Position numbers and translations under genes: made by a program
Notes under the pieces: model-generated
The model's database searches: none
Seen by the model: only the letters and a program-made list of their open reading frames with translations
What the model was told of the DNA's origin: nothing
NCBI RefSeq assembly: GCF_003334305.1
Contig: NZ_QOWS01000048.1
Origin: Escherichia coli
GTDB lineage: Bacteria; Pseudomonadota; Gammaproteobacteria; Enterobacterales; Enterobacteriaceae
Reading direction: 5' to 3' (one strand)
Length of the DNA: 7,079 nt
Part shown: piece after piece, positions 1-7,079 of the stretch
How positions within the stretch are numbered: the stretch's first letter is position 1
How the letters are laid out: the number at the start of each line of letters is the position of its first letter

Positions 1-183
1 TCACGCCTGAAGGGAAAGCTGCACGTTATCAGCAAGCGTTACACTCAGCGCATTGAGCGACATAATCTGAATCTGAGGCAGCACCTGGCACGGCTGGGAC
101 GGAAGTCGCTGTCGTTCTCAAAATCGGTGGAGCTGCATGACAAAGTCATCGGGCATTATCTGAACATAAAACACTATCAATAA
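1..183 (+). CDS. insB: IS1 transposase InsB (InsAB') C-terminal fragment; 5' end outside window
   Basis: Open frame from the window edge to TAA at 181-183; the encoded C-terminus ...[24 protein letters not shown] matches IS1 InsB as I recall it. Confidence 0.85.
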
Positions 184-198
184 GTTGGAGTCATCACC
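176..198. repeat. IS1 right terminal inverted repeat (IRR)
   Basis: atcaataagttggagtcatcacc overlaps the insB stop codon, as in IS1, and is the near-reverse-complement of the IS1 left end GGTGATGCTGCCAACTTACTGAT. Confidence 0.7.
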
Positions 199-981
199 TA
201 CAACTGGGTACAGCATGAACCCTCAGACAGAAAACAAAGTGATGAGCGGCTAAAACTGGAGATTAAGGTGGCACATATCCGCACTCGCGAAACATATGGA
301 ACCCGGCGGCTCCAGACGGAGCTGGCAGAGAATGGCATCATCGTTGGTCGTGACCGACTGGCACGTCTTCGTAAGGAGCTAAGGCTACGCTGTAAGCAGA
401 AACGCAAGTTCAGAGCGACTACGAACTCGAACCACAATCTGCCAGTTGCGCCAAATCTGCTGAACCAGACGTTCGCTCCTACAGCACCAAATCAGGTCTG
501 GGTGGCGGACCTGACGTATGTTGCCACACAGGAGGGATGGTTGTACCTCGCTGGCATCAAAGATGTTTATACGTGCGAAATTGTCGGCTACGCCATGGGA
601 GAGCACATGACAAAAGAGCTGACAGGTAAAGCCCTGTTTATGGCGCTCAGGAGCCAGCGCCCACCTGCCGGGCTAATCCATCACTCTGATCGAGGTTCAC
701 AGTACTGCGCATACGATTACCGGATCATACAGGAGCAGTTTGGTCTGAAAACATCAATGTCGCGTAAAGGTAACTGTTACGACAACGCTCCGATGGAAAG
801 CTTCTGGGGAACGCTGAAAAATGAGAGCCTGAGCCACTATCGTTTTAATAACCGGGATGAAGCCATCTCAGTAATACGGGAATACATTGAGATTTTCTAC
901 AATCGTCAGCGTCGTCACTCTCGTCTGGGGAATATCTCCCCGGCAGCCTTCAGGGAAAAATATCATCAGATGACTGCTTAA
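199..981 (+). CDS. IS3-family transposase OrfB (DDE integrase catalytic domain), 5'-truncated
   Basis: The six-frame ORF 268-981 is open in-frame back to 184, with no start codon of its own. Product has IS3-family OrfB hallmarks: ...NQVWVADLTYV...EGWLYLAGIKDVYTCEIVGYAM..., HHSDRGSQYCA..., SMSRKGNCYDNAPMESFWGTLKNE..., YNRQRRHSRLGNISPAAF. Close to but not identical with IS3, IS150 or IS911 OrfB as I recall them. Confidence 0.85.
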   Translation, partial: YNWVQHEPSDRKQSDERLKLEIKVAHIRTRETYGTRRLQTELAENGIIVGRDRLARLRKELRLRCKQKRKFRATTNSNHNLPVAPNLLNQTFAPTAPNQVWVADLTYVATQEGWLYLAGIKDVYTCEIVGYAMGEHMTKELTGKALFMALRSQRPPAGLIHHSDRGSQYCAYDYRIIQEQFGLKTSMSRKGNCYDNAPMESFWGTLKNESLSHYRFNNRDEAISVIREYIEIFYNRQRRHSRLGNISPAAFREKYHQMTA

Positions 982-1023
982 AAAAGAACAAATGGTAGTG
1001 TCCGCTATTGCCAGTACACCTCA
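199..1023 (+). mobile_element. IS3-family element (possibly IS600-like), 3' portion only; 5' part displaced by the IS1 end at 198/199
   Basis: OrfB-type DDE transposase reading frame 199-981, then a putative right terminal IR whose reverse complement reads TGAGGTGTACTGGCAATAGCGGACACTACC (plus 994-1023, ending ...CA at 1023), typical of IS3-family TG...CA termini. No orfA or left IR is present between the IS1 end and orfB. Confidence 0.75.
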
Positions 1024-1223
1024 GGTATCAAAAAGCGATAGATGCAGCTAATACACGACATAACCAAGAAATAAATCATTAAACGACAACACTTAATACC
1101 ATATTGTGAAGATGTTCAGACATGGCGGAATTCCCCTATTCTTTGTTGGCGCTTACAACAGACTATATTCCGCCATATCTGTCTTTATTGTGTATAAACC
1201 ATCGATACTGATGTTTGATAGTG

Positions 1224-2522
1224 CTAAATAATCATTGGCGCAATCACAAAGCCTAATGCCACTCCAGCAATAATTCCCCCCAACCCAGGCAGCATAAATG
1301 GATGATTCAGCACATATTTGCCTACACGAGTTGTGCCGGTAGTATCAAATTCCATGGCAGCCAGTGATGTTGGATACGTTGGCAGTACAAATACTCCGGT
1401 GACGGCCACATAGGACGCCAGAATTGCCCAGGTGGGCACGTCAAGCGCGACGGCAAGCGGGATAATTAACGGCGTGGTCGCACCTTGCGAGTAGAGCAGC
1501 GCGCAAGTGCCAAAAAGAACCAGCGCCAACAACATCGGATACGCCTGCAAAATATCACCAGCAATATCTTTAATCTCAGTTAAATGCGCATCAATAAAAG
1601 TGGTGCCTAAGGTTACAATGCCGAGAATTACCGCCAGCGAACTCATCCCCGCACGGAATGTGGAGGTGAGAATAATGGCATCGGTCGCCGTCTTACACAG
1701 CATCACCATCAGGCAGGCGGCAGAGAGCATACAGATAATAATGATATCGCGTGTTTCCATCGGTTTACCGATATCAAAACCCGGACGCAGTTGGGGGAAG
1801 GCAGCAAGAATAACAATAGCGACCGTCGCCAGCAGGAACAATCCGACGGAGAGCGTCGCACCTGGCTTGATGCTGCTATTATTCTCGTATTTTTGCACCA
1901 GTCCTTTTTGCAGGCGCTCAAGGTAGACCTCGTCATCCTGCAACTCACATCCCTGTCGGGAAGCAATAAAAGCGGCGACCATCGCGGCAGCAAAAGAGGT
2001 GGGAAGACATACCGACATCACTTGAATAAAACTGACACCGTTTACCTCCATAATAGTGAGCATAGCCGCCATTGCGGCGCTGATCGGCGAACCGGAAATC
2101 GCAACCTGCGAAGCGACAACCGAACCGGCAAGCGTGCGGGAAGGACGGATACCGGACTCTTTCGCCACTTCAGCAATCACCGGCAGCGTGGAAAAAACAA
2201 TAAACCCAGTACCGGCCATAATGGTCATAGACCAGGTGATAATCGGCGCGATTATGTTGATATATTTCGGGTTACGCCGCATAAAATTACCAGCGACGCG
2301 TACCAGATAATCCATTCCGCCTGCGGCCTGTAAGGCTGAGGCCGCCACAACAACGGTCATAATAATCAGGATCACGTCGACTGGCGGCGACCCCATAGGC
2401 AGACCAAATCCCAGAGTCAGAATGGCAAGCCCAAGCCCGCCACATAAACCAATACCGATTCCCCCCTGGCGAATACCAAAAAATATTGCACCAAGTACTA
2501 CGATAATTTCCAGCCAAACCAT
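1224..2522 (-). CDS. Anaerobic C4-dicarboxylate transporter, DcuA/DcuB family (432 aa)
   Basis: The 432-aa product aligns along its whole length with E. coli DcuA as I recall it (N-terminus MVWLEIIVVLGAIFFGIRQGGIGIG... versus DcuA MLVVELIIVLLAIFLGARLGGIGIG...; RRNPKYI, TLPVIAEVAKE, LPTYPT, GTTRVGKYVLNHPF motifs). Strongly hydrophobic throughout. GGAG Shine-Dalgarno 7-8 nt upstream of the ATG at 2522. Confidence 0.9.
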   Translation of the reverse strand: MVWLEIIVVLGAIFFGIRQGGIGIGLCGGLGLAILTLGFGLPMGSPPVDVILIIMTVVVAASALQAAGGMDYLVRVAGNFMRRNPKYINIIAPIITWSMTIMAGTGFIVFSTLPVIAEVAKESGIRPSRTLAGSVVASQVAISGSPISAAMAAMLTIMEVNGVSFIQVMSVCLPTSFAAAMVAAFIASRQGCELQDDEVYLERLQKGLVQKYENNSSIKPGATLSVGLFLLATVAIVILAAFPQLRPGFDIGKPMETRDIIIICMLSAACLMVMLCKTATDAIILTSTFRAGMSSLAVILGIVTLGTTFIDAHLTEIKDIAGDILQAYPMLLALVLFGTCALLYSQGATTPLIIPLAVALDVPTWAILASYVAVTGVFVLPTYPTSLAAMEFDTTGTTRVGKYVLNHPFMLPGLGGIIAGVALGFVIAPMII

Positions 2523-2587
2523 AATGTTCTCCGTTATAAATATAATTCAGTTAAAAGCGAATAACTTTCTGGCTGCGATTTAAATGA

Positions 2588-3307
2588 TTATTGGGTTAAA
2601 AGATAATGTTTACCGACACGATTTTCGTACCATTTTATTCCGGCACGAACGAGTGACGCCGTTGAGTCAATATAGCGGGAAGGCTGCTCTTTAACGGCTT
2701 GCGCCAGAATAACCGGAATTTCTGTACAACCAAGAACAAGGATTTCTGCACCGCGAGAAAATAATATTTCAGCCTGCTCATTCATCAACTTTTGTGCGTG
2801 CGCTATATTGCCAGCTTTCAAGGAATAAATACTTTCCATCACTTTTTTCTGACCGTCGGCATCGGGGCTGACACAGGTAAATCCCAGCGACTCAATTCCT
2901 TTTTGGTATAAACCCATATATAGCGTGGCATTGGTGGCTAACAAGCCAATTCGGGTTTTACCACAGGCGCGAACTTCATTGATCGTAGTTTCTACGATAC
3001 TTAATATATCAATATGACAAGCATCTTTTAATTCTTTGAACCAGTAATGCGCGGTATTACAGGGAATAACAATACATTCTGCCCCGGCATCTTCCAGCTT
3101 ATGCATATAATCACGCATAACGGGTAATGGTGAACGCCCATGATGCATTAATGCATCGGTACGGTCAGGAATATCCGGGATCGAAGAAATAATTAAAGGA
3201 ATATGTTCCTGATCACATTGTGCAGCGGTAAAAGTTACAAATTTATTAAACAGGTCGACGGTAGCTGCCGGCCCCATTCCACCGAGTACACCAATTAAAC
3301 CTTTCAC
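2588..3307 (-). CDS. Asp/Glu racemase-family enzyme, aspartate-racemase-like (239 aa; GTG start)
   Basis: Signature motifs of PLP-independent two-cysteine amino-acid racemases: GVLGGMGP near the N-terminus, IVIPCNTAHYW (first catalytic Cys) and LVLGCTEIPV (second catalytic Cys). Start codon is GTG at 3305-3307 with a GAGG Shine-Dalgarno ~10 nt upstream; an in-frame stop lies 4 codons further upstream. Only 65 bp separate it from the downstream Dcu gene on the same strand, with no terminator seen, so the two are probably co-transcribed. Confidence 0.85.
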   Translation of the reverse strand: MKGLIGVLGGMGPAATVDLFNKFVTFTAAQCDQEHIPLIISSIPDIPDRTDALMHHGRSPLPVMRDYMHKLEDAGAECIVIPCNTAHYWFKELKDACHIDILSIVETTINEVRACGKTRIGLLATNATLYMGLYQKGIESLGFTCVSPDADGQKKVMESIYSLKAGNIAHAQKLMNEQAEILFSRGAEILVLGCTEIPVILAQAVKEQPSRYIDSTASLVRAGIKWYENRVGKHYLLTQ

Positions 3308-3651
3308 AATACCTGCCTCTCAAAACGTTAATGACAATACGCGGTAAATAACTGCTGCTCTCTTTTTTAACAGTCGAAATGGGCGATGAGAAATGCAAGG
3401 TTGTACAAGGCGATGCAAGACACGCATGATGCAGCTATGGAACATTCCGCTTATTCACCATAGTGATGATGTATTCTGGTTATCTGACGGAAAAATTTCG
3501 TTTTTTTGGCGAAATGTGATATCAACGTCAATACCGGAAATGAAGGGGTTATGCACAAAACGAATGATAAAGGCCAGGTTGTGCTAATTGAGAACATTAT
3601 TTTTATTGCCGGGATGTTTTATTATGTCTTTGGATTGAAAATACAGGTGCC
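3308..3651. promoter_or_regulatory. Divergent promoter/operator region between the racemase-Dcu operon and the LysR gene
   Basis: 344-bp non-coding gap between divergent start codons. Contains three 10-bp-phased direct repeats (atgcaagg 3393-3400, gtacaagg 3403-3410, atgcaaga 3413-3420), an overlapping ATGC-N7-GCAT dyad (3413-3427) and a TCAC-N4-GTGA dyad (3455-3466) with LysR-type T-N11-A spacing. Confidence 0.5.
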
Positions 3652-4596
3652 ATGGTAATGAAGAATATCGAGACAAAATGGTTATACGATTTCCTGACAC
3701 TGGAAGCCTGTCGCCATTTTTCTCAGGCGGCAAAAGAGCGTAATCTTTCGCAACCCGCATTCAGCCGACGAATTAAGGCGCTGGAGGCAGCGATCGGCGT
3801 TGTTTTATTCGATCGCACGACCACCCCTTTACAATTAACCGAAGAGGGCAAGCTCTTTCATTCCCAGACTCGCAGCTTATTACAGCAGCTTGAATGCAAT
3901 TTGGGGGAGTTAAACGGCCAGAGTTTACTCGGCGTTCCCAACATTAAAATTGCAGCCGCGCACTCACTATCCCTGAGCGTATTACCCAAACTGGTGCATT
4001 CACTTACCGCCTATGGCGGAGAATTTGTCTATCATGTTGAAGCCATTGATGTTGTCCAGGCCGTAAATACGTTACGCGAAGGCAAGAGTGACTTTATTAT
4101 TTCGTTTCGCGATGAAGATCTTATGCAATCGCCTTTTTGCTGCCTGAAACTGTTTGAATCTGAGTTGTACCCGGTATGTGCCGCCGACGCACAGGGGCAC
4201 CCTGTATTCGATATCACTCAGCCCCAGGTTCCTTTGCTCAACTATACCGCCACATCTTATATGGGCAGGTTGGTCAATCGTCATCTGGCAGAGGTTGGAG
4301 GTATTACCGGGCGCACGATATTTATCTCTTCGATGAGCGAGTTATTAAAGAATATGGCGCTCAACGGATACGGCATTGCCTGGTTACCGATCTGGTCGAT
4401 CGTCGATGAACTACAGACCAAACGTCTGATATGCCTTGATGCTGCTAAATTGACAGTCCCCATTCAGGCTTATATTTACCGAATGAACACCCGACTGAAT
4501 AGAACCGCCGAGAACCTCTGGCGTATTTTACAGGAACATATGCCAGACGATTTAATCCAGCAGATATCAATGGAAGAGCCAGCATGCCGCAATTGA
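3652..4596 (+). CDS. LysR-family transcriptional regulator (LTTR), YjiE/HypT-like; true start more likely the ATG at 3658
   Basis: N-terminal winged-HTH region (...LEACRHFSQAAKERNLSQPAFSRRIKALEAAIGVVLFDR...) followed by a LysR-type substrate-binding domain. The N-terminus resembles what I recall of E. coli YjiE (...NIETKWLYDFLTLE...). An AGGTG Shine-Dalgarno at 3645-3649 sits 8 nt before the ATG at 3658 but only 2 nt before the ATG at 3652. Confidence 0.9.
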   Translation: MVMKNIETKWLYDFLTLEACRHFSQAAKERNLSQPAFSRRIKALEAAIGVVLFDRTTTPLQLTEEGKLFHSQTRSLLQQLECNLGELNGQSLLGVPNIKIAAAHSLSLSVLPKLVHSLTAYGGEFVYHVEAIDVVQAVNTLREGKSDFIISFRDEDLMQSPFCCLKLFESELYPVCAADAQGHPVFDITQPQVPLLNYTATSYMGRLVNRHLAEVGGITGRTIFISSMSELLKNMALNGYGIAWLPIWSIVDELQTKRLICLDAAKLTVPIQAYIYRMNTRLNRTAENLWRILQEHMPDDLIQQISMEEPACRN

Positions 4597-4613
4597 CGAC
4601 GTGCAATAAATAT

Positions 4614-4637
4614 CCTCCGGCATAGCCGGAGGTTTTT
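4614..4637 (+). terminator. GC-rich hairpin plus T5 tract 18 bp downstream of the lysR stop (probably the IS200 right-end hairpin)
   Basis: CCTCCGGC-ATA-GCCGGAGG perfect stem (4614-4632) followed by TTTTT (4633-4637) has the form of an intrinsic terminator for plus-strand transcripts. By my boundary estimate it lies inside the IS200 right end. Confidence 0.6.
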
Positions 4638-4713
4638 CAAATGCGCCTATAAGGCTCTCTTACCAGCCGCGCCCTAACAGGCGCACACGATCTGACATTT
4701 GCATCCAACTTCG

Positions 4714-5173
4714 TTACTTACGGTCCGTAAACGGGCTGCCCGGACAGGGAATCGATAACTGCTCTCCCATTTTATCCTCTTCAAGCTGGTGCTTTATGTA
4801 ATCCTGTATCTTCGCCGTGTTCTTACCCACTGTATCGACGTAGTCCCCCCTGCACCAGAACTCCCTGTTCCTGTATTTGAATTTCAAATCACCAAACTGC
4901 TCGTAAAGCATCAGACTGCTTTTCCCTTTCAGATATCCCATAAACCCGGATACGCTCATTTTGGGCGGGATCTCCACAAGCATATGGATATGATCTGCAC
5001 AGCATTCAGCTTCCAGAATCCGTACGCTTTTCCACTCACACAGCTTTCTCAAAATACTGCCTGTTGCTCTACGCTTCTCTCTGTAGAACACCTGTCTTCG
5101 GTATTTTGGCGCAAAAAACTATGTGATATTTACAGTTCCATCGGGTGTGCGCTAAGCTCTTTTCGTTCCCCAT
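4714..5173 (-). pseudogene. tnpA: IS200 transposase tnpA (Y1/HuH), apparently frameshifted
   Basis: ATG at 5173 (minus) opens MGNEKSLAHTRWNCKYHIVF, then the frame changes at a T6 run (plus A6 at 5113-5118). The remainder ...FAPKYRRQVFYREKRRATGSILRKLCEWKSVRILEAECCADHIHMLVEIPPKMS...FWCRGDYVDTVGKNTAKIQDYIKHQLEEDKMGEQLSIPCPGSPFTDRK* is in another frame (six-frame ORF 4714-5091). The intact IS200 TnpA as I recall it reads through ...KYHIVFAPKYRRQ..., so this copy appears to carry one extra T. Confidence 0.75.
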
Positions 5174-5179
5174 TGGGAC

Positions 5180-5249
5180 CCCCTTTTGATTTCTTGTTTG
5201 ACACTTGCAGTTGCCAGACCGCAAGGTGTTTTAACAAATCAAAAGGGGT
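5180..5249 (-). promoter_or_regulatory. IS200 5'UTR stem-loop that sequesters the tnpA ribosome-binding site
   Basis: Perfect 13-bp inverted repeat: CCCCUUUUGAUUU pairs with AAAUCAAAAGGGG across a ~44-nt loop on the minus-strand transcript. The 3' arm contains the AAGGGGG Shine-Dalgarno just upstream of the AUG at 5173. Matches the described IS200 nt 69-138 structure. Confidence 0.7.
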
Positions 5250-5283
5250 TTTAATAACTGGCTCAAAGCTGAAAGCTTTCCGG

Positions 5284-5306
5284 AACCCCCAGCCTAGCTG
5301 GGAGTT
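5284..5306 (-). promoter_or_regulatory. IS200 left-end hairpin (described as blocking read-in transcription)
   Basis: Minus-strand AACTCCCAGC-TAG-GCTGGGGGTT forms a 10-bp stem (one G.U pair) with a 3-nt loop, 23 nt in total, at the position expected for the IS200 nt 12-34 hairpin. Confidence 0.55.
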
Positions 5307-5316
5307 TTCTGTGCAC

Positions 5317-5344
5317 AAAAAAACCCTGTAAAAAACTTACAGGG
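5317..5344 (-). terminator. Perfect palindrome plus T7 tract (minus-strand intrinsic terminator) abutting the IS200 left end
   Basis: Minus strand reads CCCTGTAA-GTTTT-TTACAGGG followed by TTTTTTT (plus 5324-5344 stem-loop, plus 5317-5323 A7): an 8-bp perfect stem with a U-tract. Confidence 0.55.
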
Positions 5345-5942
5345 GTATAAGGCTTAGCCTAACTTGCGTCTGTTGCATGGTGCCGGGTGCCTCCCGGTGA
5401 ATTCAGTCGGTGTCACTGAACCCGCGTAGGCTTCGCTCATAACATAATAAATGCTATGTACACCAGTCGCCCCACCGCACAGGGGGATTCACCACACGGC
5501 GCACTTTTTAACAAATATCCCTCCGGCCAGACAATAATAAACATAATGAATTGTGATCTTCTTAACAGTTTTAAAGTGTTACAGATAACATGCCAAGTAA
5601 TTGCTTGTTTTTTCATCAATAGGAAGACCACACCAACAACCCCAGCTATCAGCCAGAACCGACATTATCCGGCTGATAAAATCTACCATCACTCCAACAC
5701 CAATCACCGCCTGTGCCAGATCGCGTTTCTCAAACTTTTTAATCTCTGTTGCCACTCTGCGGGTTTTCTTTTTGAATTTTGAAAATACCAAATATCGTGA
5801 CGTTTCTTTGGGGGATGAGCTATCAAGCGGGAACGATCTGCCTACAGAGAAAGTCAGCCAGACCACTCTGCAAATTATCCCCGAAAGGCTCTGTGGCTGA
5901 TATGCGCCGGGCATGGCGCAATGGGCCAGTGGCAGTGTGTGA

Positions 5943-6015
5943 TGGTGGCCCTTACTGGATTTGAACCAGCGACCAAGCGATTATGAGTCCTCTTACCACT
6001 GAGCTAAAGGGTTGG
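5943..6015 (-). tRNA. Degenerate tRNA(CAU)-like sequence resembling tRNA-Ile2 (ileX/ileY-like); probable pseudogene or attachment-site relic
   Basis: Minus strand reads AACCCTTTAGCTCAGTGGTAAGAGGACTCATAATCGCTTGGTCGCTGGTTCAAATCCAGTAAGGGCCACCA. The T-arm, variable loop, CTCATAA anticodon loop (CAT) and 3' acceptor-CCA are recognisable and resemble E. coli tRNA-Ile2 as I recall it. However ~5 nt are missing at the D-stem/anticodon-stem junction, and the first two acceptor-stem positions (AA instead of GG) cannot pair with the 3' strand. Confidence 0.55.
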
Positions 6016-6279
6016 AGAACGCAATATCACCTGTCTTATATGATTACACCCAGAATTTCCCGGACTGTCTTGTCAAAACATTCAGTCTCCAATTCCCACC
6101 AATAGCAAGACGGTCACTATGACAGCATCTCCGGAATGAGCTCAGGGCACGGGGGTTTACCGAGGTTACTTTTCCAACGAAGTTTCTCAAACGCAGGCGT
6201 GACAGATAACATTCAAACTTAGGATCTCAGTTGCTATCTTTTCCCATGTCTTACGGATTAATGTCATCGGTTGCATACA

Positions 6280-6657
6280 AATCGCTACAAGCTGCATCAA
6301 GGCACATGCTTCATATGTACAGTACACCAAGATGGATAGGTGTTTCACCTAATCCTAGCTCATTTCAGGCAGGCTCAACAGGCTGCAGCCCGCATGTTTA
6401 AGGGCGCAGGTTATCAGCAGGTTATAAGCTGACCGGATACATTCCGGCAAAGAAAAACCTTGCAGCGATGAAAGCCGTTTCGGTAATGCAATGACGATAA
6501 AGCTGTCCTGTATATATGTGCTTCGCCTCAAACGCTTGCCGTTTTGGTATTGTGCACATGCCGTCTGAACGATGTGGAGCCAGAAAAATGGATGCGTTAT
6601 GTCATTGAGCATATCTAGGACTGGCCGGCAAACCGGGTACACGATCTGTTGCTCTAA
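6280..6657 (+). pseudogene. IS66-family transposase (TnpC) C-terminal remnant, degraded
   Basis: Frame-1 translation 6487-6657 gives ...AVLVLCTCRLNDVEPEKWMRYVIEHI*DWPANRVHDLLL*, which resembles the conserved IS66 TnpC C-terminus (...LIGTCKLNDVDPE.YLRHVL..IADWPVNRVSELLPW) as I recall it, but with an in-frame TAG at 6616-6618. Upstream similarity (e.g. CIKAHA at ~6290-6307, where CWAHARRK would be expected) is weak and needs frame changes. Possible element terminus GCGCTTAC at 6756-6763 or 6704-6711 (reverse complement GTAAGCG...). Confidence 0.45.
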
Positions 6658-6788
6658 ATAGTTGAGCTGGCCTCTCAGTAAATATCAATACGGTTTTGGT
6701 GAGCCGCTTACCACTGAAGCATCACTTCGGCAGGTAGATTTCTGCAGGCAGAATGGCGCTTACCTTAGCGATAAGCGCGTAAATGTGG

Positions 6789-7079
6789 TTATTCAATACC
6801 TGTGGTGACTGTAAAAGTGCGCGTTTGCTGCGGTGCAACCTGAATCAGCGTGCCATTACGTTGCGCGGCAAGATACCCCTCAGGTCGACAGGTTGCTGGT
6901 AATGCAAAGGCGGCTACCTGTTGCTCGCCGTTATAAAGGATCCAGCGTGTCACATAATTTAGTTCAGCACTGGAGAAACGAGTAACAAACGTAGTGCCAT
7001 CGGGAGCGATCATGCGAAACTCTGGCTGATCTGTGTAAGCGTCCAGTTTGTCTGCAAAGAAGACTATTTCTGGATCATA
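6789..7079 (-). CDS. 3' end of a protein-coding gene of unknown function (C-terminal 96 aa; continues beyond the window)
   Basis: Minus-strand frame is open from the window edge at 7079 to TAA at 6789-6791: YDPEIVFFADKLDAYTDQPEFRMIAPDGTTFVTRFSSAELNYVTRWILYNGEQQVAAFALPATCRPEGYLAAQRNGTLIQVAPQQTRTFTVTTGIE*. The six-frame ORF 6789-7013 is its internal-ATG-limited part. I recognise no family. Confidence 0.5.
   Translation of the reverse strand, partial: YDPEIVFFADKLDAYTDQPEFRMIAPDGTTFVTRFSSAELNYVTRWILYNGEQQVAAFALPATCRPEGYLAAQRNGTLIQVAPQQTRTFTVTTGIE

Follow-up and report, generated by a model that had tools for sequence, protein, structure and literature searches.

The first kilobase of the window, by which we mean the whole 7,079-nt stretch of DNA that was analyzed, is very probably a scar, now inert, that a series of insertion-sequence events left behind in a genomic island of E. 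coli and in which the right end of an IS1 copy has become joined to the 3' part of an IS600 element. Over its entire length, the window is found at 100% identity in the chromosomes of the E. coli strains A7 and LSC52, ATCC 43896 and others being nearly 100% identical to it, and the region that it covers is a mosaic genomic island. In RefSeq, the first kilobase is annotated with an 'IS1 family transposase (programmed frameshift; internal stop)' and an 'IS3-like element IS600 family transposase (incomplete; missing N-terminus)', both of which are classed as pseudogenes and already present as such in about 200 genomes; the next annotated feature, on the opposite strand, is an anaerobic C4-dicarboxylate transporter gene.

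Alignment, profile matching and the RefSeq annotation all identify positions 1–198 (plus strand) as the 3' end, nt 571–768, of an IS1F-like element of 768 bp that starts before the window, position 1 corresponding to IS1 nt 571. In the window-identical genomes, the complete copy has the bounds of an IS1 element, as it is 768 bp long and extends from IRL GGTAATGCTGCCAACTTACTGAT to IRR ATCAATAAGTTGGAGTCATCACC, the imperfect terminal inverted repeats of about 23 bp; only nt 571–768 lie inside the window. The right inverted repeat occupies positions 176–198 (plus strand) and hence ends at 198, where the preliminary description had placed its end. The C-terminus of InsB is encoded by positions 1–183, with the stop codon at 181–183, and its translation matches the NCBIfam profile transpos_IS1. 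The insA and insB' frames are present in this copy, as is the frameshift motif TTAAAAAACTC (A6C type). The IS1 transposase is not intact, because insB contains an internal TAG at IS1 nt 541–543 (L001:7971-7973), 30 nt upstream of the window start, at which the CFT073 and S. dysenteriae copies read TGG (Trp) in the same alignment.

Immediately beyond the IS1 end, homology to IS600 begins. Upon alignment to the full 1264-bp IS600 of BL21 (NZ_CP060121, L006:1322-2585), we determined that the homology starts exactly at position 199, corresponding to IS600 nt 439, and ends at position 1023, corresponding to nt 1264 (plus strand), with five substitutions and a 1-nt deletion (99.3% identity). Such agreement, about 99% over 825 nt, far exceeds what chance would give. 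The element is specifically an IS600 fragment, an incomplete member, rather than just 'IS3 family'. The remnant shares with the BL21 element the orfB frame, the right inverted repeat and the DDE (rve) core, while nt 1–438, comprising the left repeat, orfA, the frameshift region, and the start and first part of orfB, are missing. The orfB frame is open without a start codon of its own from 199 to 981 (plus strand; 260 codons plus TAA), its first in-frame start-type codon being GTG at 268, and the two remaining frames are full of stops. Its translation covers positions 118–369 of the 369 positions of NCBIfam transpos_IS3 and, among Pfam domains, matches HTH_21, most of which is kept, and rve (1.1e-25), the DDE core of which is kept entirely. 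Alignment, reading frames and profiles thus agree with the preliminary description, which had noted an IS3-family orfB running in-frame from 199 with no start codon, orfA or left inverted repeat. It was also observed that the insB stop (181–183) and the orfB remnant (from 199) share a reading phase, with a single stop codon separating the two frames; this is probably a coincidence.

The right inverted repeat of IS600, AGTGTCCGCTATTGCCAGTACACCTCA, lies at 997–1023 (plus strand), ends with ...CCTCA at 1023, and, in a comparison by eye, agrees at 19 of its 27 positions with the left-end repeat of BL21 read as the reverse complement. The paired 5'-TG...CA-3' terminal repeats of an IS3-type element were not found, since neither the window nor the DNA upstream of it in the source genomes contains the left repeat. 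Without nt 1–438, the remnant would provide neither an OrfAB transposase nor the means of recognition at both ends. Judged from their sequences, both elements are dead and neither would be able to move by itself, since IS600 has lost its left end, orfA and the orfB start, and IS1 carries the TAG in insB.

Two origins had been suggested for the junction between positions 198 and 199: (i) insertion of IS1 into an intact IS3-family element, the other half of which would lie just upstream of IS1, and (ii) an IS1-mediated deletion. Our results argue against the first and fit the second. In the window-identical genomes (ATCC 43896 and A7), no IS600 left half lies directly upstream of IS1, where an antiporter gene is found instead. 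The 9 nt on either side of IS1 in these genomes are CTGCAAATC on the left and TACAACTGG on the right, and a 9-bp (8–11 bp) target duplication was found around IS1 neither in the window lineage nor in HUSEC2011 (CAGGCCCTT / TACAACTGG). Thus, the IS600 left part and the 9-bp duplication, which the preliminary description had proposed to look for upstream of IS1, are both missing there. The lack of a duplication is to be expected after deletion or recombination and is no argument against the identification of the element as IS1.

Junctions were searched for in 5,426 complete E. coli genomes and in PLSDB plasmids, the chromosomes covered thus being those of E. coli. The IS1/IS600 junction itself is carried by 201–230 genomes, about 4% of the complete E. 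coli genomes. A chimeric probe that ran through IS600 to nt 447 and then into the IS1 left end, which is able to reveal a simple insertion and an inversion product alike, detected the reciprocal junction in none of the 5,426 genomes among the matches listed, which comprise up to 40 pieces per record, so that a reciprocal junction could escape in the 372–383 IS-rich records having 40 listed pieces. Because there is no duplication, no upstream IS600 and no reciprocal junction, simple nesting fails and an IS1-associated deletion holds. True nesting does occur: in the S. dysenteriae plasmid NZ_CP026787 (NCTC 9718), IS1 lies within IS600 at a point 18 nt downstream of the window's site (IS600 1–466 / IS1 / IS600 458–1264), flanked by the 9-bp duplication GAACCCTCA. 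However, that plasmid keeps both halves of IS600, whereas the window lineage has only the right half, and with an antiporter 3' end to the left of IS1 in genomes that are 100% identical, the differing flanks CTGCAAATC and TACAACTGG, and the reciprocal junction absent from all 5,426 genomes among the matches listed, it is scarcely credible that IS1 sits in a complete IS600 whose second half and 9-bp duplication lie just outside the window. The term 'nested insertion', under which the junction had been described, therefore does not fit what is left at the site, where only the right side of IS600 is found.

The site in which this IS600 copy originally landed can be recognized from an uninterrupted allele. 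IS600 is absent from E. coli E7-1N7, in which the homology with the window sets in at position 1024 and an intact 229-aa Sel1/TPR-repeat gene spans the insertion point; therefore, IS600 originally landed in that gene. By comparison with this intact gene, positions 1024–1082 of the window (plus strand), a stretch of 59 nt that directly follows the right end of IS600, encode its final 19 codons (...YQKAIDAANTRHNQEINH*) plus the stop, a remnant that carries no RefSeq annotation. The empty site of E7-1N7 (…AAAAATGGTATC…) is compatible with IS600 insertion at GGT, and a left junction retaining the IS600 3-bp target duplication was found in no sequenced genome searched, among the matches listed.

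The junction between the IS600 right end and the Dcu side is present in 338 genomes, more than the 201–230 that have the IS1/IS600 junction. In GYX208DH4E-2 and many others, there is no IS1, and IS600 from nt 3 is joined to the part equivalent to window position 367 onward, the join (L003:5399-5430) falling at a short shared CCTTC. This internally deleted form lacks nt 439–606 and has the left repeat, while the window form is the reverse; as neither can be derived from the other, a complete IS600 must once have been present at the site. The left flank of the internally deleted form, CCA, does not constitute a 3-bp duplication with the right flank, GGT, and also differs from the Sel1 gene, so that the GYX208DH4E-2-type lineage has been rearranged on the left as well. 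A probe for an intact IS600 with this left flank gave no match above 80% probe coverage, only the deleted form being found among the matches listed.

Intramolecular replicative transposition can yield inversions besides deletions, and IS1 has clearly been involved in rearrangements at this locus. It could accordingly be supposed that an IS1-mediated inversion or translocation took place, and that the left part of IS600 survives elsewhere on the chromosome beside a second IS1. Such an outcome is very unlikely, however, given that the chimeric probe of IS600 up to nt 447 and IS1 IRL had no match in the 5,426 genomes among the matches listed, and that a probe joining the 5' part of the Sel1 gene to the IS600 left end likewise matched none of the 5,426 genomes among the matches listed. 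We therefore retain the IS1-associated deletion as the origin of the junction.

The DNA to the left of IS1 has a history of its own. In ATCC 43896 and A7, IS1 has as its left neighbor a basic amino acid/polyamine antiporter gene, whose 3' end it adjoins and which is part of an antiporter–Orn/Lys/Arg decarboxylase–antiporter module. This antiporter/IS1 junction is found in 448 genomes, including CFT073, in which the right flank of IS1 is unrelated DNA (ykgR side, AACGGTAAA); the CFT073 IS1, which shares the left flank, likewise shows no original 9-bp duplication. The O104:H4-type genome HUSEC2011 has the same IS1/IS600 junction and the same insB TAG, with an IS1 that differs at 3 of 768 positions, and its left flank is a ParB/PAPS-reductase fragment, a flank present in 41 genomes. 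The IS1/IS600 junction is known, then, with at least two different left flanks. Since the insB TAG is common to the antiporter-flank and ParB-flank lineages, IS1 would already have been dead when the flanks diverged, or soon after.

Comparison of the window-lineage IS1 with the CFT073 copy revealed only two substitutions in nt 1–541 vs nine substitutions and two indels in nt 542–768 (Fisher p = 4e-4). This mosaic structure indicates recombination between IS1 copies, and the window arrangement resembles a combination of two loci, with a left arm of the CFT073 type and a right arm of the O104 type. These events may have run in either direction: the ancestral flank may have been either the antiporter or the ParB fragment, and the recombinant IS1 may be that of the window or that of CFT073. 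For the subsequent exchanges of the left flank, homologous recombination is the likelier route, given that both lineages sharing the junction have a broken IS1 transposase gene. Composite junctions of this type had been described as recombination hotspots; the term suits the IS1 copy, with its two left flanks and its mosaic sequence, but not the junction as such.

Upstream of the window, at L001:867-8198, the antiporter–decarboxylase–antiporter module has an IS1-family element on each side, and the two differ: one is a divergent copy at about 867–1633 (minus strand), the other the IS1 whose 3' end opens the window. This layout resembles a composite transposon; no target duplications were seen around the bracketed module by eye.

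Taken as a sequence of events, these observations would be explained as follows. (i) IS600 would have inserted into the Sel1/TPR-repeat gene, tail to tail with the Dcu gene, a step for which the uninterrupted allele provides direct evidence. (ii) An IS1 end would then have been joined to IS600 between nt 438 and 439. Both the junction and the loss of IS600 nt 1–438 and of the 5' part of the Sel1 gene are observed, and two mechanisms may be envisaged for them: a single-step intramolecular (abortive/replicative) transposition of IS1 into IS600 with an adjacent deletion, or a simple IS1 insertion after which two direct IS1 copies recombined. The one-step and two-step routes give an identical product and are indistinguishable. 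(iii) Homologous recombination within IS1 would subsequently have exchanged the DNA to its left, as suggested by the alternative flanks and the mosaic IS1, leaving the antiporter–decarboxylase–antiporter module at IS1 in the window lineage and the ParB/PAPS-reductase fragment in the O104:H4-type lineage. Deletion linked to IS1 is a well-established process: an abortive transposition model for it is cited in PMC10569738, and IS1-linked deletions have been described in the long-term evolution experiment, as has recombination between direct IS1 copies (PMC4173774).

In its structure, the scar is of an already known kind and is an ordinary deletion or recombination product. In the adjacent deletions and IS1 × IS1 deletions of E. 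coli and Shigella, there is likewise one IS1 end on foreign DNA, no 9-bp duplication, and a loss of the intervening DNA. The mechanism here is no different from that of other IS1-mediated deletions, but the endpoint lies inside another insertion sequence (IS600 nt 438/439), and the window IS1 subsequently acquired an inactivating stop codon. A one-sided arrangement also exists on plasmid pSD1_197, in which IS1 abuts IS600 nt 316–1264, at an insertion point 123 nt from that of the window. Both pSD1_197 and NZ_CP026787 have the same relative orientation as the window, the 3' part of IS600 lying on the side of the IS1 IRR. However, the IS1 copies of these S. dysenteriae plasmids are only 91% identical to that of the window and represent a different isoform, so that the plasmid junctions are independent of the window's. 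IS1/IS600 joins thus appear to be recurrent, both nested and one-sided, the join in the window being of the one-sided kind.

When plasmids were searched for the junction of the window, 10 S. dysenteriae records had a probe coverage of at least 80%; the two that were fetched, NZ_CP026787 and pSD1_197, proved to contain different junctions.

The truncated orfB might be regarded as a working gene, in which a 237-aa protein would be made from GTG 268 by read-through transcription from IS1 and would regulate or inhibit the transposition of IS600. GGAG lies 6 nt upstream of this GTG, the DDE core would be kept in the product, the frame is open over 260 codons with only five substitutions relative to an active copy, the orfB frame shares its phase with the insB stop, and the junction has been kept in about 200 genomes. 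However, the openness of the frame is accounted for by the youth of the remnant (99.3% identity), and a further part of orfB has been deleted in a sister lineage, that of GYX208DH4E-2, so that no constraint on the frame is evident. Moreover, the upstream IS1 reading frame is itself broken, and RefSeq classes the remnant as a pseudogene. No promoter-like site was found near the junction, and a scan for promoters driving the remnant ORF and for terminators yielded nothing relevant, with counts at the level expected from shuffled sequence. We therefore see only a very slender chance that orfB works as a gene and prefer to regard it as part of a dead element.

A broader role for the scar seems improbable to us: the dead IS1 would serve as a portable homology patch by which whole island modules are swapped again and again beside the Dcu/cysteate-racemase-like/LysR cluster, and/or the OrfB remnant (237–260 codons) would be expressed and modulate IS600 in trans. 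Among the modules that such a patch would swap are the antiporter–decarboxylase–antiporter unit and the ParB/PAPS-reductase defence-type DNA. As the inert scar that we take it to be, the arrangement disrupts no functional gene of the window except the long-lost Sel1/TPR gene and has little import beyond annotation; nonetheless, the junction is usable as a lineage marker, and it shows IS1 copies stitching genomic-island modules together.

The Dcu-family anaerobic C4-dicarboxylate transporter gene (1224–2522, minus strand) is intact and runs towards the IS600 remnant from the opposite strand, with its stop codon 200 bp beyond the IS600 end, in agreement with the approximately 200 bp reported in the preliminary description. 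The remnant is not expected to affect expression of the Dcu gene, because it lies downstream of the 3' end of that gene. Between the two, and outside the insertion-sequence scar, folding identified a stable hairpin at 1117–1181, formed by a 15-nt inverted repeat (CAGACATGGCGGAAT / ATTCCGCCATATCTG; −25.3 kcal/mol, z = −4.8), which, given its predicted structure, is probably a terminator between the convergent Sel1 remnant and Dcu gene.

Beside the Dcu gene, a racemase gene (2588–3307, minus strand) scores above the NCBIfam cut-off for the cysteate racemase CuyB, and a divergent LysR regulator (3652–4596, plus strand) scores as HypT. Together, the Dcu, racemase and LysR genes (1224–4596) resemble a small cluster for taking up and racemising an acidic amino acid or a sulfonate. 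Farther along, an IS200/IS605-family tnpA (4714–5173, minus strand) is frameshifted in the window lineage and intact in GYX208DH4E-2, and represents another decayed mobile element of the same island.

Follow-up and report, generated by a model that had tools for sequence, protein, structure and literature searches.

A probable D-aspartate utilisation module in an SRL-PAI-type genomic island segment of Escherichia coli LSC52

Known counterparts and the host island

The SRL PAI of Shigella flexneri 2a YSH6000 is a 66-kb island inserted at serX (Luck 2001, Turner 2001/2003; Henriquez 2020, PMC6980539). Its genes orf8-orf9 confer D-Asp consumption, L-Asp appearance and growth (PMC6980539), and AspR-DcuA is listed in a review as an SRL PAI determinant. 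Several other described systems resemble parts of the locus studied here: the core E. coli aspA-dcuA pair for L-aspartate uptake and deamination, the cysteate pathway of Bilophila wadsworthia, in which the racemase CuyB is defined by its partnership with the D-cysteate sulfo-lyase CuyA (PMC11193023), the Pyrococcus horikoshii 1JFL and the 3S7Z racemases, and the late regions of Stx-type lambdoid phages with their ileZ-argN-argO tRNAs and STnc100/PasD sRNAs.

We analysed a window of 7,079 nt, meaning the whole stretch of DNA under study, from E. coli strain LSC52. The window is very probably part of a genomic island of the SRL PAI type, inserted at serX or at the paralogous serW, that carries a D-aspartate utilisation module (orf7-orf9) as cargo. 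In LSC52, the 14-bp repeat CCCCCTCACCGCCA lies at the 3' end of serX and again 61.8 kb away, which delimits an island of about 62 kb; the second copy stands beside the tyrosine integrase WP_000279872.1 at one island end, outside the window. The LSC52 island and the SRL PAI share orf7-orf8-orf9 (exact primer matches), a tyrosine integrase, the 14-bp direct repeats of the serX 3' end, an IS1 directly beyond dcu, many IS remnants and the ferric-dicitrate operon fecIRABCDE, also outside the window here. In strain 5CRE51, the same integrase and 14-bp repeat adjoin clpA, at a position which we take to be the serW locus from the K-12 map. This strain probably provides an example of integration at serW, which the literature had suspected to be an alternative site. 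The length given in a review for the tRNA-Ser-derived repeat agrees with 14 bp.

The SRL multi-resistance element spans 16 kb and carries tet, cat, oxa-1 and aadA1. The annotation of the LSC52 island lists no resistance genes, so we regard it as an SRL-less relative and not as the SRL PAI itself. In place of the element it contains an Orn/Lys/Arg decarboxylase with two antiporters, a deoK-like operon, sugar genes and TOTE defence remnants, and the outer flanks differ widely between strains. The deoK-like sugar operon (locus L001; annotated by NCBI as epimerase, fucP-like permease, ribokinase and DeoR) begins with the epimerase-family gene cut by the window edge. The features are collected in Table 1.

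Table 1. Features of the 7,079-nt window with their coordinates and supporting matches
Feature	Coordinates	Strand	Basis
IS1 3' end (InsB C-terminus 1-183, right terminal repeat to 198)	1..198	+	NF033558; cut by window edge only
IS600 (IS3 family), 5'-truncated	199..1023	+	NF033516, 294.9 bits, profile positions 146-369 of 369
AT-rich spacer downstream of dcu, belongs to mobile block	1024..1223		homology with EcPF14 from 1024
DcuA-like anaerobic C4-dicarboxylate/aspartate transporter (SRL PAI orf9)	1224..2522	-	NF006927, 582.6 bits
Predicted PLP-independent two-cysteine aspartate racemase (SRL PAI orf8)	2588..3307	-	TIGR00035, 187.7 bits
Candidate LysR-type box ATGCAAGACACGCAT (ATGC-N7-GCAT, T-N11-A)	3413..3427		divergent promoter region 3308-3651
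LysR-family regulator (SRL PAI orf7), HypT/YjiE paralogue	3652/3658..4596	+	NF007488, 407.6 bits
IS200, full length	4605..5312	-	NF033573 matches on two reading frames
STnc100-family prophage sRNA gene	5313..5527	-	Rfam RF02076, 136.4 bits, full model length
DUF3927 gene remnant (annotated 5678-5791) and TerB-family gene 5' part with upstream region	5648..5920	-	NCBI annotation
tRNA-Ile(CAT) pseudogene, phage-borne ileZ type	5943..6013	-	Rfam 30.7 bits vs gathering score 29
IS100 (IS21 family) target site, empty in window	6200..6202		comparison with related strains
IS66-family transposase C-terminal remnant	~6493..6657	+	Pfam PF13817, E 1.3e-11
Aldose-1-epimerase-family gene, 3' end, cut by window edge	6789..7079	-	NCBI annotation

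Racemase, carrier and regulator

All four published primers (PMC6980539) match the window exactly; these include the racemase primers, the orf9 forward primer at 2505-2522 and the reverse cloning primer at 1024-1047. The genes stand in the order, and encode the products, given by Table 2 in the same paper, in which orf7 is LysR, orf8 aspartate racemase and orf9 DcuA-like. HUSEC2011, named there as a carrier, is 99.6% identical to window 1-6266. The primer matches and HUSEC2011 identify the window genes as orf7-orf9 of the Shigella SRL PAI.

The racemase gene is intact (239 aa, GTG start), and its product passes the TIGR00035 cut-off of 93.1 bits (family TIGR00035 / PF01177). The closest solved structures are PDB 3S7Z, a “putative aspartate racemase” (E 3e-76), and the aspartate racemase 1JFL (E 6e-49), with both of which it shares the family and the two aligned catalytic cysteines in CNTAH and GCTE. 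The window racemase differs from these two in being encoded on mobile DNA together with its own Dcu-type carrier and LysR regulator, and its role would be catabolic or detoxifying. It is predicted to interconvert D- and L-aspartate; for the Shigella orf8-orf9 fragment, interconversion was shown indirectly by HPLC-MS of culture supernatants (PMC6980539).

In the proposed pathway, D-aspartate would be imported by the DcuA-like carrier (intact, 432 aa), converted to L-aspartate by the two-cysteine, PLP-independent racemase, and passed to central metabolism via a host aspartase or transaminase, the aspartase link being presumptive. The joint action of carrier and racemase was experimentally shown for the Shigella copy (PMC6980539). 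The window allele has no linked aspartase gene; an allele of about 86% identity carries an aspartate ammonia-lyase gene 3' of dcu on the same strand, both on the chromosome and on a conjugative plasmid. The module resembles core aspA-dcuA in coupling a Dcu-family carrier to aspartate metabolism, and the ~86% allele even has its own aspartase gene downstream of dcu. In contrast to the core pair, the module is accessory, has its own LysR regulator, and adds a racemase that extends its reach to the D-enantiomer.

The LysR gene is intact and divergent from racemase-dcu. Its product matches PDB 5YDW (E 1e-108) and exceeds the cut-off of 301 bits for NF007488, the HypT equivalog. Despite this score, we rejected HypT orthology: the protein is only 59% identical to core HypT, and the genuine hypT adjoins iadA (iadA-yjiG-yjiH locus), while the island gene has another neighbourhood. 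The NCBI label “hypT” is probably an over-annotation. Activation of HypT by oxidation reportedly needs Met123, Met206 and Met230; M206 and M230 are invariant, and position 123 is Leu in the window protein.

We aligned 13 intergenic regions from E. coli alleles, E. albertii, Citrobacter, Trabulsiella, Limnobaculum and Leminorella, and it turned out that the ATGCA and GCAT half-sites of ATGCAAGACACGCAT are invariant among them; the box occurs once in the window. The divergent arrangement and the conserved T-N11-A dyad upstream of racemase-dcu fit a LysR-type regulator-operon unit. LysR may bind this candidate box, and the operon is probably controlled through it by the divergent regulator, with a presumed role and effector. 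The LysR gene lies outside the complementing fragment (window 1024-3452, PMC6980539), and the regulator is thus dispensable at pUC copy number.

The NCBI label of the racemase, “cuyB”, implies another substrate, namely that the enzyme is a cysteate racemase and the module serves sulfonate (cysteate) metabolism and not aspartate. The protein indeed scores 249 bits against the “racemase_CuyB” equivalog NF052483 (cut-off 190), aspartate resembles cysteate structurally, and some aspartate racemases accept cysteate too. Besides, the module and the Bilophila pathway both encode a same-family racemase beside a transporter. However, that transporter is Dcu here and SDF there, and no CuyA-like gene adjoins the module in the annotated neighbourhoods (the window, L001, L002 and Citrobacter L006). 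The use of D-aspartate is moreover the experimental phenotype of the Shigella genes, whose demonstrated substrate is aspartate (PMC6980539); one allele is linked to aspartase, and the closest solved structures are aspartate racemases. A cysteate module is therefore highly unlikely, and “cuyB” is probably an over-annotation, although the NF052483 score makes a second substrate besides aspartate conceivable.

Insertion sequences and prophage fragment

A sequence-only reading had described IS1, an IS3-family element, IS200, an IS66-family remnant and a decayed tRNA around the racemase-Dcu-LysR genes, and all of them are found in the window. It counted three of the four IS as truncated or frameshifted; the defects are real, but in the source genome LSC52 all four copies are defective, IS600 and IS66 by truncation, IS200 by a frameshift and IS1 by an internal stop. 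The IS1 end (1-198/199) has 95% matches to other IS1 copies, and annotation gives the full copy as a pseudogene with the internal stop in LSC52 and HUSEC2011 but as an intact element in AHB5 and 5CRE51. IS1 interrupts IS600, whose orfB remnant (labelled by NCBI “IS600 family transposase, missing N-terminus”) ends at 981. The right end of IS600 is placed at 1023 because homology with EcPF14, which is without IS600, starts exactly at 1024. The spacer that follows is not homologous to the one between dcu and aspA in the ~86% allele. In IS200, an additional A at 5113, absent from the intact copy of strain 98209, shifts the reading frame of tnpA (4714-5173), and the 5'UTR corresponds to Rfam STnc490 (RF01405; 143 bits, 5183-5306). 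About 50 C-terminal codons are left of the IS66-family gene, with an in-frame stop, and the profile search of the window gave no NCBIfam match for them.

The STnc100 gene, whose family of sRNAs is prophage-encoded (bioRxiv 10.64898/2026.05.13.724894), opens a fragment of a lambdoid prophage late region, which is collinear with prophage L035. The DUF3927 and TerB-family remnants share 82-84% identity with L035 (blastn), and the tRNA relic, in collinear position, shares 87% identity with the tRNA-Ile of that prophage. Window 5313-6013 keeps the order and orientation of Stx-type late regions (tRNA-Ile, TerB-family remnant, DUF3927, STnc100). Compared with them it has suffered heavy deletion, having lost tRNA-Arg and the greater part of the TerB-family gene; it contains no phage genes for structure or lysis, and its tRNA is inactivated. 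A functional tRNA-Ile(CAT) was rejected for the relic, since ARAGORN found no tRNA at this place, the anticodon stem has lost its 5' strand (5 nt) and the predicted fold has no cloverleaf (z-score -0.48); the acceptor stem is broken or mismatched as well.

Distribution and history of the module

We searched the dcu-racemase pair by BLAST in complete E. coli genomes, and 581 of 5,426 contained it, in counts of matches listed per record that ignore kinship. By identity, 350 records fall at ≥99%, 232 at 80-90% and 1 at 90-95%, which places the window allele in 350 of the 5,426 genomes and the ~86% allele in about 232. The window occurs in full in 252 genomes. Its part from 1 to 5657/6266 is found again at 99.6% identity between differing outer flanks, and homology among E. 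coli alleles is limited to about 1224/1231-4596. The module occurs on plasmids too. Its GC content is 46.7% against 52.5% in neighbouring core genes, and the GC3 of the racemase is 36% against 57.5%. The suggestion that the module is strain-variable cargo of an old, repeatedly hit accessory locus is thus borne out by presence/absence, synteny and composition. The three-gene unit is real, strain-variable cargo that was already known, and does not represent a new discovery. What the sequence-only reading had missed is that the unit is a characterised part of the SRL PAI, that the tRNA relic derives from a phage, and that the genes have a fixed IS-free context in Citrobacter.

This context gives some weight to the scenario named as fatal to the accessory-locus idea, in which the three genes are ancestral E. 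coli core and the surrounding IS are recent strain-specific arrivals: the same genes are linked in 12 Citrobacter species representatives, Trabulsiella, Limnobaculum and Leminorella, and in Citrobacter they keep a stable place between nfo and fruA without IS. It fails on both counts for E. coli and is refuted by the presence/absence and context data, to the point of being extremely improbable. The module is absent from most genomes, has atypical composition, is also plasmid-borne, and sits inside an integrase-bearing island with tRNA-derived repeats at two different sites. The IS1-truncated IS600-dcu junction is common to at least 201 genomes and the LysR-IS200 junction to 215; such sharing of the junctions, by at least 200 genomes in differing outer contexts, shows that the IS elements did not arrive late and strain by strain. 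The degraded state of all the surroundings, together with a regulator whose role is presumptive, could instead suggest that the module in this lineage is cargo without a present function, either silent or decaying. This is very unlikely, since the three reading frames are intact and conserved at ≥99% across the 350 genomes and several contexts, unlike the adjacent IS200, which gathered different inactivating mutations, and the promoter region with its conserved box is intact too. The tRNA relic might likewise be read as a former attachment site, with one island captured inside another at an ileX/ileY-type tRNA. The relic is 88-90% identical to E. coli tRNA-Ile(CAT), and ileX is listed in a review as insertion site for some islands. 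Yet nearly the whole tRNA is present, including the 5' half and not merely a 3' repeat, no integrase stands beside it, and it is collinear with a lambdoid late region (tRNA-Ile, tRNA-Arg, TerB-family, DUF3927, STnc100) at 82-100% identity with internal deletions. A captured island is accordingly improbable, and the relic belongs to the lambdoid prophage fragment, not to an old attachment site.

For the module as mobile island cargo, we propose that the three genes and the adjacent IS200 (window 1024-5240) form a discrete block, which repeated insertion of IS elements and the rearrangements they mediate would have moved between islands and plasmids. The block adjoins, in this lineage, the decayed lambdoid prophage fragment that supplies the tRNA relic. 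Related strains show other insertions at the locus: IS100 sits at its target site in many of them, and other strains have further IS100, IS3-family, IS21-family and ISEcp1 breakpoints.

Anatomy and D-aspartate function of the module

In the literature, the three genes of the window are known from the SRL pathogenicity island of Shigella flexneri, where the LysR gene is orf7, the aspartate racemase gene orf8 and the DcuA-like gene orf9. The function of the module is already known, and our additions are incremental: distribution figures, a minimal mobile block, the Citrobacter context, an aspartase-bearing allele, a conserved candidate regulatory box, the derivation of the tRNA relic from a prophage and an annotation conflict. 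The direct payoff is modest and the locus opens no new question. Henriquez et al. (PMC6980539) found that D-aspartate metabolism was abolished when the island was lost, and that in both S. flexneri and S. sonnei a cloned orf8-orf9 fragment brought back D-Asp consumption, L-Asp appearance and the ability to grow on D-Asp. Four primers of that study match the window exactly (1024-1047, 3432-3452, 2505-2522 and 3261-3277), and strain HUSEC2011, named there as a carrier, is 99.6% identical to the window over the shared block, up to 6266.

The racemase matches TIGR00035 and contains both catalytic-cysteine motifs, and its closest solved structures are 3S7Z (putative aspartate racemase, E 3e-76) and 1JFL (Pyrococcus aspartate racemase, E 6e-49). 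D-Asp would be converted to L-Asp and then to fumarate and ammonium, a presumed route that fits the aspartase gene linked to a second allele of the module. The published single-gene orf8 construct (PMC6980539) begins at the ATG at 3277, i.e. Met11. Homology to aspartate racemases of known structure favours the GTG at 3307 as the start, so that ten conserved N-terminal residues (MKGLIGVLGG) are absent from the construct, and the fact that orf8 did not complement by itself is no proof that the transporter is required.

We established the anatomy of the window (see table) from a six-frame ORF listing, family searches and Rfam; the three agree, and the elements listed by the sequence-only reading proved correct. 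That reading also counted three of the four IS elements as truncated or frameshifted; the damage is real, but in the source genome LSC52 all four are defective, with IS600 and IS66 truncated, IS200 frameshifted and an internal stop in the IS1 copy. This IS1 copy is intact in some other strains, and the window keeps just its last 198 bp. Compared with an intact copy, the IS200 transposase gene has one additional A, at 5113, which splits its reading frame, and the IS200 5'UTR matches Rfam STnc490. Neither the IS66 remnant nor the DUF3927 fragment was recognised by NCBIfam, and Pfam was required for IS66. No recognisable gene was found in 6014-6490, where the NCBI annotation places a frameshifted partial “hypothetical protein” (6120-6310). 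Besides, translated pieces upstream of 6493 bear a faint likeness to further IS66 transposase.

Features of the window, with coordinates as window positions
Feature	Position	Strand	Remarks
IS1, 3' end	1-198		Inserted into IS600
IS600	199-1023		3' 825 bp left; IS3-family profile positions 146-369 of 369
Spacer	between IS600 and dcu		200 bp
Dcu-family transporter gene (dcu)	1224-2522	minus	Intact
Asp/Glu-family racemase gene	2588-3307	minus	Intact
LysR regulator gene	3652/3658-4596	plus	Divergent, intact
IS200	4605-5312		Full-length; starts nine bases past the LysR stop codon
STnc100-family sRNA	5313-5527	minus	Full Rfam model length, 136 bits
DUF3927 and TerB-family remnants	between STnc100 and the tRNA-like sequence
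tRNA-like sequence	5943-6013
IS66 transposase C-terminal remnant	about 6493-6657		Pfam PF13817, E 1.3e-11
Aldose-1-epimerase-family gene, 3' end	right end of the window

Distribution and insertion history in E. coli

The dcu-racemase pair is present in 581 of 5,426 complete E. coli genomes. By identity, 350 records fall at ≥99%, 232 at 80-90% (almost all about 85.9%, with one at 88.8%) and 1 at 90-95%. The full three-gene region occurs in 348 genomes and the whole window in 252, and homology between the E. coli alleles does not extend beyond about 1224/1231-4596, precisely the span of the three genes. The module has a GC content of 46.7%, compared with 52.5 ± 1.9% in 12 neighbouring core genes, and the racemase has a GC3 of 35.8%, compared with 57.5 ± 4.7% in the same genes. 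Together with IS junctions common to many genomes, presence/absence and composition support the earlier view of an accessory, strain-variable and repeatedly hit locus. The genes for D-aspartate use, a published Shigella fitness trait, are found in about 6-11% of complete E. coli genomes, whether on serX/serW islands, on other islands or on plasmids, and in some cases blaCMY-2 lies alongside.

The IS insertions around the module are old and common to many genomes: the IS1-dIS600-dcu junction is found in at least 201 genomes and the LysR-IS200-STnc100 junction in 215. The IS200 site is constant in all eight inspected carriers of the ≥99% allele, in which the element is mostly frameshifted, intact in strain 98209 and interrupted by an internal stop in strain EcPF14. 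The extent of the shared block differs between carriers. It ends at 6266 in HUSEC2011, with an IS21-family remnant and ter-like genes beyond, at 5657 in 5CRE51 and 21437 (IS3 family) and at 5240 in 98209 (blaCMY-2-ISEcp1), and in EcPF14 it starts at 1024, with neither IS600 nor IS1 and with CDI genes on the other side, so that the minimal common block is 1024-5240. Many strains carry an IS100 insertion, whose site had been placed at ~6269 from the homology end of HUSEC2011; direct comparison puts it at 6200-6202, and a different event, of the IS21 family, accounts for the breakpoint at 6266. Only 71 genomes have 5310-6790 uninterrupted, and the region has been touched by at least eight IS/transposition events of seven kinds.

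The module with an intact IS200 directly adjoins blaCMY-2-ISEcp1 in the 98209 chromosome (L038) and in the 14.8-kb plasmid pEC5106 (L041), which carries the module together with blaCMY-2; in some lineages the cassette is therefore co-mobilised with the cephalosporinase gene. The locus provides a clear worked example of a small metabolic cassette moved between contexts by repeated IS activity. Two metagenome contigs of 4.0-4.1 kb (L003, L004), from metagenome-assembled genomes labelled Lachnospiraceae and “Proteobacteria”, are 99.8-100% identical to 874/898-4944, and their ends lie within IS600 and IS200. Almost certainly they come from E. coli, were broken at repeats and were binned wrongly.

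Island setting and the prophage fragment

Several complete E. coli chromosomes match the window at 100% identity. In LSC52 it lies inside a 61.8-kb island (48.9% GC) bounded by a 14-bp direct repeat, CCCCCTCACCGCCA, the 3' end of serX, with a tyrosine integrase at one end. The integrase is at the end with the 14-bp repeat only, and intact serX is at the opposite end, beside a CbtA/CbeA toxin-antitoxin module (LSC52 loci L027 39896-39983 and L028 7454-8830). Further cargo includes fecIRABCDE, an Orn/Lys/Arg decarboxylase with two antiporters, a deoK-like operon, sugar genes, TOTE defence remnants and a CP4-type toxin-antitoxin module. Left of the window (L001 13826-19343), the Orn/Lys/Arg-family decarboxylase lies between two basic amino acid/polyamine antiporters, an acid-resistance-like cassette, whereas the Shigella island has the SRL resistance element in its place. 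In 5CRE51 an identical integrase and repeat adjoin clpA, a position which we take, from the K-12 map, to be the serW locus; the stretch inspected beside clpA has no annotated tRNA. The locus is a segment of an SRL-PAI-type island whose cargo function has been published, and a review gives serX, serW and the 14-bp repeats as SRL PAI features and “AspR-DcuA” among its determinants.

The tRNA-like sequence, with a CAT anticodon loop, is 88-90% identical to tRNA-Ile of E. coli. The 5' strand of its anticodon stem (5 nt) is missing, its acceptor stem is mismatched and it forms no cloverleaf fold; ARAGORN found no tRNA in the window. It was considered as a former attachment site, but this was rejected on its collinearity with a lambdoid prophage late region. 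In strain 2013C-4361 this region runs DUF1133, tRNA-Ile, tRNA-Arg, TerB-family, DUF3927, esterase, holin and lysozyme, and 5373-6011 follows it at 82-100% identity, having lost tRNA-Arg and most of the TerB-family gene. The relic is thus a phage-borne ileZ-type tRNA pseudogene in a prophage scrap. The whole of 5313-6013 (minus strand) is a decayed piece of a lambdoid, Stx-phage-like late region embedded in the island (comparison locus L035). STnc100 is described as a prophage-encoded sRNA related to PasD (bioRxiv 10.64898/2026.05.13.724894), and its gene in the window may still be intact, because the match spans the full Rfam model.

Other genera, the aspartase allele and probable regulation

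In a species-representative scan, the unit of LysR and racemase-dcu was found in 12 Citrobacter representatives, E. albertii, Trabulsiella, two Limnobaculum species and Leminorella, which makes the three-gene form a conserved unit. Its position in Citrobacter is conserved, between yeiE-yeiH-nfo and fruA-fruK-fruB-setB, with both flanks syntenic across species, and there are no IS elements among the annotated flanking genes of the representative locus (L006). The composition of the module is atypical there too (L006 6756-10096), the racemase having a GC3 of 37% against 54-59% in the neighbouring genes (nfo 59%), which suggests an older acquisition from a lower-GC donor.

In the ~86% E. coli allele, dcu is followed by an aspartate ammonia-lyase gene (chromosome L002 10371-15309; plasmid L042 5371-10309), and the allele adjoins a second dgoRKADT galactonate cluster. 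Chromosomes of about 232 genomes show this arrangement, as does a conjugative IncFIB/IncI plasmid. The window allele might have lost its aspartase at the IS600 junction; this was rejected, as no homology links 982-1223 with the dcu-aspA region. No aspartase lies within 8 kb of the three-gene form in Citrobacter, Limnobaculum, Leminorella or Trabulsiella either, and with the spacer non-homologous, the aspartase is an addition to one allele and not a loss from the window. An IS200 is also found near LysR of the ~86% allele, in opposite orientation and about 560 bp off.

The LysR gene is divergent from racemase-dcu, and 13 aligned intergenic regions, from the E. coli alleles to Leminorella, share a conserved core. 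It holds ATGCAAGACACGCAT (3413-3427), an ATGC-N7-GCAT dyad of the T-N11-A type with invariant half-sites, about 110 bp upstream of the racemase start, through which, judging from this conservation, the island LysR probably regulates racemase-dcu. The published complementing fragment includes the dyad box but not the regulator gene. A sigma-70 consensus scan gave 4 sites against 7.3 expected, none of them in the divergent intergenic region.

In the NCBI annotation the racemase appears as “cuyB cysteate racemase” and the regulator as “hypT”, because both proteins exceed the curated HMM cut-offs. These automated labels contradict the experimental evidence. CuyB is defined through its partnership with the sulfo-lyase CuyA (PMC11193023), and no CuyA-like gene was seen in the annotated neighbourhoods of the module. 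The island LysR is 59% identical to genuine HypT and has Leu at the HypT Met123 position. Both names are probably over-annotations of paralogues; cysteate may be a side substrate of the racemase. It is conceivable, but improbable, that the island LysR and the ATGC-N7-GCAT box form a dedicated D-aspartate/D-amino-acid sensing switch, together with a racemase accepting aspartate and cysteate. If so, carrier E. coli, Shigella and Citrobacter would gain an advantage in a gut niche with cell-wall-derived bacterial D-aspartate and host or dietary sulfonates as substrates, and the wider HypT/YjiE family would appear primarily to regulate aspartate-derivative metabolism. The genuine core HypT (YjiE) is encoded beside iadA, a beta-aspartyl peptidase gene (core hypT locus L036, 2737-4885), and its island paralogue beside an aspartate racemase, which hints that this regulator family is tied to aspartate-derivative metabolism.

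Follow-up and report, generated by a model that had tools for sequence, protein, structure and literature searches.

A long inverted repeat past the converging ends of a Sel1-repeat gene and a racemase–dcu operon in Escherichia coli: a candidate 3′-end stem-loop

Results

The inverted repeat lies in the spacer between two convergent genes

We analysed a stretch of E. coli DNA of 7,079 nucleotides (the window; RefSeq assembly GCF_003334305.1, contig NZ_QOWS01000048.1) that carries a long inverted repeat. As the reference annotation we used that made by PGAP for E. coli ATCC 43896, which is identical to the window over the 377 bp compared (1024–1400) and which places an IS1 inside an IS600 whose right end falls on window position 1023. 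The features on which the following analysis turns are:

199–1023, + strand: partial IS600 (IS3 family), right terminus ...CACCTCA at 1023; its 5′ part was lost to the IS1 insertion, and it lies outside the hairpin
1024–1082, + strand: 3′ remnant of a Sel1-repeat (TPR) gene, stop codon at 1080–1082; truncated by IS600, 229 aa when intact in E. coli A36
1117–1131, no strand: left arm of the repeat, CAGACATGGCGGAAT, with the perfect core at 1122–1131
1132–1166, no strand: central spacer of the repeat, 35 nt, within which a 1-nt insertion variant maps
1167–1181, no strand: right arm of the repeat, ATTCCGCCATATCTG, with the perfect core at 1167–1176
1182–1193, + strand: U-rich tail directly 3′ of the hairpin, TCTTTATTGTGT, T at six of the first eight positions
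1224–2522, − strand: anaerobic C4-dicarboxylate transporter family gene (dcu), 432 aa, the last gene of a racemase–dcu operon; its 3′ UTR holds the hairpin

The repeat thus sits in a 141-bp spacer that separates a Sel1-like gene on the + strand from a cuyB-like racemase/Dcu operon on the − strand, the two being convergent. The hairpin begins 34 nt past the Sel1 stop codon on the + strand and 42 nt past the dcu stop codon (1224–1226) on the − strand. A preliminary description had located the repeat between the dcu 3′ end and the terminus of an IS3-family element; these outer borders are right, but the account is incomplete, as the Sel1 remnant lies between. The convergent intergenic setting had been missed, as had the U-rich tail that belongs to the + strand form of the hairpin.

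The insertion sequences at this locus are nested. The right end of IS1 (at ∼198; window positions 1–198) interrupts IS600, whose transposase gene is reduced to its 3′ part, and the same IS1-in-IS600 arrangement was met again in several E. coli genomes and gut-metagenome contigs among those examined. The truncated gene encodes a secreted Sel1-repeat protein of 229 aa (L002, 6370–7059).

On the other side of the spacer, positions 1224–4596 hold an accessory cluster that comprises a Dcu-family transporter, a CuyB-like racemase and a divergent LysR-type regulator. The dcu product belongs to the DcuA/DcuB family (NF006927, 583 bits), the racemase encoded before it scores above the NCBIfam cut-off for CuyB (cysteate racemase), and the regulator from which the racemase–dcu pair diverges carries the NCBIfam name HypT. 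These assignments suggest that cysteate, or an acidic amino acid like it, is taken up and racemised. The cluster is present in ∼6% of complete E. coli genomes and also in Citrobacter, Edwardsiella, Providencia and others. Farther along the window, an IS200/IS605-family tnpA reading frame (4714–5527, − strand) is annotated as frameshifted in ATCC 43896, and strong Rfam matches to STnc490 (5183–5306) and STnc100 (5313–5527) fall inside the same interval. A tRNA-like Rfam match at 5946–6013 (− strand; 30.7 bits against a gathering threshold of 29), for which ARAGORN makes no call, may be a tRNA fragment at the boundary of the island.

The spacer and its repeat are independent of IS600

E. coli A36 has no insertion sequence at this locus. 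The 229-aa Sel1-repeat gene is intact there, on the + strand, and its end corresponds to window position 1082, which identifies window positions 1024–1082 as the stump of that gene; between it and dcu, A36 carries the same 141-bp spacer, identical in sequence including the repeat. Comparison with an IS-free orthologous locus had been named in the preliminary description as a check on the repeat, and in A36 the repeat is present and unchanged. Because spacer and repeat are identical in an IS-free strain, they are native sequence, which refutes the further proposal that the repeat is a target or a footprint left by the adjacent IS; the IS600 junction is, furthermore, 94 bp away from the repeat.

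When 5426 complete E. coli genomes were searched by distant BLAST with the 141-bp spacer, 350 of them proved to carry it, each copy being at least 99% identical; the locus is accessory. O104:H4 2009EL-2071 is one carrier, besides ATCC 43896 and A36. Carriers had a median of one copy and a maximum of two, and in every copy found the spacer had dcu on one side and the Sel1 3′ end on the other. Most of the Sel1 gene was kept in 10 of the 350 carriers; the remaining 340 share the identical IS600 truncation. The persistence of the repeat among these genomes reflects recent common descent rather than demonstrated selection. A metagenome-wide scan for both arms with a gap of 28–42 nt gave 83 stretches. 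Fourteen of those listed, with a gap of 35 or 36 nt and matching spacer and flanks, were the same E. coli locus, and the other matches were unrelated (GGAAT-type satellites and other hairpins).

These data bear on a possible link of the repeat to a mobile element, whether as an IS600 footprint or target site or as a 65-bp MITE-like element with terminal inverted repeats. IS600 and IS1 are close by and the arms can be read as terminal inverted repeats, but the IS-free locus of A36 and the distant junction led us to reject the footprint. A MITE or repeat family was rejected as well: BLAST of the 5426 genomes returned this locus only, the metagenomes showed a single context besides unrelated chance matches, and no direct repeat flanking the inverted repeat was visible in the window sequence. 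A mobile-element origin of any of these kinds is hardly credible.

The repeat is longer than 10 bp and folds on both strands

The core arms ATGGCGGAAT (1122–1131) and ATTCCGCCAT (1167–1176) are perfect reverse complements 35 nt apart, just as first described, but the repeat does not end there: outward, the symmetry reaches 15-nt arms (1117–1131 and 1167–1181) with C1121/A1177 as the sole mismatch. This mismatch is a C·A opposition in + strand RNA and a G·U pair in − strand RNA.

Chance expectation was estimated from dinucleotide shuffles of the whole window. A perfect 10-bp repeat with a spacer of 3–60 nt was seen in 28% of 500 shuffled windows, so the 10-bp repeat as first described is not significant by itself. 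None of 60 shuffles had a 15-nt repeat with one mismatch or none. The sole other long inverted repeat in the window has its arms near 5178–5195 and 5233–5250, within the tnpA interval.

Folded alone, the 65-nt hairpin reached −27.3 kcal/mol on the − strand (z = −6.4) and −24.6 kcal/mol on the + strand (z = −5.7), and none of 200 shuffles matched the native fold on either strand; with wider context the z-scores for the two strands were −3.65 and −4.41. The two RNAs differ in detail. In − strand RNA all 15 stem pairs form, including one G·U, because the C1121/A1177 mismatch is there converted into a wobble pair. The + strand stem retains the C·A mismatch and has in addition an inner hairpin of 7 bp at 1142–1162 (TTTGTTG at 1142–1148, loop at 1149–1155, CAACAGA at 1156–1162; one G·U), and the inner pairing of the central spacer on the − strand is different and weaker. 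Of the 15 stem pairs, 14 are Watson–Crick and seven of these are G–C, a moderate G+C content; the G–C pairs sit mostly in the upper stem, which leaves an AU-rich lower stem as a weak base.

A functionless palindrome, that is, a chance or historical repeat in an AT-rich spacer that is merely carried along by a young, near-clonal locus, would agree with the frequency of 10-bp repeats in shuffled windows, and the near-identity of all copies makes their conservation uninformative. The length of the arms and the folding z-scores of −5.7 to −6.4 count against it, as does the position of the hairpin, past two converging stop codons and with a U-rich tail on one side, where 3′-end hairpins are expected.

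A U-rich tail follows the hairpin on the + strand alone

On the + strand, the hairpin is followed immediately by UCUUUAUU; in this tail (UCUUUAUUGUGU), U occupies six of the first eight positions (P ∼0.02, given the local frequency of T). The dcu strand has AACAUCUU after the stem, with U at three of eight positions, and there is no U-tract (AACAUCUUCACA), as the preliminary description had stated. Its proposal of a stem-loop without a U-tract in the dcu transcript is consistent with the fully paired − strand stem that begins 42 nt past the stop codon.

The + strand form therefore resembles an intrinsic terminator in being a stable hairpin, 34 nt past a stop codon, that runs directly into a U-rich sequence. 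It differs from one in its size, a 65-nt hairpin whose 35-nt central spacer folds only partly, through the inner 7-bp hairpin, where an intrinsic terminator has a loop of about 3–8 nt, and in its AU-rich lower stem with a C·A mismatch; the dcu-sense strand differs further by its lack of a U-tract. A scan for consensus terminators reported no terminator-like site on either strand. This result, which is due to a central spacer longer than the normal loop of 3–8 nt, counts against a terminator. The layout as a whole is that expected of a bidirectional terminator: the repeat lies between convergent 3′ ends and forms a hairpin on both strands, with z below −5 on each. An Rfam search at E up to 1 gave no family at the hairpin site.

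Two small open reading frames overlap the repeat on the + strand, one of 41 aa (1106–1231), with a partly hydrophobic product, and one of 29 aa (1122–1211), whose ATG falls within the left arm. The repeat could on this account belong to a small protein gene, but we saw no convincing ribosome-binding site upstream in the sequence. Furthermore, all three exact sequences looked up were absent from a collection of 15 billion predicted proteins, and both frames are shifted by the 1-nt insertion, which occurs in at least three independent assemblies. On the last two grounds we rejected these reading frames as genes, and we consider a small-protein function very improbable.

Natural alleles affect the two strands unequally

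The left arm occurs as two alleles, G1125 in 258 genomes and A1125 in 87 (about 345 in all), and among the carriers no change at C1173 was found that would compensate G1125A. On the + strand, A1125 gives an A·C opposition and lowers the stability of the hairpin by 7.2 to −17.4 kcal/mol; on the − strand it gives a G·U pair, with a loss of 2.7 to −24.6 kcal/mol. The 1-nt insertion falls into the inner hairpin (∼1156–1158) and was seen in one complete genome and two metagenome contigs. Both variants favour the functionless palindrome, since a quarter of the genomes carry an arm that is uncompensated at the DNA level and the insertion disturbs the inner hairpin. As clues to which strand might be functional, the wobble pairs disagree, with the − strand favoured at two positions of the outer stem and the + strand at one wobble in the inner stem.

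Other species have different hairpins at the same position

A protein-guided scan of species-representative genomes yielded 35 dcu orthologue loci from ∼30 species, among them Citrobacter, Edwardsiella, Providencia, Proteus, Leminorella, Limnobaculum, Budvicia, Rodentibacter and others. No homologous 3′ flank was found among these loci. Nearly all of the orthologues have a hairpin of their own within 100 nt past the stop codon, and at 9 of 33 loci this conformed to strict criteria for an intrinsic terminator on the dcu strand. In several Citrobacter loci an A-run precedes a G+C-rich hairpin, and the U-tract serves the convergent gene alone, the same layout as in the window. Likewise, the three loci with Sel1 orthologues (Escherichia sp. 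E4736 and two Logan contigs) have unrelated hairpins at their 3′ ends. That the same position holds non-homologous hairpins in other species is a further point against a functionless palindrome.

In Escherichia sp. E4736 the sequence diverges immediately past the Sel1 stop codon. The Sel1 gene of this strain is found in a TetR/O-methyltransferase/esterase module beside ykgO and not beside dcu. E. albertii NBRC 107761 (L006, 3204–3320) has a near-identical, intact dcu, and here divergence begins right at the dcu stop codon, the spacer being replaced by a sequence that starts TG... and weakly resembles IS3-family elements. Retention of dcu thus does not require the hairpin, and the absence of the whole spacer from E. 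albertii again agrees with a repeat that has no function. We attempted to assign the spacer to one of the two gene modules by synteny and failed, given that synteny breaks after Sel1 in E4736 and after dcu in E. albertii.

Breaks on either side of the spacer, together with the long symmetrical arms, might point to a DNA-level dyad bound by a regulator, a nucleoid protein or a recombination protein, with half-sites of 10–15 bp whose centres are 45 bp apart. This spacing is unsuited to a single dimer, and the repeat lies at the 3′ ends of both genes, no promoter-like site being found within 950–1350. It occurs once per genome and nowhere else in E. coli, the other exact metagenome matches are unrelated, and the synteny breaks that we examined are at least partly IS-associated. 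A protein-binding dyad is consequently a very improbable explanation.

Discussion

The repeat described here is most likely an ordinary, so far unannotated, terminator-like stem-loop. Specifically, we lean towards a 3′-end stem-loop shared by two convergent transcription units, which would serve as a terminator, a pause site or an exonuclease block, and judge this to be probable, if not strongly so. A 3′ structure is plausible for both strands. The sequence itself, its stability on both strands, its IS-independent origin, its position past both stop codons and the strand-specific U-tract are shown here, whereas termination, pausing and RNA protection are all inferred. The functionless palindrome discussed above is the less probable reading, but one that retains a real chance of being correct.

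If the repeat is a shared stem-loop, it would form the common 3′ end of the Sel1 transcript on the + strand and of the racemase–dcu transcript on the − strand. On the + strand, the hairpin together with UCUUUAUU would have the layout of an unusually long intrinsic terminator for the Sel1 gene; where that gene is disrupted, the same form could stop transcription that reads through from IS600/IS1 and so keep it from entering dcu in the antisense direction. On the − strand, the 15-bp stem could cause RNA polymerase to pause, block 3′-to-5′ exonucleases, or both, and the 3′ end of the dcu mRNA would thereby be fixed and stabilised after Rho-dependent or collision-type termination.

Precedents exist for either role. 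Hairpin-encoding elements located between convergent genes of E. coli have been shown to work as bidirectional terminators or pause sites, including elements that look unlike an intrinsic terminator (bioRxiv 10.1101/2022.10.23.513370). The bidirectional terminators of Ju et al. (2019), as that preprint presents them (Wang et al., bioRxiv 10.1101/2022.10.23.513370), share with our repeat the convergent gene ends, a hairpin on both strands and a non-canonical form on at least one strand. They differ in that 340 of the 350 carriers of our locus have lost one of the convergent genes to IS600. At the IS600-disrupted loci, the convergent traffic may now consist only of IS read-through. Palindromes in 3′ UTRs, REPs among them, can attenuate transcription and also stabilise the upstream mRNA (bioRxiv 10.64898/2026.03.23.713779). 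Our repeat resembles REP/BIME elements in being an extragenic palindrome, located in a 3′ UTR, with the potential to terminate transcription in part and to hold off exonucleases. Unlike them, it is single-copy and not part of a repeat family, it has no Rfam or REP-like match, and its arms and central spacer are much longer.

A more specific scheme is conceivable, although we put it forward as a speculation of rather low probability. The repeat might be a non-canonical bidirectional terminator of the collision type, or one assisted by Rho, in which the dcu-strand RNA is the form under selection; it would then set the mRNA stability of the dcu operon and insulate it from antisense transcription out of IS600/IS1. 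The dcu strand would be the selected one because both outer-stem imperfections, including the allele found in a quarter of the carriers, are kept as G·U pairs on that strand only.

The importance of the repeat beyond annotation is little. For E. coli, an accessory operon for a racemase and a Dcu-type transporter, present in ∼6% of complete genomes, probably has its 3′ boundary at the repeat, and IS600 has severed the Sel1-repeat gene at this locus yet spared the intergenic hairpin. The natural G1125 and A1125 alleles would provide a ready pair for measuring what a single wobble or mismatch does on each strand. If our interpretation is borne out, the repeat would add one further example of a long, non-canonical hairpin common to convergent genes.

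Follow-up and report, generated by a model that had tools for sequence, protein, structure and literature searches.

What is the function of a locus in which a gene for an aspartate-racemase-like enzyme is followed by a gene for a Dcu-family transporter and faces, on the opposite strand, a gene for a LysR-type regulator? This arrangement is found in a 7,079-nucleotide stretch of Escherichia coli DNA, hereafter called the window. A preliminary description, made from the sequence alone, had proposed that a D-amino acid, for example D-aspartate, is imported and converted to the L-form, or the reverse, and knew of no characterised system of this kind. Such a system had in fact been published (Henriquez et al. 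2020, PLoS One 15:e0228178; PMC6980539) and is covered by a review under the name ‘AspR-DcuA’ of the SRL island (PMC7545054). The D-aspartate uptake-and-racemisation function of the cassette is thus already known since 2020. To the published work we add the conservation of the cassette, a critique of the cuyB name, the HypT paralogy of the regulator, an ATGC-N7-GCAT box and the Met11 start of a published clone. Our analysis indicates that the locus is very probably the SRL orf7-orf8-orf9 cassette, carried by an IS-ridden chromosomal island of E. coli type and dedicated to D-aspartate import and racemisation from a LysR-controlled operon. The features of the locus are listed in Table 1.

Table 1. 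Features of the racemase-transporter locus and its surroundings (positions in the window)
Feature	Position	Strand	Details
IS1 end	about 1-183		RefSeq annotation of a near-identical stretch
IS600/IS3 fragment	199-981		RefSeq annotation of a near-identical stretch
Dcu-family transporter (SRL-island orf9)	1224-2522	-	432 aa; ORF list
Racemase-transporter spacer	2523-2587	-	65 nt
Two-cysteine, PLP-independent aspartate racemase (orf8)	2588-3307	-	239 aa; GTG start
Extended -10-like element TGtTAAAAA, putative racemase-transporter promoter	3364-3372	-	read from the sequence
TTGCAT half-site (3393-3398) abutting a -35-like TTCTCA (3387-3392)	3387-3398	-
Dyad ATGCGTGTCTTGCAT, T-N11-A LysR-type box	3413-3427	strand-neutral	ATGC-N7-GCAT
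Second, degenerate box pair nearer the regulator gene	3531-3565	-	ATTCGTTTTGTGCAT (3551-3565), CTTCATTTCCGGTAT (3531-3545)
LysR-type regulator (orf7), HypT/YjiE paralogue	3652-4596	+	314 aa from the first ATG
Hairpin, likely bidirectional terminator	4614-4632	both strands	8-bp stem, 7 G-C pairs; terminator scan
IS200 tnpA, frameshifted	4714-5173		RefSeq annotation of a near-identical stretch

Identity with a published SRL-island locus and its D-aspartate phenotype

The names orf7, orf8 and orf9 of the SRL island were given to these genes by Henriquez et al. (PMC6980539). All four primers of that study match the window with zero mismatches, one on the plus strand (1024-1047) and three on the minus strand (3432-3452, 2505-2522 and 3261-3277), and these exact matches identify the cassette as orf7-orf8-orf9 of the Shigella flexneri SRL island. 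The locus, the primer geometry and the order LysR-racemase-Dcu carrier are those of the island in S. flexneri 2a YSH6000 (AF326777). Its surroundings are those of an E. coli chromosomal island with IS1, IS600, IS200 and a sugar-utilisation cluster, and not necessarily those of the 66-kb SRL island. The insertion sequences were located from an E. coli stretch annotated in RefSeq that differs from the window by one mismatch in 7079 bases, and NCBIfam models support the IS3 and IS200 transposases. Of the four IS families and the tRNA relic described earlier, three families were recovered and the fourth was not; the relic corresponds to a marginal tRNA-like Rfam match (5946-6013, minus strand, 30.7 bits for a gathering score of 29), and ARAGORN called no tRNA in the window.

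The published phenotypes apply directly to this DNA. D-aspartate was respired by an island-positive strain and not by an island-free strain (raw Biolog values of 128/83 versus 19/19; PMC6980539). An amplicon equivalent to window positions 1024-3452 restored D-aspartate respiration, D-to-L conversion (HPLC-MS/MS) and growth on D-aspartate, the rescue being seen in two island-free hosts, S. flexneri 1363 and S. sonnei 566 (PMC6980539). Import with conversion to the L-form, as first suggested from the sequence, is therefore demonstrated genetically for the same DNA, and no unrelated function has been demonstrated for the locus. Neither orf8 nor orf9 complemented singly, D-to-L conversion in whole cells depended on both, and the publication shows the two genes to be jointly necessary and sufficient for respiration, conversion and growth (PMC6980539). 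Whereas the orf9 forward primer (2505-2522) lies on the transporter ATG, the orf8 primer (3261-3277) lies on codon 11. The published orf8-only clone thus begins at an internal ATG, Met11, and lacks the conserved MKGLIGVLGG strand, which weakens the failure of orf8 alone as an argument. What is known of the substrate range and of the direction of flux comes from whole cells.

The racemase, the carrier and their probable operon

Profile searches placed all three proteins in the families to which they had been assigned in the preliminary description. The orf8 product matches Pfam PF01177 (Asp_Glu_race, E = 2e-44, residues 8-222) and TIGR00035 (187.7 bits, cut-off 93.1), and carries the conserved motifs GGMGP, IPDRT, PCNTAH, LKAG and GCTE. 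Both catalytic cysteines, located in PCNTAH and GCTE as already noticed from the sequence, have aligned counterparts in 1JFL and 3S7Z, for which profile comparison with the PDB gave 170 and 259 bits, respectively. Identity reaches 53% with the Salmonella ‘putative aspartate racemase’ 3S7Z and 43% with the structurally characterised aspartate racemase of Pyrococcus horikoshii (1JFL, 2DX7), with which the two catalytic cysteines, IPDRT and the K(A)G residues of LKAG are shared. To our knowledge, the latter is a stand-alone archaeal enzyme with no coupling to a transporter or LysR gene. The YgeA model NF007569 gave only 55 bits (cut-off 417); YgeA-type enzymes have a Thr/Cys pair instead of two catalytic cysteines. 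By these profiles and alignments, the protein is assigned to the TIGR00035 branch of the PLP-independent two-cysteine aspartate racemase family. Maleate isomerase, hydantoin racemase and arylmalonate decarboxylase, named earlier as possible alternatives, were rejected because the protein falls in the aspartate-racemase branch.

The same protein also passes the CuyB equivalog model NF052483 (249 bits, cut-off 190) with a score above that for TIGR00035, and “cuyB, cysteate racemase” is its current RefSeq name in several genomes. The carrier could then import L-cysteate, which the racemase would convert to D-cysteate for cleavage by a sulfo-lyase/D-cysteine desulfhydrase encoded elsewhere. Cysteate closely resembles aspartate, and DcyD, a relative of CuyA, is encoded elsewhere in the E. 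coli genome. Moreover, BwCuyB of Bilophila wadsworthia is a PF01177 two-cysteine racemase of the same aspartate-racemase family, adjoining an acidic amino acid carrier (PMC11193023). However, NF052483 does not discriminate, since the P. horikoshii enzyme, a proven aspartate racemase, reaches 233.9 bits with 203 of its 228 residues, and Salmonella 3S7Z reaches 228.9 bits, both above the cut-off. The CuyB system is defined there by the association of CuyA with CuyB, the neighbouring carrier is of the SDF type rather than Dcu, and the text consulted reports no test of aspartate as a BwCuyB substrate (PMC11193023). Unlike that system, the cassette has no nearby CuyA lyase or RidA partner. The 6-12 kb around the racemase gene of 32 fetched racemase-family loci contained neither a DcyD/CuyA-type lyase gene nor an aspartase gene (lyase search by tblastn with E. 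coli DcyD, E <= 1e-5, on 424 kb of flanks), and the Pfam-annotated racemase neighbourhoods contained no PF00291 gene. With no catabolic enzyme gene near these loci, the racemase product must feed housekeeping metabolism. The cassette also shows no island-dependent cysteate phenotype, as L-cysteic acid on Biolog PM4, where it is offered as sulfur source only, scored 29/34 with the island and 28/30 without it (PMC6980539). We consider a cysteate module very unlikely.

The orf9 product matches the NCBIfam Dcu models TIGR00770 (495.5 bits, cut-off 331) and NF006927 (582.6 bits), and PF03605 is assigned to its orthologues in cassette loci. It shares 49% identity with K-12 DcuA, compared with 34% with DcuB. 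Among the Dcu carriers of E. coli, DcuA is the one for L-aspartate. The orf9 product is presumed to be the D-aspartate carrier; genetic evidence shows that it is required along with orf8 for growth on D-aspartate (PMC6980539). The K-12 aspA-dcuA pair similarly couples a DcuA-clade carrier to an aspartate-converting enzyme, with the enzyme gene first, but its enzyme is a lyase (aspartase), whereas the cassette combines a racemase, a D-enantiomer substrate and a dedicated divergent LysR gene. The ORF list and the terminator scan agree with the described position of the racemase gene upstream of the Dcu gene, and the scan detected no terminator on the coding strand of the spacer. RNA folding across the spacer (-6.7 kcal/mol, z = +0.76) was no better than for shuffled sequences, and a GGAG ribosome-binding site lies about 8 nt ahead of the transporter ATG. 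As the gap is short, terminator-free and unstructured here and only 13 nt long in Actinobacillus rossii, we infer that the two genes are co-transcribed.

D-aspartate would thus be taken up by the Dcu-family carrier, possibly in exchange for L-aspartate or a C4-dicarboxylate, and converted in the cytoplasm to L-aspartate by the cofactor-independent racemase. The L-aspartate would then enter central metabolism through housekeeping enzymes such as aspartase and a transaminase. The two genes would be read as a single orf8-orf9 operon from a promoter within the divergent region, where the orf7 regulator most likely acts as the activator at the conserved ATGC-N7-GCAT box.

The pathway could also run backwards: the racemase would make D-aspartate from L-aspartate, and the D-aspartate would leave through the carrier to serve in competition, signalling or the remodelling of the cell wall. 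Catalysis by two-cysteine aspartate racemases is reversible and Dcu carriers are exchangers, as established for E. coli DcuA and DcuB, and both properties are compatible with export. Enterobacterial peptidoglycan is not known to contain D-aspartate, and a divergent LysR activator beside a two-gene transporter-enzyme operon seems typical of inducible catabolic cassettes. L-aspartate does appear outside cells given D-aspartate, showing carrier-mediated efflux of an aspartate enantiomer, but the demonstrated phenotypes are the consumption of external D-aspartate and growth on it (PMC6980539). Export as the role of the cassette is most improbable.

The regulator and the divergent intergenic region

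The predicted regulator matches the LysR family profile, in line with the divergent gene noted in the preliminary description, and its start is placed by RefSeq at the ATG at 3658. It passes the HypT equivalog model NF007488 (407.6 bits, cut-off 301) and is named HypT in RefSeq. We rejected this name, since the protein is a paralogue with only 59% identity to K-12 HypT over 294 residues, encoded at another locus, outside the hypT-iadA-yjiGH position. By comparison, the true HypT orthologue of Citrobacter amalonaticus, encoded beside iadA-yjiGH, is 83% identical to K-12 HypT. Of 5426 complete E. coli genomes, 5393 have native hypT, which makes the cassette regulator an extra paralogue. HypT is reportedly activated by oxidation of Met123, Met206 and Met230; in the alignment, Met206 and Met230 are kept in the regulator and Met123 is replaced by Leu. 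It is highly implausible that the regulator is a second hypochlorite sensor placing the racemase-carrier pair in a reactive-chlorine response, as the HypT model score and the two kept methionines would allow, given its distance from HypT, the presence of native hypT, the lost Met123 and a demonstrated D-aspartate function of the neighbouring genes that needs no oxidant (PMC6980539).

Control of orf8-orf9 by the LysR protein was inferred from gene arrangement and intergenic sequence. The LysR gene is divergent from the racemase gene in every cassette locus with a LysR gene detected, and 344 bp separate the two genes here. The complementing clone, on high-copy pUC18, did not contain orf7 (PMC6980539), so the regulator is dispensable under those conditions.

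The dyad at 3413-3427, the candidate site for binding of the divergent LysR protein, is the single match to ATGC-N7-GCAT in the window. This pattern was present between the LysR and racemase genes in 26 of the 27 cassette loci, A. rossii being the exception, with central seven bases that differ between species. A 7-kb sequence is expected to contain 0.27 matches by chance, and 49 of 200 shuffles had at least one; the dyad alone is thus statistically unremarkable, and its weight comes solely from conservation and recurrence. In the intergenic alignment, TTGCATTTC varies little or not at all across the species from E. coli to Providencia, and the position of the half-site next to the -35-like element suggests a LysR-type activation site. 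The CTGTTAAA block at the putative -10 element is likewise conserved; the consensus promoter scanner did not call this element. The intergenic sequences are otherwise unalignable, with the dyad-plus-half-site block kept upstream of the -35/-10-like pair. The second box pair lies in a conserved block, contains a perfect ATGC-N7-GCAT dyad in A. rossii and is possibly an autoregulatory site. On the other side of the regulator gene, 18 nt past its stop codon, the GC-rich hairpin flanked by T-runs on either side is likely to close the module as a bidirectional terminator.

In K-12 the dyad recurs ahead of yjiH-yjiG-iadA-hypT; it also precedes yjiH in C. amalonaticus and the racemase gene in Edwardsiella. 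HypT (YjiE/QseD), the hypochlorite-responsive LysR protein of K-12, therefore resembles the cassette regulator in having this type of dyad ahead of its neighbouring operon, and differs in its neighbours, iadA-yjiGH instead of racemase-dcu. Tentatively, HypT-type and orf7 regulators may form one LysR subfamily sharing an ATGC-N7-GCAT operator ahead of aspartyl-metabolism operons, an idea that we hold to be possible but doubtful. If true, the main job of HypT-type regulators would be D-aspartate/isoaspartyl salvage through a small-molecule effector, and the hypochlorite response of K-12 HypT would be secondary or additional.

Conservation of the cassette and related loci

The LysR-racemase-dcu triad is intact in E. 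coli, Escherichia albertii, at least 12 Citrobacter, Trabulsiella, Limnobaculum, Leminorella, Providencia and A. rossii, and is thus conserved from E. coli as far as Actinobacillus. In the neighbourhoods inspected, the genes flanking the triad were unrelated between loci, and its persistence amid unrelated flanks argues for a functional coupling of the three genes.

The Salmonella protein (3S7Z/3S81/5EVC) and its C. amalonaticus orthologue belong to the same racemase subfamily as the cassette enzyme (53-55% identity, all catalytic motifs) and are also encoded next to a HypT-family LysR gene. Unlike the cassette, these loci have no Dcu gene, lie beside true hypT and iadA-yjiG-yjiH, and carry their LysR gene in convergent instead of divergent orientation. 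We found no functional study of these racemases in the literature. The operons located behind the dyad comprise racemase-dcu (here, in Citrobacter and in Providencia), the racemase gene (Edwardsiella) and yjiH-yjiG-iadA (K-12 and C. amalonaticus). Of these genes, iadA encodes isoaspartyl dipeptidase, and in C. amalonaticus the racemase paralogue adjoins hypT.

Gene organization and published function of the locus

The module comprises a Dcu-family transporter (orf9), a two-cysteine racemase (orf8) and a divergent LysR-type regulator (orf7), named after the genes of the Shigella SRL pathogenicity island that were described as encoding a DcuA-like transporter, an aspartate racemase and a LysR-like regulator, respectively (Henriquez et al. 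2020, PMC6980539). The ORF list, profile matches and a terminator scan confirmed the three-gene layout, including the racemase-transporter spacer, in which the scan detected no site. The RNA over this spacer (-6.7 kcal/mol, z = +0.76) did not fold better than shuffled sequences. A GGAG motif lies about 8 nt 5' of the transporter ATG, and a GAGAGG motif about 8 nt 5' of the racemase GTG. G+C content is about 41-42% in the racemase gene and in the divergent intergenic region, against about 51-53% in the adjoining transporter gene.

Coordinates of the features identified in the window
Feature	Position	Strand	Source or remark
Dcu-family transporter (membrane protein), 432 aa	1224-2522	-	six-frame ORF list
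Racemase, 239 aa, GTG start	2588-3307	-	six-frame ORF list
LysR-type regulator, 314 aa	3652-4596	+	six-frame ORF list; LysR family by profile
Racemase-transporter spacer, 65 nt	2523-2587	-	
Strong hairpin with T-runs on both sides, 3' of the regulator gene	4614-4632		terminator scan
orf8-orf9 amplicon, forward primer	3432-3452	-	
orf8-orf9 amplicon, reverse primer	1024-1047	+	
orf9 forward primer	2505-2522	-	at transporter ATG
orf8 forward primer	3261-3277	-	
Racemase-side dyad ATGCGTGTCTTGCAT	3413-3427		ATGC-N7-GCAT; putative T-N11-A LysR-type box
TTGCAT half-site	3393-3398		abuts -35-like TTCTCA
Extended -10-like TGtTAAAAA	3364-3372		after 17-nt spacer from -35-like element
Regulator-side island, degenerate dyad copy	3551-3565 and 3531-3545		
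ORF within aldose 1-epimerase family gene	6789-7013	-	starts where RefSeq gene 6789-7802 starts
sRNA family STnc490	5183-5306	-	full-length Rfam match, 143 bits
sRNA family STnc100	5313-5527	-	full-length Rfam match, 136 bits
tRNA-like match	5946-6013	-	Rfam RF00005, 30.7 bits vs gathering 29 (marginal)

All four published primers matched the window with zero mismatches. In that study (PMC6980539), D-Asp respiration in Biolog plates was abolished once the island was lost, and the supplementary Biolog table gives 128/83 for island-positive versus 19/19 for island-free bacteria. Island-free S. flexneri and S. sonnei regained D-Asp respiration with the orf8-orf9 amplicon, and likewise D-Asp loss with L-Asp appearance, as followed by chiral HPLC-MS/MS. 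Together, orf8 and orf9 were sufficient to turn external D-Asp into L-Asp and to allow growth on D-Asp; neither gene complemented alone. These phenotypes, obtained on a primer-matched locus, support the import and racemization of D-aspartate proposed in the preliminary description. That description knew of no characterized system with this arrangement, but the locus had been published. The D-aspartate system is thus already known for the window's own sequence, and its function is re-found here rather than new. A 2020 review gives "AspR-DcuA" as an SRL island trait (PMC7545054). A literature search found no later functional studies of orf7-9, and a 2024 tomato paper compared whole-island strains only. 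From the literature, it is settled that Shigella and some E. coli use a horizontally mobile cassette to feed on D-aspartate and to detoxify it.

The published orf8-only construct calls for a caveat. Its forward primer starts at an internal ATG, codon 11 (3277), downstream of the GTG start at 3307. Homologs, including two crystal structures, start with a conserved M-K-x-x-I-G-[IV]-L-G-G strand, which is encoded from GTG 3307 in the window. The orf8-only clone consequently lacks ten conserved N-terminal residues, and this truncation may be the cause of its failure to complement. That failure is therefore no proof that the carrier is required, although a requirement of orf9 for growth on D-Asp is likely.

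Substrate of the racemase

The racemase matched Pfam Asp_Glu_race (E = 2e-44) and the TIGR00035 "amino acid racemase" subfamily. When it was aligned with the structures of the P. horikoshii aspartate racemase (1JFL) and a Salmonella "putative aspartate racemase" (3S7Z), the PCNTAH and GCTE cysteines and the IPDRT and LKAG residues were all kept. The transporter scored 583 and 495 bits on Dcu models and shares 49% identity with K-12 DcuA versus 34% with DcuB.

RefSeq naming of the racemase varies between genomes, from "aspartate/glutamate racemase family protein" to "cuyB cysteate racemase". The latter name, which implies that the enzyme is a cysteate racemase, stems from a score of 249 bits on the NCBIfam equivalog NF052483 (CuyB; cut-off 190). 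CuyB was characterized in Bilophila, where it works together with the D-cysteate sulfo-lyase CuyA, and its reported specificity tests used cysteate, cysteine and serine (PMC11193023). As a control, the CuyB model was applied to a proven aspartate racemase and to a putative one of solved structure. Both the P. horikoshii enzyme (233.9 bits over 203 of 228 residues) and the Salmonella 3S7Z protein (228.9 bits) exceeded the cut-off of 190, so the CuyB name is uninformative on the substrate. Against cysteate, no CuyA/DcyD-like gene lies beside the cassette in the 32 fetched racemase-family loci, and published Biolog data for L-cysteic acid as sulfur source show no island dependence (29/34 versus 28/30). 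Orf8 may well racemize cysteate in vitro, but aspartate is the demonstrated physiological substrate. The "cysteate racemase" name, like the "HypT" name given to the regulator, is based on HMM cut-offs and has drifted from, and conflicts with, the experimental D-aspartate result. Other candidates were rejected: maleate isomerase, hydantoin racemase and arylmalonate decarboxylase were absent among the NCBIfam matches of Orf8, and its scores on glutamate racemase and YgeA-type broad-spectrum racemase models were far under their cut-offs.

With aspartate as the substrate, family knowledge suggests that the Dcu-type carrier would import D-Asp, and that the racemase would deprotonate and reprotonate C-alpha through the PCNTAH and GCTE cysteines. 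The resulting L-Asp would then be processed by housekeeping enzymes, given that no aspartase or DcyD/CuyA-type lyase gene was found up to 6-12 kb from the racemase in the 32 loci. More speculatively, an exchange mode of the carrier would fit the L-Asp seen in the medium.

The regulator and its putative operator

Orf7 scored 408 bits on the HypT equivalog (cut-off 301). Its identity to K-12 HypT is only 59%, versus 83% for the C. amalonaticus protein encoded beside iadA-yjiG-yjiH, and 5393 of 5426 E. coli genomes have a native hypT; Orf7 is therefore an additional paralog rather than a HypT ortholog. HypT Met123 is replaced by Leu in Orf7, while Met206 and Met230 are kept. In the C. amalonaticus locus (L008 7001-8652), the true hypT ortholog immediately adjoins a paralogous aspartate racemase gene, an ortholog of the one for Salmonella 3S7Z, so that HypT-family regulators and aspartate racemases are neighbors in two paralogous versions. 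In K-12, iraD occupies the position of this hypT-adjacent racemase. The literature search found no paper linking an aspartate racemase to yjiE/HypT and iadA, and none on STM4510.

Alignment of the divergent LysR-racemase regions of eleven loci revealed two islands of conservation; the remainder of the sequence could not be aligned. The racemase-side island contains the ATGC-N7-GCAT dyad, the half-site and the -35- and -10-like elements. The promoter scan returned fewer sites than shuffled sequences and none at the conserved intergenic region, so the -35/-10 assignment is our own reading from sequence and conservation. By itself, the ATGC-N7-GCAT pattern is not unusual, with 0.27 matches expected per window. 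All cassette loci nonetheless carry a match to it between the LysR and racemase genes; in Actinobacillus rossii, the racemase-side box is degenerate and a perfect copy lies in the regulator-side block. It also recurs upstream of yjiH in K-12 (ATGCGTTTTTTGCAT, L011 8797-8811, near K-12 coordinate 4,560,796) and C. amalonaticus (L008 11166-11180), and in Edwardsiella it precedes the racemase gene (L009 6731-6745). A T-rich dyad center is common to the window's racemase operon and to yjiH-yjiG-iadA-hypT of K-12 and C. amalonaticus.

This conservation across cassette loci, together with the recurrence upstream of yjiH, supports the inference that orf7 controls orf8-orf9. It also suggests that K-12 HypT might control yjiH-yjiG-iadA-hypT through the same box, and the dyad may serve HypT-family regulators as a common operator. 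The literature search brought up no description of a HypT binding site. In the published complementation, the amplicon contained the racemase-side box but no orf7, indicating that orf8-orf9 on a high-copy plasmid can do without the regulator. Through orf7 and its conserved putative operator, the D-aspartate cassette is linked to the poorly understood HypT/YjiE family.

Conservation and genomic setting of the cassette

The distribution of the cassette was assessed by neighborhood look-ups and one genome-collection scan; the latter used a single protein query and returned 24 loci from close relatives only, which makes it uninformative on distant lineages. A LysR gene divergent from the racemase gene, followed by dcu, was found in E. 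albertii, at least 12 Citrobacter species, Trabulsiella, Limnobaculum, Leminorella, Providencia and A. rossii. From Citrobacter to A. rossii, identity to the window proteins falls from about 84-87% to 58% for the racemase, from 92% to 69% for the transporter and from 82% to 59% for the regulator. The transporter is the most conserved cassette protein across genera. Where inspected (E. coli, Citrobacter, Providencia and A. rossii), the flanks are unrelated and differ from genus to genus. The Citrobacter cassette lies in an ordinary chromosomal context, between pseudouridine and fructose-PTS genes, which gives the E. coli/Shigella island copy the look of an older enterobacterial unit that was captured. 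Edwardsiella ictaluri (L009 8948-10595) carries racemase and LysR genes and lacks a Dcu gene, which may reflect disruption of the cassette. This racemase-LysR pair adjoins an IS605-type element (TnpB and Y1 transposase).

The stretch 1100-4700 occurs with 100% identity in many E. coli chromosomes, and 348 of 5426 complete E. coli genomes (about 6%) contain 80% or more of it. The cassette is thus no Shigella oddity, being a three-gene unit kept by many host-associated Enterobacterales and by at least one member of the Pasteurellaceae, and with this conservation and its presence in E. coli, D-aspartate use may be a wider gut-niche trait.

The whole 7079-base window was matched, with one mismatch, in E. 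coli 2021CK-01784. In that record, one flank of the module carries an IS1 and an IS600 fragment and the other a frameshifted IS200 tnpA, all within a patchwork island with fecE, an amino-acid decarboxylase/antiporter cluster and a sugar cluster. NCBIfam models bear out transposase fragments of the IS3 and IS200 types. The aldose 1-epimerase gene extends past the window's right end and belongs to a fucP-like/rbsK-like/DeoR sugar cluster unrelated to the D-aspartate module. Of the tRNA relic noted earlier, only the marginal Rfam match remains, as ARAGORN called no tRNA in the window; this match fits a decayed tRNA or an island attachment remnant. The STnc490 and STnc100 matches directly adjoin the frameshifted IS200 transposase gene (4714-5173) and probably belong to the IS200 element and the sequence flanking it.

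Follow-up and report, generated by a model that had tools for sequence, protein, structure and literature searches.

The 7,079-nucleotide stretch of Escherichia coli DNA analysed here (the window) carries a racemase gene and a gene for a LysR-type regulator that diverge from a 350-bp intergenic region, and a sequence-only reading of that region had singled out three direct repeats phased at 10 bp, a palindrome overlapping the third of them and a separate TCAC-N4-GTGA dyad. The direct repeats were taken as typical of response regulators or AraC-like proteins, the separate dyad was offered as a candidate LysR site, and the region as a whole was proposed to integrate more than one regulator. The locus therefore raises the question of what these motifs represent: a hub for several regulators, the operator of a single one, or repeats with no function. 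As set out below, the repeats and the palindrome look like a single LysR operator rather than a multi-regulator hub.

A D-aspartate module on an accessory island

The window belongs to an E. coli accessory island, found in ~348 of 5426 complete genomes, and its gene cluster is orf7-orf8-orf9 of the SRL pathogenicity island of Shigella flexneri and E. coli. The orf7-orf8-orf9 cluster of S. flexneri YSH6000 (PMC6980539) is the same DNA: all three primers from that study match the window exactly, at 3432-3452, 1024-1047 and 3261-3277. Insertion-sequence remnants flank the cluster on either side within the window, and its genes are arranged as follows.

1224..2522, minus strand: DcuA-like anaerobic C4-dicarboxylate transporter, second proposed target gene; SRL orf9 (PMC6980539)
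2588..3307, minus strand: Asp/Glu-family racemase, first proposed target gene, start codon GTG at 3307; SRL orf8, aspartate racemase by experiment (PMC6980539)
3658..4596, plus strand: divergent LysR-type regulator; SRL orf7; NCBIfam HypT NF007488, 406 bits (cut-off 301)

The orf7 protein is 59% identical to K-12 HypT/YjiE and 59-60% identical to E. coli and Salmonella HypT. PGAP names orf8 cuyB, a cysteate racemase, and the protein passes the cut-off of the NCBIfam CuyB model (249 bits, cut-off 190), yet experiment on the same DNA has shown that orf8-orf9 confer D-aspartate racemisation and growth on D-aspartate (PMC6980539). Because that experiment is direct, we read the operon as a D-aspartate module in preference to the PGAP label, with cysteate left as a possibility. 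In the same study the promoter was predicted by BPROM only and regulatory elements do not feature, orf7 and operators being outside its subject (PMC6980539). Its complementing fragment, which spans window positions 1024-3452 without orf7 and includes the 3388-3427 segment discussed below, restored D-aspartate use from pUC18 (PMC6980539), so that the regulator is not indispensable at high copy. Either the copy number makes the regulator superfluous, or chromosomal HypT stands in for orf7 on this clone via the same box; such cross-activation would provide a testable reason why the orf7-less clone works.

Repeats and dyads in the intergenic region

The motifs that had drawn attention to the region are all present: the octamers ATGCAAGG (3393-3400), GTACAAGG (3403-3410) and ATGCAAGA (3413-3420); the palindrome formed by ATGC (3413-3416) and GCAT (3424-3427) across seven nucleotides, which overlaps the third octamer; and TCAC (3455-3458) paired with GTGA (3463-3466) across four. 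A repeat search likewise recovers the exact 7-mer ATGCAAG twice, at 3393 and 3413. We gauged these motifs against dinucleotide-preserving shuffles of the 350-bp intergenic region, taken as a single sequence. The octamer triple shows 18 of 24 pairwise matches at a step of 10, the best among steps 6-15, and this value is reached by 12 of 2000 shuffles at that step; widening the step to 9-11 raises the count to 32 of 2000. An exact 7-mer recurring at 10, 11, 20 or 21 bp appears in 171 of 2000. Dyads of the 4-N7-4 form are not enriched in the intergenic region (4 observed against 1.7 expected, with 10% of shuffles reaching 4), ATGC-N7-GCAT itself occurs once in the 7-kb window and at least once in 49 of 200 shuffles, and palindromes of the 4-N4-4 form, such as TCAC-N4-GTGA, are expected ~1.3 times per 350 bp (339 positions/256). 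These single-sequence statistics are suggestive, not compelling, and it is conservation that makes the case for a real feature.

Phylogenetic footprint

A species scan with one genome per species yielded 24 loci. The LysR gene faces the racemase-dcu pair in E. albertii, ~14 Citrobacter species, Trabulsiella, Limnobaculum, Leminorella, Providencia, Pectobacterium and Mannheimia, and Brenneria, a more distant locus, keeps the LysR-racemase arrangement without dcu. Intergenic regions were aligned with MAFFT and, in addition, in a gapless dyad-anchored alignment of 29 loci, and mean pairwise column identity was computed on one representative per lineage (n = 15). The alignments reveal four blocks at fixed spacing, listed here with their identities and with the two motifs that they leave out or cover in part.

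3366..3373, plus-strand letters: TTTAACAG block, identity 0.62
3388..3398: GAGAAATGCAA block, identity 0.86, ATGCA invariant
3401..3404: ATGT block, identity 0.76
3413..3427, centre 3420: ATGCAA-N5-GCAT block, that is, the dyad ATGCAAGACACGCAT, with ATGCAA (from 3413) at 0.87 and GCAT (3424-3427) at 0.97; contains repeat 3; proposed recognition site of a HypT-family LysR regulator
3388..3404: GAGAAATGCAA-N2-(A/T)TGT, the second and third blocks together; contains repeat 1 (ATGCAA at 3393); proposed activation site, a role assigned from position only
3403..3410: repeat 2, GTACAAGG; only G3403 and T3404 lie in the conserved ATGT, and ACAAGG is specific to the Escherichia lineage
3455..3466: TCAC-N4-GTGA, of the form T-N10-A; reads TCGCCATGGTTA in E. 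albertii (TCGC...GTTA) and has no alignment in Citrobacter
Flanks and spacers: identity 0.27-0.43, taken as background (flanks 0.27-0.34)

The best-conserved element of the intergenic footprint is the ATGC-N7-GCAT dyad: the pattern ATG.A....GCAT is almost invariant across the 29 loci, and ATG(C/T)-N7-GCA(T/A) is kept in 29 of 29. Since T3414 and A3426 are separated by 11 nucleotides, this dyad itself fits the T-N11-A form, and the contrast that had been drawn between direct repeats for a response regulator or AraC-like protein on the one hand and a LysR dyad on the other therefore fails. The broader proposal of a regulator-binding region in the divergent promoter fares well, with conserved blocks at fixed spacing in 15 lineages from which binding is predicted, and so does the observation that the third repeat is one half of a dyad, both arms of which are conserved.

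The alignment of orthologous regions, which the sequence-only reading had suggested as its own check, upholds repeats 1 and 3 (identity 0.84 and 0.78) and not repeat 2 (0.44), whose per-base identities run 0.87, 0.66, 0.37, 0.54, 0.23, 0.23, 0.27 and 0.37 and whose counterpart is GTTTG... in Citrobacter and GTTTCTGG in K-12. With the middle repeat unconserved beyond Escherichia, the supposed array of three 10-bp-phased copies reduces to two ATGCAA hexamers 20 bp apart, one of them within an inverted repeat, plus an ATGT 8 bp after the first. The distance from the ATGCAA at 3393 to that of the dyad is exactly 20 bp in all loci, independent ones included. TCAC-N4-GTGA does not hold up as the LysR site, being T-N10-A, expected by chance, broken in E. 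albertii and unalignable in Citrobacter.

Several other readings of the region were considered and set aside. The activation block is not a second ATGC-N7-GCAT dyad, as its right half reads TACA, TTTG or TATG and is unconserved; a 64-aa open reading frame at 3393-3587 is interrupted in Citrobacter, which reads ATG-CAA-TAA with the stop at codon 3; and a sigma-54 reading of TTGCAT was rejected on inspection, neither the window nor Citrobacter having a GG element 10-11 nt upstream. Rfam gave no match to the region at E <= 1. CRP or FNR sites would be expected for dcu-type anaerobic transporters. Among consensus scans of the intergenic region, the best FNR match (TTGAT-N4-ATCAA) has 4 mismatches with nothing conserved, the best CRP match (TGTGA-N6-TCACA) has 3 mismatches and lies at 3515-3530 in a stretch that is unalignable outside Escherichia, and an ArcA-like consensus returned nothing conserved.

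A predicted racemase promoter at fixed distance from the dyad

Read on the minus strand, the conserved blocks follow one another as ATGC-N7-GCAT, then N6-ACAnnCTTGCATTTCTC, then N14-CTGTTAAAAA, and the promoter-proximal ones coincide with candidate promoter elements.

3387..3392, minus strand: predicted -35, TTCTCA, 4/6 to TTGACA, with a 17-nt spacer to the -10; TTCTC/TTTTC conserved
3364..3372, minus strand: predicted extended -10, TGtTAAAAA (plus-strand TTTAACAG, 3366-3373), called from cross-species conservation

In 10 of 11 family promoters a TGnTA motif, often in the form TGnTAnnnT, stands equally far from the dyad, while the start codon lies anywhere from 68 to 243 nt from the dyad among family loci (68-182 in the 11-promoter set). 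Because TGnTA is fixed relative to the dyad and the start codon is not, the geometry belongs to the promoter rather than to the coding sequence. A strict sigma-70 consensus scan of 3250-3720 returned no promoter, and terminator-like hairpins there occur at chance level only; the promoter call accordingly rests on the cross-species conservation of TGnTA, and an empty strict scan is as expected for an activator-dependent promoter. The TAAAAA hexamer is without the usual final T.

From this geometry the racemase transcript would start near 3356-3358, with a leader of ~50 nt to the GTG at 3307, and relative to this predicted start the dyad would be centred at about -63, with the ATGCAA/ATGT block near -43. 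In the usual LysR layout the recognition site lies near -65 and the activation site near -35.

The element accompanies HypT-family regulators

The same dyad is found 5' of racemase or yjiH operons in K-12, Salmonella, Hafnia, Providencia, Pectobacterium, Edwardsiella, Mannheimia and a Burkholderiales MAG, in the following gene contexts.

Providencia, Pectobacterium, Mannheimia: dcu and racemase genes divergent from the LysR gene
Edwardsiella: racemase-dcu pair with the LysR gene convergent to it, on the downstream side of dcu
Burkholderiales MAG: racemase; the genes after it carry Pfam domains of the succinate-dehydrogenase/fumarate-reductase type and of the fumarate-lyase family
Salmonella, Hafnia, K-12: yjiH-yjiG-iadA-hypT, with the regulator in last place; in Salmonella and Hafnia, a convergent racemase in addition

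A 13-position regular expression of the composite element gave 10 matches in ~100 kb (~200 kb counting both strands), all of them upstream of such operons, where ~0.05 would be expected. We also trained a matrix on window-type intergenic regions only and scanned both strands of the fetched 10-24 kb loci. In 8 of 9 independent HypT-family loci, K-12 included, its top match fell where expected, ahead of the racemase or yjiH operon, with the activation-site side proximal to the target gene every time and with scores of 14-49 versus at most 12 at the best unrelated position (at most 10 in 7 of 8). The matrix test failed in Brenneria, the most distant locus, where only ATGT-N7-GCAT is kept. In K-12 the element GGAAAATGCAAGTATGTTTCTGGCTATGCGTTTTTTGCAT (NC_000913.3:4560771-4560810) lies between yjiH and kptA, 116-130 bp upstream of yjiH, and 5390 of 5426 E. 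coli genomes carry the yjiH-type region.

On the protein side, the recognition-helix residues S31, Q32, F35, S36, R37, R38 and I39 (SQPAFSRRI in the orf7 protein) are invariant across the family, which is consistent with a single shared DNA specificity. A search for the HypT box at K-12 metN and at the iadA-hypT junction found no composite site and one 1-mismatch dyad, at metN. Response-regulator or AraC genes are absent from the window and its flanks and from the orthologous loci. The suggestion that more than one regulator acts here thus finds little footing: the element accompanies a HypT-type LysR gene in every context examined, and a second regulator is not required.

A second, distal composite copy

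A degenerate second version of the composite lies closer to the regulator gene.

3531..3565, same orientation as the first: ATACCG-N14-ATGCACAAAACGAAT (Citrobacter ATGTCA-N14-ATGCAAAAAACGAAT)

Its dyad (3551-3565) follows the first at a distance of 138 bp and precedes the LysR start by 92 nt. A second dyad recurs in all racemase-type intergenic regions, that of Edwardsiella, where the LysR gene is not divergent, included. Its offset is +137 to +139 in Escherichia, Citrobacter and Trabulsiella, +151 to +153 in Budviciaceae, +148 in Pectobacterium, +129 in Edwardsiella and +104 in Mannheimia. The yjiH-type promoters of K-12, Salmonella and Hafnia carry the full first composite with no second dyad within 260 bp. 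The second composite may act in looping or in auto-regulation.

Proposed mechanism

We consider it quite probable that 3388-3427 is the operator of the divergent HypT-family LysR regulator encoded by orf7, composed of a dyad and an activation site and driving the racemase and dcuA-like genes. The dyad at 3413-3427 would be the high-affinity recognition site for one DNA-binding-domain dimer of the regulator tetramer, and GAAATGCAA-N2-ATGT (3388-3404), two helical turns nearer the promoter, would serve as the activation site for the second dimer, overlapping the weak -35. The effector-bound regulator would then aid RNA polymerase at this -35, and transcription from the extended -10 promoter on the minus strand (3372 to 3364) would start near 3357 and run into the racemase and dcuA-like genes. 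The sign of regulation would be activation rather than repression, and the effector is probably D-aspartate or a related compound. What the analysis shows is that the element is present, conserved, of fixed geometry and found together with the regulator family, and which operon it precedes, whose function is known from experiment; that the regulator binds there, where transcription starts, whether it is activated or repressed and which effector acts are inferred.

The direct repeats would follow from the same arrangement: the half-site TTGCAT (transcribed strand) occurs both in the dyad, as its promoter-proximal half, and in the activation site 20 bp away, and the middle repeat would be a lineage-specific coincidence. 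Against the operator model count the empty strict sigma-70 scan, the missing final T of TAAAAA, complementation by the fragment without orf7 and the failed matrix test in Brenneria. The activation-site block itself is no dyad, which counts against it as well; more speculatively, its same-orientation ATGC and ATGT, 8 bp apart, could represent two registers of a sliding dimer.

Alternative explanations

That the repeats are functionless chance occurrences in AT-rich DNA, or promoter elements without a dedicated regulator, would agree with the weak single-sequence statistics for the dyad and the 7-mer repeat and with expression of the operon from a multicopy plasmid without orf7. It is nevertheless barely credible in view of block identities of 0.76-0.97 against 0.3 in the flanks over 15 lineages, of the recurrence of the element at non-homologous yjiH operons wherever the regulator family occurs, and of the position of the best-conserved block ~40 bp upstream of the predicted -35 (~20 bp edge to edge), where RNA polymerase alone needs nothing. 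The model of the sequence-only reading, in which a response regulator or AraC-like protein on the phased repeats and a LysR protein on TCAC-N4-GTGA would make at least two integrated regulators, can draw on octamers at 10-bp phasing that modestly exceed chance and on the CRP-like match with 3 mismatches at 3515-3530. The footprint already refutes it for the most part, and we regard it as very improbable: neither repeat 2 nor TCAC-N4-GTGA is conserved, no response-regulator or AraC gene lies nearby, the CRP-like match sits in a stretch without alignable counterpart outside Escherichia, and the conserved element, whose dyad is itself T-N11-A, stands beside a HypT-family LysR gene in every context.

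More serious, though still unlikely, is a looping or repression variant in which the dyads at 3413-3427 and 3551-3565 are bridged by a HypT-type tetramer or higher oligomer with the DNA looped between them, and in which the ATGCAA at 3393 is mainly promoter sequence. Such looping fits the presence of a second dyad 104-153 bp away in all racemase-type regions and its persistence in Edwardsiella, and a length of 137-139 bp is kept across Citrobacter species despite unconserved intervening sequence; moreover, PMC6397515 describes two HypT sites separated by ~102 nt and a tetramer with DNA-binding dimers that point to opposite sides. The yjiH-type promoters that do without a second dyad speak against it, as does the ATGCAA...ATGT segment, which is as conserved as the dyad and kept in its 20-bp register, neither of which a bare -35 would need. 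The spacings of 104, 129, 138, 148 and 152 bp, furthermore, correspond to no constant number of helical turns, and in the absence of a constant helical phase we make no looping claim. Looping and the single-operator explanation are compatible with one another.

Comparison with known regulatory systems

Classical LysR operators include those of BenM/CatM (sites 1 and 2, ATAC-N7-GTAT, near -64 and -43), OxyR (ATAG-N7-CTAT) and CbnR. The proposed orf7-type operator resembles them in its 4-N7-4 T-N11-A dyad with a predicted centre near -63, in a less symmetric second site ~20 bp closer and over the predicted -35, in the divergent LysR gene and in a weak promoter that would depend on help. It differs from them in its family-specific ATGC/GCAT half-site, in a promoter-proximal site that is a same-orientation ATGC-N4-ATGT rather than a dyad, in the extra distal copy ~138 bp away, and in that its positions are predicted here, not mapped. 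At the sequence level three marks of a LysR operator are present: the dyad has the T-N11-A form, a cognate gene lies next to it, and the site accompanies the regulator family across genomes. Such a switch would be commonplace in bacteria.

Sites of the OmpR/PhoB or AraC type are tandem direct repeats. The present element shares with them same-orientation hexamers on one helix face, just upstream of or overlapping the -35; unlike theirs, only two of the three copies are conserved, these two are spaced by 20 bp and not by 10-11 bp, one of them forms half of a conserved inverted repeat, and no such regulator gene is linked.

References for the T-N11-A motif and for CbnR are cited in PMC5935101 and PMC6397515. 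Closest by regulator family are the only published HypT footprints, those obtained with DNase I at Salmonella fhuA, the 15-mers TTACGTTATCATTCA and AACCCTTCCTTTTCA, which lie ~102 nt apart and were interpreted by a looping model (PMC6397515). The two loci share the regulator family and a pair of sites ~100-140 bp apart (here 3413 and 3551), but the element described here is conserved across genera and located at racemase and yjiH operons, not at iron-uptake genes. By inspection, TTACGTTATCATTCA and AACCCTTCCTTTTCA each share 2/8 dyad positions with ATGC-N7-GCAT and do not count as similar to it. The HypT tetramer model, moreover, predicts a spacing of 25-30 nt or looped sites rather than adjacent ones (PMC6397515). 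Both the adjacent sites, which are at odds with that tetramer spacing (PMC6397515), and the fhuA footprints unlike the dyad count against the operator model.

Implications for the HypT family

In the literature covered we found no report of an orf7-type operator, of orf7 regulation, of a conserved HypT (YjiE/QseD) operator, or of a HypT site or regulation at yjiH. The HypT papers among it rely on micromolar protein with 'hypT promoter DNA' or on the fhuA footprints, which are apparently unrelated to the dyad. The element may define a HypT-family box and so point to aspartate-related operons as direct targets. Conserved from Pasteurellaceae to Enterobacteriaceae and standing before yjiHG-iadA-hypT in K-12, it could redefine what the family primarily controls.

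In its strongest form, the proposal makes GAAATGCAA-N2-ATGT-N8-ATGC-N7-GCAT the genuine high-affinity operator for all of the HypT/YjiE/QseD family, with aspartate-related sensing as the primary function and the hypochlorite regulon as a secondary or low-affinity one; we advance it tentatively, with slightly more doubt than belief. Given the composite upstream of yjiH, the primary direct target of HypT in K-12 would in that case be its own operon, yjiH-yjiG-iadA-hypT, in which iadA encodes isoaspartyl dipeptidase, and in other bacteria it would be an aspartate racemase, alone or together with a Dcu transporter. On this view the family would mainly sense aspartate-related metabolism (D-aspartate or isoaspartyl peptides), and its hypochlorite regulon (met, cys and iron genes, with no composite at metN) would be secondary or of low affinity.

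For the SRL island, the D-aspartate module would gain its missing regulatory logic, in which a defined operator site and a predicted promoter are joined to orf7, the likely regulator, and carriers of the island would, if the family operator is true, possess two cross-talking paralogues acting on one type of operator. Finally, the left part of the intergenic region has a second, ~74%-identical version in ~233 E. coli genomes, where the adjoining regulator gene is frameshifted and the racemase is disrupted by an insertion.

Proposed composite operators at the yjiH operon and its convergent racemase gene

Beyond the window, composite elements made up of an activation block and a dyad, the arrangement proposed as a site for the HypT-family LysR regulator, are found at the following positions:

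L028 12772-12811 (E. coli K-12, NC_000913.3:4560771-4560810), composite element GGAAAATGCAAGTATGTTTCTGGCTATGCGTTTTTTGCAT in the yjiH-kptA intergenic region
L031 6681-6720 (Hafnia), weaker operator copy of the convergent racemase gene, matrix score 14.1
L032 6709-6748 (Salmonella), weaker operator copy of the convergent racemase gene, matrix score 7.2

In K-12 the yjiH-yjiG-iadA-hypT operon opens with yjiH, and the composite element found 116-130 bp upstream of that gene is the same as in the window. It retains both the 20-bp register between ATGCAA motifs and an extended -10 (TGaTAAGGT); a literature search found no published account of it. At such yjiH-type sites in K-12, Salmonella and Hafnia the dyad is longer, GCTATGC-N7-GCATAGC. 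In Hafnia and Salmonella, where the regulator gene lies within the yjiH operon, the racemase gene follows immediately downstream in convergent orientation and has its own operator copy, with extended -10 TGaTAGTGT, which suggests that the operon and the racemase gene answer to one common regulator in these genomes.

A decayed paralogous copy of the locus is present in approximately 233 E. coli genomes, with an operator region ~74% identical to that of the window. In two examples, the E. coli E308 chromosome (L002 3383-3850) and plasmid pSK6988_164k (L003), an IS3-family element interrupts the racemase gene after ~15 codons, at almost the same point in both, and the E308 regulator gene is frameshifted; the operators of both copies are still intact.

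Repeats within the window's intergenic region

The intergenic region of the window carries three further features:

3531-3565, degenerate second composite operator, ATACCG-N14-ATGCACAAAACGAAT, in the orientation of the first copy and 138 bp away
3386-3404 and 3564-3582, 19-nt direct repeat, ATGAGAAATGCAAGGTTGT and ATGATAAAGGCCAGGTTGT, 84% identical
3515-3530, CRP-like sequence TGTGATATCAACGTCA, three mismatches to TGTGA-N6-TCACA

The second composite copy includes a 20-bp-phased pair, GAAATGAAGG at 3537 and AAAACGAATG at 3557, and its spacing from the first is held at 137-139 bp in Escherichia, Citrobacter and Trabulsiella, with no conservation of the spacer sequence. The 19-nt repeat belongs to the Escherichia version only: one copy spans the activation block of the first composite site; the other starts with the final two bases of the second dyad and extends a little way past it. 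The CRP-like sequence lies between both operator copies, in a stretch that is unalignable outside Escherichia.

Racemase start and substrate

Within 3261-3307 (minus strand), the published orf8-only expression clone begins at an internal ATG at 3277 (PMC6980539); the conserved GTG start codon, at 3307, lies 10 codons further upstream. The residues MKGLIGVLGG, which make up the first strand of the racemase fold, are therefore missing from the clone. This loss may explain why single-gene (orf8) complementation was unsuccessful (PMC6980539).

Both PGAP and NCBIfam (249 bits, cut-off 190) name the window racemase (2588-3307) 'cysteate racemase CuyB', yet the experiment done with the same DNA demonstrated D-aspartate racemisation (PMC6980539). 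Gene contexts at other loci point to aspartate and fumarate: E308 has an aspartate ammonia-lyase gene, and a Burkholderiales MAG (L034) has genes whose products carry Pfam domains of the succinate-dehydrogenase/fumarate-reductase type and of the fumarate-lyase family. Cysteate is still a possible substrate, since a TauE-family gene, elsewhere annotated as a sulfite exporter, faces the Hafnia racemase (L031 6839-7651).

Possible island spread and probably misassigned contigs

Decayed mobile elements bracket the island (268-981, 4714-5091 and flanks), comprising an IS600-like IS3-family transposase fragment, a frameshifted IS200/IS605 tnpA and, immediately outside the window, an IS1 pseudogene, as would be consistent with the three-gene module having spread horizontally. 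The 4-kb contigs of two MAGs labelled 'Lachnospiraceae bacterium' (L004) and 'Proteobacteria bacterium' (L005) encode a racemase identical to that of the window, with transporter and regulator 99-100% identical, and are probably mis-binned fragments of the E. coli or Shigella island.

Follow-up and report, generated by a model that had tools for sequence, protein, structure and literature searches.

The right end of an IS200C element as the probable transcription terminator of a lysR gene in Escherichia coli

The right end (RE) of an IS200C insertion sequence probably supplies the transcription terminator of the LysR-family regulator gene that precedes it in a 7,079-nucleotide stretch of the Escherichia coli chromosome (contig NZ_QOWS01000048.1 of assembly GCF_003334305.1; hereafter the window). 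The explanation that we favour, at a probability of roughly 70%, is that the element landed precisely at the terminator of STnc100, a small RNA gene convergent with lysR, and that the RE hairpin with its run of five T residues ends lysR transcripts as a by-product of that landing.

Results

The window belongs to the accessory part of the E. coli chromosome, in a genomic island, and its positions 4560-5400 are 100% identical in strains such as Ecol_AZ159. The regulator gene, here called lysR, occupies 3658..4596 on the plus strand according to the list of open reading frames, RefSeq and Pfam (HTH_1 and LysR_substrate domains); in the window sequence the frame opens at 3652 or 3658 and closes with the TGA at 4594-4596, as the original prediction had it. 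The gene is divergent from an Asp/Glu racemase-family gene (2588-3307) and a C4-dicarboxylate (Dcu) transporter gene (1224-2522), both annotated by RefSeq on the minus strand. RefSeq annotation of the identical locus also records an IS600 fragment, and gene remnants lie beyond the frameshifted IS200/IS605 tnpA. A weak Rfam match to a tRNA at 5946-6013 was unconfirmed by ARAGORN and was set aside.

RefSeq names the regulator 'hypT'. It shares 64% DNA identity and 59% amino-acid identity with K-12 hypT (b4327) and the two neighbourhoods differ, so that the window gene is a HypT paralogue; for the same reasons K-12 hypT was discarded as an IS-free orthologue. Orthologues with 74-84% amino-acid identity and the same Dcu and racemase synteny occur in Citrobacter, Trabulsiella, Limnobaculum, Providencia and Proteus.

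The IS200C copy spans 4605..5317 (713 bp, against a consensus insert of 712 bp), with its top strand and tnpA on the minus strand, its RE at 4605 and its left end at 5317; both termini carry an A/T ambiguity of 1-2 nt. These boundaries come from alignment with six plasmid copies, Salmonella IS200F, Yersinia IS1541A and an empty site in phage P1. Copies from other genomes and plasmids begin to match the window at 4604-4605. The six plasmid copies of IS200C, whose flanks are unrelated, have a common sequence that opens at AATAAATATCC (4605) and on the far side is shared through ...TTTTCTGTGCAC (5316), followed by one or two ambiguous A's. The stretch AATAAATATCCTCCGGCATAGCCGGAGGTTTTTCA is common to these six and to IS200F and IS1541A, again with unrelated flanks, and the latter two have the same 35-nt end, hairpin and T5 included. 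Similarity between copies stops at 4604/4605, which leaves a host spacer of 8 nt, CGACGTGC (4597..4604, plus strand), between the lysR stop and the RE terminus. The terminus had been estimated at about 4611, some 15 nt past the stop; the copy alignments and the P1 site move it by 6 nt. The companion claim, that the hairpin at 4614-4632 and the T5 at 4633-4637 lie inside the element, is borne out, as unrelated copies are identical from 4605 onward.

The window copy is 97-99% identical to copies annotated as IS200C and has the features of its family: a Y1 (HUH) TnpA of about 152 aa, no terminal inverted repeats, neither end being an inverted copy of the other, two subterminal hairpins (RE 4614-4632, left end 5286-5304) and, as judged from the P1 sister copy and the junctions examined, insertion without target-site duplication and with the left end beside a short specific target. 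Its tnpA (4714..5173, minus strand) is a pseudogene, annotated by RefSeq as IS200/IS605 family 'frameshifted', and Pfam detects a Y1_Tnp domain in the called fragment; the frameshift stems from an extra A at 5113 that six intact copies lack. The element is a non-autonomous relic, though clearly a member of the family by descent. Some genomes retain an intact tnpA at the same site, which indicates that the decay is recent. The left-end region, comprising the tnpA 5'UTR and art200 (5183..5306, minus strand), gives a full-length match of 143 bits to Rfam STnc490 (RF01405), and the left-end hairpin, which lies in this region, has a G-to-A change at 5303 that weakens it.

The RE subterminal hairpin, CCTCCGGC-ATA-GCCGGAGG (4614..4632), has the anatomy of an intrinsic terminator for lysR. 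Its stem begins 17 nt past the stop codon on the same strand and consists of 8 pairs, seven of them G-C, closed by a loop of 3 nt, with a folding energy of -14.8 kcal/mol. It is followed by UUUUUCAAAU, whose T5 tract (4633..4637, plus strand) lies directly 3' of the hairpin in the lysR direction; on the tnpA strand the same bases read as an A5, 5' of the hairpin foot. Hairpin and T5 are identical in eight copies of IS200C, IS200F and IS1541A with unrelated flanks. The terminator scan reports the hairpin on both strands, with the tail TTTTTCAAAT. Folding of 4590-4645 gives -18 kcal/mol and z = -3.2 on the plus strand, where none of 200 shuffled sequences folded as well; z is -4.9 on the minus strand. 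A d'Aubenton-Carafa-type score, computed with modern folding energies so that only its sign and ranking carry meaning, is +26.5 in the lysR direction with the U5 and -12.9 on the minus (tnpA-sense) strand, where the hairpin is followed by AUAUUUAUU. On these scores the hairpin would be asymmetric, stronger against transcription coming from outside the element. A triloop and a U-run of only five mean that termination could be partial. By analogy with other members of the family, the hairpin would be the RE structure recognised by TnpA, at the 3' end of tnpA on the minus strand.

The plus-strand scan downstream of lysR found no terminator-like site other than the RE hairpin and the left-end hairpin, listed there at 5288-5302; both are borne by the element. 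The claim that the hairpin and T-tract act as the lysR terminator stands as far as anatomy and position go, activity being predicted from sequence; the 3' end of the lysR mRNA is predicted at about 4636-4640. Our search of the literature returned no publication testing the IS200 RE hairpin as a terminator.

The precision of IS200-group insertion could be read directly from a sister IS200C copy that sits between pro and lydE on a P1-like plasmid. The uninterrupted site in phage P1 reads ...TAACCACC-AAAAA-TAACCCCGGCAGCTGCCGGGG... (also given as CCACC-AAAAA-TAACCCCGG), and comparison of the empty and occupied sites, which concerns this sister copy and not the lysR locus, yields an insert of 712 bp with nothing duplicated or deleted and with ends ambiguous by 1-2 A/T. 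Such precise insertion is what one would expect of the IS200/IS605 family. The P1 empty site has no RE hairpin.

The Citrobacter orthologues raise the question of whether the hairpin might instead be the native chromosomal terminator of lysR, with the IS boundary to its right. Several of them are free of IS200 and carry a related native terminator about 30 nt past the stop (...GGCGCATCTGAAAAACCTCCGGTTATCCGGAGGTTTTTTT). Its hairpin is CCTCCGG-TTAT-CCGGAGG, flanked by A5 and T7 (GAAAAACCTCCGG...CCGGAGG motif), and the terminator of one orthologue scores +46. Within a 400-kb sequence set it resembles the IS200 RE over 34-37 nt at about 91% identity (E about 1e-5), and a search of 120 fetched loci for the motif CCTCCGG-N3-6-CCGGAGG located it in IS200 copies and these Citrobacter terminators and nowhere else. 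The likeness could be either an ancient relic or convergence. It does not rescue a native origin for the hairpin in the window, because the sequence that flanks the hairpin on either side in the window is identical to the IS consensus; moreover, the Citrobacter hairpin has the opposite orientation relative to lysR and differs from the IS200 RE in loop and position. The alignments with unrelated copies (IS200C on plasmids, IS200F and IS1541A, all identical to the window from 4605) and the P1 empty site refute a native origin, to which we assign virtually no chance. The original prediction had named a native hairpin as the finding that would overturn it, and the identical sequence in unrelated IS copies shows the hairpin to be IS-borne.

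The gene from which the insertion parted lysR can be named. Rfam identifies a full-length STnc100 (RF02076, 136 bits, model positions 1-206) at 5313..5527 on the minus strand, convergent with lysR; the proposal that the element had separated lysR from a former neighbour thus proved correct, and the neighbour is this small RNA gene. STnc100 has been associated with prophages and islands (bioRxiv 10.64898/2026.05.13.724894). By terminator scan and folding, its terminator is the insertion target (5318..5344, minus strand), made up of a U/T-tract at 5318-5323 (with 5317 if that base is host) and an 8-bp hairpin at 5324-5344, and the left end of the IS directly adjoins the T-tract. The target of the element was this T-tract and not lysR.

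The same arrangement recurs elsewhere. At every junction examined (six plasmid copies, a tandem copy, Salmonella IS200F, Yersinia IS1541A, the P1 site and the lysR locus) a hairpin and then a T-rich run directly precede the left end, as read on the tnpA strand; in the tandem copy the left end abuts the RE of another IS200. Fold energies of seven left-end flanks range from -10.5 to -21 kcal/mol; an eighth flank was taken from the alignment with the plasmid copies, and those in Salmonella and Yersinia from the IS200F/IS1541A alignment. This agrees with a recent survey in which sequences resembling terminators were strongly enriched directly upstream of IS200/IS605 elements (bioRxiv 10.1101/2025.07.22.666184). 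In three of the six plasmid copies the RE lies 0-6 nt past the stop of a coding sequence convergent with tnpA. The RE comes to rest beside a convergent gene since the terminator T-tracts that serve as targets often face the 3' end of such a gene.

Complementarity links the T-run of the target to an AGAAAA directly 5' of the left-end hairpin (palindrome 5305-5322), and the T-rich tip of the RE to the A5 directly 5' of the RE hairpin. By analogy with the target-recognition model for IS608 (Ronning 2005 and Barabas 2008, as cited in PMC5027513), the A-runs 5' of both hairpins may be guide sequences, and such a role would explain why both ends of the element look like terminators. IS200C resembles the IS608 system in the absence of terminal inverted repeats, in having one hairpin per end, in the lack of target duplication and in a left end that abuts a short target. 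It differs in that its target is a T-run after a terminator hairpin rather than TTAC, and guide pairing is here suggested by complementarity.

Removal of 4605-5317 gives the reconstructed site TGA-CGACGTGC-AAAAAA-CCCTGTAAAAAACTTACAGGG-GTATAAGG. In this reconstruction the lysR stop and the 3' end of the convergent STnc100 gene would have been 8 nt apart, and the RE abuts lysR because the STnc100 terminator lay just that distance beyond the stop. The STnc100 hairpin has no U-tract in the lysR direction, where it scores -55, against +19 in its own direction. Since lysR is now followed by a hairpin and U5, and had no U-tract in its direction before the insertion, the IS is probably the source of the lysR terminator; it would have added a terminator instead of replacing one. 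The pre-insertion state is a reconstruction, and a small deletion on the RE side of the lysR locus, at or after insertion, is a slim possibility.

That the insertion removed the original 3' end of lysR, its terminator or both was part of the original prediction, and two observations point that way. The E. coli protein has 312 aa and ends in a lineage-specific tail of 12 residues (...DLIQQISMEEPACRN); the Citrobacter orthologues have 303 aa and end in ...DLVSLS, the last three residues standing where E. coli has its tail. In addition, direct comparison lacks an empty site, none having been found in 5,426 E. coli genomes. Against removal stands an M19-type allele, present in six genomes and without IS200 at this position, which is 88% identical in DNA and has the same C-terminal tail and stop codon, differing there by a 6-bp indel and a few substitutions. 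The tail is then older than the IS or independent of it, the coding 3' end of lysR was not made by the IS, and the unusual end appears to derive from an older rearrangement. With IS200-group insertion precise at P1, the left-end flank intact and typical of a target, and no earlier U-tract terminator in the reconstruction, we regard such a removal as very unlikely and the claim as unsupported. The M19 allele was itself considered as an empty site and ruled out: directly past the stop codon it gives way to a fragment of a group II intron, and the STnc100 flank is absent.

The junction between lysR and the RE is present in 329 of 5,426 complete E. coli genomes, as detected with a 54-nt probe, and the window-type lysR allele in about 350 genomes. 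A 50-nt probe for the empty junction matched none of the 5,426. A query of 300+300 nt of flank for the empty site gave only IS-containing, two-piece matches, and two metagenome pattern scans for an IS-free copy returned nothing or 43 chance matches unrelated to the locus. The exact lysR protein occurs in seven distinct contexts, with the IS in all of them. Strains E597 and 19AR0646, which had appeared IS-free or different, carry the same IS200 copy, cut short by a subsequent insertion. The IS200 insertion beside lysR is old and has been inherited with the island.

Discussion

We propose that the element inserted precisely at the 3' edge of the STnc100 terminator T-tract, the usual kind of target for the IS200 group, and in doing so would have placed its RE hairpin behind the convergent lysR gene. 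RNA polymerase leaving lysR would transcribe the 8-bp hairpin, with its seven G-C pairs, and then the U5, and most transcripts would be expected to end at about 4636-4640. Termination at the RE would shield the IS from antisense read-through, and two hairpin barriers would part lysR transcription from STnc100. The hairpin and its A/T flanks would exist for transposition, that is for TnpA binding and for pairing at the cleavage site, and for self-insulation of the IS. Termination of lysR thus looks like a by-product and not an adaptation, an ordinary side effect of the choice of site by IS200.

A competing account holds that the RE hairpin serves the IS alone, as the structure bound by TnpA and as the 3' end of tnpA, that it adds little to the lysR 3' end and that lysR transcription ends mainly through Rho, in the untranslated antisense RNA of the IS, or at the left-end hairpin (5286-5304). 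The untranslated region past a stop codon is the usual substrate of Rho, the U-run at the RE is only five long and the loop is a triloop. Identity of the hairpin and its flanks across IS200C, IS200F and IS1541A fits selection for transposition rather than for a host gene. Set against this, the terminator score of hairpin and U5 is positive for transcription from lysR, experiments have shown the left-end hairpin, of similar build, to be an efficient terminator (PMC5435999), and run-on to the left end of this copy would meet a hairpin weakened by the change at 5303. On balance we consider this account unlikely, though deserving of some weight, and prefer termination at the RE.

The closest known counterpart is at the other end of the element. 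The left-end hairpin of IS200 (nt 12-34) is described as terminating transcription independently of Rho in both directions (Beuzon et al. 1999, as cited in PMC4513863 and PMC5435999) and stops about 85% of impinging transcripts (PMC5435999, PMC4513863). The two hairpins belong to the same family and share a design, in which a G-C-rich stem of 8 bp carries a loop of 3 nt and is flanked by A/T-rich sequence. The left-end hairpin blocks transcription entering the IS from outside, whereas the RE lies at the opposite end and faces a host gene reading into the IS antisense to tnpA. In Salmonella, host transcripts ending at the IS200 terminator were proposed to yield STnc290 and STnc440 (Sittka et al. 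2008; PMC2515195). There too a transposon hairpin is proposed to set the 3' end of a host RNA. Those RNAs involve the left-end terminator in the tnpA sense, unlike the lysR case, which involves the RE in antisense and for which we claim no stable RNA product.

As an ordinary IS200 end in the setting usual for IS200, the feature matters mainly for annotation: the IS boundary belongs at 4605, 'hypT' is a HypT paralogue, and STnc100 is the original convergent neighbour of lysR. The locus is also a clear example of an IS200 element that lands at the terminator T-tract of one gene and brings its own hairpins, so that both convergent neighbours would stay transcriptionally insulated. Such insulation fits the view of IS200 as a low-impact, nearly silent resident. 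If termination of host transcripts at the RE holds true, the locus would add a modest documented instance in which the end of a transposon sets where a host mRNA stops.

A further possibility is exaptation, in which the dead IS, or at least its RE hairpin, has been kept by selection as a lysR terminator and an insulator between lysR and STnc100. Several observations are consistent with it: (i) the junction is found in 329 complete genomes and the empty site in none; (ii) a similar-looking terminator follows the same gene in the Citrobacter orthologues; (iii) RE-only remnants occur elsewhere, one of them, on a Klebsiella plasmid, directly beside the stop codon of a different, unrelated LysR gene; (iv) an analogous proposal has been made for Borrelia, where, according to work of Delihas as cited in PMC3184786, IS605 end stem-loops are kept at the 3' ends of lipoprotein genes and were proposed to act there. 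The Borrelia and lysR cases have in common an IS200/IS605 end hairpin beside the 3' end of a host gene. They differ in that the Borrelia hairpins are orphaned from the transposase gene, whereas the lysR locus keeps a whole, recently inactivated IS. Retention of the whole element, and not of the hairpin alone, argues against exaptation, as do the genomes with an intact tnpA at the site, which imply recent decay. Clonal inheritance of a nearly immobile element would explain the fixation equally well, IS200 being largely dormant (PMC4513863). We therefore think exaptation distinctly improbable and retain the by-product reading for lysR.

More generally, IS200 RE hairpins might be recurrently co-opted as terminators or insulators for host genes that converge on terminator T-tract targets, a role through which the hairpin would outlive the transposase. 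This is quite unlikely in our estimation; what points to it is the combination of the fixed and decaying copy in the window, the RE-like hairpin after the orthologous lysR of Citrobacter and the remnant on the Klebsiella plasmid. That remnant retains 50 nt of the RE directly at the stop of its LysR gene, and RE-only remnants survive elsewhere as well.

The regulator gene and its 3' flank

The LysR gene at 3658-4596 (plus strand) is annotated 'hypT', and its product shares only 59% identity with K-12 HypT. Its neighbours are the genes for an Asp/Glu racemase-family protein and a Dcu transporter, and orthologues in Citrobacter, Providencia and Proteus have these same neighbours. The product is probably a regulator of the divergent racemase/Dcu operon, rather than a hypochlorite sensor. 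It ends in an E. coli-specific tail, QQISMEEPACRN.

Orthologous loci in Citrobacter carry a native terminator 3' of lysR (3925-3975 in locus L022; also in L024, L026, L027, L028 and L055), consisting of GAAAAACCTCCGG-TTAT-CCGGAGG-T7. Over 34-37 nt this terminator is approximately 91% identical to the hairpin and flank of the IS200 right end, but the IS200-like stretch in Citrobacter lies in inverted orientation. This likeness to the IS200 right end may be a relic or may reflect convergence. In the divergent allele of E. coli M19, a fragment of a group II intron maturase (3286-3560 of locus L009) begins immediately 3' of the lysR stop codon; the bases just past the stop have therefore been a mobile-DNA junction at least twice.

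The ends of IS200

In the window, tnpA is frameshifted by an extra A at 5113, and the left-end terminator hairpin has lost one base pair through a G-to-A change at 5303. The same insertion in other genomes, for example strain E597 (locus L010), still has an intact tnpA.

The AGAAAA that immediately precedes the left-end hairpin on its 5' side is complementary to the T-run target adjoining the left end (5305-5322), and at the right end the T-rich tip is complementary to the A5 directly 5' of the hairpin (4609-4637). These complementarities match the pattern of guide-sequence and cleavage-site pairing known from IS608, and by analogy such pairing may explain the terminator-like look of the IS200 ends. 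The K. pneumoniae plasmid pC308_3 (locus L008) carries two IS200 copies in direct tandem, so placed that one copy's left end adjoins the tip of the other copy's right end (hairpin plus ATATTTATT); the IS200 right end therefore mimics the target of the element itself.

Right ends also occur on their own. Plasmid pmk2 of Klebsiella sp. PL-2018 holds an IS200-like right-end remnant of approximately 50-70 nt, with hairpin and T5 (195-260 of locus L123). On one side this remnant lies immediately next to the stop codon of an unrelated LysR gene, and on the other an IS6-family element truncates it. IS200 remnants with the right end only are likewise found on pO157 and other plasmids.

STnc100 and the surrounding island

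At the left end of IS200 lies a full-length match to the small RNA STnc100 (5313-5527, minus strand; Rfam RF02076, 136 bits), convergent with lysR. STnc100 is associated with prophages and islands. The IS200 insertion point is the T-tract of its terminator, and both the sRNA and its own terminator look intact.

Rfam gives a weak tRNA-like match at 5946-6013 (minus strand) that scores 30.7 bits, where the gathering score is 29. Its anticodon arm is defective, and ARAGORN found no tRNA; the match may be due to chance, or may mark a fragment derived from a tRNA at the boundary of an island or prophage. The region is an island in decay and mosaic in make-up. Around the locus lie gene remnants: a fragment of an IS600 transposase gene (560-981, plus strand), a DUF3927 fragment and a frameshifted hypothetical gene (5678-5791 and 6120-6310, respectively, both minus strand). 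Further insertions are found in the same region of other genomes, ISEcp1-blaCMY-2 in E597 and IS3 in 19AR0646.

Follow-up and report, generated by a model that had tools for sequence, protein, structure and literature searches.

A single-base expansion in tnpA of an IS200C copy adjoining hypT in Escherichia coli

On the minus strand of a 7,079-nt stretch of Escherichia coli DNA (assembly GCF_003334305.1, contig NZ_QOWS01000048.1; hereafter, the window), the transposase gene of an IS200 element is divided between two reading frames at a run of six T residues. Is such a copy dead, is the run a misread homopolymer, or does the run itself let some ribosomes return to the right frame? A preliminary description of the window, drawn from its letters, had left all three options standing. 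Here, we report that the element is best explained as a fixed, vertically inherited, inactivated IS200C copy (IS200 group, IS200/IS605 family), lying in a genomic island between an STnc100-family terminator and hypT, a reading to which we give a probability of about 0.9. A frameshifted IS copy is routine genome decay, this one was already flagged by RefSeq, and in itself it matters little. What is added here is that the frameshift is real and inherited, that about 200 complete E. coli genomes have it, and that it had a single origin, on a copy in which near-invariant TnpA positions were already substituted. Rather than an active element or a recoding site, the T6 copy is a stable marker for a lineage or island.

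An IS200C copy with a broken tnpA frame

A 731-nt query spanning the IS returned 100%-identical top matches in many complete E. coli genomes, identifying the window as E. coli chromosome, and was 98 to 99% identical at the DNA level to annotated IS200C elements, both chromosomal and plasmid borne. The limits of the element and its differences from other copies were taken from an alignment of the window with four IS200C copies inserted at other, unrelated loci (next to parE, galR, tkt, and dgcZ), in which the intact elements measured 711 nt between the same landmarks (Table 1). The true left boundary may lie inside the T run at 5317 to 5323. As in the IS200 group generally, subterminal hairpins are present at both ends, without terminal inverted repeats; the ends align with those of the four independent copies, and the right-end region (4605 to 4713) is identical to theirs.

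Table 1. Features of the IS200C copy and its immediate flanks (window coordinates)
Feature	Position	Strand	Remarks
hypT (LysR-type regulator), flanking	3652..4596	+	Convergent with tnpA; stop codon 8 nt from IS right end
IS200C copy	4605..5316	-	712 nt, GTGCAC... to ...GGATATTTATT; homology limits against four IS200C copies
Right-end subterminal hairpin (CCTCCGGCTATGCCGGAGG)	4614..4632	-	
tnpA codons 21-152 and stop	4714..5112	-	One base out of frame; APKYRRQVFY...GSPFTDRK*; stop at 4716-4714
G150D	4724	-	Against IS200C consensus
Y143C	4745	-	Against IS200C consensus
Y110D	4845	-	Against IS200C consensus
R108, synonymous change	4849	-	Against IS200C consensus
I37T	5063	-	Against IS200C consensus
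T6 homopolymer (A6 on plus strand)	5113..5118	-	One-base insertion breaking tnpA; T5 in intact copies
tnpA codons 1-20, frame 0 (MGNEKSLAHTRWNCKYHIVF)	5114..5173	-	ATG at 5173-5171
tnpA 5'UTR and region opposite art200 antisense RNA	5183..5306	-	Full-length match to Rfam STnc490 (RF01405)
Left-end hairpin	5284..5306	-	C to T at 5303; predicted fold weakened from -18 to -15 kcal/mol
C to T in left-end hairpin	5303	-	G-C pair becomes G·U
STnc100-family sRNA, flanking	5313..5527	-	Rfam RF02076, 136.4 bits (gathering score, 47)

The multiple alignment with the four intact elements placed a single extra T in the run (T6 versus T5). Past it, frame 0 reads CAKIPKTGVLQREA and reaches a stop 14 codons on, at 5071 to 5069, giving a 34-codon product. 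The split of the 20 N-terminal codons from the remainder at 5113 to 5118 was thus placed and described correctly from the start. The reference relied on in support of it was also right, as the annotated intact IS200C elements examined have T5 and a single 152-codon open reading frame (ORF), and not T6 within an unbroken frame. The uninterrupted transposase ORF required of an autonomous, active IS200-group member is absent, and the window copy is a defective member of the group, a pseudogene. RefSeq/PGAP labels this very copy "tnpA, IS200/IS605 family transposase, frameshifted" and flags it as a pseudogene, so that this status is already in public annotation; the literature was also searched for work on this particular frameshifted copy, with no relevant result. 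Of the options first listed, inactivation is the one borne out by the broken frame and the RefSeq call. A 180-aa plus-strand ORF antisense to tnpA (4789 to 5331) was considered as a gene candidate and rejected: it arises from the extra base, through which two open frames (131 and 127 codons) that are separate in intact IS200C become one.

Repair of the frame gives a 152-aa protein that scores 141.6 bits on NCBIfam NF033573 (transpos_IS200; cutoff, 55) and matches the solved TnpA structures 2ec2, 2f4f, 2a6m, and 2xm3 (IS200/IS605). Together with the DNA identity to IS200C, the NCBIfam score marks the resemblance as homology with a well-studied element and no coincidental pattern. Its length of about 150 aa, HUH motif, and catalytic tyrosine are those of a Y1 HUH transposase of the IS200 group, IS200/IS605 family, and the residues H61-I62-H63, Y125, and Q129 are all intact. 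The nucleophile is Y125, within QDYIKHQ, which aligns with Y127 of IS608 TnpA (chain 2a6m_A); Y125F is a catalytically dead mutant of IS200 (PMC4513863). The motif YVDTVG, first named as the tyrosine region, is not the catalytic site in view of this alignment and mutant. In the window copy, the YY that precedes VDTVG reads DY (Y110D); loss of the catalytic tyrosine through this change was considered and rejected on the same alignment and Y125F control, Y125 being intact.

With the extra T included, the alignment gave seven differences from intact IS200C, and the ORF departs from consensus by four nonsynonymous changes and one synonymous change. Residue conservation was assessed over an alignment of the 150 best representatives among 1.84 billion cluster representatives searched. 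Of 137 relatives aligned at position 110, 130 have Y and none has D; G occupies position 150 in 45 of 47, and I, V, or L occupies position 37 in 130 of 136; position 143 varies. The four-to-one ratio, together with changes at near-invariant positions, suggests relaxed or absent selection before the frameshift. A copy carrying Y110D and G150D was probably impaired by then, and we infer a loss of activity from the missense changes. With only seven positions differing from an active-looking IS200C, the pseudogene is young, without heavy erosion. The copy has in common with E. coli IS200C (TnpA WP_000526135.1) the hairpins at both ends, the 5' untranslated region (UTR), and a place directly after a terminator-like hairpin and T run; it differs in the extra T within the T5 run of codons 19 and 20 and in I37T, Y110D, Y143C, and G150D.

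The 5' RNA region is well preserved. It matches STnc490 over model positions 1 to 124 of 124 (143.1 bits; gathering score, 56), its predicted fold is -32.1 kcal/mol (z = -5.1), and the sequence from 5302 to 5119 is identical to that of intact copies. The claim that both 5' stem-loops are perfectly preserved was therefore nearly right, failing only at position 5303 of the left-end hairpin. In Salmonella IS200, that hairpin has been described as a bidirectional terminator shielding tnpA from outside transcription (PMC4513863). Salmonella IS200 also resembles the window copy in its stem-loop sequestering the Shine-Dalgarno sequence and in its art200-complementary region (PMC4513863), whereas it belongs to another host and isoform and has an intact tnpA. 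With the ends and the 5' regulatory RNA region of the window copy essentially intact, its transcription would still be possible, and an intact IS200C in the same genome could in principle mobilize it in trans.

Distribution and history of the copy beside hypT

The exact T6 81-mer was found in 209 E. coli records and the exact T5 80-mer in 968, and the locus with both flanks is present in 201 of 5,426 complete E. coli genomes (about 4%). With 209 T6 records against 201 genomes holding the locus, T6 essentially tracks this one hypT locus. An 81-mer carrying D110 occurs in 332 records, so that the D110 allele is wider than the T6 allele. Among the loci compared, T6 accompanies a specific haplotype of linked single-nucleotide polymorphisms (SNPs).

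Orthologous copies with an intact frame exist beside hypT. They share with the window copy the insertion site, Y110D, Y143C, and G150D, and differ from it in having T5 and a 152-codon ORF. One haplotype (I37/T5) is represented by five genomes matching a T5-edited query at 100%, left flank included; the three of these loci that were fetched (L008 to L010) have the same insertion, T5, and an intact ORF encoding WP_032287156.1 (carried by EBJ003, STO_Bone2, and TUM1223). In another (T37/T5; loci L011 to L013), the gene adjoins hypT in WCHEC020031, CRE389, and N1024 and encodes WP_021513032.1, which is exactly the repaired protein of the window, I37T being common to both. At these WP_021513032.1 loci, the left end and promoter of the IS have been cut off by IS4 or by ISEcp1-blaCMY-2, and there are four changes near the Shine-Dalgarno sequence. 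The frameshift held up in our analysis, while the orthologous unframeshifted copies elsewhere, the additional missense changes, and the C-to-T change in the first hairpin had all escaped the preliminary description.

Y110D, Y143C, G150D, and the C-to-T change at 5303 are common to all three haplotypes (I37/T5, T37/T5, and T37/T6), which makes the step from T5 to T6 the derived one. The most parsimonious order, as read from these sequences, would be insertion beside hypT, then Y110D, Y143C, and G150D with the hairpin change, then I37T, and then T6; the excess of D110 records (332) over T6 records (209) fits it. Reversion or gene conversion could in principle account for the T5 orthologues, which would then not be ancestral, at the cost of more steps; bearing on gene conversion, the five I37/T5 genomes each hold 20 to 25 IS200 matches.

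The mechanism that we propose is a one-base expansion from T5 to T6, most likely by replication slippage, a route that we infer. The extra base shifts the tnpA frame after codon 20; the ribosome would terminate 14 codons on, and no HUH/Y1 transposase would be made from the window copy. The frameshift is apparently the latest of several degenerative steps, with Y110D, Y143C, G150D, and the weakened left-end hairpin coming first, I37T after them, and T6 last. Counted against this account are the intact catalytic residues and the almost unchanged ends and 5'UTR, and slippage in the T run could revert the frameshift.

In other E. coli strains, later insertions into the left end of the hypT-adjacent IS200 were located at L011 345 to 2139, L013 1 to 1487, L012 141 to 1487, and L007 2978 to 4324. 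One of the inserted elements, the ISEcp1-blaCMY-2 unit, puts an AmpC beta-lactamase gene into the chromosome; the other is IS4.

Other readings of the extra base and of the copy's persistence

Were the extra T a homopolymer miscall in sequencing or assembly, the gene would really be intact. Homopolymer indels are a common error of long-read assemblies, and T5 is present at the same locus in some strains, but the identical T6 81-mer recurs in 209 records spanning numerous laboratories, countries, and years, and the top matches of the 731-nt query are 100% identical across the IS. The T5 orthologues examined, moreover, are distinct haplotypes and not random one-base dropouts, differing from the window at 5063, or at 5203, 5183, 5177, 5175, 5026, and 4945, as well as in the flanks. 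As about 200 complete E. coli genomes, each assembled independently, have T6 with its flanks, and given the linked SNP haplotype, we reject the read error that had been suggested as one explanation, leaving it a chance close to nil; T6 is a real, inherited mutation. The presence of both T5 and T6 at the orthologous locus would also be expected of a contingency (phase-variable) switch, in which the run toggles between the two lengths and turns the transposase on and off. At every locus compared, however, the T5 or T6 state matches the linked SNPs and the structure of the flanks, a pattern expected of one past mutation and not of frequent switching; a run of 5 to 6 nt is short for a contingency locus, and the intact copies elsewhere have T5. 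We regard such a switch as extremely improbable. Recoding, by +1 ribosomal slippage on GUU-UUU-U or by transcriptional slippage on T6, would restore the frame at a low, biologically used level and add one more brake to a transposase that is tightly repressed as it is. In its favor, tRNA-Phe bound to UUU would find a perfect pairing again one base downstream (U UUU U), the parental protein would be recovered exactly by a shift on the run, and in certain contexts error frameshifting in E. coli can attain per-cent levels (PMC10861913). With a TAG in the correct frame immediately before the run and a frame-0 stop 14 codons after it, correction would have to take place on the run or directly behind it. 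Recoding is opposed by the lack of conservation of this layout: intact IS200C has T5 and one ORF, and in diverse relatives the frame runs through F20-A21 without a break (among 150 relatives, F at position 20 in 106 of 117 aligned and A at position 21 in 90 of 119). In many bacterial genomes, transcriptional slippage, and with it selection against runs prone to it, becomes evident from about nine A or T residues (PMC1088944), and T6 is well short of that length. Inspection of 5090 to 5140 for stimulators gave an A-site codon, UGC, that is neither slow nor a stop, and no Shine-Dalgarno-like sequence within 15 nt upstream. The downstream ORF has accumulated its four nonsynonymous changes against one synonymous change, near-invariant positions included, and PGAP annotates programmed frameshifts (for example, in its IS1 entry) yet calls the window copy a pseudogene. 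Like IS1, the IS3 family, and elements with IS630-type A/T runs, the window copy has a homopolymer between two transposase reading frames; those elements, however, keep the two frames and the slippery motif from member to member and need them to make the transposase, whereas here a single allele at a single locus has this layout. Neither mark of a programmed frameshift, a conserved two-frame layout with a slippery motif or, on inspection, the accompanying stimulators or long run, is evident. The idea that the run is slippery enough for low-level frameshifting goes unsupported, the intact copies having T5 and one ORF, the run being short, and no stimulator being seen; we judge biologically used recoding very unlikely, though in a weaker variant rare slippage on T6 may still yield traces of TnpA.

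Decay of the transposase would also be compatible with a copy kept for its RNA, the 5'UTR-derived sRNA (5'tnpA), the antisense art200, or both having a regulatory role in the host for which the transposase is dispensable. Persistence in about 4% of E. coli genomes would then be due to an expressed 5' module acting on host targets, most clearly in strains with the window copy as their sole IS200. In Salmonella, the IS200 5'UTR gives rise to a regulatory sRNA and art200 is encoded opposite it (PMC4513863, PMC5435999, PMC12594629); 5'tnpA regulates invF, PinT, and other regulons, and domestication has been proposed as perhaps widespread (PMC5435999, PMC12594629). In the window, the strong, full-length STnc490 match and the identity of 5302 to 5119 with intact copies speak for this explanation. 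Transcription, processing, Hfq binding, and trans regulation of the STnc490/art200 module are known only for Salmonella (PMC4513863, PMC5435999, PMC12594629). Conservation, however, does not exceed what so recent a pseudogene would show: the ORF has 6 changes in 460 nt, a rate that predicts about 1.6 for a 120-nt UTR, where 0 or 1 was found, and a comparison of 5'UTR with ORF conservation gave no statistical excess, on numbers too small to show any. The sister haplotype L011 to L013, with four UTR changes around the Shine-Dalgarno sequence and with its promoter and left end cut off by IS4 or ISEcp1, argues against constraint at the locus, and many of these genomes have other IS200C copies able to supply the same RNAs. 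We therefore consider a retained RNA function unlikely and prefer the reading of an inherited, inactivated copy. Several strains have the window copy as their only IS200 match, such as strain 503025, and are natural material for asking whether the IS200 RNA module acts without its transposase in E. coli.

Surroundings of the insertion

By annotation, the region around the window copy is an IS-rich island (IS600, IS100, ISEc22, and IS1). The terminator hairpin of the STnc100-family sRNA (5344 to 5324) and its T run directly abut the left end of the IS. The STnc100 match (RF02076) is full length, directly upstream of the IS, and in the same orientation; the RefSeq records examined have no RNA gene at this site, just a DUF3927 pseudogene fragment nearby. 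Among the 5,426 genomes, a search for an empty site in which STnc100 would be joined straight to hypT, as a means of recognizing a target duplication, found none. An apparent empty site in NCTC86 proved to be the same IS, interrupted by IS4 about 30 to 40 nt inside its left end. At the right end, flank sequence is not evidently repeated, and the left ends of all five insertions compared adjoin a hairpin and a run of six to eight T residues.

Those five independent IS200C insertions (window 5317 to 5344; L003, approximately 274 to 314; L004, approximately 272 to 312; L005, approximately 267 to 307; and L006, approximately 269 to 309) each lie right after a GC-rich hairpin followed by 6 to 8 T. 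The hairpins and T runs resemble intrinsic terminators and have one constant orientation relative to the left end of the IS. The pattern suggests that terminator-like hairpins or T runs may be a preferred target of IS200C.

A tRNA-like remnant was detected at 5946 to 6013 on the minus strand, with a CAU anticodon loop, a 3' CCA, and a partly missing anticodon stem. It scores 30.7 bits on the Rfam tRNA model, barely over the gathering score, and ARAGORN called no tRNA anywhere in the window; it is possibly a tRNA pseudogene or the remnant of an island attachment site. At the other end of the window, a plus-strand ORF of 237 aa (268 to 981) resembles the C-terminal part (orfB, integrase core) of an IS3-family transposase, and strain 503025 has, in the matching region, an annotated pseudogene of an IS600-family transposase without its N terminus.

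Follow-up and report, generated by a model that had tools for sequence, protein, structure and literature searches.

An IS200 element directly after the predicted terminator of a prophage STnc100-family sRNA gene in Escherichia coli

Mobile elements that insert next to terminators

Terminator-like stem-loops are an old proposal for where IS200 and IS1541 elements insert. For IS1541, Odaert et al. (1998) reportedly saw them at 8 of 14 sites and suggested that they act as hot spots. Another group of elements with this habit is that of the bacterial class C group II introns. Their homing sites reportedly lie directly behind the stem-loop of an intrinsic terminator, with the orientation fixed (Robart, Seo & Zimmerly 2007). 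These introns are like IS200 in being mobile, in lying just after terminator stem-loops, and in keeping a fixed orientation. However, the introns are retroelements and depend on RNA-DNA pairing and a reverse transcriptase, whereas IS200, a DNA element, has an HUH Y1 transposase. A genome-wide view comes from a preprint in which terminator-like sequences were over-represented upstream of ISs, most strongly upstream of IS200/IS605 (bioRxiv 10.1101/2025.07.22.666184).

The published anatomy of IS200 is that of a 707-bp element with two inverted repeats, the left-end repeat at nt 12-34 and another at nt 69-138 (PMC4513863). Like IS608 and ISDra2, IS200 has no terminal inverted repeats, produces no target duplication, inserts 3' of a short sequence, and does so in a fixed orientation. 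Another shared property is the presence of subterminal hairpins at both ends, with a guide 5' of the hairpin foot that is complementary to the cleavage site (PMC6006769). The targets differ, however. IS608 and ISDra2 use defined sequences (TTAC, TTGAT) and are not known to require a hairpin beside them, whereas the target of IS200 is a degenerate T-run after a hairpin. In IS200/IS605 elements TnpA binds the subterminal hairpins, and the guides set the cleavage sites by pairing, at the left end with the flanking target and at the right end with the final bases of the element (PMC6006769).

The second known component of the locus described here is STnc100 (RF02076), an Hfq-associated family. STnc100 is a prophage-encoded sRNA related to PasD and is typical of Stx/lambdoid phages (bioRxiv 10.64898/2026.05.13.724894). 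The DNA analyzed, referred to as the window, is a 7,079-nucleotide stretch of an E. coli genome (GCF_003334305.1, contig NZ_QOWS01000048.1). It contains a palindrome and a T-run at 5317-5344 next to the left end of an IS200 copy. The locus is very probably the terminator of an STnc100 gene in a decayed lambdoid late region, with IS200 integrated after the last T in the same orientation. All of its parts are of known kinds, namely an intrinsic terminator, an sRNA family of Rfam, and IS200, and the locus is an ordinary example of their combination. The features are listed in Table 1.

Table 1. Coordinates of the features around the IS200 left end in the window.
Feature	Coordinates	Strand	Basis or remark
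tnpA (Y1 transposase), frameshifted	4714..5173	-	RefSeq 'IS200/IS605 family transposase, frameshifted'; alignment to intact 711-bp copy
IS200 (IS200C-like), 712 bp	4605..5316	-	left nt 1 = 5316, right last nt = 4605
IS200 right-end subterminal hairpin, CCTCCGGC-TAT-GCCGGAGG	4614..4632	.	scan, copy comparison, right-end motif
STnc490 match, IS200 tnpA 5'UTR / art200 region	5183..5306	-	Rfam RF01405, 143 bits
IS200 internal left-end inverted repeat (nt 12-34), own bidirectional terminator, presumed TnpA-binding hairpin	5283..5305	-	sequence, PMC4513863
T7 (U7) tract of predicted terminator, also T-rich IS200 joining target	5317..5323	-	scan, STnc100 model, flank consensus
Predicted terminator stem-loop, arms 5344-5337 CCCTGTAA and 5331-5324 TTACAGGG, loop 5336-5332	5324..5344	-	terminator scan, fold, STnc100 model
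STnc100-family prophage sRNA gene, predicted	5317..5527	-	Rfam RF02076; terminator at equal model position in lambdoid/Stx phage homologues
Degraded prophage tRNA-Ile (CAU anticodon type)	5943..6013	-	Rfam tRNA 30.7 bits, match 6013-5946

The hairpin and T-run

The plus strand reads AAAAAAA at 5317-5323, CCCTGTAA at 5324-5331, AAAAC at 5332-5336, and TTACAGGG at 5337-5344. In other words, the minus strand reads CCCTGTAA-GTTTT-TTACAGGG-TTTTTTT and continues directly into GTGCACAGAA, which is nt 1-10 of IS200 with nt 1 at 5316. The stem is a perfect 8 bp, the loop is 5 nt, and T7 follows directly. The sequence thus bears out an earlier note on this DNA, made from the sequence alone, which had described an 8-bp perfect stem and a T7 tract on the minus strand. 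A consensus scan found a minus-strand terminator-like site at 5344..5324 with 9 pairs, including one G-T, followed by TTTTTTTGTG. The sequence has the features expected of an intrinsic terminator: a stem of 8-9 bp with 4 G-C pairs, a loop of 3-5 nt, and T7. The same scan placed five terminator-like sites in 4500-6100 compared to 1.4 +/- 1.1 in shuffled sequence. One of them lies on the plus strand at 5288-5302, within the IS200 left-end repeat.

Taken alone, the hairpin is unusual to a moderate degree only. A 46-nt RNA containing it folds at -12.9 kcal/mol (z = -2.4), and 6 of 200 shuffles were equally stable. This modest z-score is the one point in favor of a palindrome that arose by chance or of a REP-like element, but such an origin is extremely improbable. 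Chance is taken as excluded because the position of the hairpin matches two independent expectations described below, the terminator of the STnc100 model and the flank pattern of IS200 left ends. The REP-like sequence suggested in the earlier note does not hold up either. The hairpin sequence occurs at this locus only and has no further copies in the genome, hence it is not a REP, and every one of 388 records matched the stretch 5317-5373 at the IS200-linked locus and nowhere else, unlike a REP or BIME.

An STnc100-family sRNA gene in a prophage remnant

What does the hairpin terminate? Three Rfam matches in the window exceeded their gathering scores: STnc100, STnc490, and a weak tRNA. The STnc100 match runs from 5527 to 5313 on the minus strand, scores 136.4 bits (gathering score 47), and covers model positions 1-206 of 206. 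Its final 4 nt (GUGC, 5316-5313) are really nt 1-4 of IS200. In the alignment, the terminal hairpin and UUU of the model coincide with the window hairpin and its U-tract, which by this model places the hairpin at the 3' terminus of the predicted RNA on the minus strand, where an intrinsic terminator would lie. Judged from sequence, the palindrome and T7 are the predicted Rho-independent terminator of an STnc100-family sRNA gene at ~5527-5317 on the minus strand.

Further evidence comes from the neighborhood. In intact prophages the genes follow one another on one strand in the order Q antiterminator, tRNA-Ile/Lys/Arg, TerB, DUF3927, STnc100, holin, and lysozyme. Window positions 5374-6011 are colinear with the lambdoid late region of intact prophages and of phage Evi, and the STnc100 core is 92-93% identical to its counterparts in intact prophages. 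The remainder of the late region is decayed. DUF3927 and TerB are present only as fragments, and the tRNA-Ile, 88% identical to an intact prophage copy, has lost 5 nt of its anticodon arm. ARAGORN accepted no tRNA at this pseudo-tRNA. Neither RNA gene of the 5374-6013 remnant (tRNA-Ile, STnc100) is annotated by RefSeq.

The earlier note had considered an orphan terminator of a minus-strand gene that once lay upstream. The terminator part of that claim agrees with the predicted sRNA gene. The orphan part does not, since the gene is STnc100 at 5527-5313 and is still present. An orphan terminator of a lost protein-coding gene is improbable even though its prophage neighbors have decayed (fragments of DUF3927 and TerB, a pseudo-tRNA), because a complete STnc100 match ends exactly here and intact prophages carry STnc100 after DUF3927 in the same order and orientation. 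The lack of a coding sequence in 5345-5940 is explained because the minus-strand gene there, STnc100, is non-coding. For annotation, this means that the apparently empty region 5317-5527 holds a gene of a known sRNA family with its predicted terminator.

The terminator of the family appears, from sequence comparison, to be conserved in position and variable in stem sequence. The STnc100 copies of phage PhiR5_2 end in AGCCCCUCUCCGGAGGGGCU-UUU at the equal model position. This phage carries a tandem STnc100 pair about 280 bp apart (positions 681-890 and 1166-1359 of its record), each with a GC-rich terminator. Three other homologues (L002, L005, L127) had no alignable terminator at that model position. 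The window copy is thus like known STnc100 genes in its full-length model match, its lambdoid late-region neighborhood, and the position of the terminal hairpin and U-tract. It differs in that its terminator stem (CCCUGUAA and UUACAGGG) and 3' 57 nt are unique, its host prophage is a remnant, and the sRNA is predicted. In all 388 E. coli records and 16 metagenome contigs that contain it, the unique 3' part (5317-5373, 57 nt including the hairpin) adjoined IS200. The STnc100 homologues of phages and prophages could be aligned only from about 5355-5373 onward.

The IS200 copy and its ends

The window element has the properties of the IS200 group: a length of 712 bp, a single tnpA, a left-end hairpin at 5305-5283, and the STnc490 match of 143 bits. 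The tnpA gene is inactivated by an additional T in the T-run at 5113-5118, hence the length of 712 bp rather than 711. Compared to the intact copy there is also a C-to-T change at nt 14 (5303), which introduces a G-T wobble in the left-end hairpin. As judged from these changes, the window copy is probably immobile on its own.

Where exactly does IS200 begin and end? The similarity of other E. coli IS200 (IS200C) copies to the window always starts at 4605 and stops at about 5318-5330. That the left limit falls within or just past the A-run is expected if the other copies also abut T-runs. More direct evidence came from a sister IS200 in strain CNREC_004-43, located after the guaA terminator, where AAAACCCTCTGTTACTACAGAGGGTTTTTT is joined to GTGCAC. 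The joined guaA flanks matched strain ST2747 at 300 of 300 positions in one piece, which is a perfect empty site. This query, made of the flanks only, was covered to at least 80% in 4463 genomes. At this sister site IS200 is the 711-bp sequence GTGCAC...ATATTTATT, inserted precisely and with no duplication or loss. The sister copy has no terminal inverted repeats. The position of the window hairpin immediately outside the left end, which the earlier note had proposed, follows from these ends and from the similarity limits. Thus IS200 occupies exactly 4605-5316.

One alternative is that the hairpin and T7 are part of IS200 itself, as a left-end terminator or within a longer element variant. IS200 is known for a terminator hairpin near its left end (PMC4513863), and the 57-nt flank was never seen without IS200. 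However, the documented hairpin is nt 12-34, and the published anatomy fits nt 1 at 5316, which puts that hairpin at 5305-5283 and makes it another structure. Furthermore, other copies carry unrelated hairpins at the position in question, the guaA empty site sets nt 1 as the G of GTGCAC, and the window hairpin aligns to the STnc100 model. The alternative is highly improbable, and the hairpin was rejected as an IS200 component on the basis of the similarity limits, the unrelated hairpins, and the guaA empty site.

At the right end, the subterminal hairpin is followed on the tnpA strand by ATATTTATT and the end of the IS. On the plus strand it is followed by TTTTT and resembles a terminator of hypT, the neighboring LysR gene. 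The IS end at 4605 lies 8 nt past the hypT stop codon (4594-4596). The apparent hypT terminator (CCTCCGGCATAGCCGGAGG and TTTTT) is part of the IS200 right end, within 4605-4632. For annotation, the hairpin at 4614-4632 belongs to the IS and not to hypT, and hypT now probably relies on IS200 for termination.

Age of the insertion

The arrangement hypT-IS200-STnc100 was present in 219 complete genomes. No empty site was found at the window junction, which was filled in all 201 E. coli genomes with both flanks and in the joined-flank queries. The flank-only query found no IS200-free STnc100 3' part among the 388 E. coli records. Exact-pattern scans for the flank gave 0 matches in viral contigs and 16 in metagenome contigs, all filled. 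The junction copies vary among themselves, with A7 or A6C and several left-end variants. The window insertion appears to be old and inherited because there is no empty site and the junction copies differ. With the junction filled everywhere, the state before insertion, namely the hairpin and T7 before IS200 arrived and the hypT-side flank as the original neighbor, was not recovered.

Two candidate empty sites were not informative. Strain 219 has hypT without a full IS200, but there the left end of the IS was replaced by a CMY-2 insertion. From window position 5241 on, this strain instead carries a T2SS/T4SS ATPase fragment and blaCMY-2, and its IS200 is truncated. In strain M6 the hypT allele is divergent and other DNA lies downstream.

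IS200 left ends in other genomes

The earlier note had proposed a comparison with other IS200 sites. Further E. coli copies were found after the dgcZ terminator and, in strain 19KM2326N, inside the coding sequence of mdtP. The left end in mdtP still follows a hairpin (CTGGCCA...TGGCCAG) and TTTGATT. A scan for the left-end hairpin motif in one genome per species gave 120 loci, and 90 nt upstream of each were examined. The loci came from Yersinia pestis, Vibrio ruber and other vibrios, Brenneria, Budvicia, Pluralibacter, Edwardsiella, and Oxalobacter, and also from Mailhella/Desulfovibrio, Bacillota, Peptococcaceae, Elusimicrobia, and Saccharibacteria MAGs.

Nearly all copies were preceded by a G+C-rich hairpin, different from copy to copy, and then a T-run up to the IS, in the form hairpin-TTTTTT/GT(G/A) with the slash at the junction. 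Of 117 unique flanks, 80% had a perfect stem (5 bp or more, with 3 or more G-C) whose end lay no farther than 12 nt from the IS, compared to 13% of random positions and 15% of T-rich positions at the same loci. The last 45 nt folded at -10 kcal/mol or lower in 98% of 122 unique flanks, E. coli flanks included (random 32%, T-rich 25%). The mean folding energy of these 45 nt was -18.5 kcal/mol in the flanks, -8.4 at random positions, and -7.4 at T-rich positions (flanks versus T-rich controls, Mann-Whitney p = 3e-60). The last seven bases of the 117 unique flanks had the consensus TTTTNTT, in which -5 and -2 were almost invariant. The gap between hairpin and IS in RNAfold structures is blurred by upstream A-runs pairing with the T-tract and is not evidence for a fixed spacing. 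Only a few flanks were weakly structured (L031, L119).

Among flanks with enough upstream sequence, a long ORF upstream of the IS was co-oriented in 64 (ending a median of 60 nt before the IS), an ORF was divergent in 24, and 14 had neither (binomial p = 2e-5). The last class includes tRNA 3' ends and, at the window locus, the predicted sRNA. At the other end of the element, the hairpin pattern located 56 right ends, and 55 of them had the motif GAAAAA, hairpin, and ATATTTATT.

The comparison thus came out strongly in favor of the insertion-target reading, with a stable hairpin and a T-rich tract at 98% of the 122 unique left-end flanks. The window flank, CCCTGTAAGTTTTTTACAGGG-TTTTTTT joined to G, is typical of this class. 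The terminator reading and the insertion-target reading, which the earlier note had set against each other, both hold and are not really alternatives. The locus is also like the reported IS200/IS1541 cases, since its left end abuts a hairpin and T-tract downstream of a co-oriented gene, but the terminator in the window is that of a predicted sRNA rather than an mRNA. Compared to those reports, the survey gives a far higher frequency (98% of 122), single-nucleotide precision, and several phyla. It therefore supports the old proposal of terminator stem-loops as IS200/IS1541 hot spots and sharpens it in extent, single-base precision, and phylogenetic breadth, with no new kind of system. In the survey, the left end of IS200 pinpoints an intrinsic terminator to the single base, even across very distant bacteria. 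Such marking can help to set IS200 boundaries, which are hard to place without inverted repeats or duplications.

Head-to-tail pairs of IS200/IS1541 were also observed, in Y. pestis NCTC5923 (L071, L073) and at L070, L087, and L117, with junctions of the form ...GGAGGATATTTATT joined to GTGCCCAGAA.... Such pairs arose either when an element inserted behind the right-end hairpin of a copy already there or when a tandem junction integrated.

Targeting of terminators or selection for harmless sites

How does IS200 come to lie after terminators? IS200 usually lies 3' of a hairpin and its closing T-rich run. By analogy with IS608, TnpA may integrate the element as a single-stranded circle, joined 3' of a short target to which the left-end guide pairs. 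The IS200 sequence 5' of the left-end hairpin is A-rich (..CAGAAAA), which would fit a T-rich target, and the GAAAAA 5' of the right-end hairpin together with the ATATTTATT terminus would likewise fit a T-rich cleavage site. The right end of IS200 consists of a hairpin and 9 T-rich nt, so that a terminator resembles a right end. The target hairpin may be recognized itself, or it may merely aid in exposing the T-tract in single-stranded DNA.

An alternative is that a short T-rich target suffices and that only neutral, silent copies after terminators persist. The target consensus is indeed T-rich, a few flanks (L031, L119) are weakly structured, and the family is known for tetra- or penta-nucleotide targets (PMC6006769). 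Upstream terminators have also been read as limiting transposase expression (bioRxiv 10.1101/2025.07.22.666184). However, comparable structure was present at 98% of insertion sites but at only 25% of the T-rich controls from these loci, and the spacing is exact and the orientation fixed. Selection for a terminator is not expected within mdtP, yet the copy there follows a hairpin and TTTGATT. Tandem copies, moreover, join a left end directly to the right-end hairpin and ATATTTATT of another copy. Selection without targeting is unlikely on these grounds, and the T-rich control and the intragenic mdtP case argue that a T-run alone is not sufficient as a target. Nevertheless, the genome surveys are consistent both with hairpin targeting and with a T-rich target plus purifying selection.

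A wider model can be put forward tentatively, as possible but short of an even chance. It states that IS200-group elements are terminator-homing transposons, in which TnpA or the single-stranded integration step recognizes a generic hairpin and ~7 T-rich nt as a mimic of the element's own right end, with intrinsic terminators as obligatory landing pads. If true, terminators of any gene would serve as pads in Proteobacteria, Bacillota, Desulfovibrionia, and Saccharibacteria alike, and IS200 would be the DNA-transposon counterpart of class C group II introns. The model would also explain the harmless persistence of a nearly immobile IS.

Consequences at the window locus

For the reading of the window as IS200 integrated after an STnc100 terminator, several consequences can be read from the sequence. 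The U7 is preserved, and the predicted STnc100 terminator remains intact. It would shield IS200 from read-through, beside the element's own terminator at nt 12-34. No gene is disrupted, and an insertion harmless to the host would help the element to persist.

At the left of the window, an ORF resembling orfB of an IS3-family transposase is present at 268-981. The IS3-like ORF, IS200, and the prophage remnant together suggest that the racemase, C4-dicarboxylate transporter, and hypT genes lie in a mosaic accessory island.

Follow-up and report, generated by a model that had tools for sequence, protein, structure and literature searches.

The 598-bp interval at positions 5345-5942 of the window (by which we mean the entire 7,079-nucleotide stretch of Escherichia coli DNA analyzed here) lies between an IS200 element (4605-5312) and a tRNA relic (5946-6013; 30.7 bits with the Rfam tRNA model against a threshold of 29). 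An earlier note on this DNA had described the interval as free of assignable genes. Its placement between IS200 and tRNA was confirmed, as were its coordinates and the two open reading frames (ORFs) it named, one of 111 amino acids on the minus strand (5579-5914) and one of 108 amino acids on the plus strand (5456-5782). Its statement that all six frames carry ORFs of 60 to 110 codons did not hold, since only five of the six reach 60 codons or more. The ORF pattern is not beyond chance. Four open stretches of at least 60 amino acids were observed, compared to 2.0 ± 1.2 in shuffled sequence (2000 shuffles; P = 0.10), and the longest open stretch spans 120 codons, compared to a shuffle mean of 81 (P = 0.045).

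The 111-amino-acid ORF was also said to be without recognizable motifs, and here the database searches gave a different answer. Residues 44-77 correspond to positions 2-35 of 143 in PHROG family phrog_632 (“tellurite resistance”; E = 9.5e-8), residues 70-89 correspond to positions 13-32 of 54 in phrog_1470 (“TciB-like”; E = 2.2e-6), and the Pfam family DUF3927 matches the same ORF (positions 14-31 of 53; E = 4e-4). None of the region's five ORFs matched a family in NCBIfam, and the four ORFs besides the 111-amino-acid one found no match among the PHROGs. These four were dropped as coding candidates, having no PHROG or NCBIfam match and no conservation in the diverged strain RM10410 (see below). 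Using Rfam models, protein families, and alignments to intact phage copies, we arrived at the following features, all on the minus strand and listed in the direction of that strand.

5946..6013, minus strand: relic of an ileZ-type phage cargo tRNA with anticodon CAU (Rfam tRNA model and alignment to intact ileZ)
5797..5919, minus strand: decayed tciA leader RNA (mapped onto the phage JLK-2012 reference; helix P0 starts at 5919 and helix P3 ends at 5813)
5702..5795, minus strand: tciA' remnant, comprising ~30 codons from the 5′ end of a gene for a TerB-like “tellurite resistance” protein (alignment to intact tciA and PHROG match)
5579..5701, minus strand: 'tciB remnant (DUF3927), from about codon 16 of a 54-amino-acid membrane protein (PHROG, Pfam, and alignment)
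5505..5534, minus strand: promoter-like element of the small RNA (conserved across STnc100 copies)
5313..5527, minus strand: STnc100-family small-RNA gene (Rfam RF02076), full length with an intrinsic terminator (cmscan)
4605..5312, minus strand: IS200, 708 bp, with a frameshifted tnpA according to RefSeq (ends by alignment to the IS200 of RM10410)

The tRNA relic aligns along the whole of ileZ, from the ileZ-argN-argO cluster of Stx and other lambdoid phages, and retains the CAU anticodon and an identical T arm. Compared to intact ileZ from prophage MS8320 and phage Evi, however, it has a 5-nucleotide deletion in the anticodon arm and an altered 5′ acceptor strand. Its anticodon stem is unpaired, no complete cloverleaf can be drawn, and ARAGORN recognized no tRNA at this position. 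Relative to intact cassettes, argN and argO have been deleted along with their terminator, so that the tRNA relic meets the tciA leader after ~30 nucleotides.

A tRNA-like sequence at one edge, in a neighborhood rich in mobile-element fragments, might instead mark the decayed end of an integrative island with a tRNA attachment site, in which case the ORFs would be the remains of an integrase. We consider this reading extremely improbable. The relic aligns to a cargo ileZ that lies between Q and tciA in intact phages, with strand and order as in the window, and the five ORFs match no PHROG or NCBIfam family except the TciA-like and TciB-like PHROGs. Furthermore, the interval from the tRNA to IS200 is fully covered by the leader, tciA', 'tciB, and STnc100. 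The suggestion of a degraded integrase or cargo gene therefore loses its first half and keeps its second, as the only protein gene left here is a tciA'-'tciB fusion. Judged by its alignment, the tRNA relic is a phage-borne cargo tRNA and not an attachment site.

We aligned the tciA remnant with intact tciA of MS8320, Evi, and JLK-2012, whose proteins are 143 amino acids long, and with RM10410. The ATG start codon has become ATA (5795-5793), and the Shine-Dalgarno sequence at ~5806 now reads AAAGAAA, compared to AAAGGAA in intact copies. A 7-bp tandem duplication of TTCAAAA at ~5770-5783 is absent in RM10410. Around codon 30 (…GCGGTGATT, ending at 5702), tciA runs in frame into tciB at about codon 16 (GGTGTTGGAGTGATGGTAGAT…). 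This fusion was made by a deletion of ~390 bp that is common to the window and RM10410. The N terminus of 'tciB is deleted, and its 3′ part is shortened, with the C-terminal portion frameshifted. The window holds neither a complete ORF of ~143 amino acids with a TerB domain (TciA/TerB; PHROG 632 and Pfam PF05099) nor a complete ORF of ~54 amino acids with its own start and both hydrophobic segments (TciB/DUF3927; PHROG 1470 and PF13064). Given the deletion and the frameshift, the 111-amino-acid ORF is an accidental chimera which, as aligned, begins in the former leader, takes in tciA' and 'tciB, and stops out of frame.

For comparison with related genomes, which the earlier note had called for, complete E. 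coli genomes were searched by megablast. The 598 bp were found at 100% identity in many strains. Most genomes with the island are ~100% identical, which means that this conservation mostly reflects recent ancestry. The record matched to the window for annotation was Ecol_AZ159 (L212). In identical genomes, RefSeq places a pseudogene here, named “DUF3927 domain-containing protein” or “tellurite resistance protein” and flagged as incomplete; the DUF3927 pseudogene is the only record for the region, and the small RNA is unlisted. RM10410 (L005) was the single diverged orthologue used for comparison of the relic. It has this relic in the corresponding chromosomal location, adjoining aldose-epimerase, fucP, and rbsK genes. 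In RM10410, the 111-amino-acid ORF is broken into pieces of 67 and 54 amino acids in different frames, and the 108-amino-acid plus-strand ORF is shortened to 41 amino acids. Since the long ORFs are not conserved in RM10410, none of them is a gene. The description of the region as noncoding or decayed sequence was thus well founded, with the relic shared by RM10410 and both long ORFs disrupted there. It was equally right that no intact gene could be assigned among the protein and tRNA genes: tciA, tciB, and the tRNA are all broken, and the complete unit is the STnc100 small-RNA gene. The protein-coding and tRNA parts are most likely without function.

It could be argued that the 111-amino-acid ORF (5914-5579) now encodes a novel, functional small protein of chimeric origin, its TerB N terminus joined to a TciB membrane segment. 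The tciA'-'tciB junction is in frame and open for 111 codons, and the longest open stretch slightly exceeds that of the shuffles (P = 0.045, as above). Still, we find such a protein very unlikely. Its first 43 codons derive from the former untranslated leader, no Shine-Dalgarno sequence was seen by eye before the ATG at 5914, and the original Shine-Dalgarno sequence and start codon are mutated. The ORF owes its existence to the 7-bp duplication, as RM10410, which is without the duplication, gives the 67- and 54-amino-acid ORFs instead. In addition, the C-terminal half of TciB is frameshifted, and the locus is a pseudogene according to PGAP.

In intact phages, the order of this module is the Q antiterminator, the tRNAs (ileZ argN argO), a structured leader, tciA, tciB, STnc100, a nanS-p esterase, and the lysis genes. 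Phage JLK-2012, phage Evi, and the E. coli MS8320 prophage all show this arrangement on a single strand. In all three, a tciA of 143 amino acids and a tciB of 54 to 55 amino acids are followed by one or two STnc100 copies and then by a nanS-p esterase or a holin. STnc100 begins 10 to 70 nucleotides past the tciB stop codon in 20 of 20 diverse IMG/VR tciA loci, with scores of 103 to 166 bits. The window has the order and strand of the intact phages (tRNA relic, tciA', 'tciB, and STnc100). STnc100 therefore sits in its prophage late-region context, with neighbors that here are relics. Set against the tciA-tciB cassette of lambdoid phages and jumbo Machinavirus phages, the window agrees in gene order, strand, and proximity to a tRNA, and its sequence shows homology to tciA over the first ~30 codons and to tciB over codons ~16-32. 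It differs from the intact cassette in that the two genes are fused by the ~390-bp deletion, startless, and frameshifted, leaving a pseudogene. Going by gene names, the tciA-tciB cassette is presumably also that of phage P1.

Another set of phage RNAs shares this neighborhood. The anti-sRNAs AgvB and AsxR of enterohemorrhagic E. coli (EHEC) prophages are found in the same intergenic position, directly downstream of STnc100 in several phage loci. They differ from STnc100 in lying on the opposite strand and in belonging to unrelated families. In the window, IS200 fills their place, and Rfam gave no AgvB or AsxR match within the window. As a side observation, AgvB/AsxR were seen antisense to STnc100, convergent with it and nearly touching it, in L020 (2294-2355), L025, L035, L062, and L008 (2854-2906).

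From these comparisons, the minus strand from 6013 to 5313 is very probably the ~700-bp remnant of a lambdoid late-region cargo (“moron”) module, of which only STnc100 is intact and, most likely, still active. All components of the relic are already known, and the stretch is fully explained by known kinds of elements; the identity of each part is established at the level of sequence comparison.

The suspicion that the region could encode a small RNA was borne out by a complete STnc100-family gene on the minus strand (5527-5313). By cmscan, this copy scores 136.4 bits (threshold, 47; E = 7.4e-31) and covers model positions 1-206 of 206. It exceeds the gathering threshold over the whole model and ends in a Rho-independent terminator, a stem-loop of 9 pairs (5344-5324) followed by TTTTTTT, which aligns to the terminator stem of the model. 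With the family it shares the multistem core (GGUGAAUCCCCC…, ACCGGGAGGCACCCGG, and CACCAUGC), the terminator, and the position and strand after tciB. The window copy itself lies outside any prophage, without Q, the late promoter, or lysis genes, and with IS200 abutting its terminator. Its variable internal hairpins and preterminator segment are unlike those of the aligned phage and prophage copies. Folded alone, the copy has unremarkable stability (z = −1.67), so the structural claim rests on the Rfam model.

Two further observations were made on the core of this RNA. The segment at 5373-5407 (TTGCATGGTGCCGGGTGCCTCCCGGTGAATTCAGT, 32 to 35 nucleotides) recurs at 100% identity among weaker matches, where it lies under spurious “hypothetical protein” calls. 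In APEC O1, the prophage with the TTGCATGGTGCCGGGTGCCTCCCGGTGAATTCAGT core has no tciAB, and the core is flanked there by the ileZ-argN-argO tRNAs and a nanS-p fragment.

While inspecting the STnc100 copies, we identified a promoter-like element with a −35 hexamer of TTGTCT (5534-5529), an 18-nucleotide spacer ending in TGT, and a −10 hexamer of TAAAAA (5510-5505). The pattern TTGnnn-N17/18-(TGn)TAAAA(A/G) was present at the same place in every STnc100 copy examined, just upstream of the GGUGAAUCCCCC core. A consensus promoter scan reported nothing on the minus strand; that scan demands T at the last −10 position, which TAAAAA does not have. We infer from its conservation that TTGTCT-N18-TAAAAA acts as the promoter. 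Transcription would then start near 5498 and yield an RNA of ~185 nucleotides (~5498 to 5316). With Q and the upstream late promoter absent, expression depends on this element and its weak −10 hexamer (TAAAAA). Having all model positions, the terminator, and the promoter-like element, the STnc100 copy is the only intact unit of the relic. Most likely, the gene still functions autonomously, served by a promoter and a terminator of its own.

Earlier work shows that members of this family are expressed in EHEC. In EDL933, 11 STnc100 copies are transcribed, one of which was confirmed by Northern blotting (PMC5331693). RpoD binding has been reported at STnc100 promoters in Salmonella LT2 (PMC10794520), and STEC outer-membrane vesicles were found to contain the family (PMC12370729). 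The Hfq-binding small RNA EcOnc27/sRNA103 overlaps an STnc100 copy downstream of stx2B (PMC12711010), and its overexpression is cited in that article as having raised fimZ and espA transcripts. The family literature consulted does not establish the targets or molecular function of STnc100. Since EcOnc27/sRNA103 overlaps STnc100 and is reported to bind Hfq, the likely role of the family is that of an Hfq-associated trans-acting regulator. STnc100 has also been described as prophage borne and structurally related to EPEC PasD, with a common lambdoid-prophage origin (bioRxiv 10.64898/2026.05.13.724894). Compared by description in the same source, PasD1 and PasD2 of EPEC E2348/69 are reported structural relatives of STnc100; PasD is typically flanked by Q and lpxR, neither of which is in the window, and its seed region is said to differ.

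The strongest challenge to an active STnc100 gene is that the whole 600 bp, small RNA included, is inert debris, and that the RNA gene is untranscribed and has merely escaped disabling mutations so far. All surroundings of STnc100 are decayed, Q and the late promoter are missing, the scan found no consensus sigma-70 promoter on the minus strand, and the near identity among carriers reflects recent ancestry. The difference in divergence between the small RNA and its flanks points to slower change in the RNA but is no better than suggestive, coming from one diverged orthologue and falling short of significance at 0.05. STnc100 is 98.1% identical to its RM10410 counterpart, compared to 91 to 97% for the flanking relic segments, and the mismatch counts are 4 of 215 positions for STnc100 and 24 of 486 for the rest of the relic (Fisher P = 0.06, which is marginal). 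On the other hand, the copy matches the model over its full length with a score typical of those in functional phages (104 to 165 bits), and neither its terminator nor the promoter-like element that the copies have in common is damaged. Moreover, over the same few hundred bases the neighbors have gained two deletions, a duplication, a frameshift, and the loss of a start codon, while the small RNA has gained none of these. We therefore judge inert debris to be an unlikely account of the small RNA, though one that carries real weight, and favor an STnc100 gene that is still active. That this orphan STnc100 has been domesticated by the host is a weaker proposition than that of a new leader RNA, discussed below.

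The left end of IS200 abuts …TTTTTTTGTGC, the tail of the small-RNA terminator, at the 5312/5313 junction and leaves the terminator unbroken. Rfam STnc490, the IS200 5′ UTR, matches at 5306-5183 with 143 bits. In RM10410, the orthologue of the window's STnc100 is uninterrupted (…TTTTTTTATGTGC|GTCGGG…), but a different IS200 variant occupies the same relative position past another STnc100 copy (…TTTTTTGTGC|ATAGAAC…, L005 ~3521-3524). IS200 left ends thus abut …T(6-7)GTGC directly after the terminators of two different STnc100 copies. Because the two variants differ in sequence, the insertions look independent, and two independent insertions at the same spot would suggest a target preference. 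We also considered whether the window small RNA arose by recombination between two STnc100 copies in an RM10410-like ancestor; such an origin would account for the adjoining IS200. This was rejected, since the match between the window copy and RM10410 copy 1 extends as far as the T tract and the two IS200 elements differ in sequence.

Several other features of the neighborhood were recorded. In RM10410, the island (L005 2403-5000) is less reduced. Three STnc100 copies lie there (5000-4783, 3734-3524, and 2613-2403), accompanied by a D1-D4 fragment of a group II intron (4659-4490) and by an IS200 whose tnpA is intact. At the other end of the window's IS200, a hairpin (CCTCCGGCATAGCCGGAGG) with a T run at 4605-4640 lies 8 to 40 nucleotides past the stop codon of the LysR-type “hypT” gene and resembles a hypT terminator. 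The CCTCCGGCATAGCCGGAGG hairpin is the right end of IS200, as it is common to the RM10410 IS200 in a different context. The surroundings of the relic within the window (1-190, 268-981, and 6120-6410) are a patchwork of mobile elements that includes an IS1 tail and a truncated IS600 orfB. According to annotation, the related strains L001 and L002 have a P2-type replication-endonuclease fragment as well as IS21 and IS66 pieces.

In our reading, the cargo module is now alone in an E. coli chromosomal island of mobile-element debris. Its tRNA is broken and argN and argO are lost, the tciA start codon has disappeared, and the ~390-bp deletion has fused tciA to tciB, with a frameshift after it. IS200 would have landed later, directly past the terminator tail, without damage to the small RNA. 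Under this model, the STnc100 copy would still be transcribed from its own promoter, and its RNA may act as an Hfq-associated trans-acting regulator, like its relatives.

The window also holds the remains of a second RNA element, the leader of tciA. Among intact phages, the ~130 nucleotides from the preceding terminator to the tciA start show strong conservation in 77 of 80 IMG/VR loci, irrespective of the upstream sequence. Intact leaders are located at L003:4790-4941 (minus strand), L006:4653-4804 (minus strand), L087:1449-1595, and L088:1454-1600. BLAST with the leader also hits the tciA-tciB cassette of 240-kb Machinavirus jumbo phages of Erwinia and Salmonella, in which the cassette lies past a tRNA gene. 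The leader is conserved, with compensatory changes, in lambdoid phages of E. coli, Klebsiella, and Actinobacillus as well as in the Erwinia and Salmonella jumbo phages. A pattern search returned ~90 distinct sequences, many of them closely related; the pattern fixes two conserved strings. A divergent leader in L147 (1145-1299, minus strand), with P1 and P2 fully compensated, precedes an unrelated 50-amino-acid Cys-rich ORF, which implies that the leader behaves as a portable module.

Our model of the leader comprises five helices: a P0 hairpin, a pseudoknot that joins the P0 loop to a segment farther downstream (PK), a P1 pseudoknot helix, and nested P2 and P3, with P3 ending 5 nucleotides ahead of the Shine-Dalgarno sequence. 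We tested this model on an alignment of 65 sequences (A3). In the alignment, 94.2% of cells pair, compared to 34 to 51% with the partners slid, and 11 pairs are changed on both sides, compared to 5.9 ± 1.6 in shuffled alignments (0 of 500 shuffles reach 11). Four of the five P0 pairs covary. The P0 loop CGCCC pairs with a downstream GGGCG, one pair of which is split evenly between C-G and U-A (31 sequences each), and the corresponding pseudoknot in jumbo phage L153 is GGCUC/GAGCC. P1 pairs in 99.8% of cells while its sequence changes from CCACAGAG/CUCUGUGG to CCGUAGAG/CUCUACGG in jumbo phages and CCAUGGAG/CUCCAUGG in L151. P2 pairs in 85% of cells and has a local hairpin as a competitor, and P3 is invariant, which is partly forced by the search pattern. 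RNAalifold alone recovers P0 and P1. The leader of intact phages is, on this evidence of covariation, a pseudoknotted RNA.

Mapped onto the JLK-2012 reference, the window leader keeps 29 of 35 pairs (P0, 5 of 5; PK, 3 of 5; P1, 7 of 8; P3, 6 of 8; and P2, 8 of 9). The GGGCG partner has been lost, as have the Shine-Dalgarno sequence and the start codon. The window leader is evidently a relic of the element and not a working copy.

No family in Rfam 15 matches the leader, even at E values up to 10, and a search of the literature on tciA/tciB and DUF3927 found nothing on it. An HDV-like ribozyme was considered and discarded, given that the strand order a b c a' c' b' misfits the HDV topology and that no Rfam ribozyme or riboswitch matches. 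We regard it as quite possible, if somewhat short of probable, that the tciA leader is a real, structured, and previously undescribed RNA. It could act as a phage-borne cis-regulatory RNA, either riboswitch-like or a translational operator, that controls a TerB-type gene. As a candidate for a new class of structured RNA, the leader may matter more than the result for the window itself.

For the region itself, the outcome is mainly a clean annotation, in which a stretch that looked unassignable is explained by known parts. Annotation in the style of RefSeq misses the sole element that is probably functional, the small RNA. Taken together, we believe that this locus offers a small example of a general pattern in which, as a prophage decays, a short regulatory RNA gene equipped with a promoter and terminator of its own can survive longer than the neighboring protein genes. 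Prophage small RNAs can then persist in strains without the phage.

Follow-up and report, generated by a model that had tools for sequence, protein, structure and literature searches.

The tRNAs encoded by lambdoid and Stx-converting phages are thought to decode rare codons (AUA for Ile, AGA and AGG for Arg) in late gene or toxin expression. In the Stx phages the genes form a cluster, ileZ-argN-argO, and we take this naming to be that of the 933W genome paper as well. Throughout, the three names are used as they stand in the GenBank annotations of 933W (AF125520), Stx2a_F723 (AP012533) and others. The gene order in Stx2a_F723 is Q, ileZ, argN, argO, stx2AB and STnc100. The late region of the lambdoid phage Evi holds three tRNA genes, the first with the anticodon CAT, in the order Q, three tRNAs, a 143-aa ORF, a small ORF, STnc100 and S, and a prophage of FORC_044 has the order tRNA-Ile, tRNA-Arg, TerB-family ORF, DUF3927 ORF, esterase and holin. 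STnc100 is a prophage-associated sRNA whose presence has been taken to indicate prophage origin (bioRxiv 10.64898/2026.05.13.724894). Rfam places it downstream of the tRNA cluster and ahead of the holin gene in each of the three phages examined for it; it follows stx2B in Stx2a_F723, the tRNA genes in PhiR49_2 and the DUF3927-type ORF in Evi. In the FORC_044 prophage, which otherwise looks intact, a 100-nt unannotated gap lies between tRNA-Ile and tRNA-Arg (L012 3281-3382) and begins with argN-type 5′ sequence. Judging from these letters, the gap may hold another decayed, or an uncalled, middle tRNA of such a cluster.

Sequences derived from tRNA genes are found within acquired DNA for a different reason as well, namely as attachment-site duplications, which integrases produce as pairs of short 3′-end copies at the ends of an element. 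The SRL island of Shigella, which is inserted at serX, is flanked there by 14-bp repeats and carries fec and AspR-DcuA, is one example (PMC7545054). The tRNA gene ileX is a known insertion site for islands in E. coli (table in PMC7545054).

In the present study we analyzed a window of 7,079 nucleotides, by which we mean the whole stretch of DNA given above. It belongs to the E. coli chromosome and is 100% identical to strain 2021CK-01784, among others. The window contains a decayed gene of the tRNA-Ile2(CAU) type that is unable to form a cloverleaf. We conclude that this relic is very probably the first gene, of the ileZ type, of a two- or three-gene tRNA cluster that lay between Q and the lysis genes of a lambdoid or Stx phage, and that it survives in about 800 bp of phage debris within an SRL-like island at serX. 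The relic and its neighbors are listed below in the direction of the minus strand.

6131..6391, minus strand: fragment of a P2-family replication endonuclease gene (gpA), 74-77% nucleotide identity to Peduoviridae gpA, best E = 1e-49
6021..6112, minus strand: methylase-ORF remnant, homologous to the 3′ portion of a small DNA methylase ORF that in Stx2 phages immediately precedes ileZ, 74.2% identity, E = 1e-6
5943..6013, minus strand: tRNA-Ile2(CAU)/ileZ-type pseudogene (the relic), 71 nt including CCA, from Rfam RF00005 and alignments
5921..5942, minus strand: spacer TCACACA and a 5′ stub of about 15-16 nt of the second cluster tRNA, 17/23 against Stx phages
5702..5920, minus strand: post-tRNA leader and the first ~90 nt of a TerB-family ORF, from local alignment
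5648..5692, minus strand: internal piece of a small DUF3927 ORF, 82% to L012:4107-4151 (FORC_044 prophage) and L002:6897-6941 (Evi)
5313..5527, minus strand: STnc100, Rfam RF02076, 136.4 bits, full model length
4714..5306, minus strand: IS200, with the STnc490 5′ leader at 5306-5183 (Rfam RF01405, 143 bits) and a frameshifted tnpA at 5173-4714 (IS200/IS605 tnpA pseudogene according to PGAP)

Detection of tRNAs relied on ARAGORN and on Infernal with RF00005. Over the whole window ARAGORN made no tRNA call. The Rfam tRNA model matched the relic from end to end, at model positions 1-71 (30.7 bits, E = 0.0022), with a score that clears the gathering score of 29 only marginally and stands against 72.5 bits for intact ileZ. 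Read on the minus strand from 6013 to 5943, the sequence is AACCCTTTAGCTCAGTGGTAAGAG^GACTCATAATCGCTTGGTCGCTGGTTCAAATCCAGTAAGGGCCACCA. The Rfam alignment places a 5-nt gap on the 5′ strand of the anticodon stem, and acceptor positions 1 and 2 are AA where GG is expected, leaving both unpaired. The relic forms 5/7 pairs in the acceptor arm, 3/4 in the D arm, 2/5 in the anticodon arm and 5/5 in the T arm, compared with 7/7, 4/4, 4-5/5 and 5/5, respectively, in its intact relatives. Its minimum free energy of -17.4 kcal/mol lies at the level of shuffled sequence (z = -0.48) and belongs to a structure other than the cloverleaf, while an intact ileZ-type gene and ileY reach -33.5 and -34.1 kcal/mol, with z of about -4 each. 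The CAU anticodon loop, the T arm, the 3′ acceptor strand and the CCA are all kept, and the relic is identical to real tRNA-Ile2 genes at 64-66 of 71 positions, far above chance.

A preliminary description of this DNA, made from the letters, had already recognized the tRNA ancestry from the T arm, the CAU loop and the 3′ acceptor strand with CCA, the inability to fold as a cloverleaf, the loss of about 5 nt and the two mismatches in the 5′ acceptor strand, and each of these points is borne out by the results above. The same is true of its remark that the sequence is too long for a direct repeat left by an integrase, as all 71 model positions are matched. It had given ARAGORN and a comparison with intact ileX and ileY as means of checking this; the program was silent, and identities to the copies in strain 746 and DH1 are 64/71 and 66/71, respectively. 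Its coordinates of 5943-6015 are right at the start and run 2 nt too far at the end, which is 6013, and it had left the minus strand unstated. RefSeq has no annotation at the relic, and its neighbors there are a partial DUF3927 pseudogene and a frameshifted 'hypothetical' fragment; most genomes likewise leave the relic unannotated. A plus-strand match to the archaeal snoRNA sR42 (Rfam, 17.9 bits, E = 0.88) was dismissed as a chance match.

The relic was aligned with the first tRNA gene of Evi (CAT), ileZ of Stx2a_F723, the first tRNA gene of PhiR49_2 and two chromosomal comparators, ileY from DH1 (beside ypjC) and ileX from strain 746 (beside mug). Identity over the tRNA body was 65/71 to each of the three phage genes, 66/71 to ileY and 64/71 to ileX, and does not separate phage from chromosomal ancestry. 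The variant states of the relic are GGTAAGAGC...CGCTTGG...CCAGTAAGGG. Its variable region, CGCTTGG, is of the chromosomal type seen in ileX and ileY and does not occur in the phage ileZ genes sampled, from every one of which the relic differs at this region and at two further positions. Its T loop, TTCAAAT, is in the phage state, with ileX and ileY carrying G where the relic and the phages have A. In the phage and E. coli genome collections, intact copies come no closer to the relic than about 93%. A version of the relic with its lesion hypothetically repaired was likewise searched against every complete E. coli genome and revealed no closer intact relative, its best full-length matches being the relic loci themselves. 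A global MAFFT alignment had equated the relic with the third tRNA of Evi (Arg-TCT); targeted alignments and local BLAST overturned this assignment.

The sequence next to the tRNA body is more telling. After CCA the relic reads TCACACACTGCCACTGGCCCAT and the Stx phage reads TCACATACCGCCATTAGCTCAT, in which the 7-nt ileZ-argN spacer leads into the start of argN. This 3′ flank is identical at 17/23 positions to both Stx2a_F723 and PhiR49_2, compared with 6/23 for ileY and 3/23 for ileX, and the probability of at least 17/23 matches by chance is about 1e-6. Since it is the flanks that discriminate, and not the tRNA body, we assign the relic a phage origin. The junction sequences at the locus are the CCA of the relic followed by TCACACACTGCCACTGG, and CCCAT followed by TGCGCCATGCC; homology downstream of the relic stops at the junction of CAT with TGCGCC.

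When the relic and the DNA around it were compared with phage genomes, two separate signals emerged, one from P2-family gpA and one from the lambdoid phage Evi. Evi matches the locus from the relic through the DUF3927 region, a stretch that in the phage has the antiterminator gene Q on one side and the lysis genes on the other. Upstream of the relic, 6112-6021 matches 134 phage records, all of them Stx-converting phages or phages recorded from E. coli, and those of the listed records with an annotation at the matched stretch give it as a small DNA methylase ORF. In PV189404 the methylase match (55010-55102) is followed by the ileZ match (55139-55227), co-linear and on the same strand. This upstream match is modest (74%, E = 1e-6), and the defining upstream neighbor, Q, is absent. 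Downstream, 5920-5702 is 84% identical to the FORC_044 prophage (L012:3501-3714) and 79% identical to Evi (L002:6285-6504). The TerB-family ORF is inactivated by a change of its start codon from ATG to ATA at 5795-5793 and by a 7-nt insertion. Between the TerB block and the DUF3927 block about 390 bp of the intact phages are absent, and PGAP annotates 5678-5791 of the window as a partial DUF3927 pseudogene.

The co-linear blocks of the lambdoid fragment end with STnc100. The core of this sRNA (5494-5373) is 93-100% identical to phages, and it keeps its terminator hairpin (5344-5324) and T run. The IS200 is inserted directly after this terminator and closes the phage-derived block. The order within the fragment is therefore, as read from the alignments, methylase remnant, tRNA 1 (the relic), spacer, tRNA 2 stub, a deletion of ~200 bp, leader, TerB 5′ end, a deletion of ~390 bp, DUF3927 piece and STnc100; Q and the holin gene are both absent from it. 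Together, the ~800 bp from 6112 to 5313 are a co-linear, heavily deleted piece of a lambdoid late region, probably from the interval between Q and the holin gene.

The locus thus shares with the ileZ-argN-argO cluster of Stx and other lambdoid phages a CAU Ile2-type tRNA in first place, the 7-nt spacer, the start of the second tRNA and, upstream, the methylase-ORF remnant. With the non-Stx members of this group it has in common the TerB-family and DUF3927 ORFs and STnc100 downstream. In contrast to the phage cluster, the relic is without 4-5 nt of the anticodon arm and has two acceptor mismatches, the second tRNA is reduced to a stub of ~16 nt and the third is deleted; in contrast to an intact phage, the locus is without Q, the lysis genes and everything else of the phage.

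Upstream, the gpA fragment abuts the lambdoid fragment, so that debris of two unrelated phage types lies side by side, beside a deoK-type sugar operon. In the PGAP annotation, 6120-6310 is a partial hypothetical protein with a frameshift. The island of S1-ESP-03-A (L004 12600-12816, 12940-13109, 13817-14155) has two STnc100 copies; one has a group II intron D1-D4 fragment after it, the other an IS200 directly after it, and hairpin-seeking mobile elements may repeatedly land at the STnc100 terminator. In strain N385 (L011 1916-4001) an IS100 follows the relic closely on its downstream side, and ISEcp1-blaCMY-2 and IS4 come a few kb later; the relic locus is still gathering insertions. A match in N385 that starts exactly at the 3′ edge of the relic was considered as a variant junction and rejected, as it merely reflects the IS100 inserted beside the relic.

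The island that hosts the relic extends over ~71 kb, from the tRNA-Ser gene serX (beside ghrA) to a tyrosine integrase gene (beside phoH). In the coordinates of the record, serX is at 1,025,447, the integrase at 1,096,425-1,097,627 and the relic at ~1,068,200, that is, ~43 kb and ~28 kb from the two ends. Its cargo comprises fecIRABCDE, a pair of genes for a racemase and a C4-dicarboxylate transporter, CP4-type genes, many IS copies and a deoK-type sugar operon, in agreement with the preliminary view that the surrounding DNA is IS-rich and horizontally acquired. Because it occupies serX and carries fec and the racemase/transporter pair, we consider this island a probable relative of the Shigella SRL island. 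The likeness extends to the P4-type integrase and the CP4-like genes, and the difference lies in what the E. coli island adds, the deoK-type sugar operon and decarboxylase/antiporter genes. No resistance cluster is annotated in the island stretches examined.

Two further features of the island were noted. In 2021CK-01784 (L005 20448-20535, L006 8426-9628) the island integrase is at the end away from serX, and the serX-proximal end has CbtA/CbeA and YeeR-S-T genes, which are usually distal in CP4-type islands; this placement suggests an inversion or a composite of two elements. Within the window lie genes for the C4-dicarboxylate transporter (1224-2522, minus strand), the racemase (annotated cuyB; 2588-3307, minus strand) and a LysR regulator (annotated hypT; 3652-4596, plus strand). 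This trio may be the counterpart of the AspR-DcuA D-aspartate module of the Shigella SRL island, which it resembles, and the RefSeq names may be misleading.

Among 5,426 complete E. coli genomes the relic locus was found in 190, nearly all of which, including the O104:H4 outbreak strains and NCTC86, have the allele of the window. A second allele, with a 4-nt gap at the same site and with flanks that are ~4% divergent, occurs in five genomes.

L004 12118-12189 and L013 418-489, also in strains 550, S1-SRB-02-B and OZ547086: 72-nt allele, annotated by PGAP as tRNA-Ile

At the lesion the window allele reads GAG-GAC, the second allele GAACGAC and intact phages GAGCGAGCGAC, and at the 5′ end the second allele has AGCCC where the window allele has AACCC. 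Both alleles are without tRNA 2 and tRNA 3, and because this loss is common to them the decay predates their split. With 72 nt the second allele scores 41.1 bits in Rfam, and ARAGORN reports it as tRNA-Met, placing the anticodon at position 30. No more than 3/5 pairs remain in its anticodon stem, and the ancestral lesion is retained; on account of this stem we regard the calls as very probable false positives, and the 72-nt allele is probably a pseudogene miscalled as a tRNA. Between the two lineages 2 of 71 positions are substituted in the relic and 40 of 959 in the flanks (Fisher p = 1.0), and there is no sign of purifying selection on the relic.

From these alleles and the surviving blocks we infer how the cluster decayed and in what order. 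Loss of 4-5 nt has taken away the 5′ strand of the anticodon stem. This deletion probably occurred by slippage on the tandem GAGC-GAGC of GAGCGAGCGAC, yielding GAGCGAC, since GAG-GAC and GAACGAC are each one step away from GAGCGAC. Two substitutions have opened the end of the acceptor stem, and a deletion of ~200 bp has taken the remainder of tRNA 2 and the whole of tRNA 3. The TerB-family and DUF3927 ORFs downstream have been wrecked too, and Q has been lost along with its promoter region. The outcome would be a gene that lacks a present function.

In order for the relic to be an attachment-site scar, as the preliminary description had proposed, it would need to be an incomplete copy of ileX or ileY, left where one end of an element had entered that tRNA gene by site-specific recombination, and it would then mark an island boundary. 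The body identity of 64-66/71 to ileX and ileY, the chromosomal type of the variable region, the IS-rich island around it and the use of ileX as an island insertion site are all in keeping with such a scar, and like the duplication of SRL at serX the relic is tRNA-derived sequence within acquired DNA. However, attachment-site duplications are short, paired and terminal, whereas the relic is full-length, with its complete 5′ half (acceptor strand and D arm), unpaired, internal and set between phage cargo. Its 3′ flank matches ileX and ileY at chance level, in contrast to the phage ileZ-argN interval, and both flanks are lambdoid late-region sequence. The preliminary description had suggested looking beyond the window for an integrase gene and a matching direct repeat. 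The nearest integrase is ~28 kb away, at the far end of an island that is attached at serX, and the 3′ end of the relic (23-mer, at most 3 mismatches) has a single occurrence in L001 and none in L005 or L006, 125 kb in total. We therefore abandon the scar as extremely unlikely. An island boundary is likewise not to be placed here, at a site ~43 and ~28 kb inside an island of ~71 kb; at most, the relic marks a site within a mosaic island at which different modules meet (P2-type debris, lambdoid debris and an IS200). Similarly, a decayed copy of chromosomal ileX or ileY that entered the island by recombination or transposition, without any phage, is very unlikely. Both chromosomal genes are of the same tRNA type as the relic, tRNA-Ile2 with a lysidine-modified CAU anticodon, and have an identical anticodon loop, and such a copy would account for ileY being marginally the closest in body identity (66/71) and for CGCTTGG, which ileX and ileY have in common and the sampled phage ileZ genes do not. 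Yet ileX and ileY fold into a full cloverleaf, score as tRNAs and have unrelated flanks, while the flanks of the relic resemble neither chromosomal locus and are co-linear with phage late regions over ~800 bp, including the second tRNA stub and STnc100, and the A in the T loop is the phage state. The preliminary description had named a duplicate tRNA gene and a tRNA carried on a mobile element as alternatives; the flanks speak against the former and for the latter.

It is also conceivable that the relic or its 72-nt allele specifies a functional, non-canonical RNA, for example an unusual tRNA, a decoy that occupies an enzyme of tRNA modification or processing, or a processing signal in the STnc100 transcript. 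In its favor, 190 complete genomes retain the locus, among them those of successful lineages (O104:H4, for example), the T arm and the 3′ acceptor strand with CCA are intact, the relic scores above the Rfam gathering threshold, and the neighboring STnc100 is full-length with its terminator. Moreover, the allele with the 4-nt gap is called a tRNA by both ARAGORN and PGAP and has 41.1 bits in Rfam. In contrast, the anticodon helix is absent, fold stability is no higher than in shuffled sequence, and a crude consensus scan of the minus strand near the relic found no promoter-like site. The relic has been substituted at the same rate as the flanking junk, and the lesion and the acceptor end are precisely where its two alleles part, unlike what selection on structure would give. 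Linkage to the island accounts for the retention. We thus hold a functional RNA to be highly improbable. A specific form of this proposal would have the relic, especially the 72-nt allele, still co-transcribed with STnc100, with its T arm and acceptor-CCA serving as a handle for RNase P and tRNA processing or as a decoy for a tRNA-binding enzyme, and to this we give scarcely any credence. If it were true, the co-transcribed relic and STnc100 would represent a domesticated phage tRNA fragment rather than junk.

Based on our results here, the relic of an ileZ-type phage gene is an ordinary pseudogene, part of the dead prophage cargo that is common in E. coli islands. Its kind is already well known, and decaying prophage fragments are routine in such islands. 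Its significance lies in how comparable sequences are read. Sequences resembling tRNAs in islands and near prophage sRNAs are often treated as integration remnants, and a recent study reads tRNA-like matches near prophage sRNAs as remnants of prophage insertion sites (bioRxiv 10.64898/2026.05.13.724894). At the present locus the flanks decide the matter, and not the tRNA body. Given the arrangement of Q, tRNA genes and STnc100 here and in the Stx phages, many tRNA-like matches near prophage sRNAs may instead be phage cargo tRNA genes. For the five RefSeq genomes in which the allele with the 4-nt gap is annotated as tRNA-Ile, the tRNA count is one too high, as this allele is very probably a pseudogene. 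Finally, the fragment provides a handy marker for one family of SRL-like, deoK-bearing islands, found in 190 of 5,426 genomes including the O104:H4 outbreak lineage and NCTC86.

Follow-up and report, generated by a model that had tools for sequence, protein, structure and literature searches.

The interval 6554–6711 of the analysed window (the whole stretch of 7,079 nucleotides from Escherichia coli contig NZ_QOWS01000048.1) is very probably the dead right-hand stub of an ISCro1-like insertion sequence of the IS66 family. The relic is 158 bp long, lies on the plus strand and corresponds to positions 2542–2699 of the 2,699-bp ISCro1. It is composed of the tail of tnpC (6556–6681), a pseudogene fragment with the last 41 codons (TnpC residues 483–523) and the natural stop codon TAA at 6679–6681, and of the 30-bp non-coding right end of the element (6682–6711) with its right terminal inverted repeat (IRR), as delimited by alignment to four other copies (L002, L007, L008, and L009). 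The name ISCro1-like is taken from the PGAP labels of the matching copies and not from ISfinder. Relics of this kind are known and ordinary, and the stub is of low interest in itself. The sequence-only reading of this DNA had proposed an IS66-family transposase remnant of about 480 bp at 6280–6763; the family assignment stands, whereas the real size is 158 bp, and about two thirds of the proposed interval derive from two unrelated mobile elements.

Comparison of the intact ISCro1 (L002, 960–3658) with the locus by blastn returned a single significant match, which covers positions 2542–2699 of the element with 88.6% identity (E 7.5e-55). Thousands of annotated IS66/ISCro1 copies match 6554–6711 with 88–92% identity (blastn, E 1e-49 to 5e-57). 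A sensitive blastn search of 5,426 complete E. coli genomes with 6100–6790 as the query matched 6554–6711/6719 to ISCro1/IS66 transposase genes (88–90% identity, E ~1e-50), which are labelled “IS66-like element ISCro1 family transposase” or “IS66 family transposase”. In the plasmid collection, at least 80% of 6554–6711 is covered in 1,829 records, and the nearest plasmid relatives, from Salmonella Poona, E. albertii, and E. coli, are 91.8% identical across all 158 bases. At the protein level, residues 483–524 of the intact ISCro1 TnpC match 6556–6681 (tblastn, 79% identity, E 3e-16), and the Pfam family PF13817 (DDE_Tnp_IS66_C) was recognized with a value of 2.3e-11 in a translation where the internal TAG was replaced with Q and which was cut ahead of the second stop. 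The frame that begins at 6487 translates as CNDDKAVLYICASPQTLAVLVLCTCRLNDVEPEKWMRYVIEHI*DWPANRVHDLLL*I; the TnpC block within it reads ...TCRLNDVEPEKWMRYVIEHI*DWPANRVHDLLL*, of which the TCRLN...DLLL part is IS66-derived. NCBIfam gave no relevant match for the 56-aa translation or for two overlapping ORFs, as models built for whole proteins require more sequence than this fragment offers.

The surrounding locus was represented by a 15-kb record from the chromosome of E. coli CFSAN061761 (L001; the window coordinate equals the locus coordinate minus 1101), which, like many other strains, is 100% identical to the window over 5900–7079. The stub amounts to 5.9% of the element: the IS has lost its left 2,541 bp, and with them tnpA, tnpB, TnpC residues 1–482 including the DDE core, and IRL. 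Searches with the ISCro1 DNA and all three of its proteins revealed no other IS66 material in the window or the 15-kb locus. Specifically, the DDE catalytic domain (TnpC 1–482) has no counterpart in either of them, and no IRL homology was found in either; TnpA and TnpB gave tblastn matches at chance level in the window (best E 0.41–0.95) and none in L001; and the three proteins produced no further match at E<=0.01 across the surrounding 15 kb. The weak, frame-shifted TnpC similarity formerly suspected upstream of the stub is absent, as no tblastn match of TnpA, TnpB, or TnpC reaches E<0.4 elsewhere in the window.

Aligning the window jointly with L002, L004, and L006 places the left breakpoint at 6552–6554. 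Here tnpC, cut within its coding sequence, is fused to the interior of an unrelated integrative-element sequence, with a microhomology of no more than about 1 base. Since L004 and L006 still match each other past 6552/6554, the junction is not a natural element end but a probable deletion breakpoint. Alternatively, the IS might have been split by an insertion of foreign DNA, namely the block of gpA and integrative-element sequence described below, with its left part surviving farther off. The locus is indeed a mosaic of inserted elements, and other strains have an ISEc8 insertion 119 bp upstream of the left boundary of the relic; however, no other IS66 sequence is present in the window or within ~7 kb on either side, and the breakpoint adjoins an internal point of the integrative-element sequence rather than an element end, so that we regard such a split as very unlikely.

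The sequence to the left of the stub has other origins than IS66. On the minus strand, 6096–6396 is a relic of the P2-type replication endonuclease gpA (residues ~173–275 of 805), with stops and a frameshift. Its segment 6131–6391 is 78% identical, with indels, to the gene of an 805-aa “replication endonuclease” in a P2-like prophage (L003; blastn), and the gpA protein matches 6096–6396 with E-values of 1e-7 to 4e-8 (tblastn). In PHROG this protein belongs to phrog_91, “nicking at origin of replication”, whereas PGAP labels 6120–6310 of the relic only as a frameshifted, partial “hypothetical protein”. Positions 6280–6396, earlier counted as part of the IS66 remnant, are thus a piece of the gpA relic on the opposite strand, by blastn as well as tblastn. 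The following 174 bp (6379–6552, no strand assigned) are a fragment of a small integrative element present in several E. coli (L004, L006, and L012), where an unannotated stretch 75–81% identical to it (3001–3177, 3000–3174, and 3501–3676, respectively) is flanked by an “integrase domain-containing protein” gene and higA, next to T6SS genes. No ORF within 6379–6552 is conserved among the window, L004, and L006, and neither PHROG nor Rfam gave a match for this fragment; a non-coding region with a regulatory or attachment-type role is conceivable. With regard to the TnpC block that had been proposed at 6487–6657, the block is true IS66 TnpC, but the DNA homology begins at 6554 and not at 6487, and 6487–6553 matches the spacer of the integrative element (75–81% identity, through 6552).

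Terminal inverted repeats of the IS66 family start with 5'-GTAAGCG, and we confirmed this start on the intact ISCro1 copies examined. The intact copy in L002 (960–3658), which carries tnpA, tnpB, and tnpC, has an IRL beginning GTAACCGGCTCA and an IRR ending GAGTCGCTTAC, and is flanked by an 8-bp duplication, GCTGAAGT. In the relic, the IRR tip ...GAGCCGCTTAC (reverse complement GTAAGCGGCTC) ends at 6711, with CGCTTAC at 6705–6711; the sequence GTAAGCG occurs in the window only at 7035, within the epimerase gene. Four independent copies, intact or partial (L002, L007, L008, and L009), were used for the comparison of right ends: all of them align with the relic as far as 6711, and immediately beyond this base their flanks are unrelated. 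As all four diverge just past CGCTTAC, the terminus proposed at 6704–6711 is correct. The alternative terminus at 6756–6763 is not an IS end; the sequence from 6756 onward is common to an IS66-free context and forms a hairpin. This hairpin (6756–6778, minus strand; 9-bp stem, fold energy −14.1 kcal/mol, z −3.2) starts 10 nt past the stop codon of the aldose-1-epimerase-family gene, contains the second CGCTTAC (6757–6763) as one of its arms, and also follows this epimerase gene in strain 83972 (L005), where there is no IS66 stub. It is not called as a terminator, because it has no T-tract and hence is not a canonical intrinsic terminator. The intervening 6712–6755 has no match above the shuffle level in the loci compared, apart from L009, where the score is marginal (34, with a null maximum of 27).

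These data also bear on the reading of the site as a larger IS66 remnant, extending over about 6280–6763, with frame-shifted TnpC upstream of 6487 and possibly with its end at 6756–6763. In its favor, the frame is open from 6487 and contains “AVLY”, which in TnpC is found just upstream of TCRLN, and there is the second CGCTTAC at 6757–6763; however, no DNA or protein similarity to ISCro1 exists to the left of 6554, where 6379–6552 matches another element up to the breakpoint and 6096–6396 is gpA on the opposite strand, and on the right every independent IS copy ends at 6711, while 6756 onward is the hairpin-forming sequence of the IS66-free context, which makes a remnant of this size extremely unlikely. 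Finally, there is virtually no chance that the motif match is a coincidence and that nothing at the site is transposon-derived: the lack of an NCBIfam match for the 56-aa translation and of RefSeq/PGAP annotation for the stretch has to be set against the blastn (E 5e-57), tblastn (3e-16), and Pfam (2.3e-11) matches and a collinearity that extends across the non-coding IRR to the exact tip of the element.

The target duplication of IS66 is 8 bp long (PMC6778807, citing Machida 1984). The right flank of the stub reads CACTGAAGCATCAC... and includes the stretch CACTGAAGCATCACTTCGG; the 8 bp that flank the IRR, CACTGAAG (6712–6719, plus strand), are the putative right copy of the target duplication. 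The stub has a right flank only and no left end, and no second copy of CACTGAAG was found in the window; elsewhere in the 15-kb locus there is one copy, 6.2 kb off, with ~0.5 expected by chance. The left copy was presumably lost together with the left end. Among species-representative genomes, searched with the IRR/flank junction and the 6712–6755 flank, neither an empty site nor an intact occupant was found.

Two further sequence similarities were observed at the right end. The octamer CACTGAAG at 6712–6719 and the duplication GCTGAAGT at 3659–3666 of L002 have CTGAAG in common, although its distance from the IS tip differs by one base; the resemblance could be accidental or could hint at a target preference, and it is not shared by the flanks of L007, L008, and L009. 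Also, a 14-nt direct repeat, CC(T/G)CTTACCACTGA, occurs at 5989–6002, in the D-arm region of the tRNA relic, and at 6704–6717, across the IRR/flank junction. We considered it as a meaningful link between the two sites and judged it a chance match, because the invariant IS tip accounts for 5 of its bases and 8 such short-repeat families are present in 1.2 kb.

Codon-by-codon comparison with the four relatives demonstrates two premature stops in the tnpC tail. The first, TAG at 6616–6618, replaces CAG (Gln503 of TnpC) through a private substitution at 6616; the second, TAA at 6655–6657, replaces TGG (Trp516) and results from two private substitutions, at 6656 and 6657. Farther on, TAA at 6679–6681, the natural stop, is still in place. 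The in-frame TAG had already been reported from the sequence, and rightly so, but as the only one; the second stop was missed, and it seems that TAA 6655–6657 was taken for the natural stop, which is in fact TAA 6679–6681. In total, the 158 bp of the relic contain 12 private substitutions, whereas the four relatives are 97–99% identical to each other. Over 42 codons compared with L008/L009 there are 9 non-synonymous changes, with the stops among them, and 1 synonymous change, which argues for neutral decay by unconstrained drift. Part of this divergence could have come from an unsampled source element and not from decay in place, since the nearest intact relative that we found is only 91.8% identical.

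The stub is the last in a series of decayed mobile sequences. In L001, the PGAP annotation runs from an IS1 pseudogene (its tail at window ~1–183) and a partial IS600 of the IS3 family (199–981) to genes for an anaerobic C4-dicarboxylate transporter, cuyB, and hypT, followed by a frameshifted IS200 tnpA (4714–5173), a partial DUF3927 gene, and the frameshifted partial “hypothetical protein” (6120–6310, minus strand), and then, on the right, by the aldose-1-epimerase-family gene (6789 onward, minus strand), fucP, rbsK, and a DeoR regulator. No feature is annotated by RefSeq/PGAP at 6311–6788, the IS66 stub included. A degenerate tRNA with a CAU anticodon lies on the minus strand at 5946–6013 (Rfam 30.7 bits, gathering score 29); its anticodon stem has lost 5 nt, its acceptor pairs are mismatched, and it may resemble E. 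coli ileX/ileY (tRNA-Ile2). ARAGORN called no tRNA, this relic included. The IS66 remnant does lie near the tRNA relic, as had been noted, at a separation of roughly 540 bp, and its description as the fourth decaying IS family in the window agrees with the IS1, IS600, and IS200 pseudogenes that PGAP annotates in the identical genome. Thus, the decayed mobile DNA comprises, in this order, IS1, IS600, IS200, the tRNA relic, the P2 gpA relic, the integrative-element fragment, and the IS66 stub, and this stack lies at the edge of a sugar-utilisation island with the aldose-1-epimerase, fucP, rbsK, and deoR genes.

The stub together with its right flank (6640–7079 at a minimum of 99% identity) is carried by ~282 of the 5,426 complete E. 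coli genomes, and in the same search ~1,350 further genomes share the epimerase gene only from 6785 rightwards. NZ_CP042903 is one example of a carrier. In the one genome inspected among the non-carriers of this second group, strain 83972 (L005), the upstream sequence differs: it includes another transposase fragment and lacks an IS66 stub; in a more sensitive alignment, the homology of the window with this strain begins at 6756. E. coli O104:H4 2011C-3493 shares with the window a left context that includes the dcu transporter, racemase, hypT, IS200, DUF3927, the tRNA relic, and part of the gpA relic. This context ends at window 6266 (L010 4163) and is followed by an IS21 istA pseudogene and a protein kinase/PP2C phosphatase pair, therefore the site is a variable island junction. 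In N1024 (L011, 1560–4000), a full-length ISEc8 of ~2.44 kb with tnpA, tnpB, and tnpC is inserted at window 6427–6435, in the orientation opposite to that of the stub and 119 bp upstream of its left boundary. The insertion duplicates ~8 bp (9 overlapping bases by BLAST) and apparently also exists in a fairly large set of genomes whose match to the window starts only at 6427 and continues rightwards; ISEc8 is not present in this window. The ~8% private divergence of the stub, as compared with at least 99% identity among its carriers, suggests that the island carried the stub in an already decayed state before it spread.

We infer a deletion and the following order of events. An intact ISCro1-like element would have inserted via TnpC-catalysed transposition, producing an 8-bp target duplication with CACTGAAG as the right copy. 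A later illegitimate deletion, with no obvious microhomology, would have removed the left 2,541 bp, the left copy of the duplication, and neighbouring DNA, and thereby fused tnpC at codon ~482/483 to the unrelated integrative-element fragment. The stub would afterwards have drifted neutrally.

Having no transposase, no tnpA/tnpB, and a single end, the stub cannot transpose. It has no evident function. A promoter/terminator scan of 6000–7079 found none, and the adjacent gene converges on the stub, which does not suggest a regulatory role. Neither the stub nor a 95-aa antisense ORF at 6355–6642 is expected to yield a stable product. We consider it very doubtful that the IRR and the tnpC tail serve live IS66 elements as a landing pad or as a partner in recombination, which could happen by binding of TnpC in trans or by homologous recombination. 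If true, this would help to explain both the ISEc8 insertion 119 bp upstream and the rearrangement of the island edge between lineages; however, only one ISEc8 insertion site was observed, apparently inherited clonally, and there is no positive sign of targeting.

In E. coli it is quite usual for island edges to contain truncated IS relics, and the biological weight of this stub is slight. It is, nevertheless, a 158-bp feature that is left unannotated by RefSeq/PGAP in about 280 complete genomes, and the interval flagged at the outset consists of three unrelated relics placed end to end, namely P2 gpA, the integrative-element fragment, and the IS66 end. Together they document repeated mobile-element traffic and deletion beside a degenerate tRNA where a sugar-utilisation island has its border.

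General features of the IS66 family are given by Han et al. (2001) and Gourbeyre et al. (2010). Compared with the ISCro1-like elements of the E. coli S1-IVC-02-A chromosome, the Salmonella Poona plasmid pATCCBAA1673_01, and the E. albertii plasmid pEA17_1, the stub is collinear with the last 158 bp at 88.6–91.8% identity and has in common with them the C-terminal TnpC peptide TCRLNxVEPEKW.RYVIEHIQDWPANRV.DLLPWKVDL.SQ, the natural stop, and the IRR tip GAGCCGCTTAC. Unlike ISCro1, it has no tnpA, tnpB, TnpC residues 1–482, or IRL, and it contains two premature stops and 12 private substitutions. ISEc8 resembles the relic in that it belongs to the IS66 family and occurs at the same locus. Its insertion shows the roughly 8-bp duplication typical of the family, but it is a separate, recent, and full-length insertion; because PGAP labels the matches of the relic as ISCro1 family, ISEc8 is not its source. 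The IS1, IS600, and IS200 relics of the same locus show a like decay, with truncation, frameshifts, and internal stops in the island-edge zone; these relics are annotated whereas the IS66 stub is not, since the latter is too short for PGAP. Judged by its sequence, the stub would not count as an intact member of the IS66 family, the DDE core, tnpA/tnpB, and IRL being absent, but as a derivative of it, with the TnpC C-terminal homology and the IRR present.

Follow-up and report, generated by a model that had tools for sequence, protein, structure and literature searches.

The deoQKPX locus is a gene cluster for the utilization of 2-deoxy-D-ribose that the Escherichia coli strains Nissle 1917 and CFT073 carry and that K-12 lacks (PMC7924626). 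It is a published locus, for which Christensen et al. 2003 (J Bacteriol 185:6042) is given as the reference in passages of PMC7924626 and PMC10926698. In E. coli, the deoK operon is found on pheV-type islands or on pathogenicity islands such as that of strain AL862; it is thought to be derived from Salmonella and aids gut colonization (PMC5382810, PMC7545054, PMC6455142). On islands near pheV, the vpe and deoK operons have been described side by side (PMC6455142, PMC5382810). The known route of deoxyribose breakdown consists of deoK plus deoC (PMC6365646).

Salmonella enterica DeoX (UniProt A0A655C4I1, entered as 'DeoX') is, like the E. coli protein, 337 aa long, and in both organisms the genes follow the order deoK-deoP-deoX with a divergent deoQ. 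The Salmonella cluster is chromosomal and lies between ilvN and uhpA, whereas that of E. coli resides on islands, accompanied by an ilvN remnant and without a uhpA remnant. In Salmonella, Christensen and colleagues are said to have found that deoX is required for optimal growth on deoxyribose. We know of no assay of DeoX, and the searchable literature yielded no DeoX enzymology and no paper joining deoX, deoxyribose and mutarotase.

Galactose mutarotase, or GalM (EC 5.1.3.3; E. coli b0756, L. lactis 1L7J), resembles DeoX in its beta-sandwich fold (Foldseek E values of 5e-9 to 1e-7), and the genes for both proteins end a sugar-kinase operon, galETKM and deoKPX, respectively. The two differ in that GalM acts on a hexose, whereas the presumed substrate of DeoX is a 2-deoxypentose. 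RbsD (D-ribose pyranase) and FucU (fucose mutarotase) convert the ring or anomer form of a free sugar for the next enzyme, RbsD performing this ring-form conversion on ribose ahead of RbsK. Like DeoX in its proposed role, both are encoded by accessory genes in transporter-plus-kinase operons, but they are functional analogues only, being small proteins of an unrelated fold, and Pfam and NCBIfam scans of DeoX gave no match to either.

A deoX fragment at the right edge of the window

The window analyzed here is a stretch of E. coli DNA of 7,079 nucleotides, in the right-hand part of which we assigned the following features.

6540..6711, plus strand: IS66-family remnant, recognized by translation, with a TnpC C-terminal tail (...RLNDVEPEKWMRYVIEHI, stop, DWPANRVHDLLL, stop) and the element end CGCTTAC at 6705-6711
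6712..6784, no strand: lineage-specific 73-nt spacer from the IS66-family end to the deo block
6785 and 6794, no strand: edge of the conserved deo block, taken as the start of homology in most deoX-carrying E. coli (6785, 4 nt past the stop) and in the Salmonella deo locus (6794)
6789..7079, minus strand: 3' end of deoX, codons 242-337 plus TAA, from translation, identity to annotated genes, Pfam, third-position bias and UniProt names
6897..6908, minus strand: codons L301-P302-A303-T304, L301 apparently occupying the place of the mutarotase catalytic Glu in a profile alignment

Translation bore out the original prediction of a minus-strand frame open for 96 codons to the right edge. Positions 6789-7079 contain 96 sense codons, YDPEIVFFADKLDAYTDQPEF...LIQVAPQQTRTFTVTTGIE (YDPEIVFF...TFTVTTGIE), followed by a TAA stop that is the complement of 6789-6791, and the frame runs off the window. 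Since several spurious ORFs of 100-180 codons overlap real genes within the same 7-kb window, according to a mechanical ORF list, ORF length alone is no proof of a gene. The fragment is identical to residues 242-337 of the 337-aa protein WP_000107484.1 found in E. coli DA33137, to which window positions 367-7079 align without gaps at 99.84% identity. Codon n of deoX has the coordinates 7079-3(n-242)-2 to 7079-3(n-242), and the first 241 codons fall past the right edge. Megablast of window positions 6650-7079 against complete E. coli genomes recovered copies 100% identical to the fragment DNA, annotated as 'aldose 1-epimerase family protein' or 'DUF4432 domain-containing protein', and in UniProt, relatives at 81-98% identity are entered as 'DeoX', 'Deoxyribose mutarotase' or 'Deoxyribose specific mutarotase'. 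The exact 337-aa DeoX protein is encoded on at least 1000 public contigs, and homologues at E<=1e-3 numbered 1088.

A chance ORF had been expected to reveal itself by stops a short distance upstream and by the absence of any homologue. Instead, the frame continues in the matching genomes to a 337-codon gene with a ribosome-binding site; in DA33137, deoX starts 11 nt past the stop of the upstream gene, with the RBS GGAGAA in front. As only 96 of the 337 codons lie in the window, we infer from these identical genomes that deoX is probably intact in the present strain as well.

Comparison with the Salmonella orthologue revealed 68 nucleotide differences in the fragment, 54 of them at codon position 3, and the codon changes were 49 synonymous and 11 non-synonymous; accordingly, 85 of the 96 residues are the same as in Salmonella DeoX (11 substitutions). 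This third-position bias points to purifying selection in exactly the deoX frame. The frame could still be read as a chance ORF or as a decayed pseudogene remnant beside IS debris, because it adjoins IS66, IS200 and tRNA remnants, because the window holds no start codon upstream of the fragment save an internal ATG (giving a 74-aa ORF) and because several pseudogenes border the deo cluster in DA33137. We nevertheless regard such a reading as extremely improbable, given that the frame belongs to an intact 337-codon gene in 100%-identical genomes, that the exact protein recurs on so many contigs, that the substitutions relative to Salmonella are so strongly biased to third positions and that key residues are invariant in 55 homologues down to ~25% identity. 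Homology and codon-position evidence led us to reject both the chance-ORF and the pseudogene reading for the fragment itself, and the identical annotated genes, the 1088 homologues and the purifying selection uphold the earlier view of the frame as the C-terminal fragment of a real protein.

Operon context and comparison with Salmonella

deoX is the last gene of its operon and is transcribed toward the IS66 remnant. In DA33137, it is preceded on the same strand by the permease gene (deoP) and, farther upstream, the kinase gene (deoK), and the cluster encodes the following.

DeoP, upstream of deoX, same strand: 438-aa FucP-like MFS permease (TIGR00885, 322 bits)
DeoK, upstream of the DeoP gene: 306-aa ribokinase-type PfkB kinase (TIGR02152, 368 bits)
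DeoQ, divergent to deoK: 260-aa DeoR-family regulator
ilvN fragment, beyond deoQ: frameshifted (pseudogene)

The order kinase-permease-deoX with a divergent DeoR-family gene was observed in DA33137, ATCC 25922, Salmonella and a Pasteurellaceae genome, the window itself showing the deoX tail only. The Salmonella locus reads ilvB-ilvN-deoQ<->PfkB-MFS-DUF4432-uhpA-uhpB-uhpC-uhpT, and its DNA is 77-80% identical to that of E. coli over a region that covers deoX to deoK, deoQ and the 3' part of ilvN; within it, window positions 6794-7079 match positions 7009-6724 of the Salmonella locus at 76.9% DNA identity. The E. coli and Salmonella proteins are 95.8% identical for DeoK, 95.7% for DeoP, 83.7% for DeoX (337/337 aa) and 83.9% for DeoQ, and these values of ~84% versus ~96% place DeoX and DeoQ under clearly weaker constraint than DeoK and DeoP. 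No uhpA remnant was found downstream of deoX in the window, where tblastn of UhpA gave noise only and DNA homology to Salmonella ends at the deoX stop codon, 5 nt to its inner side. Unlike Salmonella, E. coli has lineage-specific DNA right after the deoX stop, here the IS66 tail.

In the Pasteurellaceae genome, the homologue is 60% identical and the genes are arranged as deoR-deoC<->PfkB-MFS-DUF4432, and a skin-metagenome contig contains MFS-DUF4432-PfkB. Homologues at ~30% identity adjoin PfkB, LacI and ABC sugar genes, and a homologue at ~34% identity showed no sugar-gene context at its locus.

Boundary and island status of the deo block

Among complete E. coli genomes, 1635 of 5426 (~30%) carry deoX. 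This frequency, together with the reported absence of the cluster from K-12 (PMC7924626), identifies the deo block as accessory island DNA, not core, and of the two kinds of flanking DNA that the original prediction had allowed for, only island DNA stands. The further suggestion that the fragment is the first gene of a flanking block was right in that a new block does start here: the window's own left flank is common to 281 genomes only, and in ~1350 others similarity starts at 6785. It was wrong as to gene order, since deoX is last in its operon. deoQKPX is a mobile block common to E. coli islands and Salmonella. In ATCC 25922, the DNA beyond deoX contains a transposase fragment and then a LacI-regulated PTS operon, which matches the published adjoining vpe and deoK operons (PMC6455142, PMC5382810).

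As had been noted, the fragment lies just beyond an IS66 remnant. The TnpC tail of this remnant is interrupted by an in-frame stop, and at 90% the remnant also matches a 'transposase domain-containing protein' of a plasmid, the match ending at window position 6711 with the element end. The spacer that follows contains a 7-bp inverted repeat, GCGCTTA (6756-6762) and TAAGCGC (6772-6778), without a T-run behind it, and a scan of 6500-7079 for an intrinsic terminator downstream of deoX detected none. A second GCGCTTAC-like motif lies inside this inverted repeat and could represent a second, nested IS66-type end.

The tRNA relic reported near the fragment was likewise recovered, as a decayed tRNA-like sequence at 5946-6013 on the minus strand that scored 30.7 bits against the Rfam tRNA model (gathering score, 29) and was not called by ARAGORN. 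It has a CAT anticodon loop and the 3' end ...GGTTCAAATCCAG...GGGCCACCA. We take it to resemble ileX/ileY (tRNA-Ile2) with a damaged anticodon stem, and possibly it once served as an island attachment site.

Farther left, positions 4714-5527 on the minus strand hold a frameshifted IS200 tnpA, so annotated in DA33137, together with two strong Rfam hits just upstream of it, STnc490 (5183-5306, 143 bits) and STnc100 (5313-5527, 136 bits), which are IS200-associated RNA elements. Between the IS elements, positions 1224-4596 hold a three-gene set.

1224-2522, minus strand: anaerobic C4-dicarboxylate transporter
2588-3307, minus strand: Asp/Glu racemase family protein
3652-4596, plus strand: LysR regulator annotated HypT

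An 'AspR-DcuA' pair is listed for the Shigella SRL island in a review table (PMC7545054). The alignment to the DA33137 locus (99.84% identity) leaves out window positions 1-366; since the IS600 (IS3-family) transposase gene is truncated in DA33137, the IS600 copy of the window strain is apparently longer.

Family and predicted fold of DeoX

The protein had been described as unrecognized and without a family; it is DeoX, a member of DUF4432 (PF14486) with a predicted galactose-mutarotase-like fold. Pfam matched the fragment alone to DUF4432 at 1.2e-5 over model positions 227-303 of 304 (the last 77 positions), and it matched full-length DeoX in two pieces, residues 34-187 (2.4e-6) and 214-335 (1.9e-7), which together cover model positions 2-303 of 304. 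Because the Pfam match is weak, we consider DeoX a divergent member of DUF4432; PF14486 was present in 120 of 120 homologues among the matches listed. The Pfam scan of DeoX returned DUF4432 only, with no Aldose_epim (PF01263) match, and NCBIfam assigned no family to the fragment or to the full protein.

The AF2 model of DeoX, built on a 46-sequence alignment, is mostly beta (mean pLDDT, 84.5; pTM, 0.86). In a Foldseek search of the PDB, its best match was 3TY1, the putative aldose 1-epimerase KPN_04629 (E 3.8e-15, TMq 0.79), followed at E 5e-9 to 4e-7 by the galactose mutarotases of B. subtilis, yeast, L. lactis and human and by E. coli YphB; 3TY1, 3MWX, 3NRE, 1Z45, 4BZE and 1NSZ were each matched with a probability of 1.00. 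The model gives DeoX, a cytoplasmic protein of the DUF4432 branch, a beta-sandwich fold like that of galactose mutarotase.

Among 1.84 billion cluster representatives, searched exhaustively, 479 relatives were found at E<=1e-3, and the family alignment, here called A2, contains 55 sequences with members down to ~25% identity. The A2 profile reached 3TY1 at E 4.4e-18, the only PDB sequence that it reached, and phmmer of full-length DeoX and a profile of close orthologues gave nothing meaningful against PDB sequences. When the DeoX family was compared by hhalign, locally or globally, with E. coli GalM or with a 5-sequence GalM alignment, no significant alignment resulted. The two proteins thus have no detectable sequence-profile relationship, and the link between DeoX and GalM holds at the level of fold only.

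3TY1, which is a Klebsiella pneumoniae DUF4432 protein, shares with DeoX the LHG and HxNF histidines, the D/E of ..D(P)E.., W287 and the P-x-T motif. Identity between the two is only 14%, the residue that precedes the invariant Pro is Glu in 3TY1 and Leu in DeoX, and 3TY1 does not have the H93, H108, E113 and R286 of the DeoX clade, which are R, Q, K and L, respectively, in 3TY1. Its 'aldose 1-epimerase' role is putative, as is that of DeoX.

A DeoX-like domain (46% identity, TMq 0.91) was also detected in a 1266-aa protein of Tuber aestivum (AFDB A0A292Q6T5) annotated as deoxyribose-phosphate aldolase. Either deoxyribose-catabolism domains have been fused here in a eukaryote, or the sequence stems from bacterial contamination or faulty assembly.

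The putative active site

H93, H111, G112, N170, H183 and P302 are invariant in A2, and D106, H108, E113, Y180, N185, E245, R286, W287 and T304 are nearly so. H111 (in LHGE) and H183 (in CHMNY), invariant in 55/55 sequences, align to the LHG and HxNF histidines of 3TY1, and a low-confidence hhalign alignment places them opposite H104 (QLHGG) and H175 (TNHVYFN) of E. coli GalM. The active-site histidines of mutarotases, H104/H175 in E. coli GalM and H96/H170 in L. lactis, therefore have apparent counterparts in H111/H183 of DeoX.

The catalytic Glu of mutarotases is embedded in a hydrophobic-E-(S/T/P/C) motif, which reads LALESE in E. coli, CLETQ in human, AIEPQ in C. elegans and TFECQ in L. 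lactis. At this position, 3TY1 has G-I-E-P-G-T and DeoX has A-L-P-A-T, with Pro and Thr aligned, and the place of the GalM catalytic Glu309/Glu304 appears to be taken in DeoX by Leu. This L301 ends strand 295-301 of the AF2 model. Directly before the invariant P302, 46 of the 55 family sequences have L, 4 have M and 2 have E, and two distant members keep V-E-P-A-T-S at the Glu position. The window fragment includes the codons for L301-T304, D243, E245, R286, W287 and E308.

With moderate confidence, then, DeoX appears to keep both mutarotase histidines without the canonical glutamate. Should the alignment be correct, DeoX and most of its DUF4432 clade would have exchanged the catalytic Glu for Leu and fixed a new polar set, H93, H108, E113 and R286. 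As the active site appears to be without the canonical mutarotase glutamate, calling the protein a 'deoxyribose mutarotase', as databases do, amounts to a guess from context.

Proposed role of DeoX in deoxyribose utilization

In the deoxyribose pathway, DeoP (a FucP-like MFS symporter) brings deoxyribose into the cell, DeoK (a PfkB/ribokinase-type kinase) adds a phosphate at C5, and the core enzyme DeoC splits deoxyribose-5-phosphate into glyceraldehyde-3-P and acetaldehyde, with DeoQ (DeoR family) acting as repressor of the deo operon. DeoX would speed the ring opening and closing of free deoxyribose and so turn the dominant pyranose or the wrong anomer into the furanose, whose 5-OH would be open to phosphorylation by DeoK. 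Free 2-deoxyribose in water is mostly pyranose, and a 5-kinase needs the furanose or the open form. These properties, together with the precedent of RbsD, make ring opening and closing to feed DeoK the best-supported mechanism, and by analogy DeoX likely converts ring or anomer forms of deoxyribose into the form that DeoK phosphorylates. A ring-form converter would also explain why deoX is reportedly needed for optimal, rather than for any, growth on deoxyribose. We are highly confident that the right-edge frame is the 3' end of deoX, the last gene of deoK-deoP-deoX in deoQKPX, and that its product is to be predicted as a deoxyribose ring-form converter.

A less likely, though serious, alternative is that DeoX has the mutarotase fold without being a canonical mutarotase, and that it uses another base (E113, H93 or H108), catalyzes another step or serves as a sugar-binding accessory. 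What speaks for this is L301 at the x-E-P position of 3TY1, two distant members still having V-E-P-A-T-S, together with H93, H108, E113, R286, W59 and Y180, which are (nearly) invariant in the clade and correspond to R, Q, K, L, L and I in 3TY1; the low conservation of DeoX across E. coli and Salmonella (84% identity, with DeoK and DeoP at 96%) and the missing Aldose_epim match point the same way. On the other hand, both mutarotase-site histidines are invariant, the tight linkage to sugar-kinase and permease genes, kept even in distant taxa, fits a converter of sugar forms, and the equivalence of Glu and Leu comes from a profile alignment and motif comparison. We rate as doubtful the idea that DeoX, if the alignment holds, might not be a 'deoxyribose mutarotase' but a deoxypentose ring-form converter of distinct mechanism with a relocated base, or else a non-catalytic partner of DeoK or DeoP, and we favor its role in supplying DeoK with the phosphorylatable form of deoxyribose.

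deoX was already known and is annotated in thousands of genomes, and the fragment itself brings nothing new. The analysis settles the right edge of the window, where IS and tRNA debris gives way to the deoQKPX deoxyribose-utilization module. This module, a known determinant of fitness and colonization in pathogenic E. coli and in some commensals, is borne on islands and thought to derive from Salmonella.
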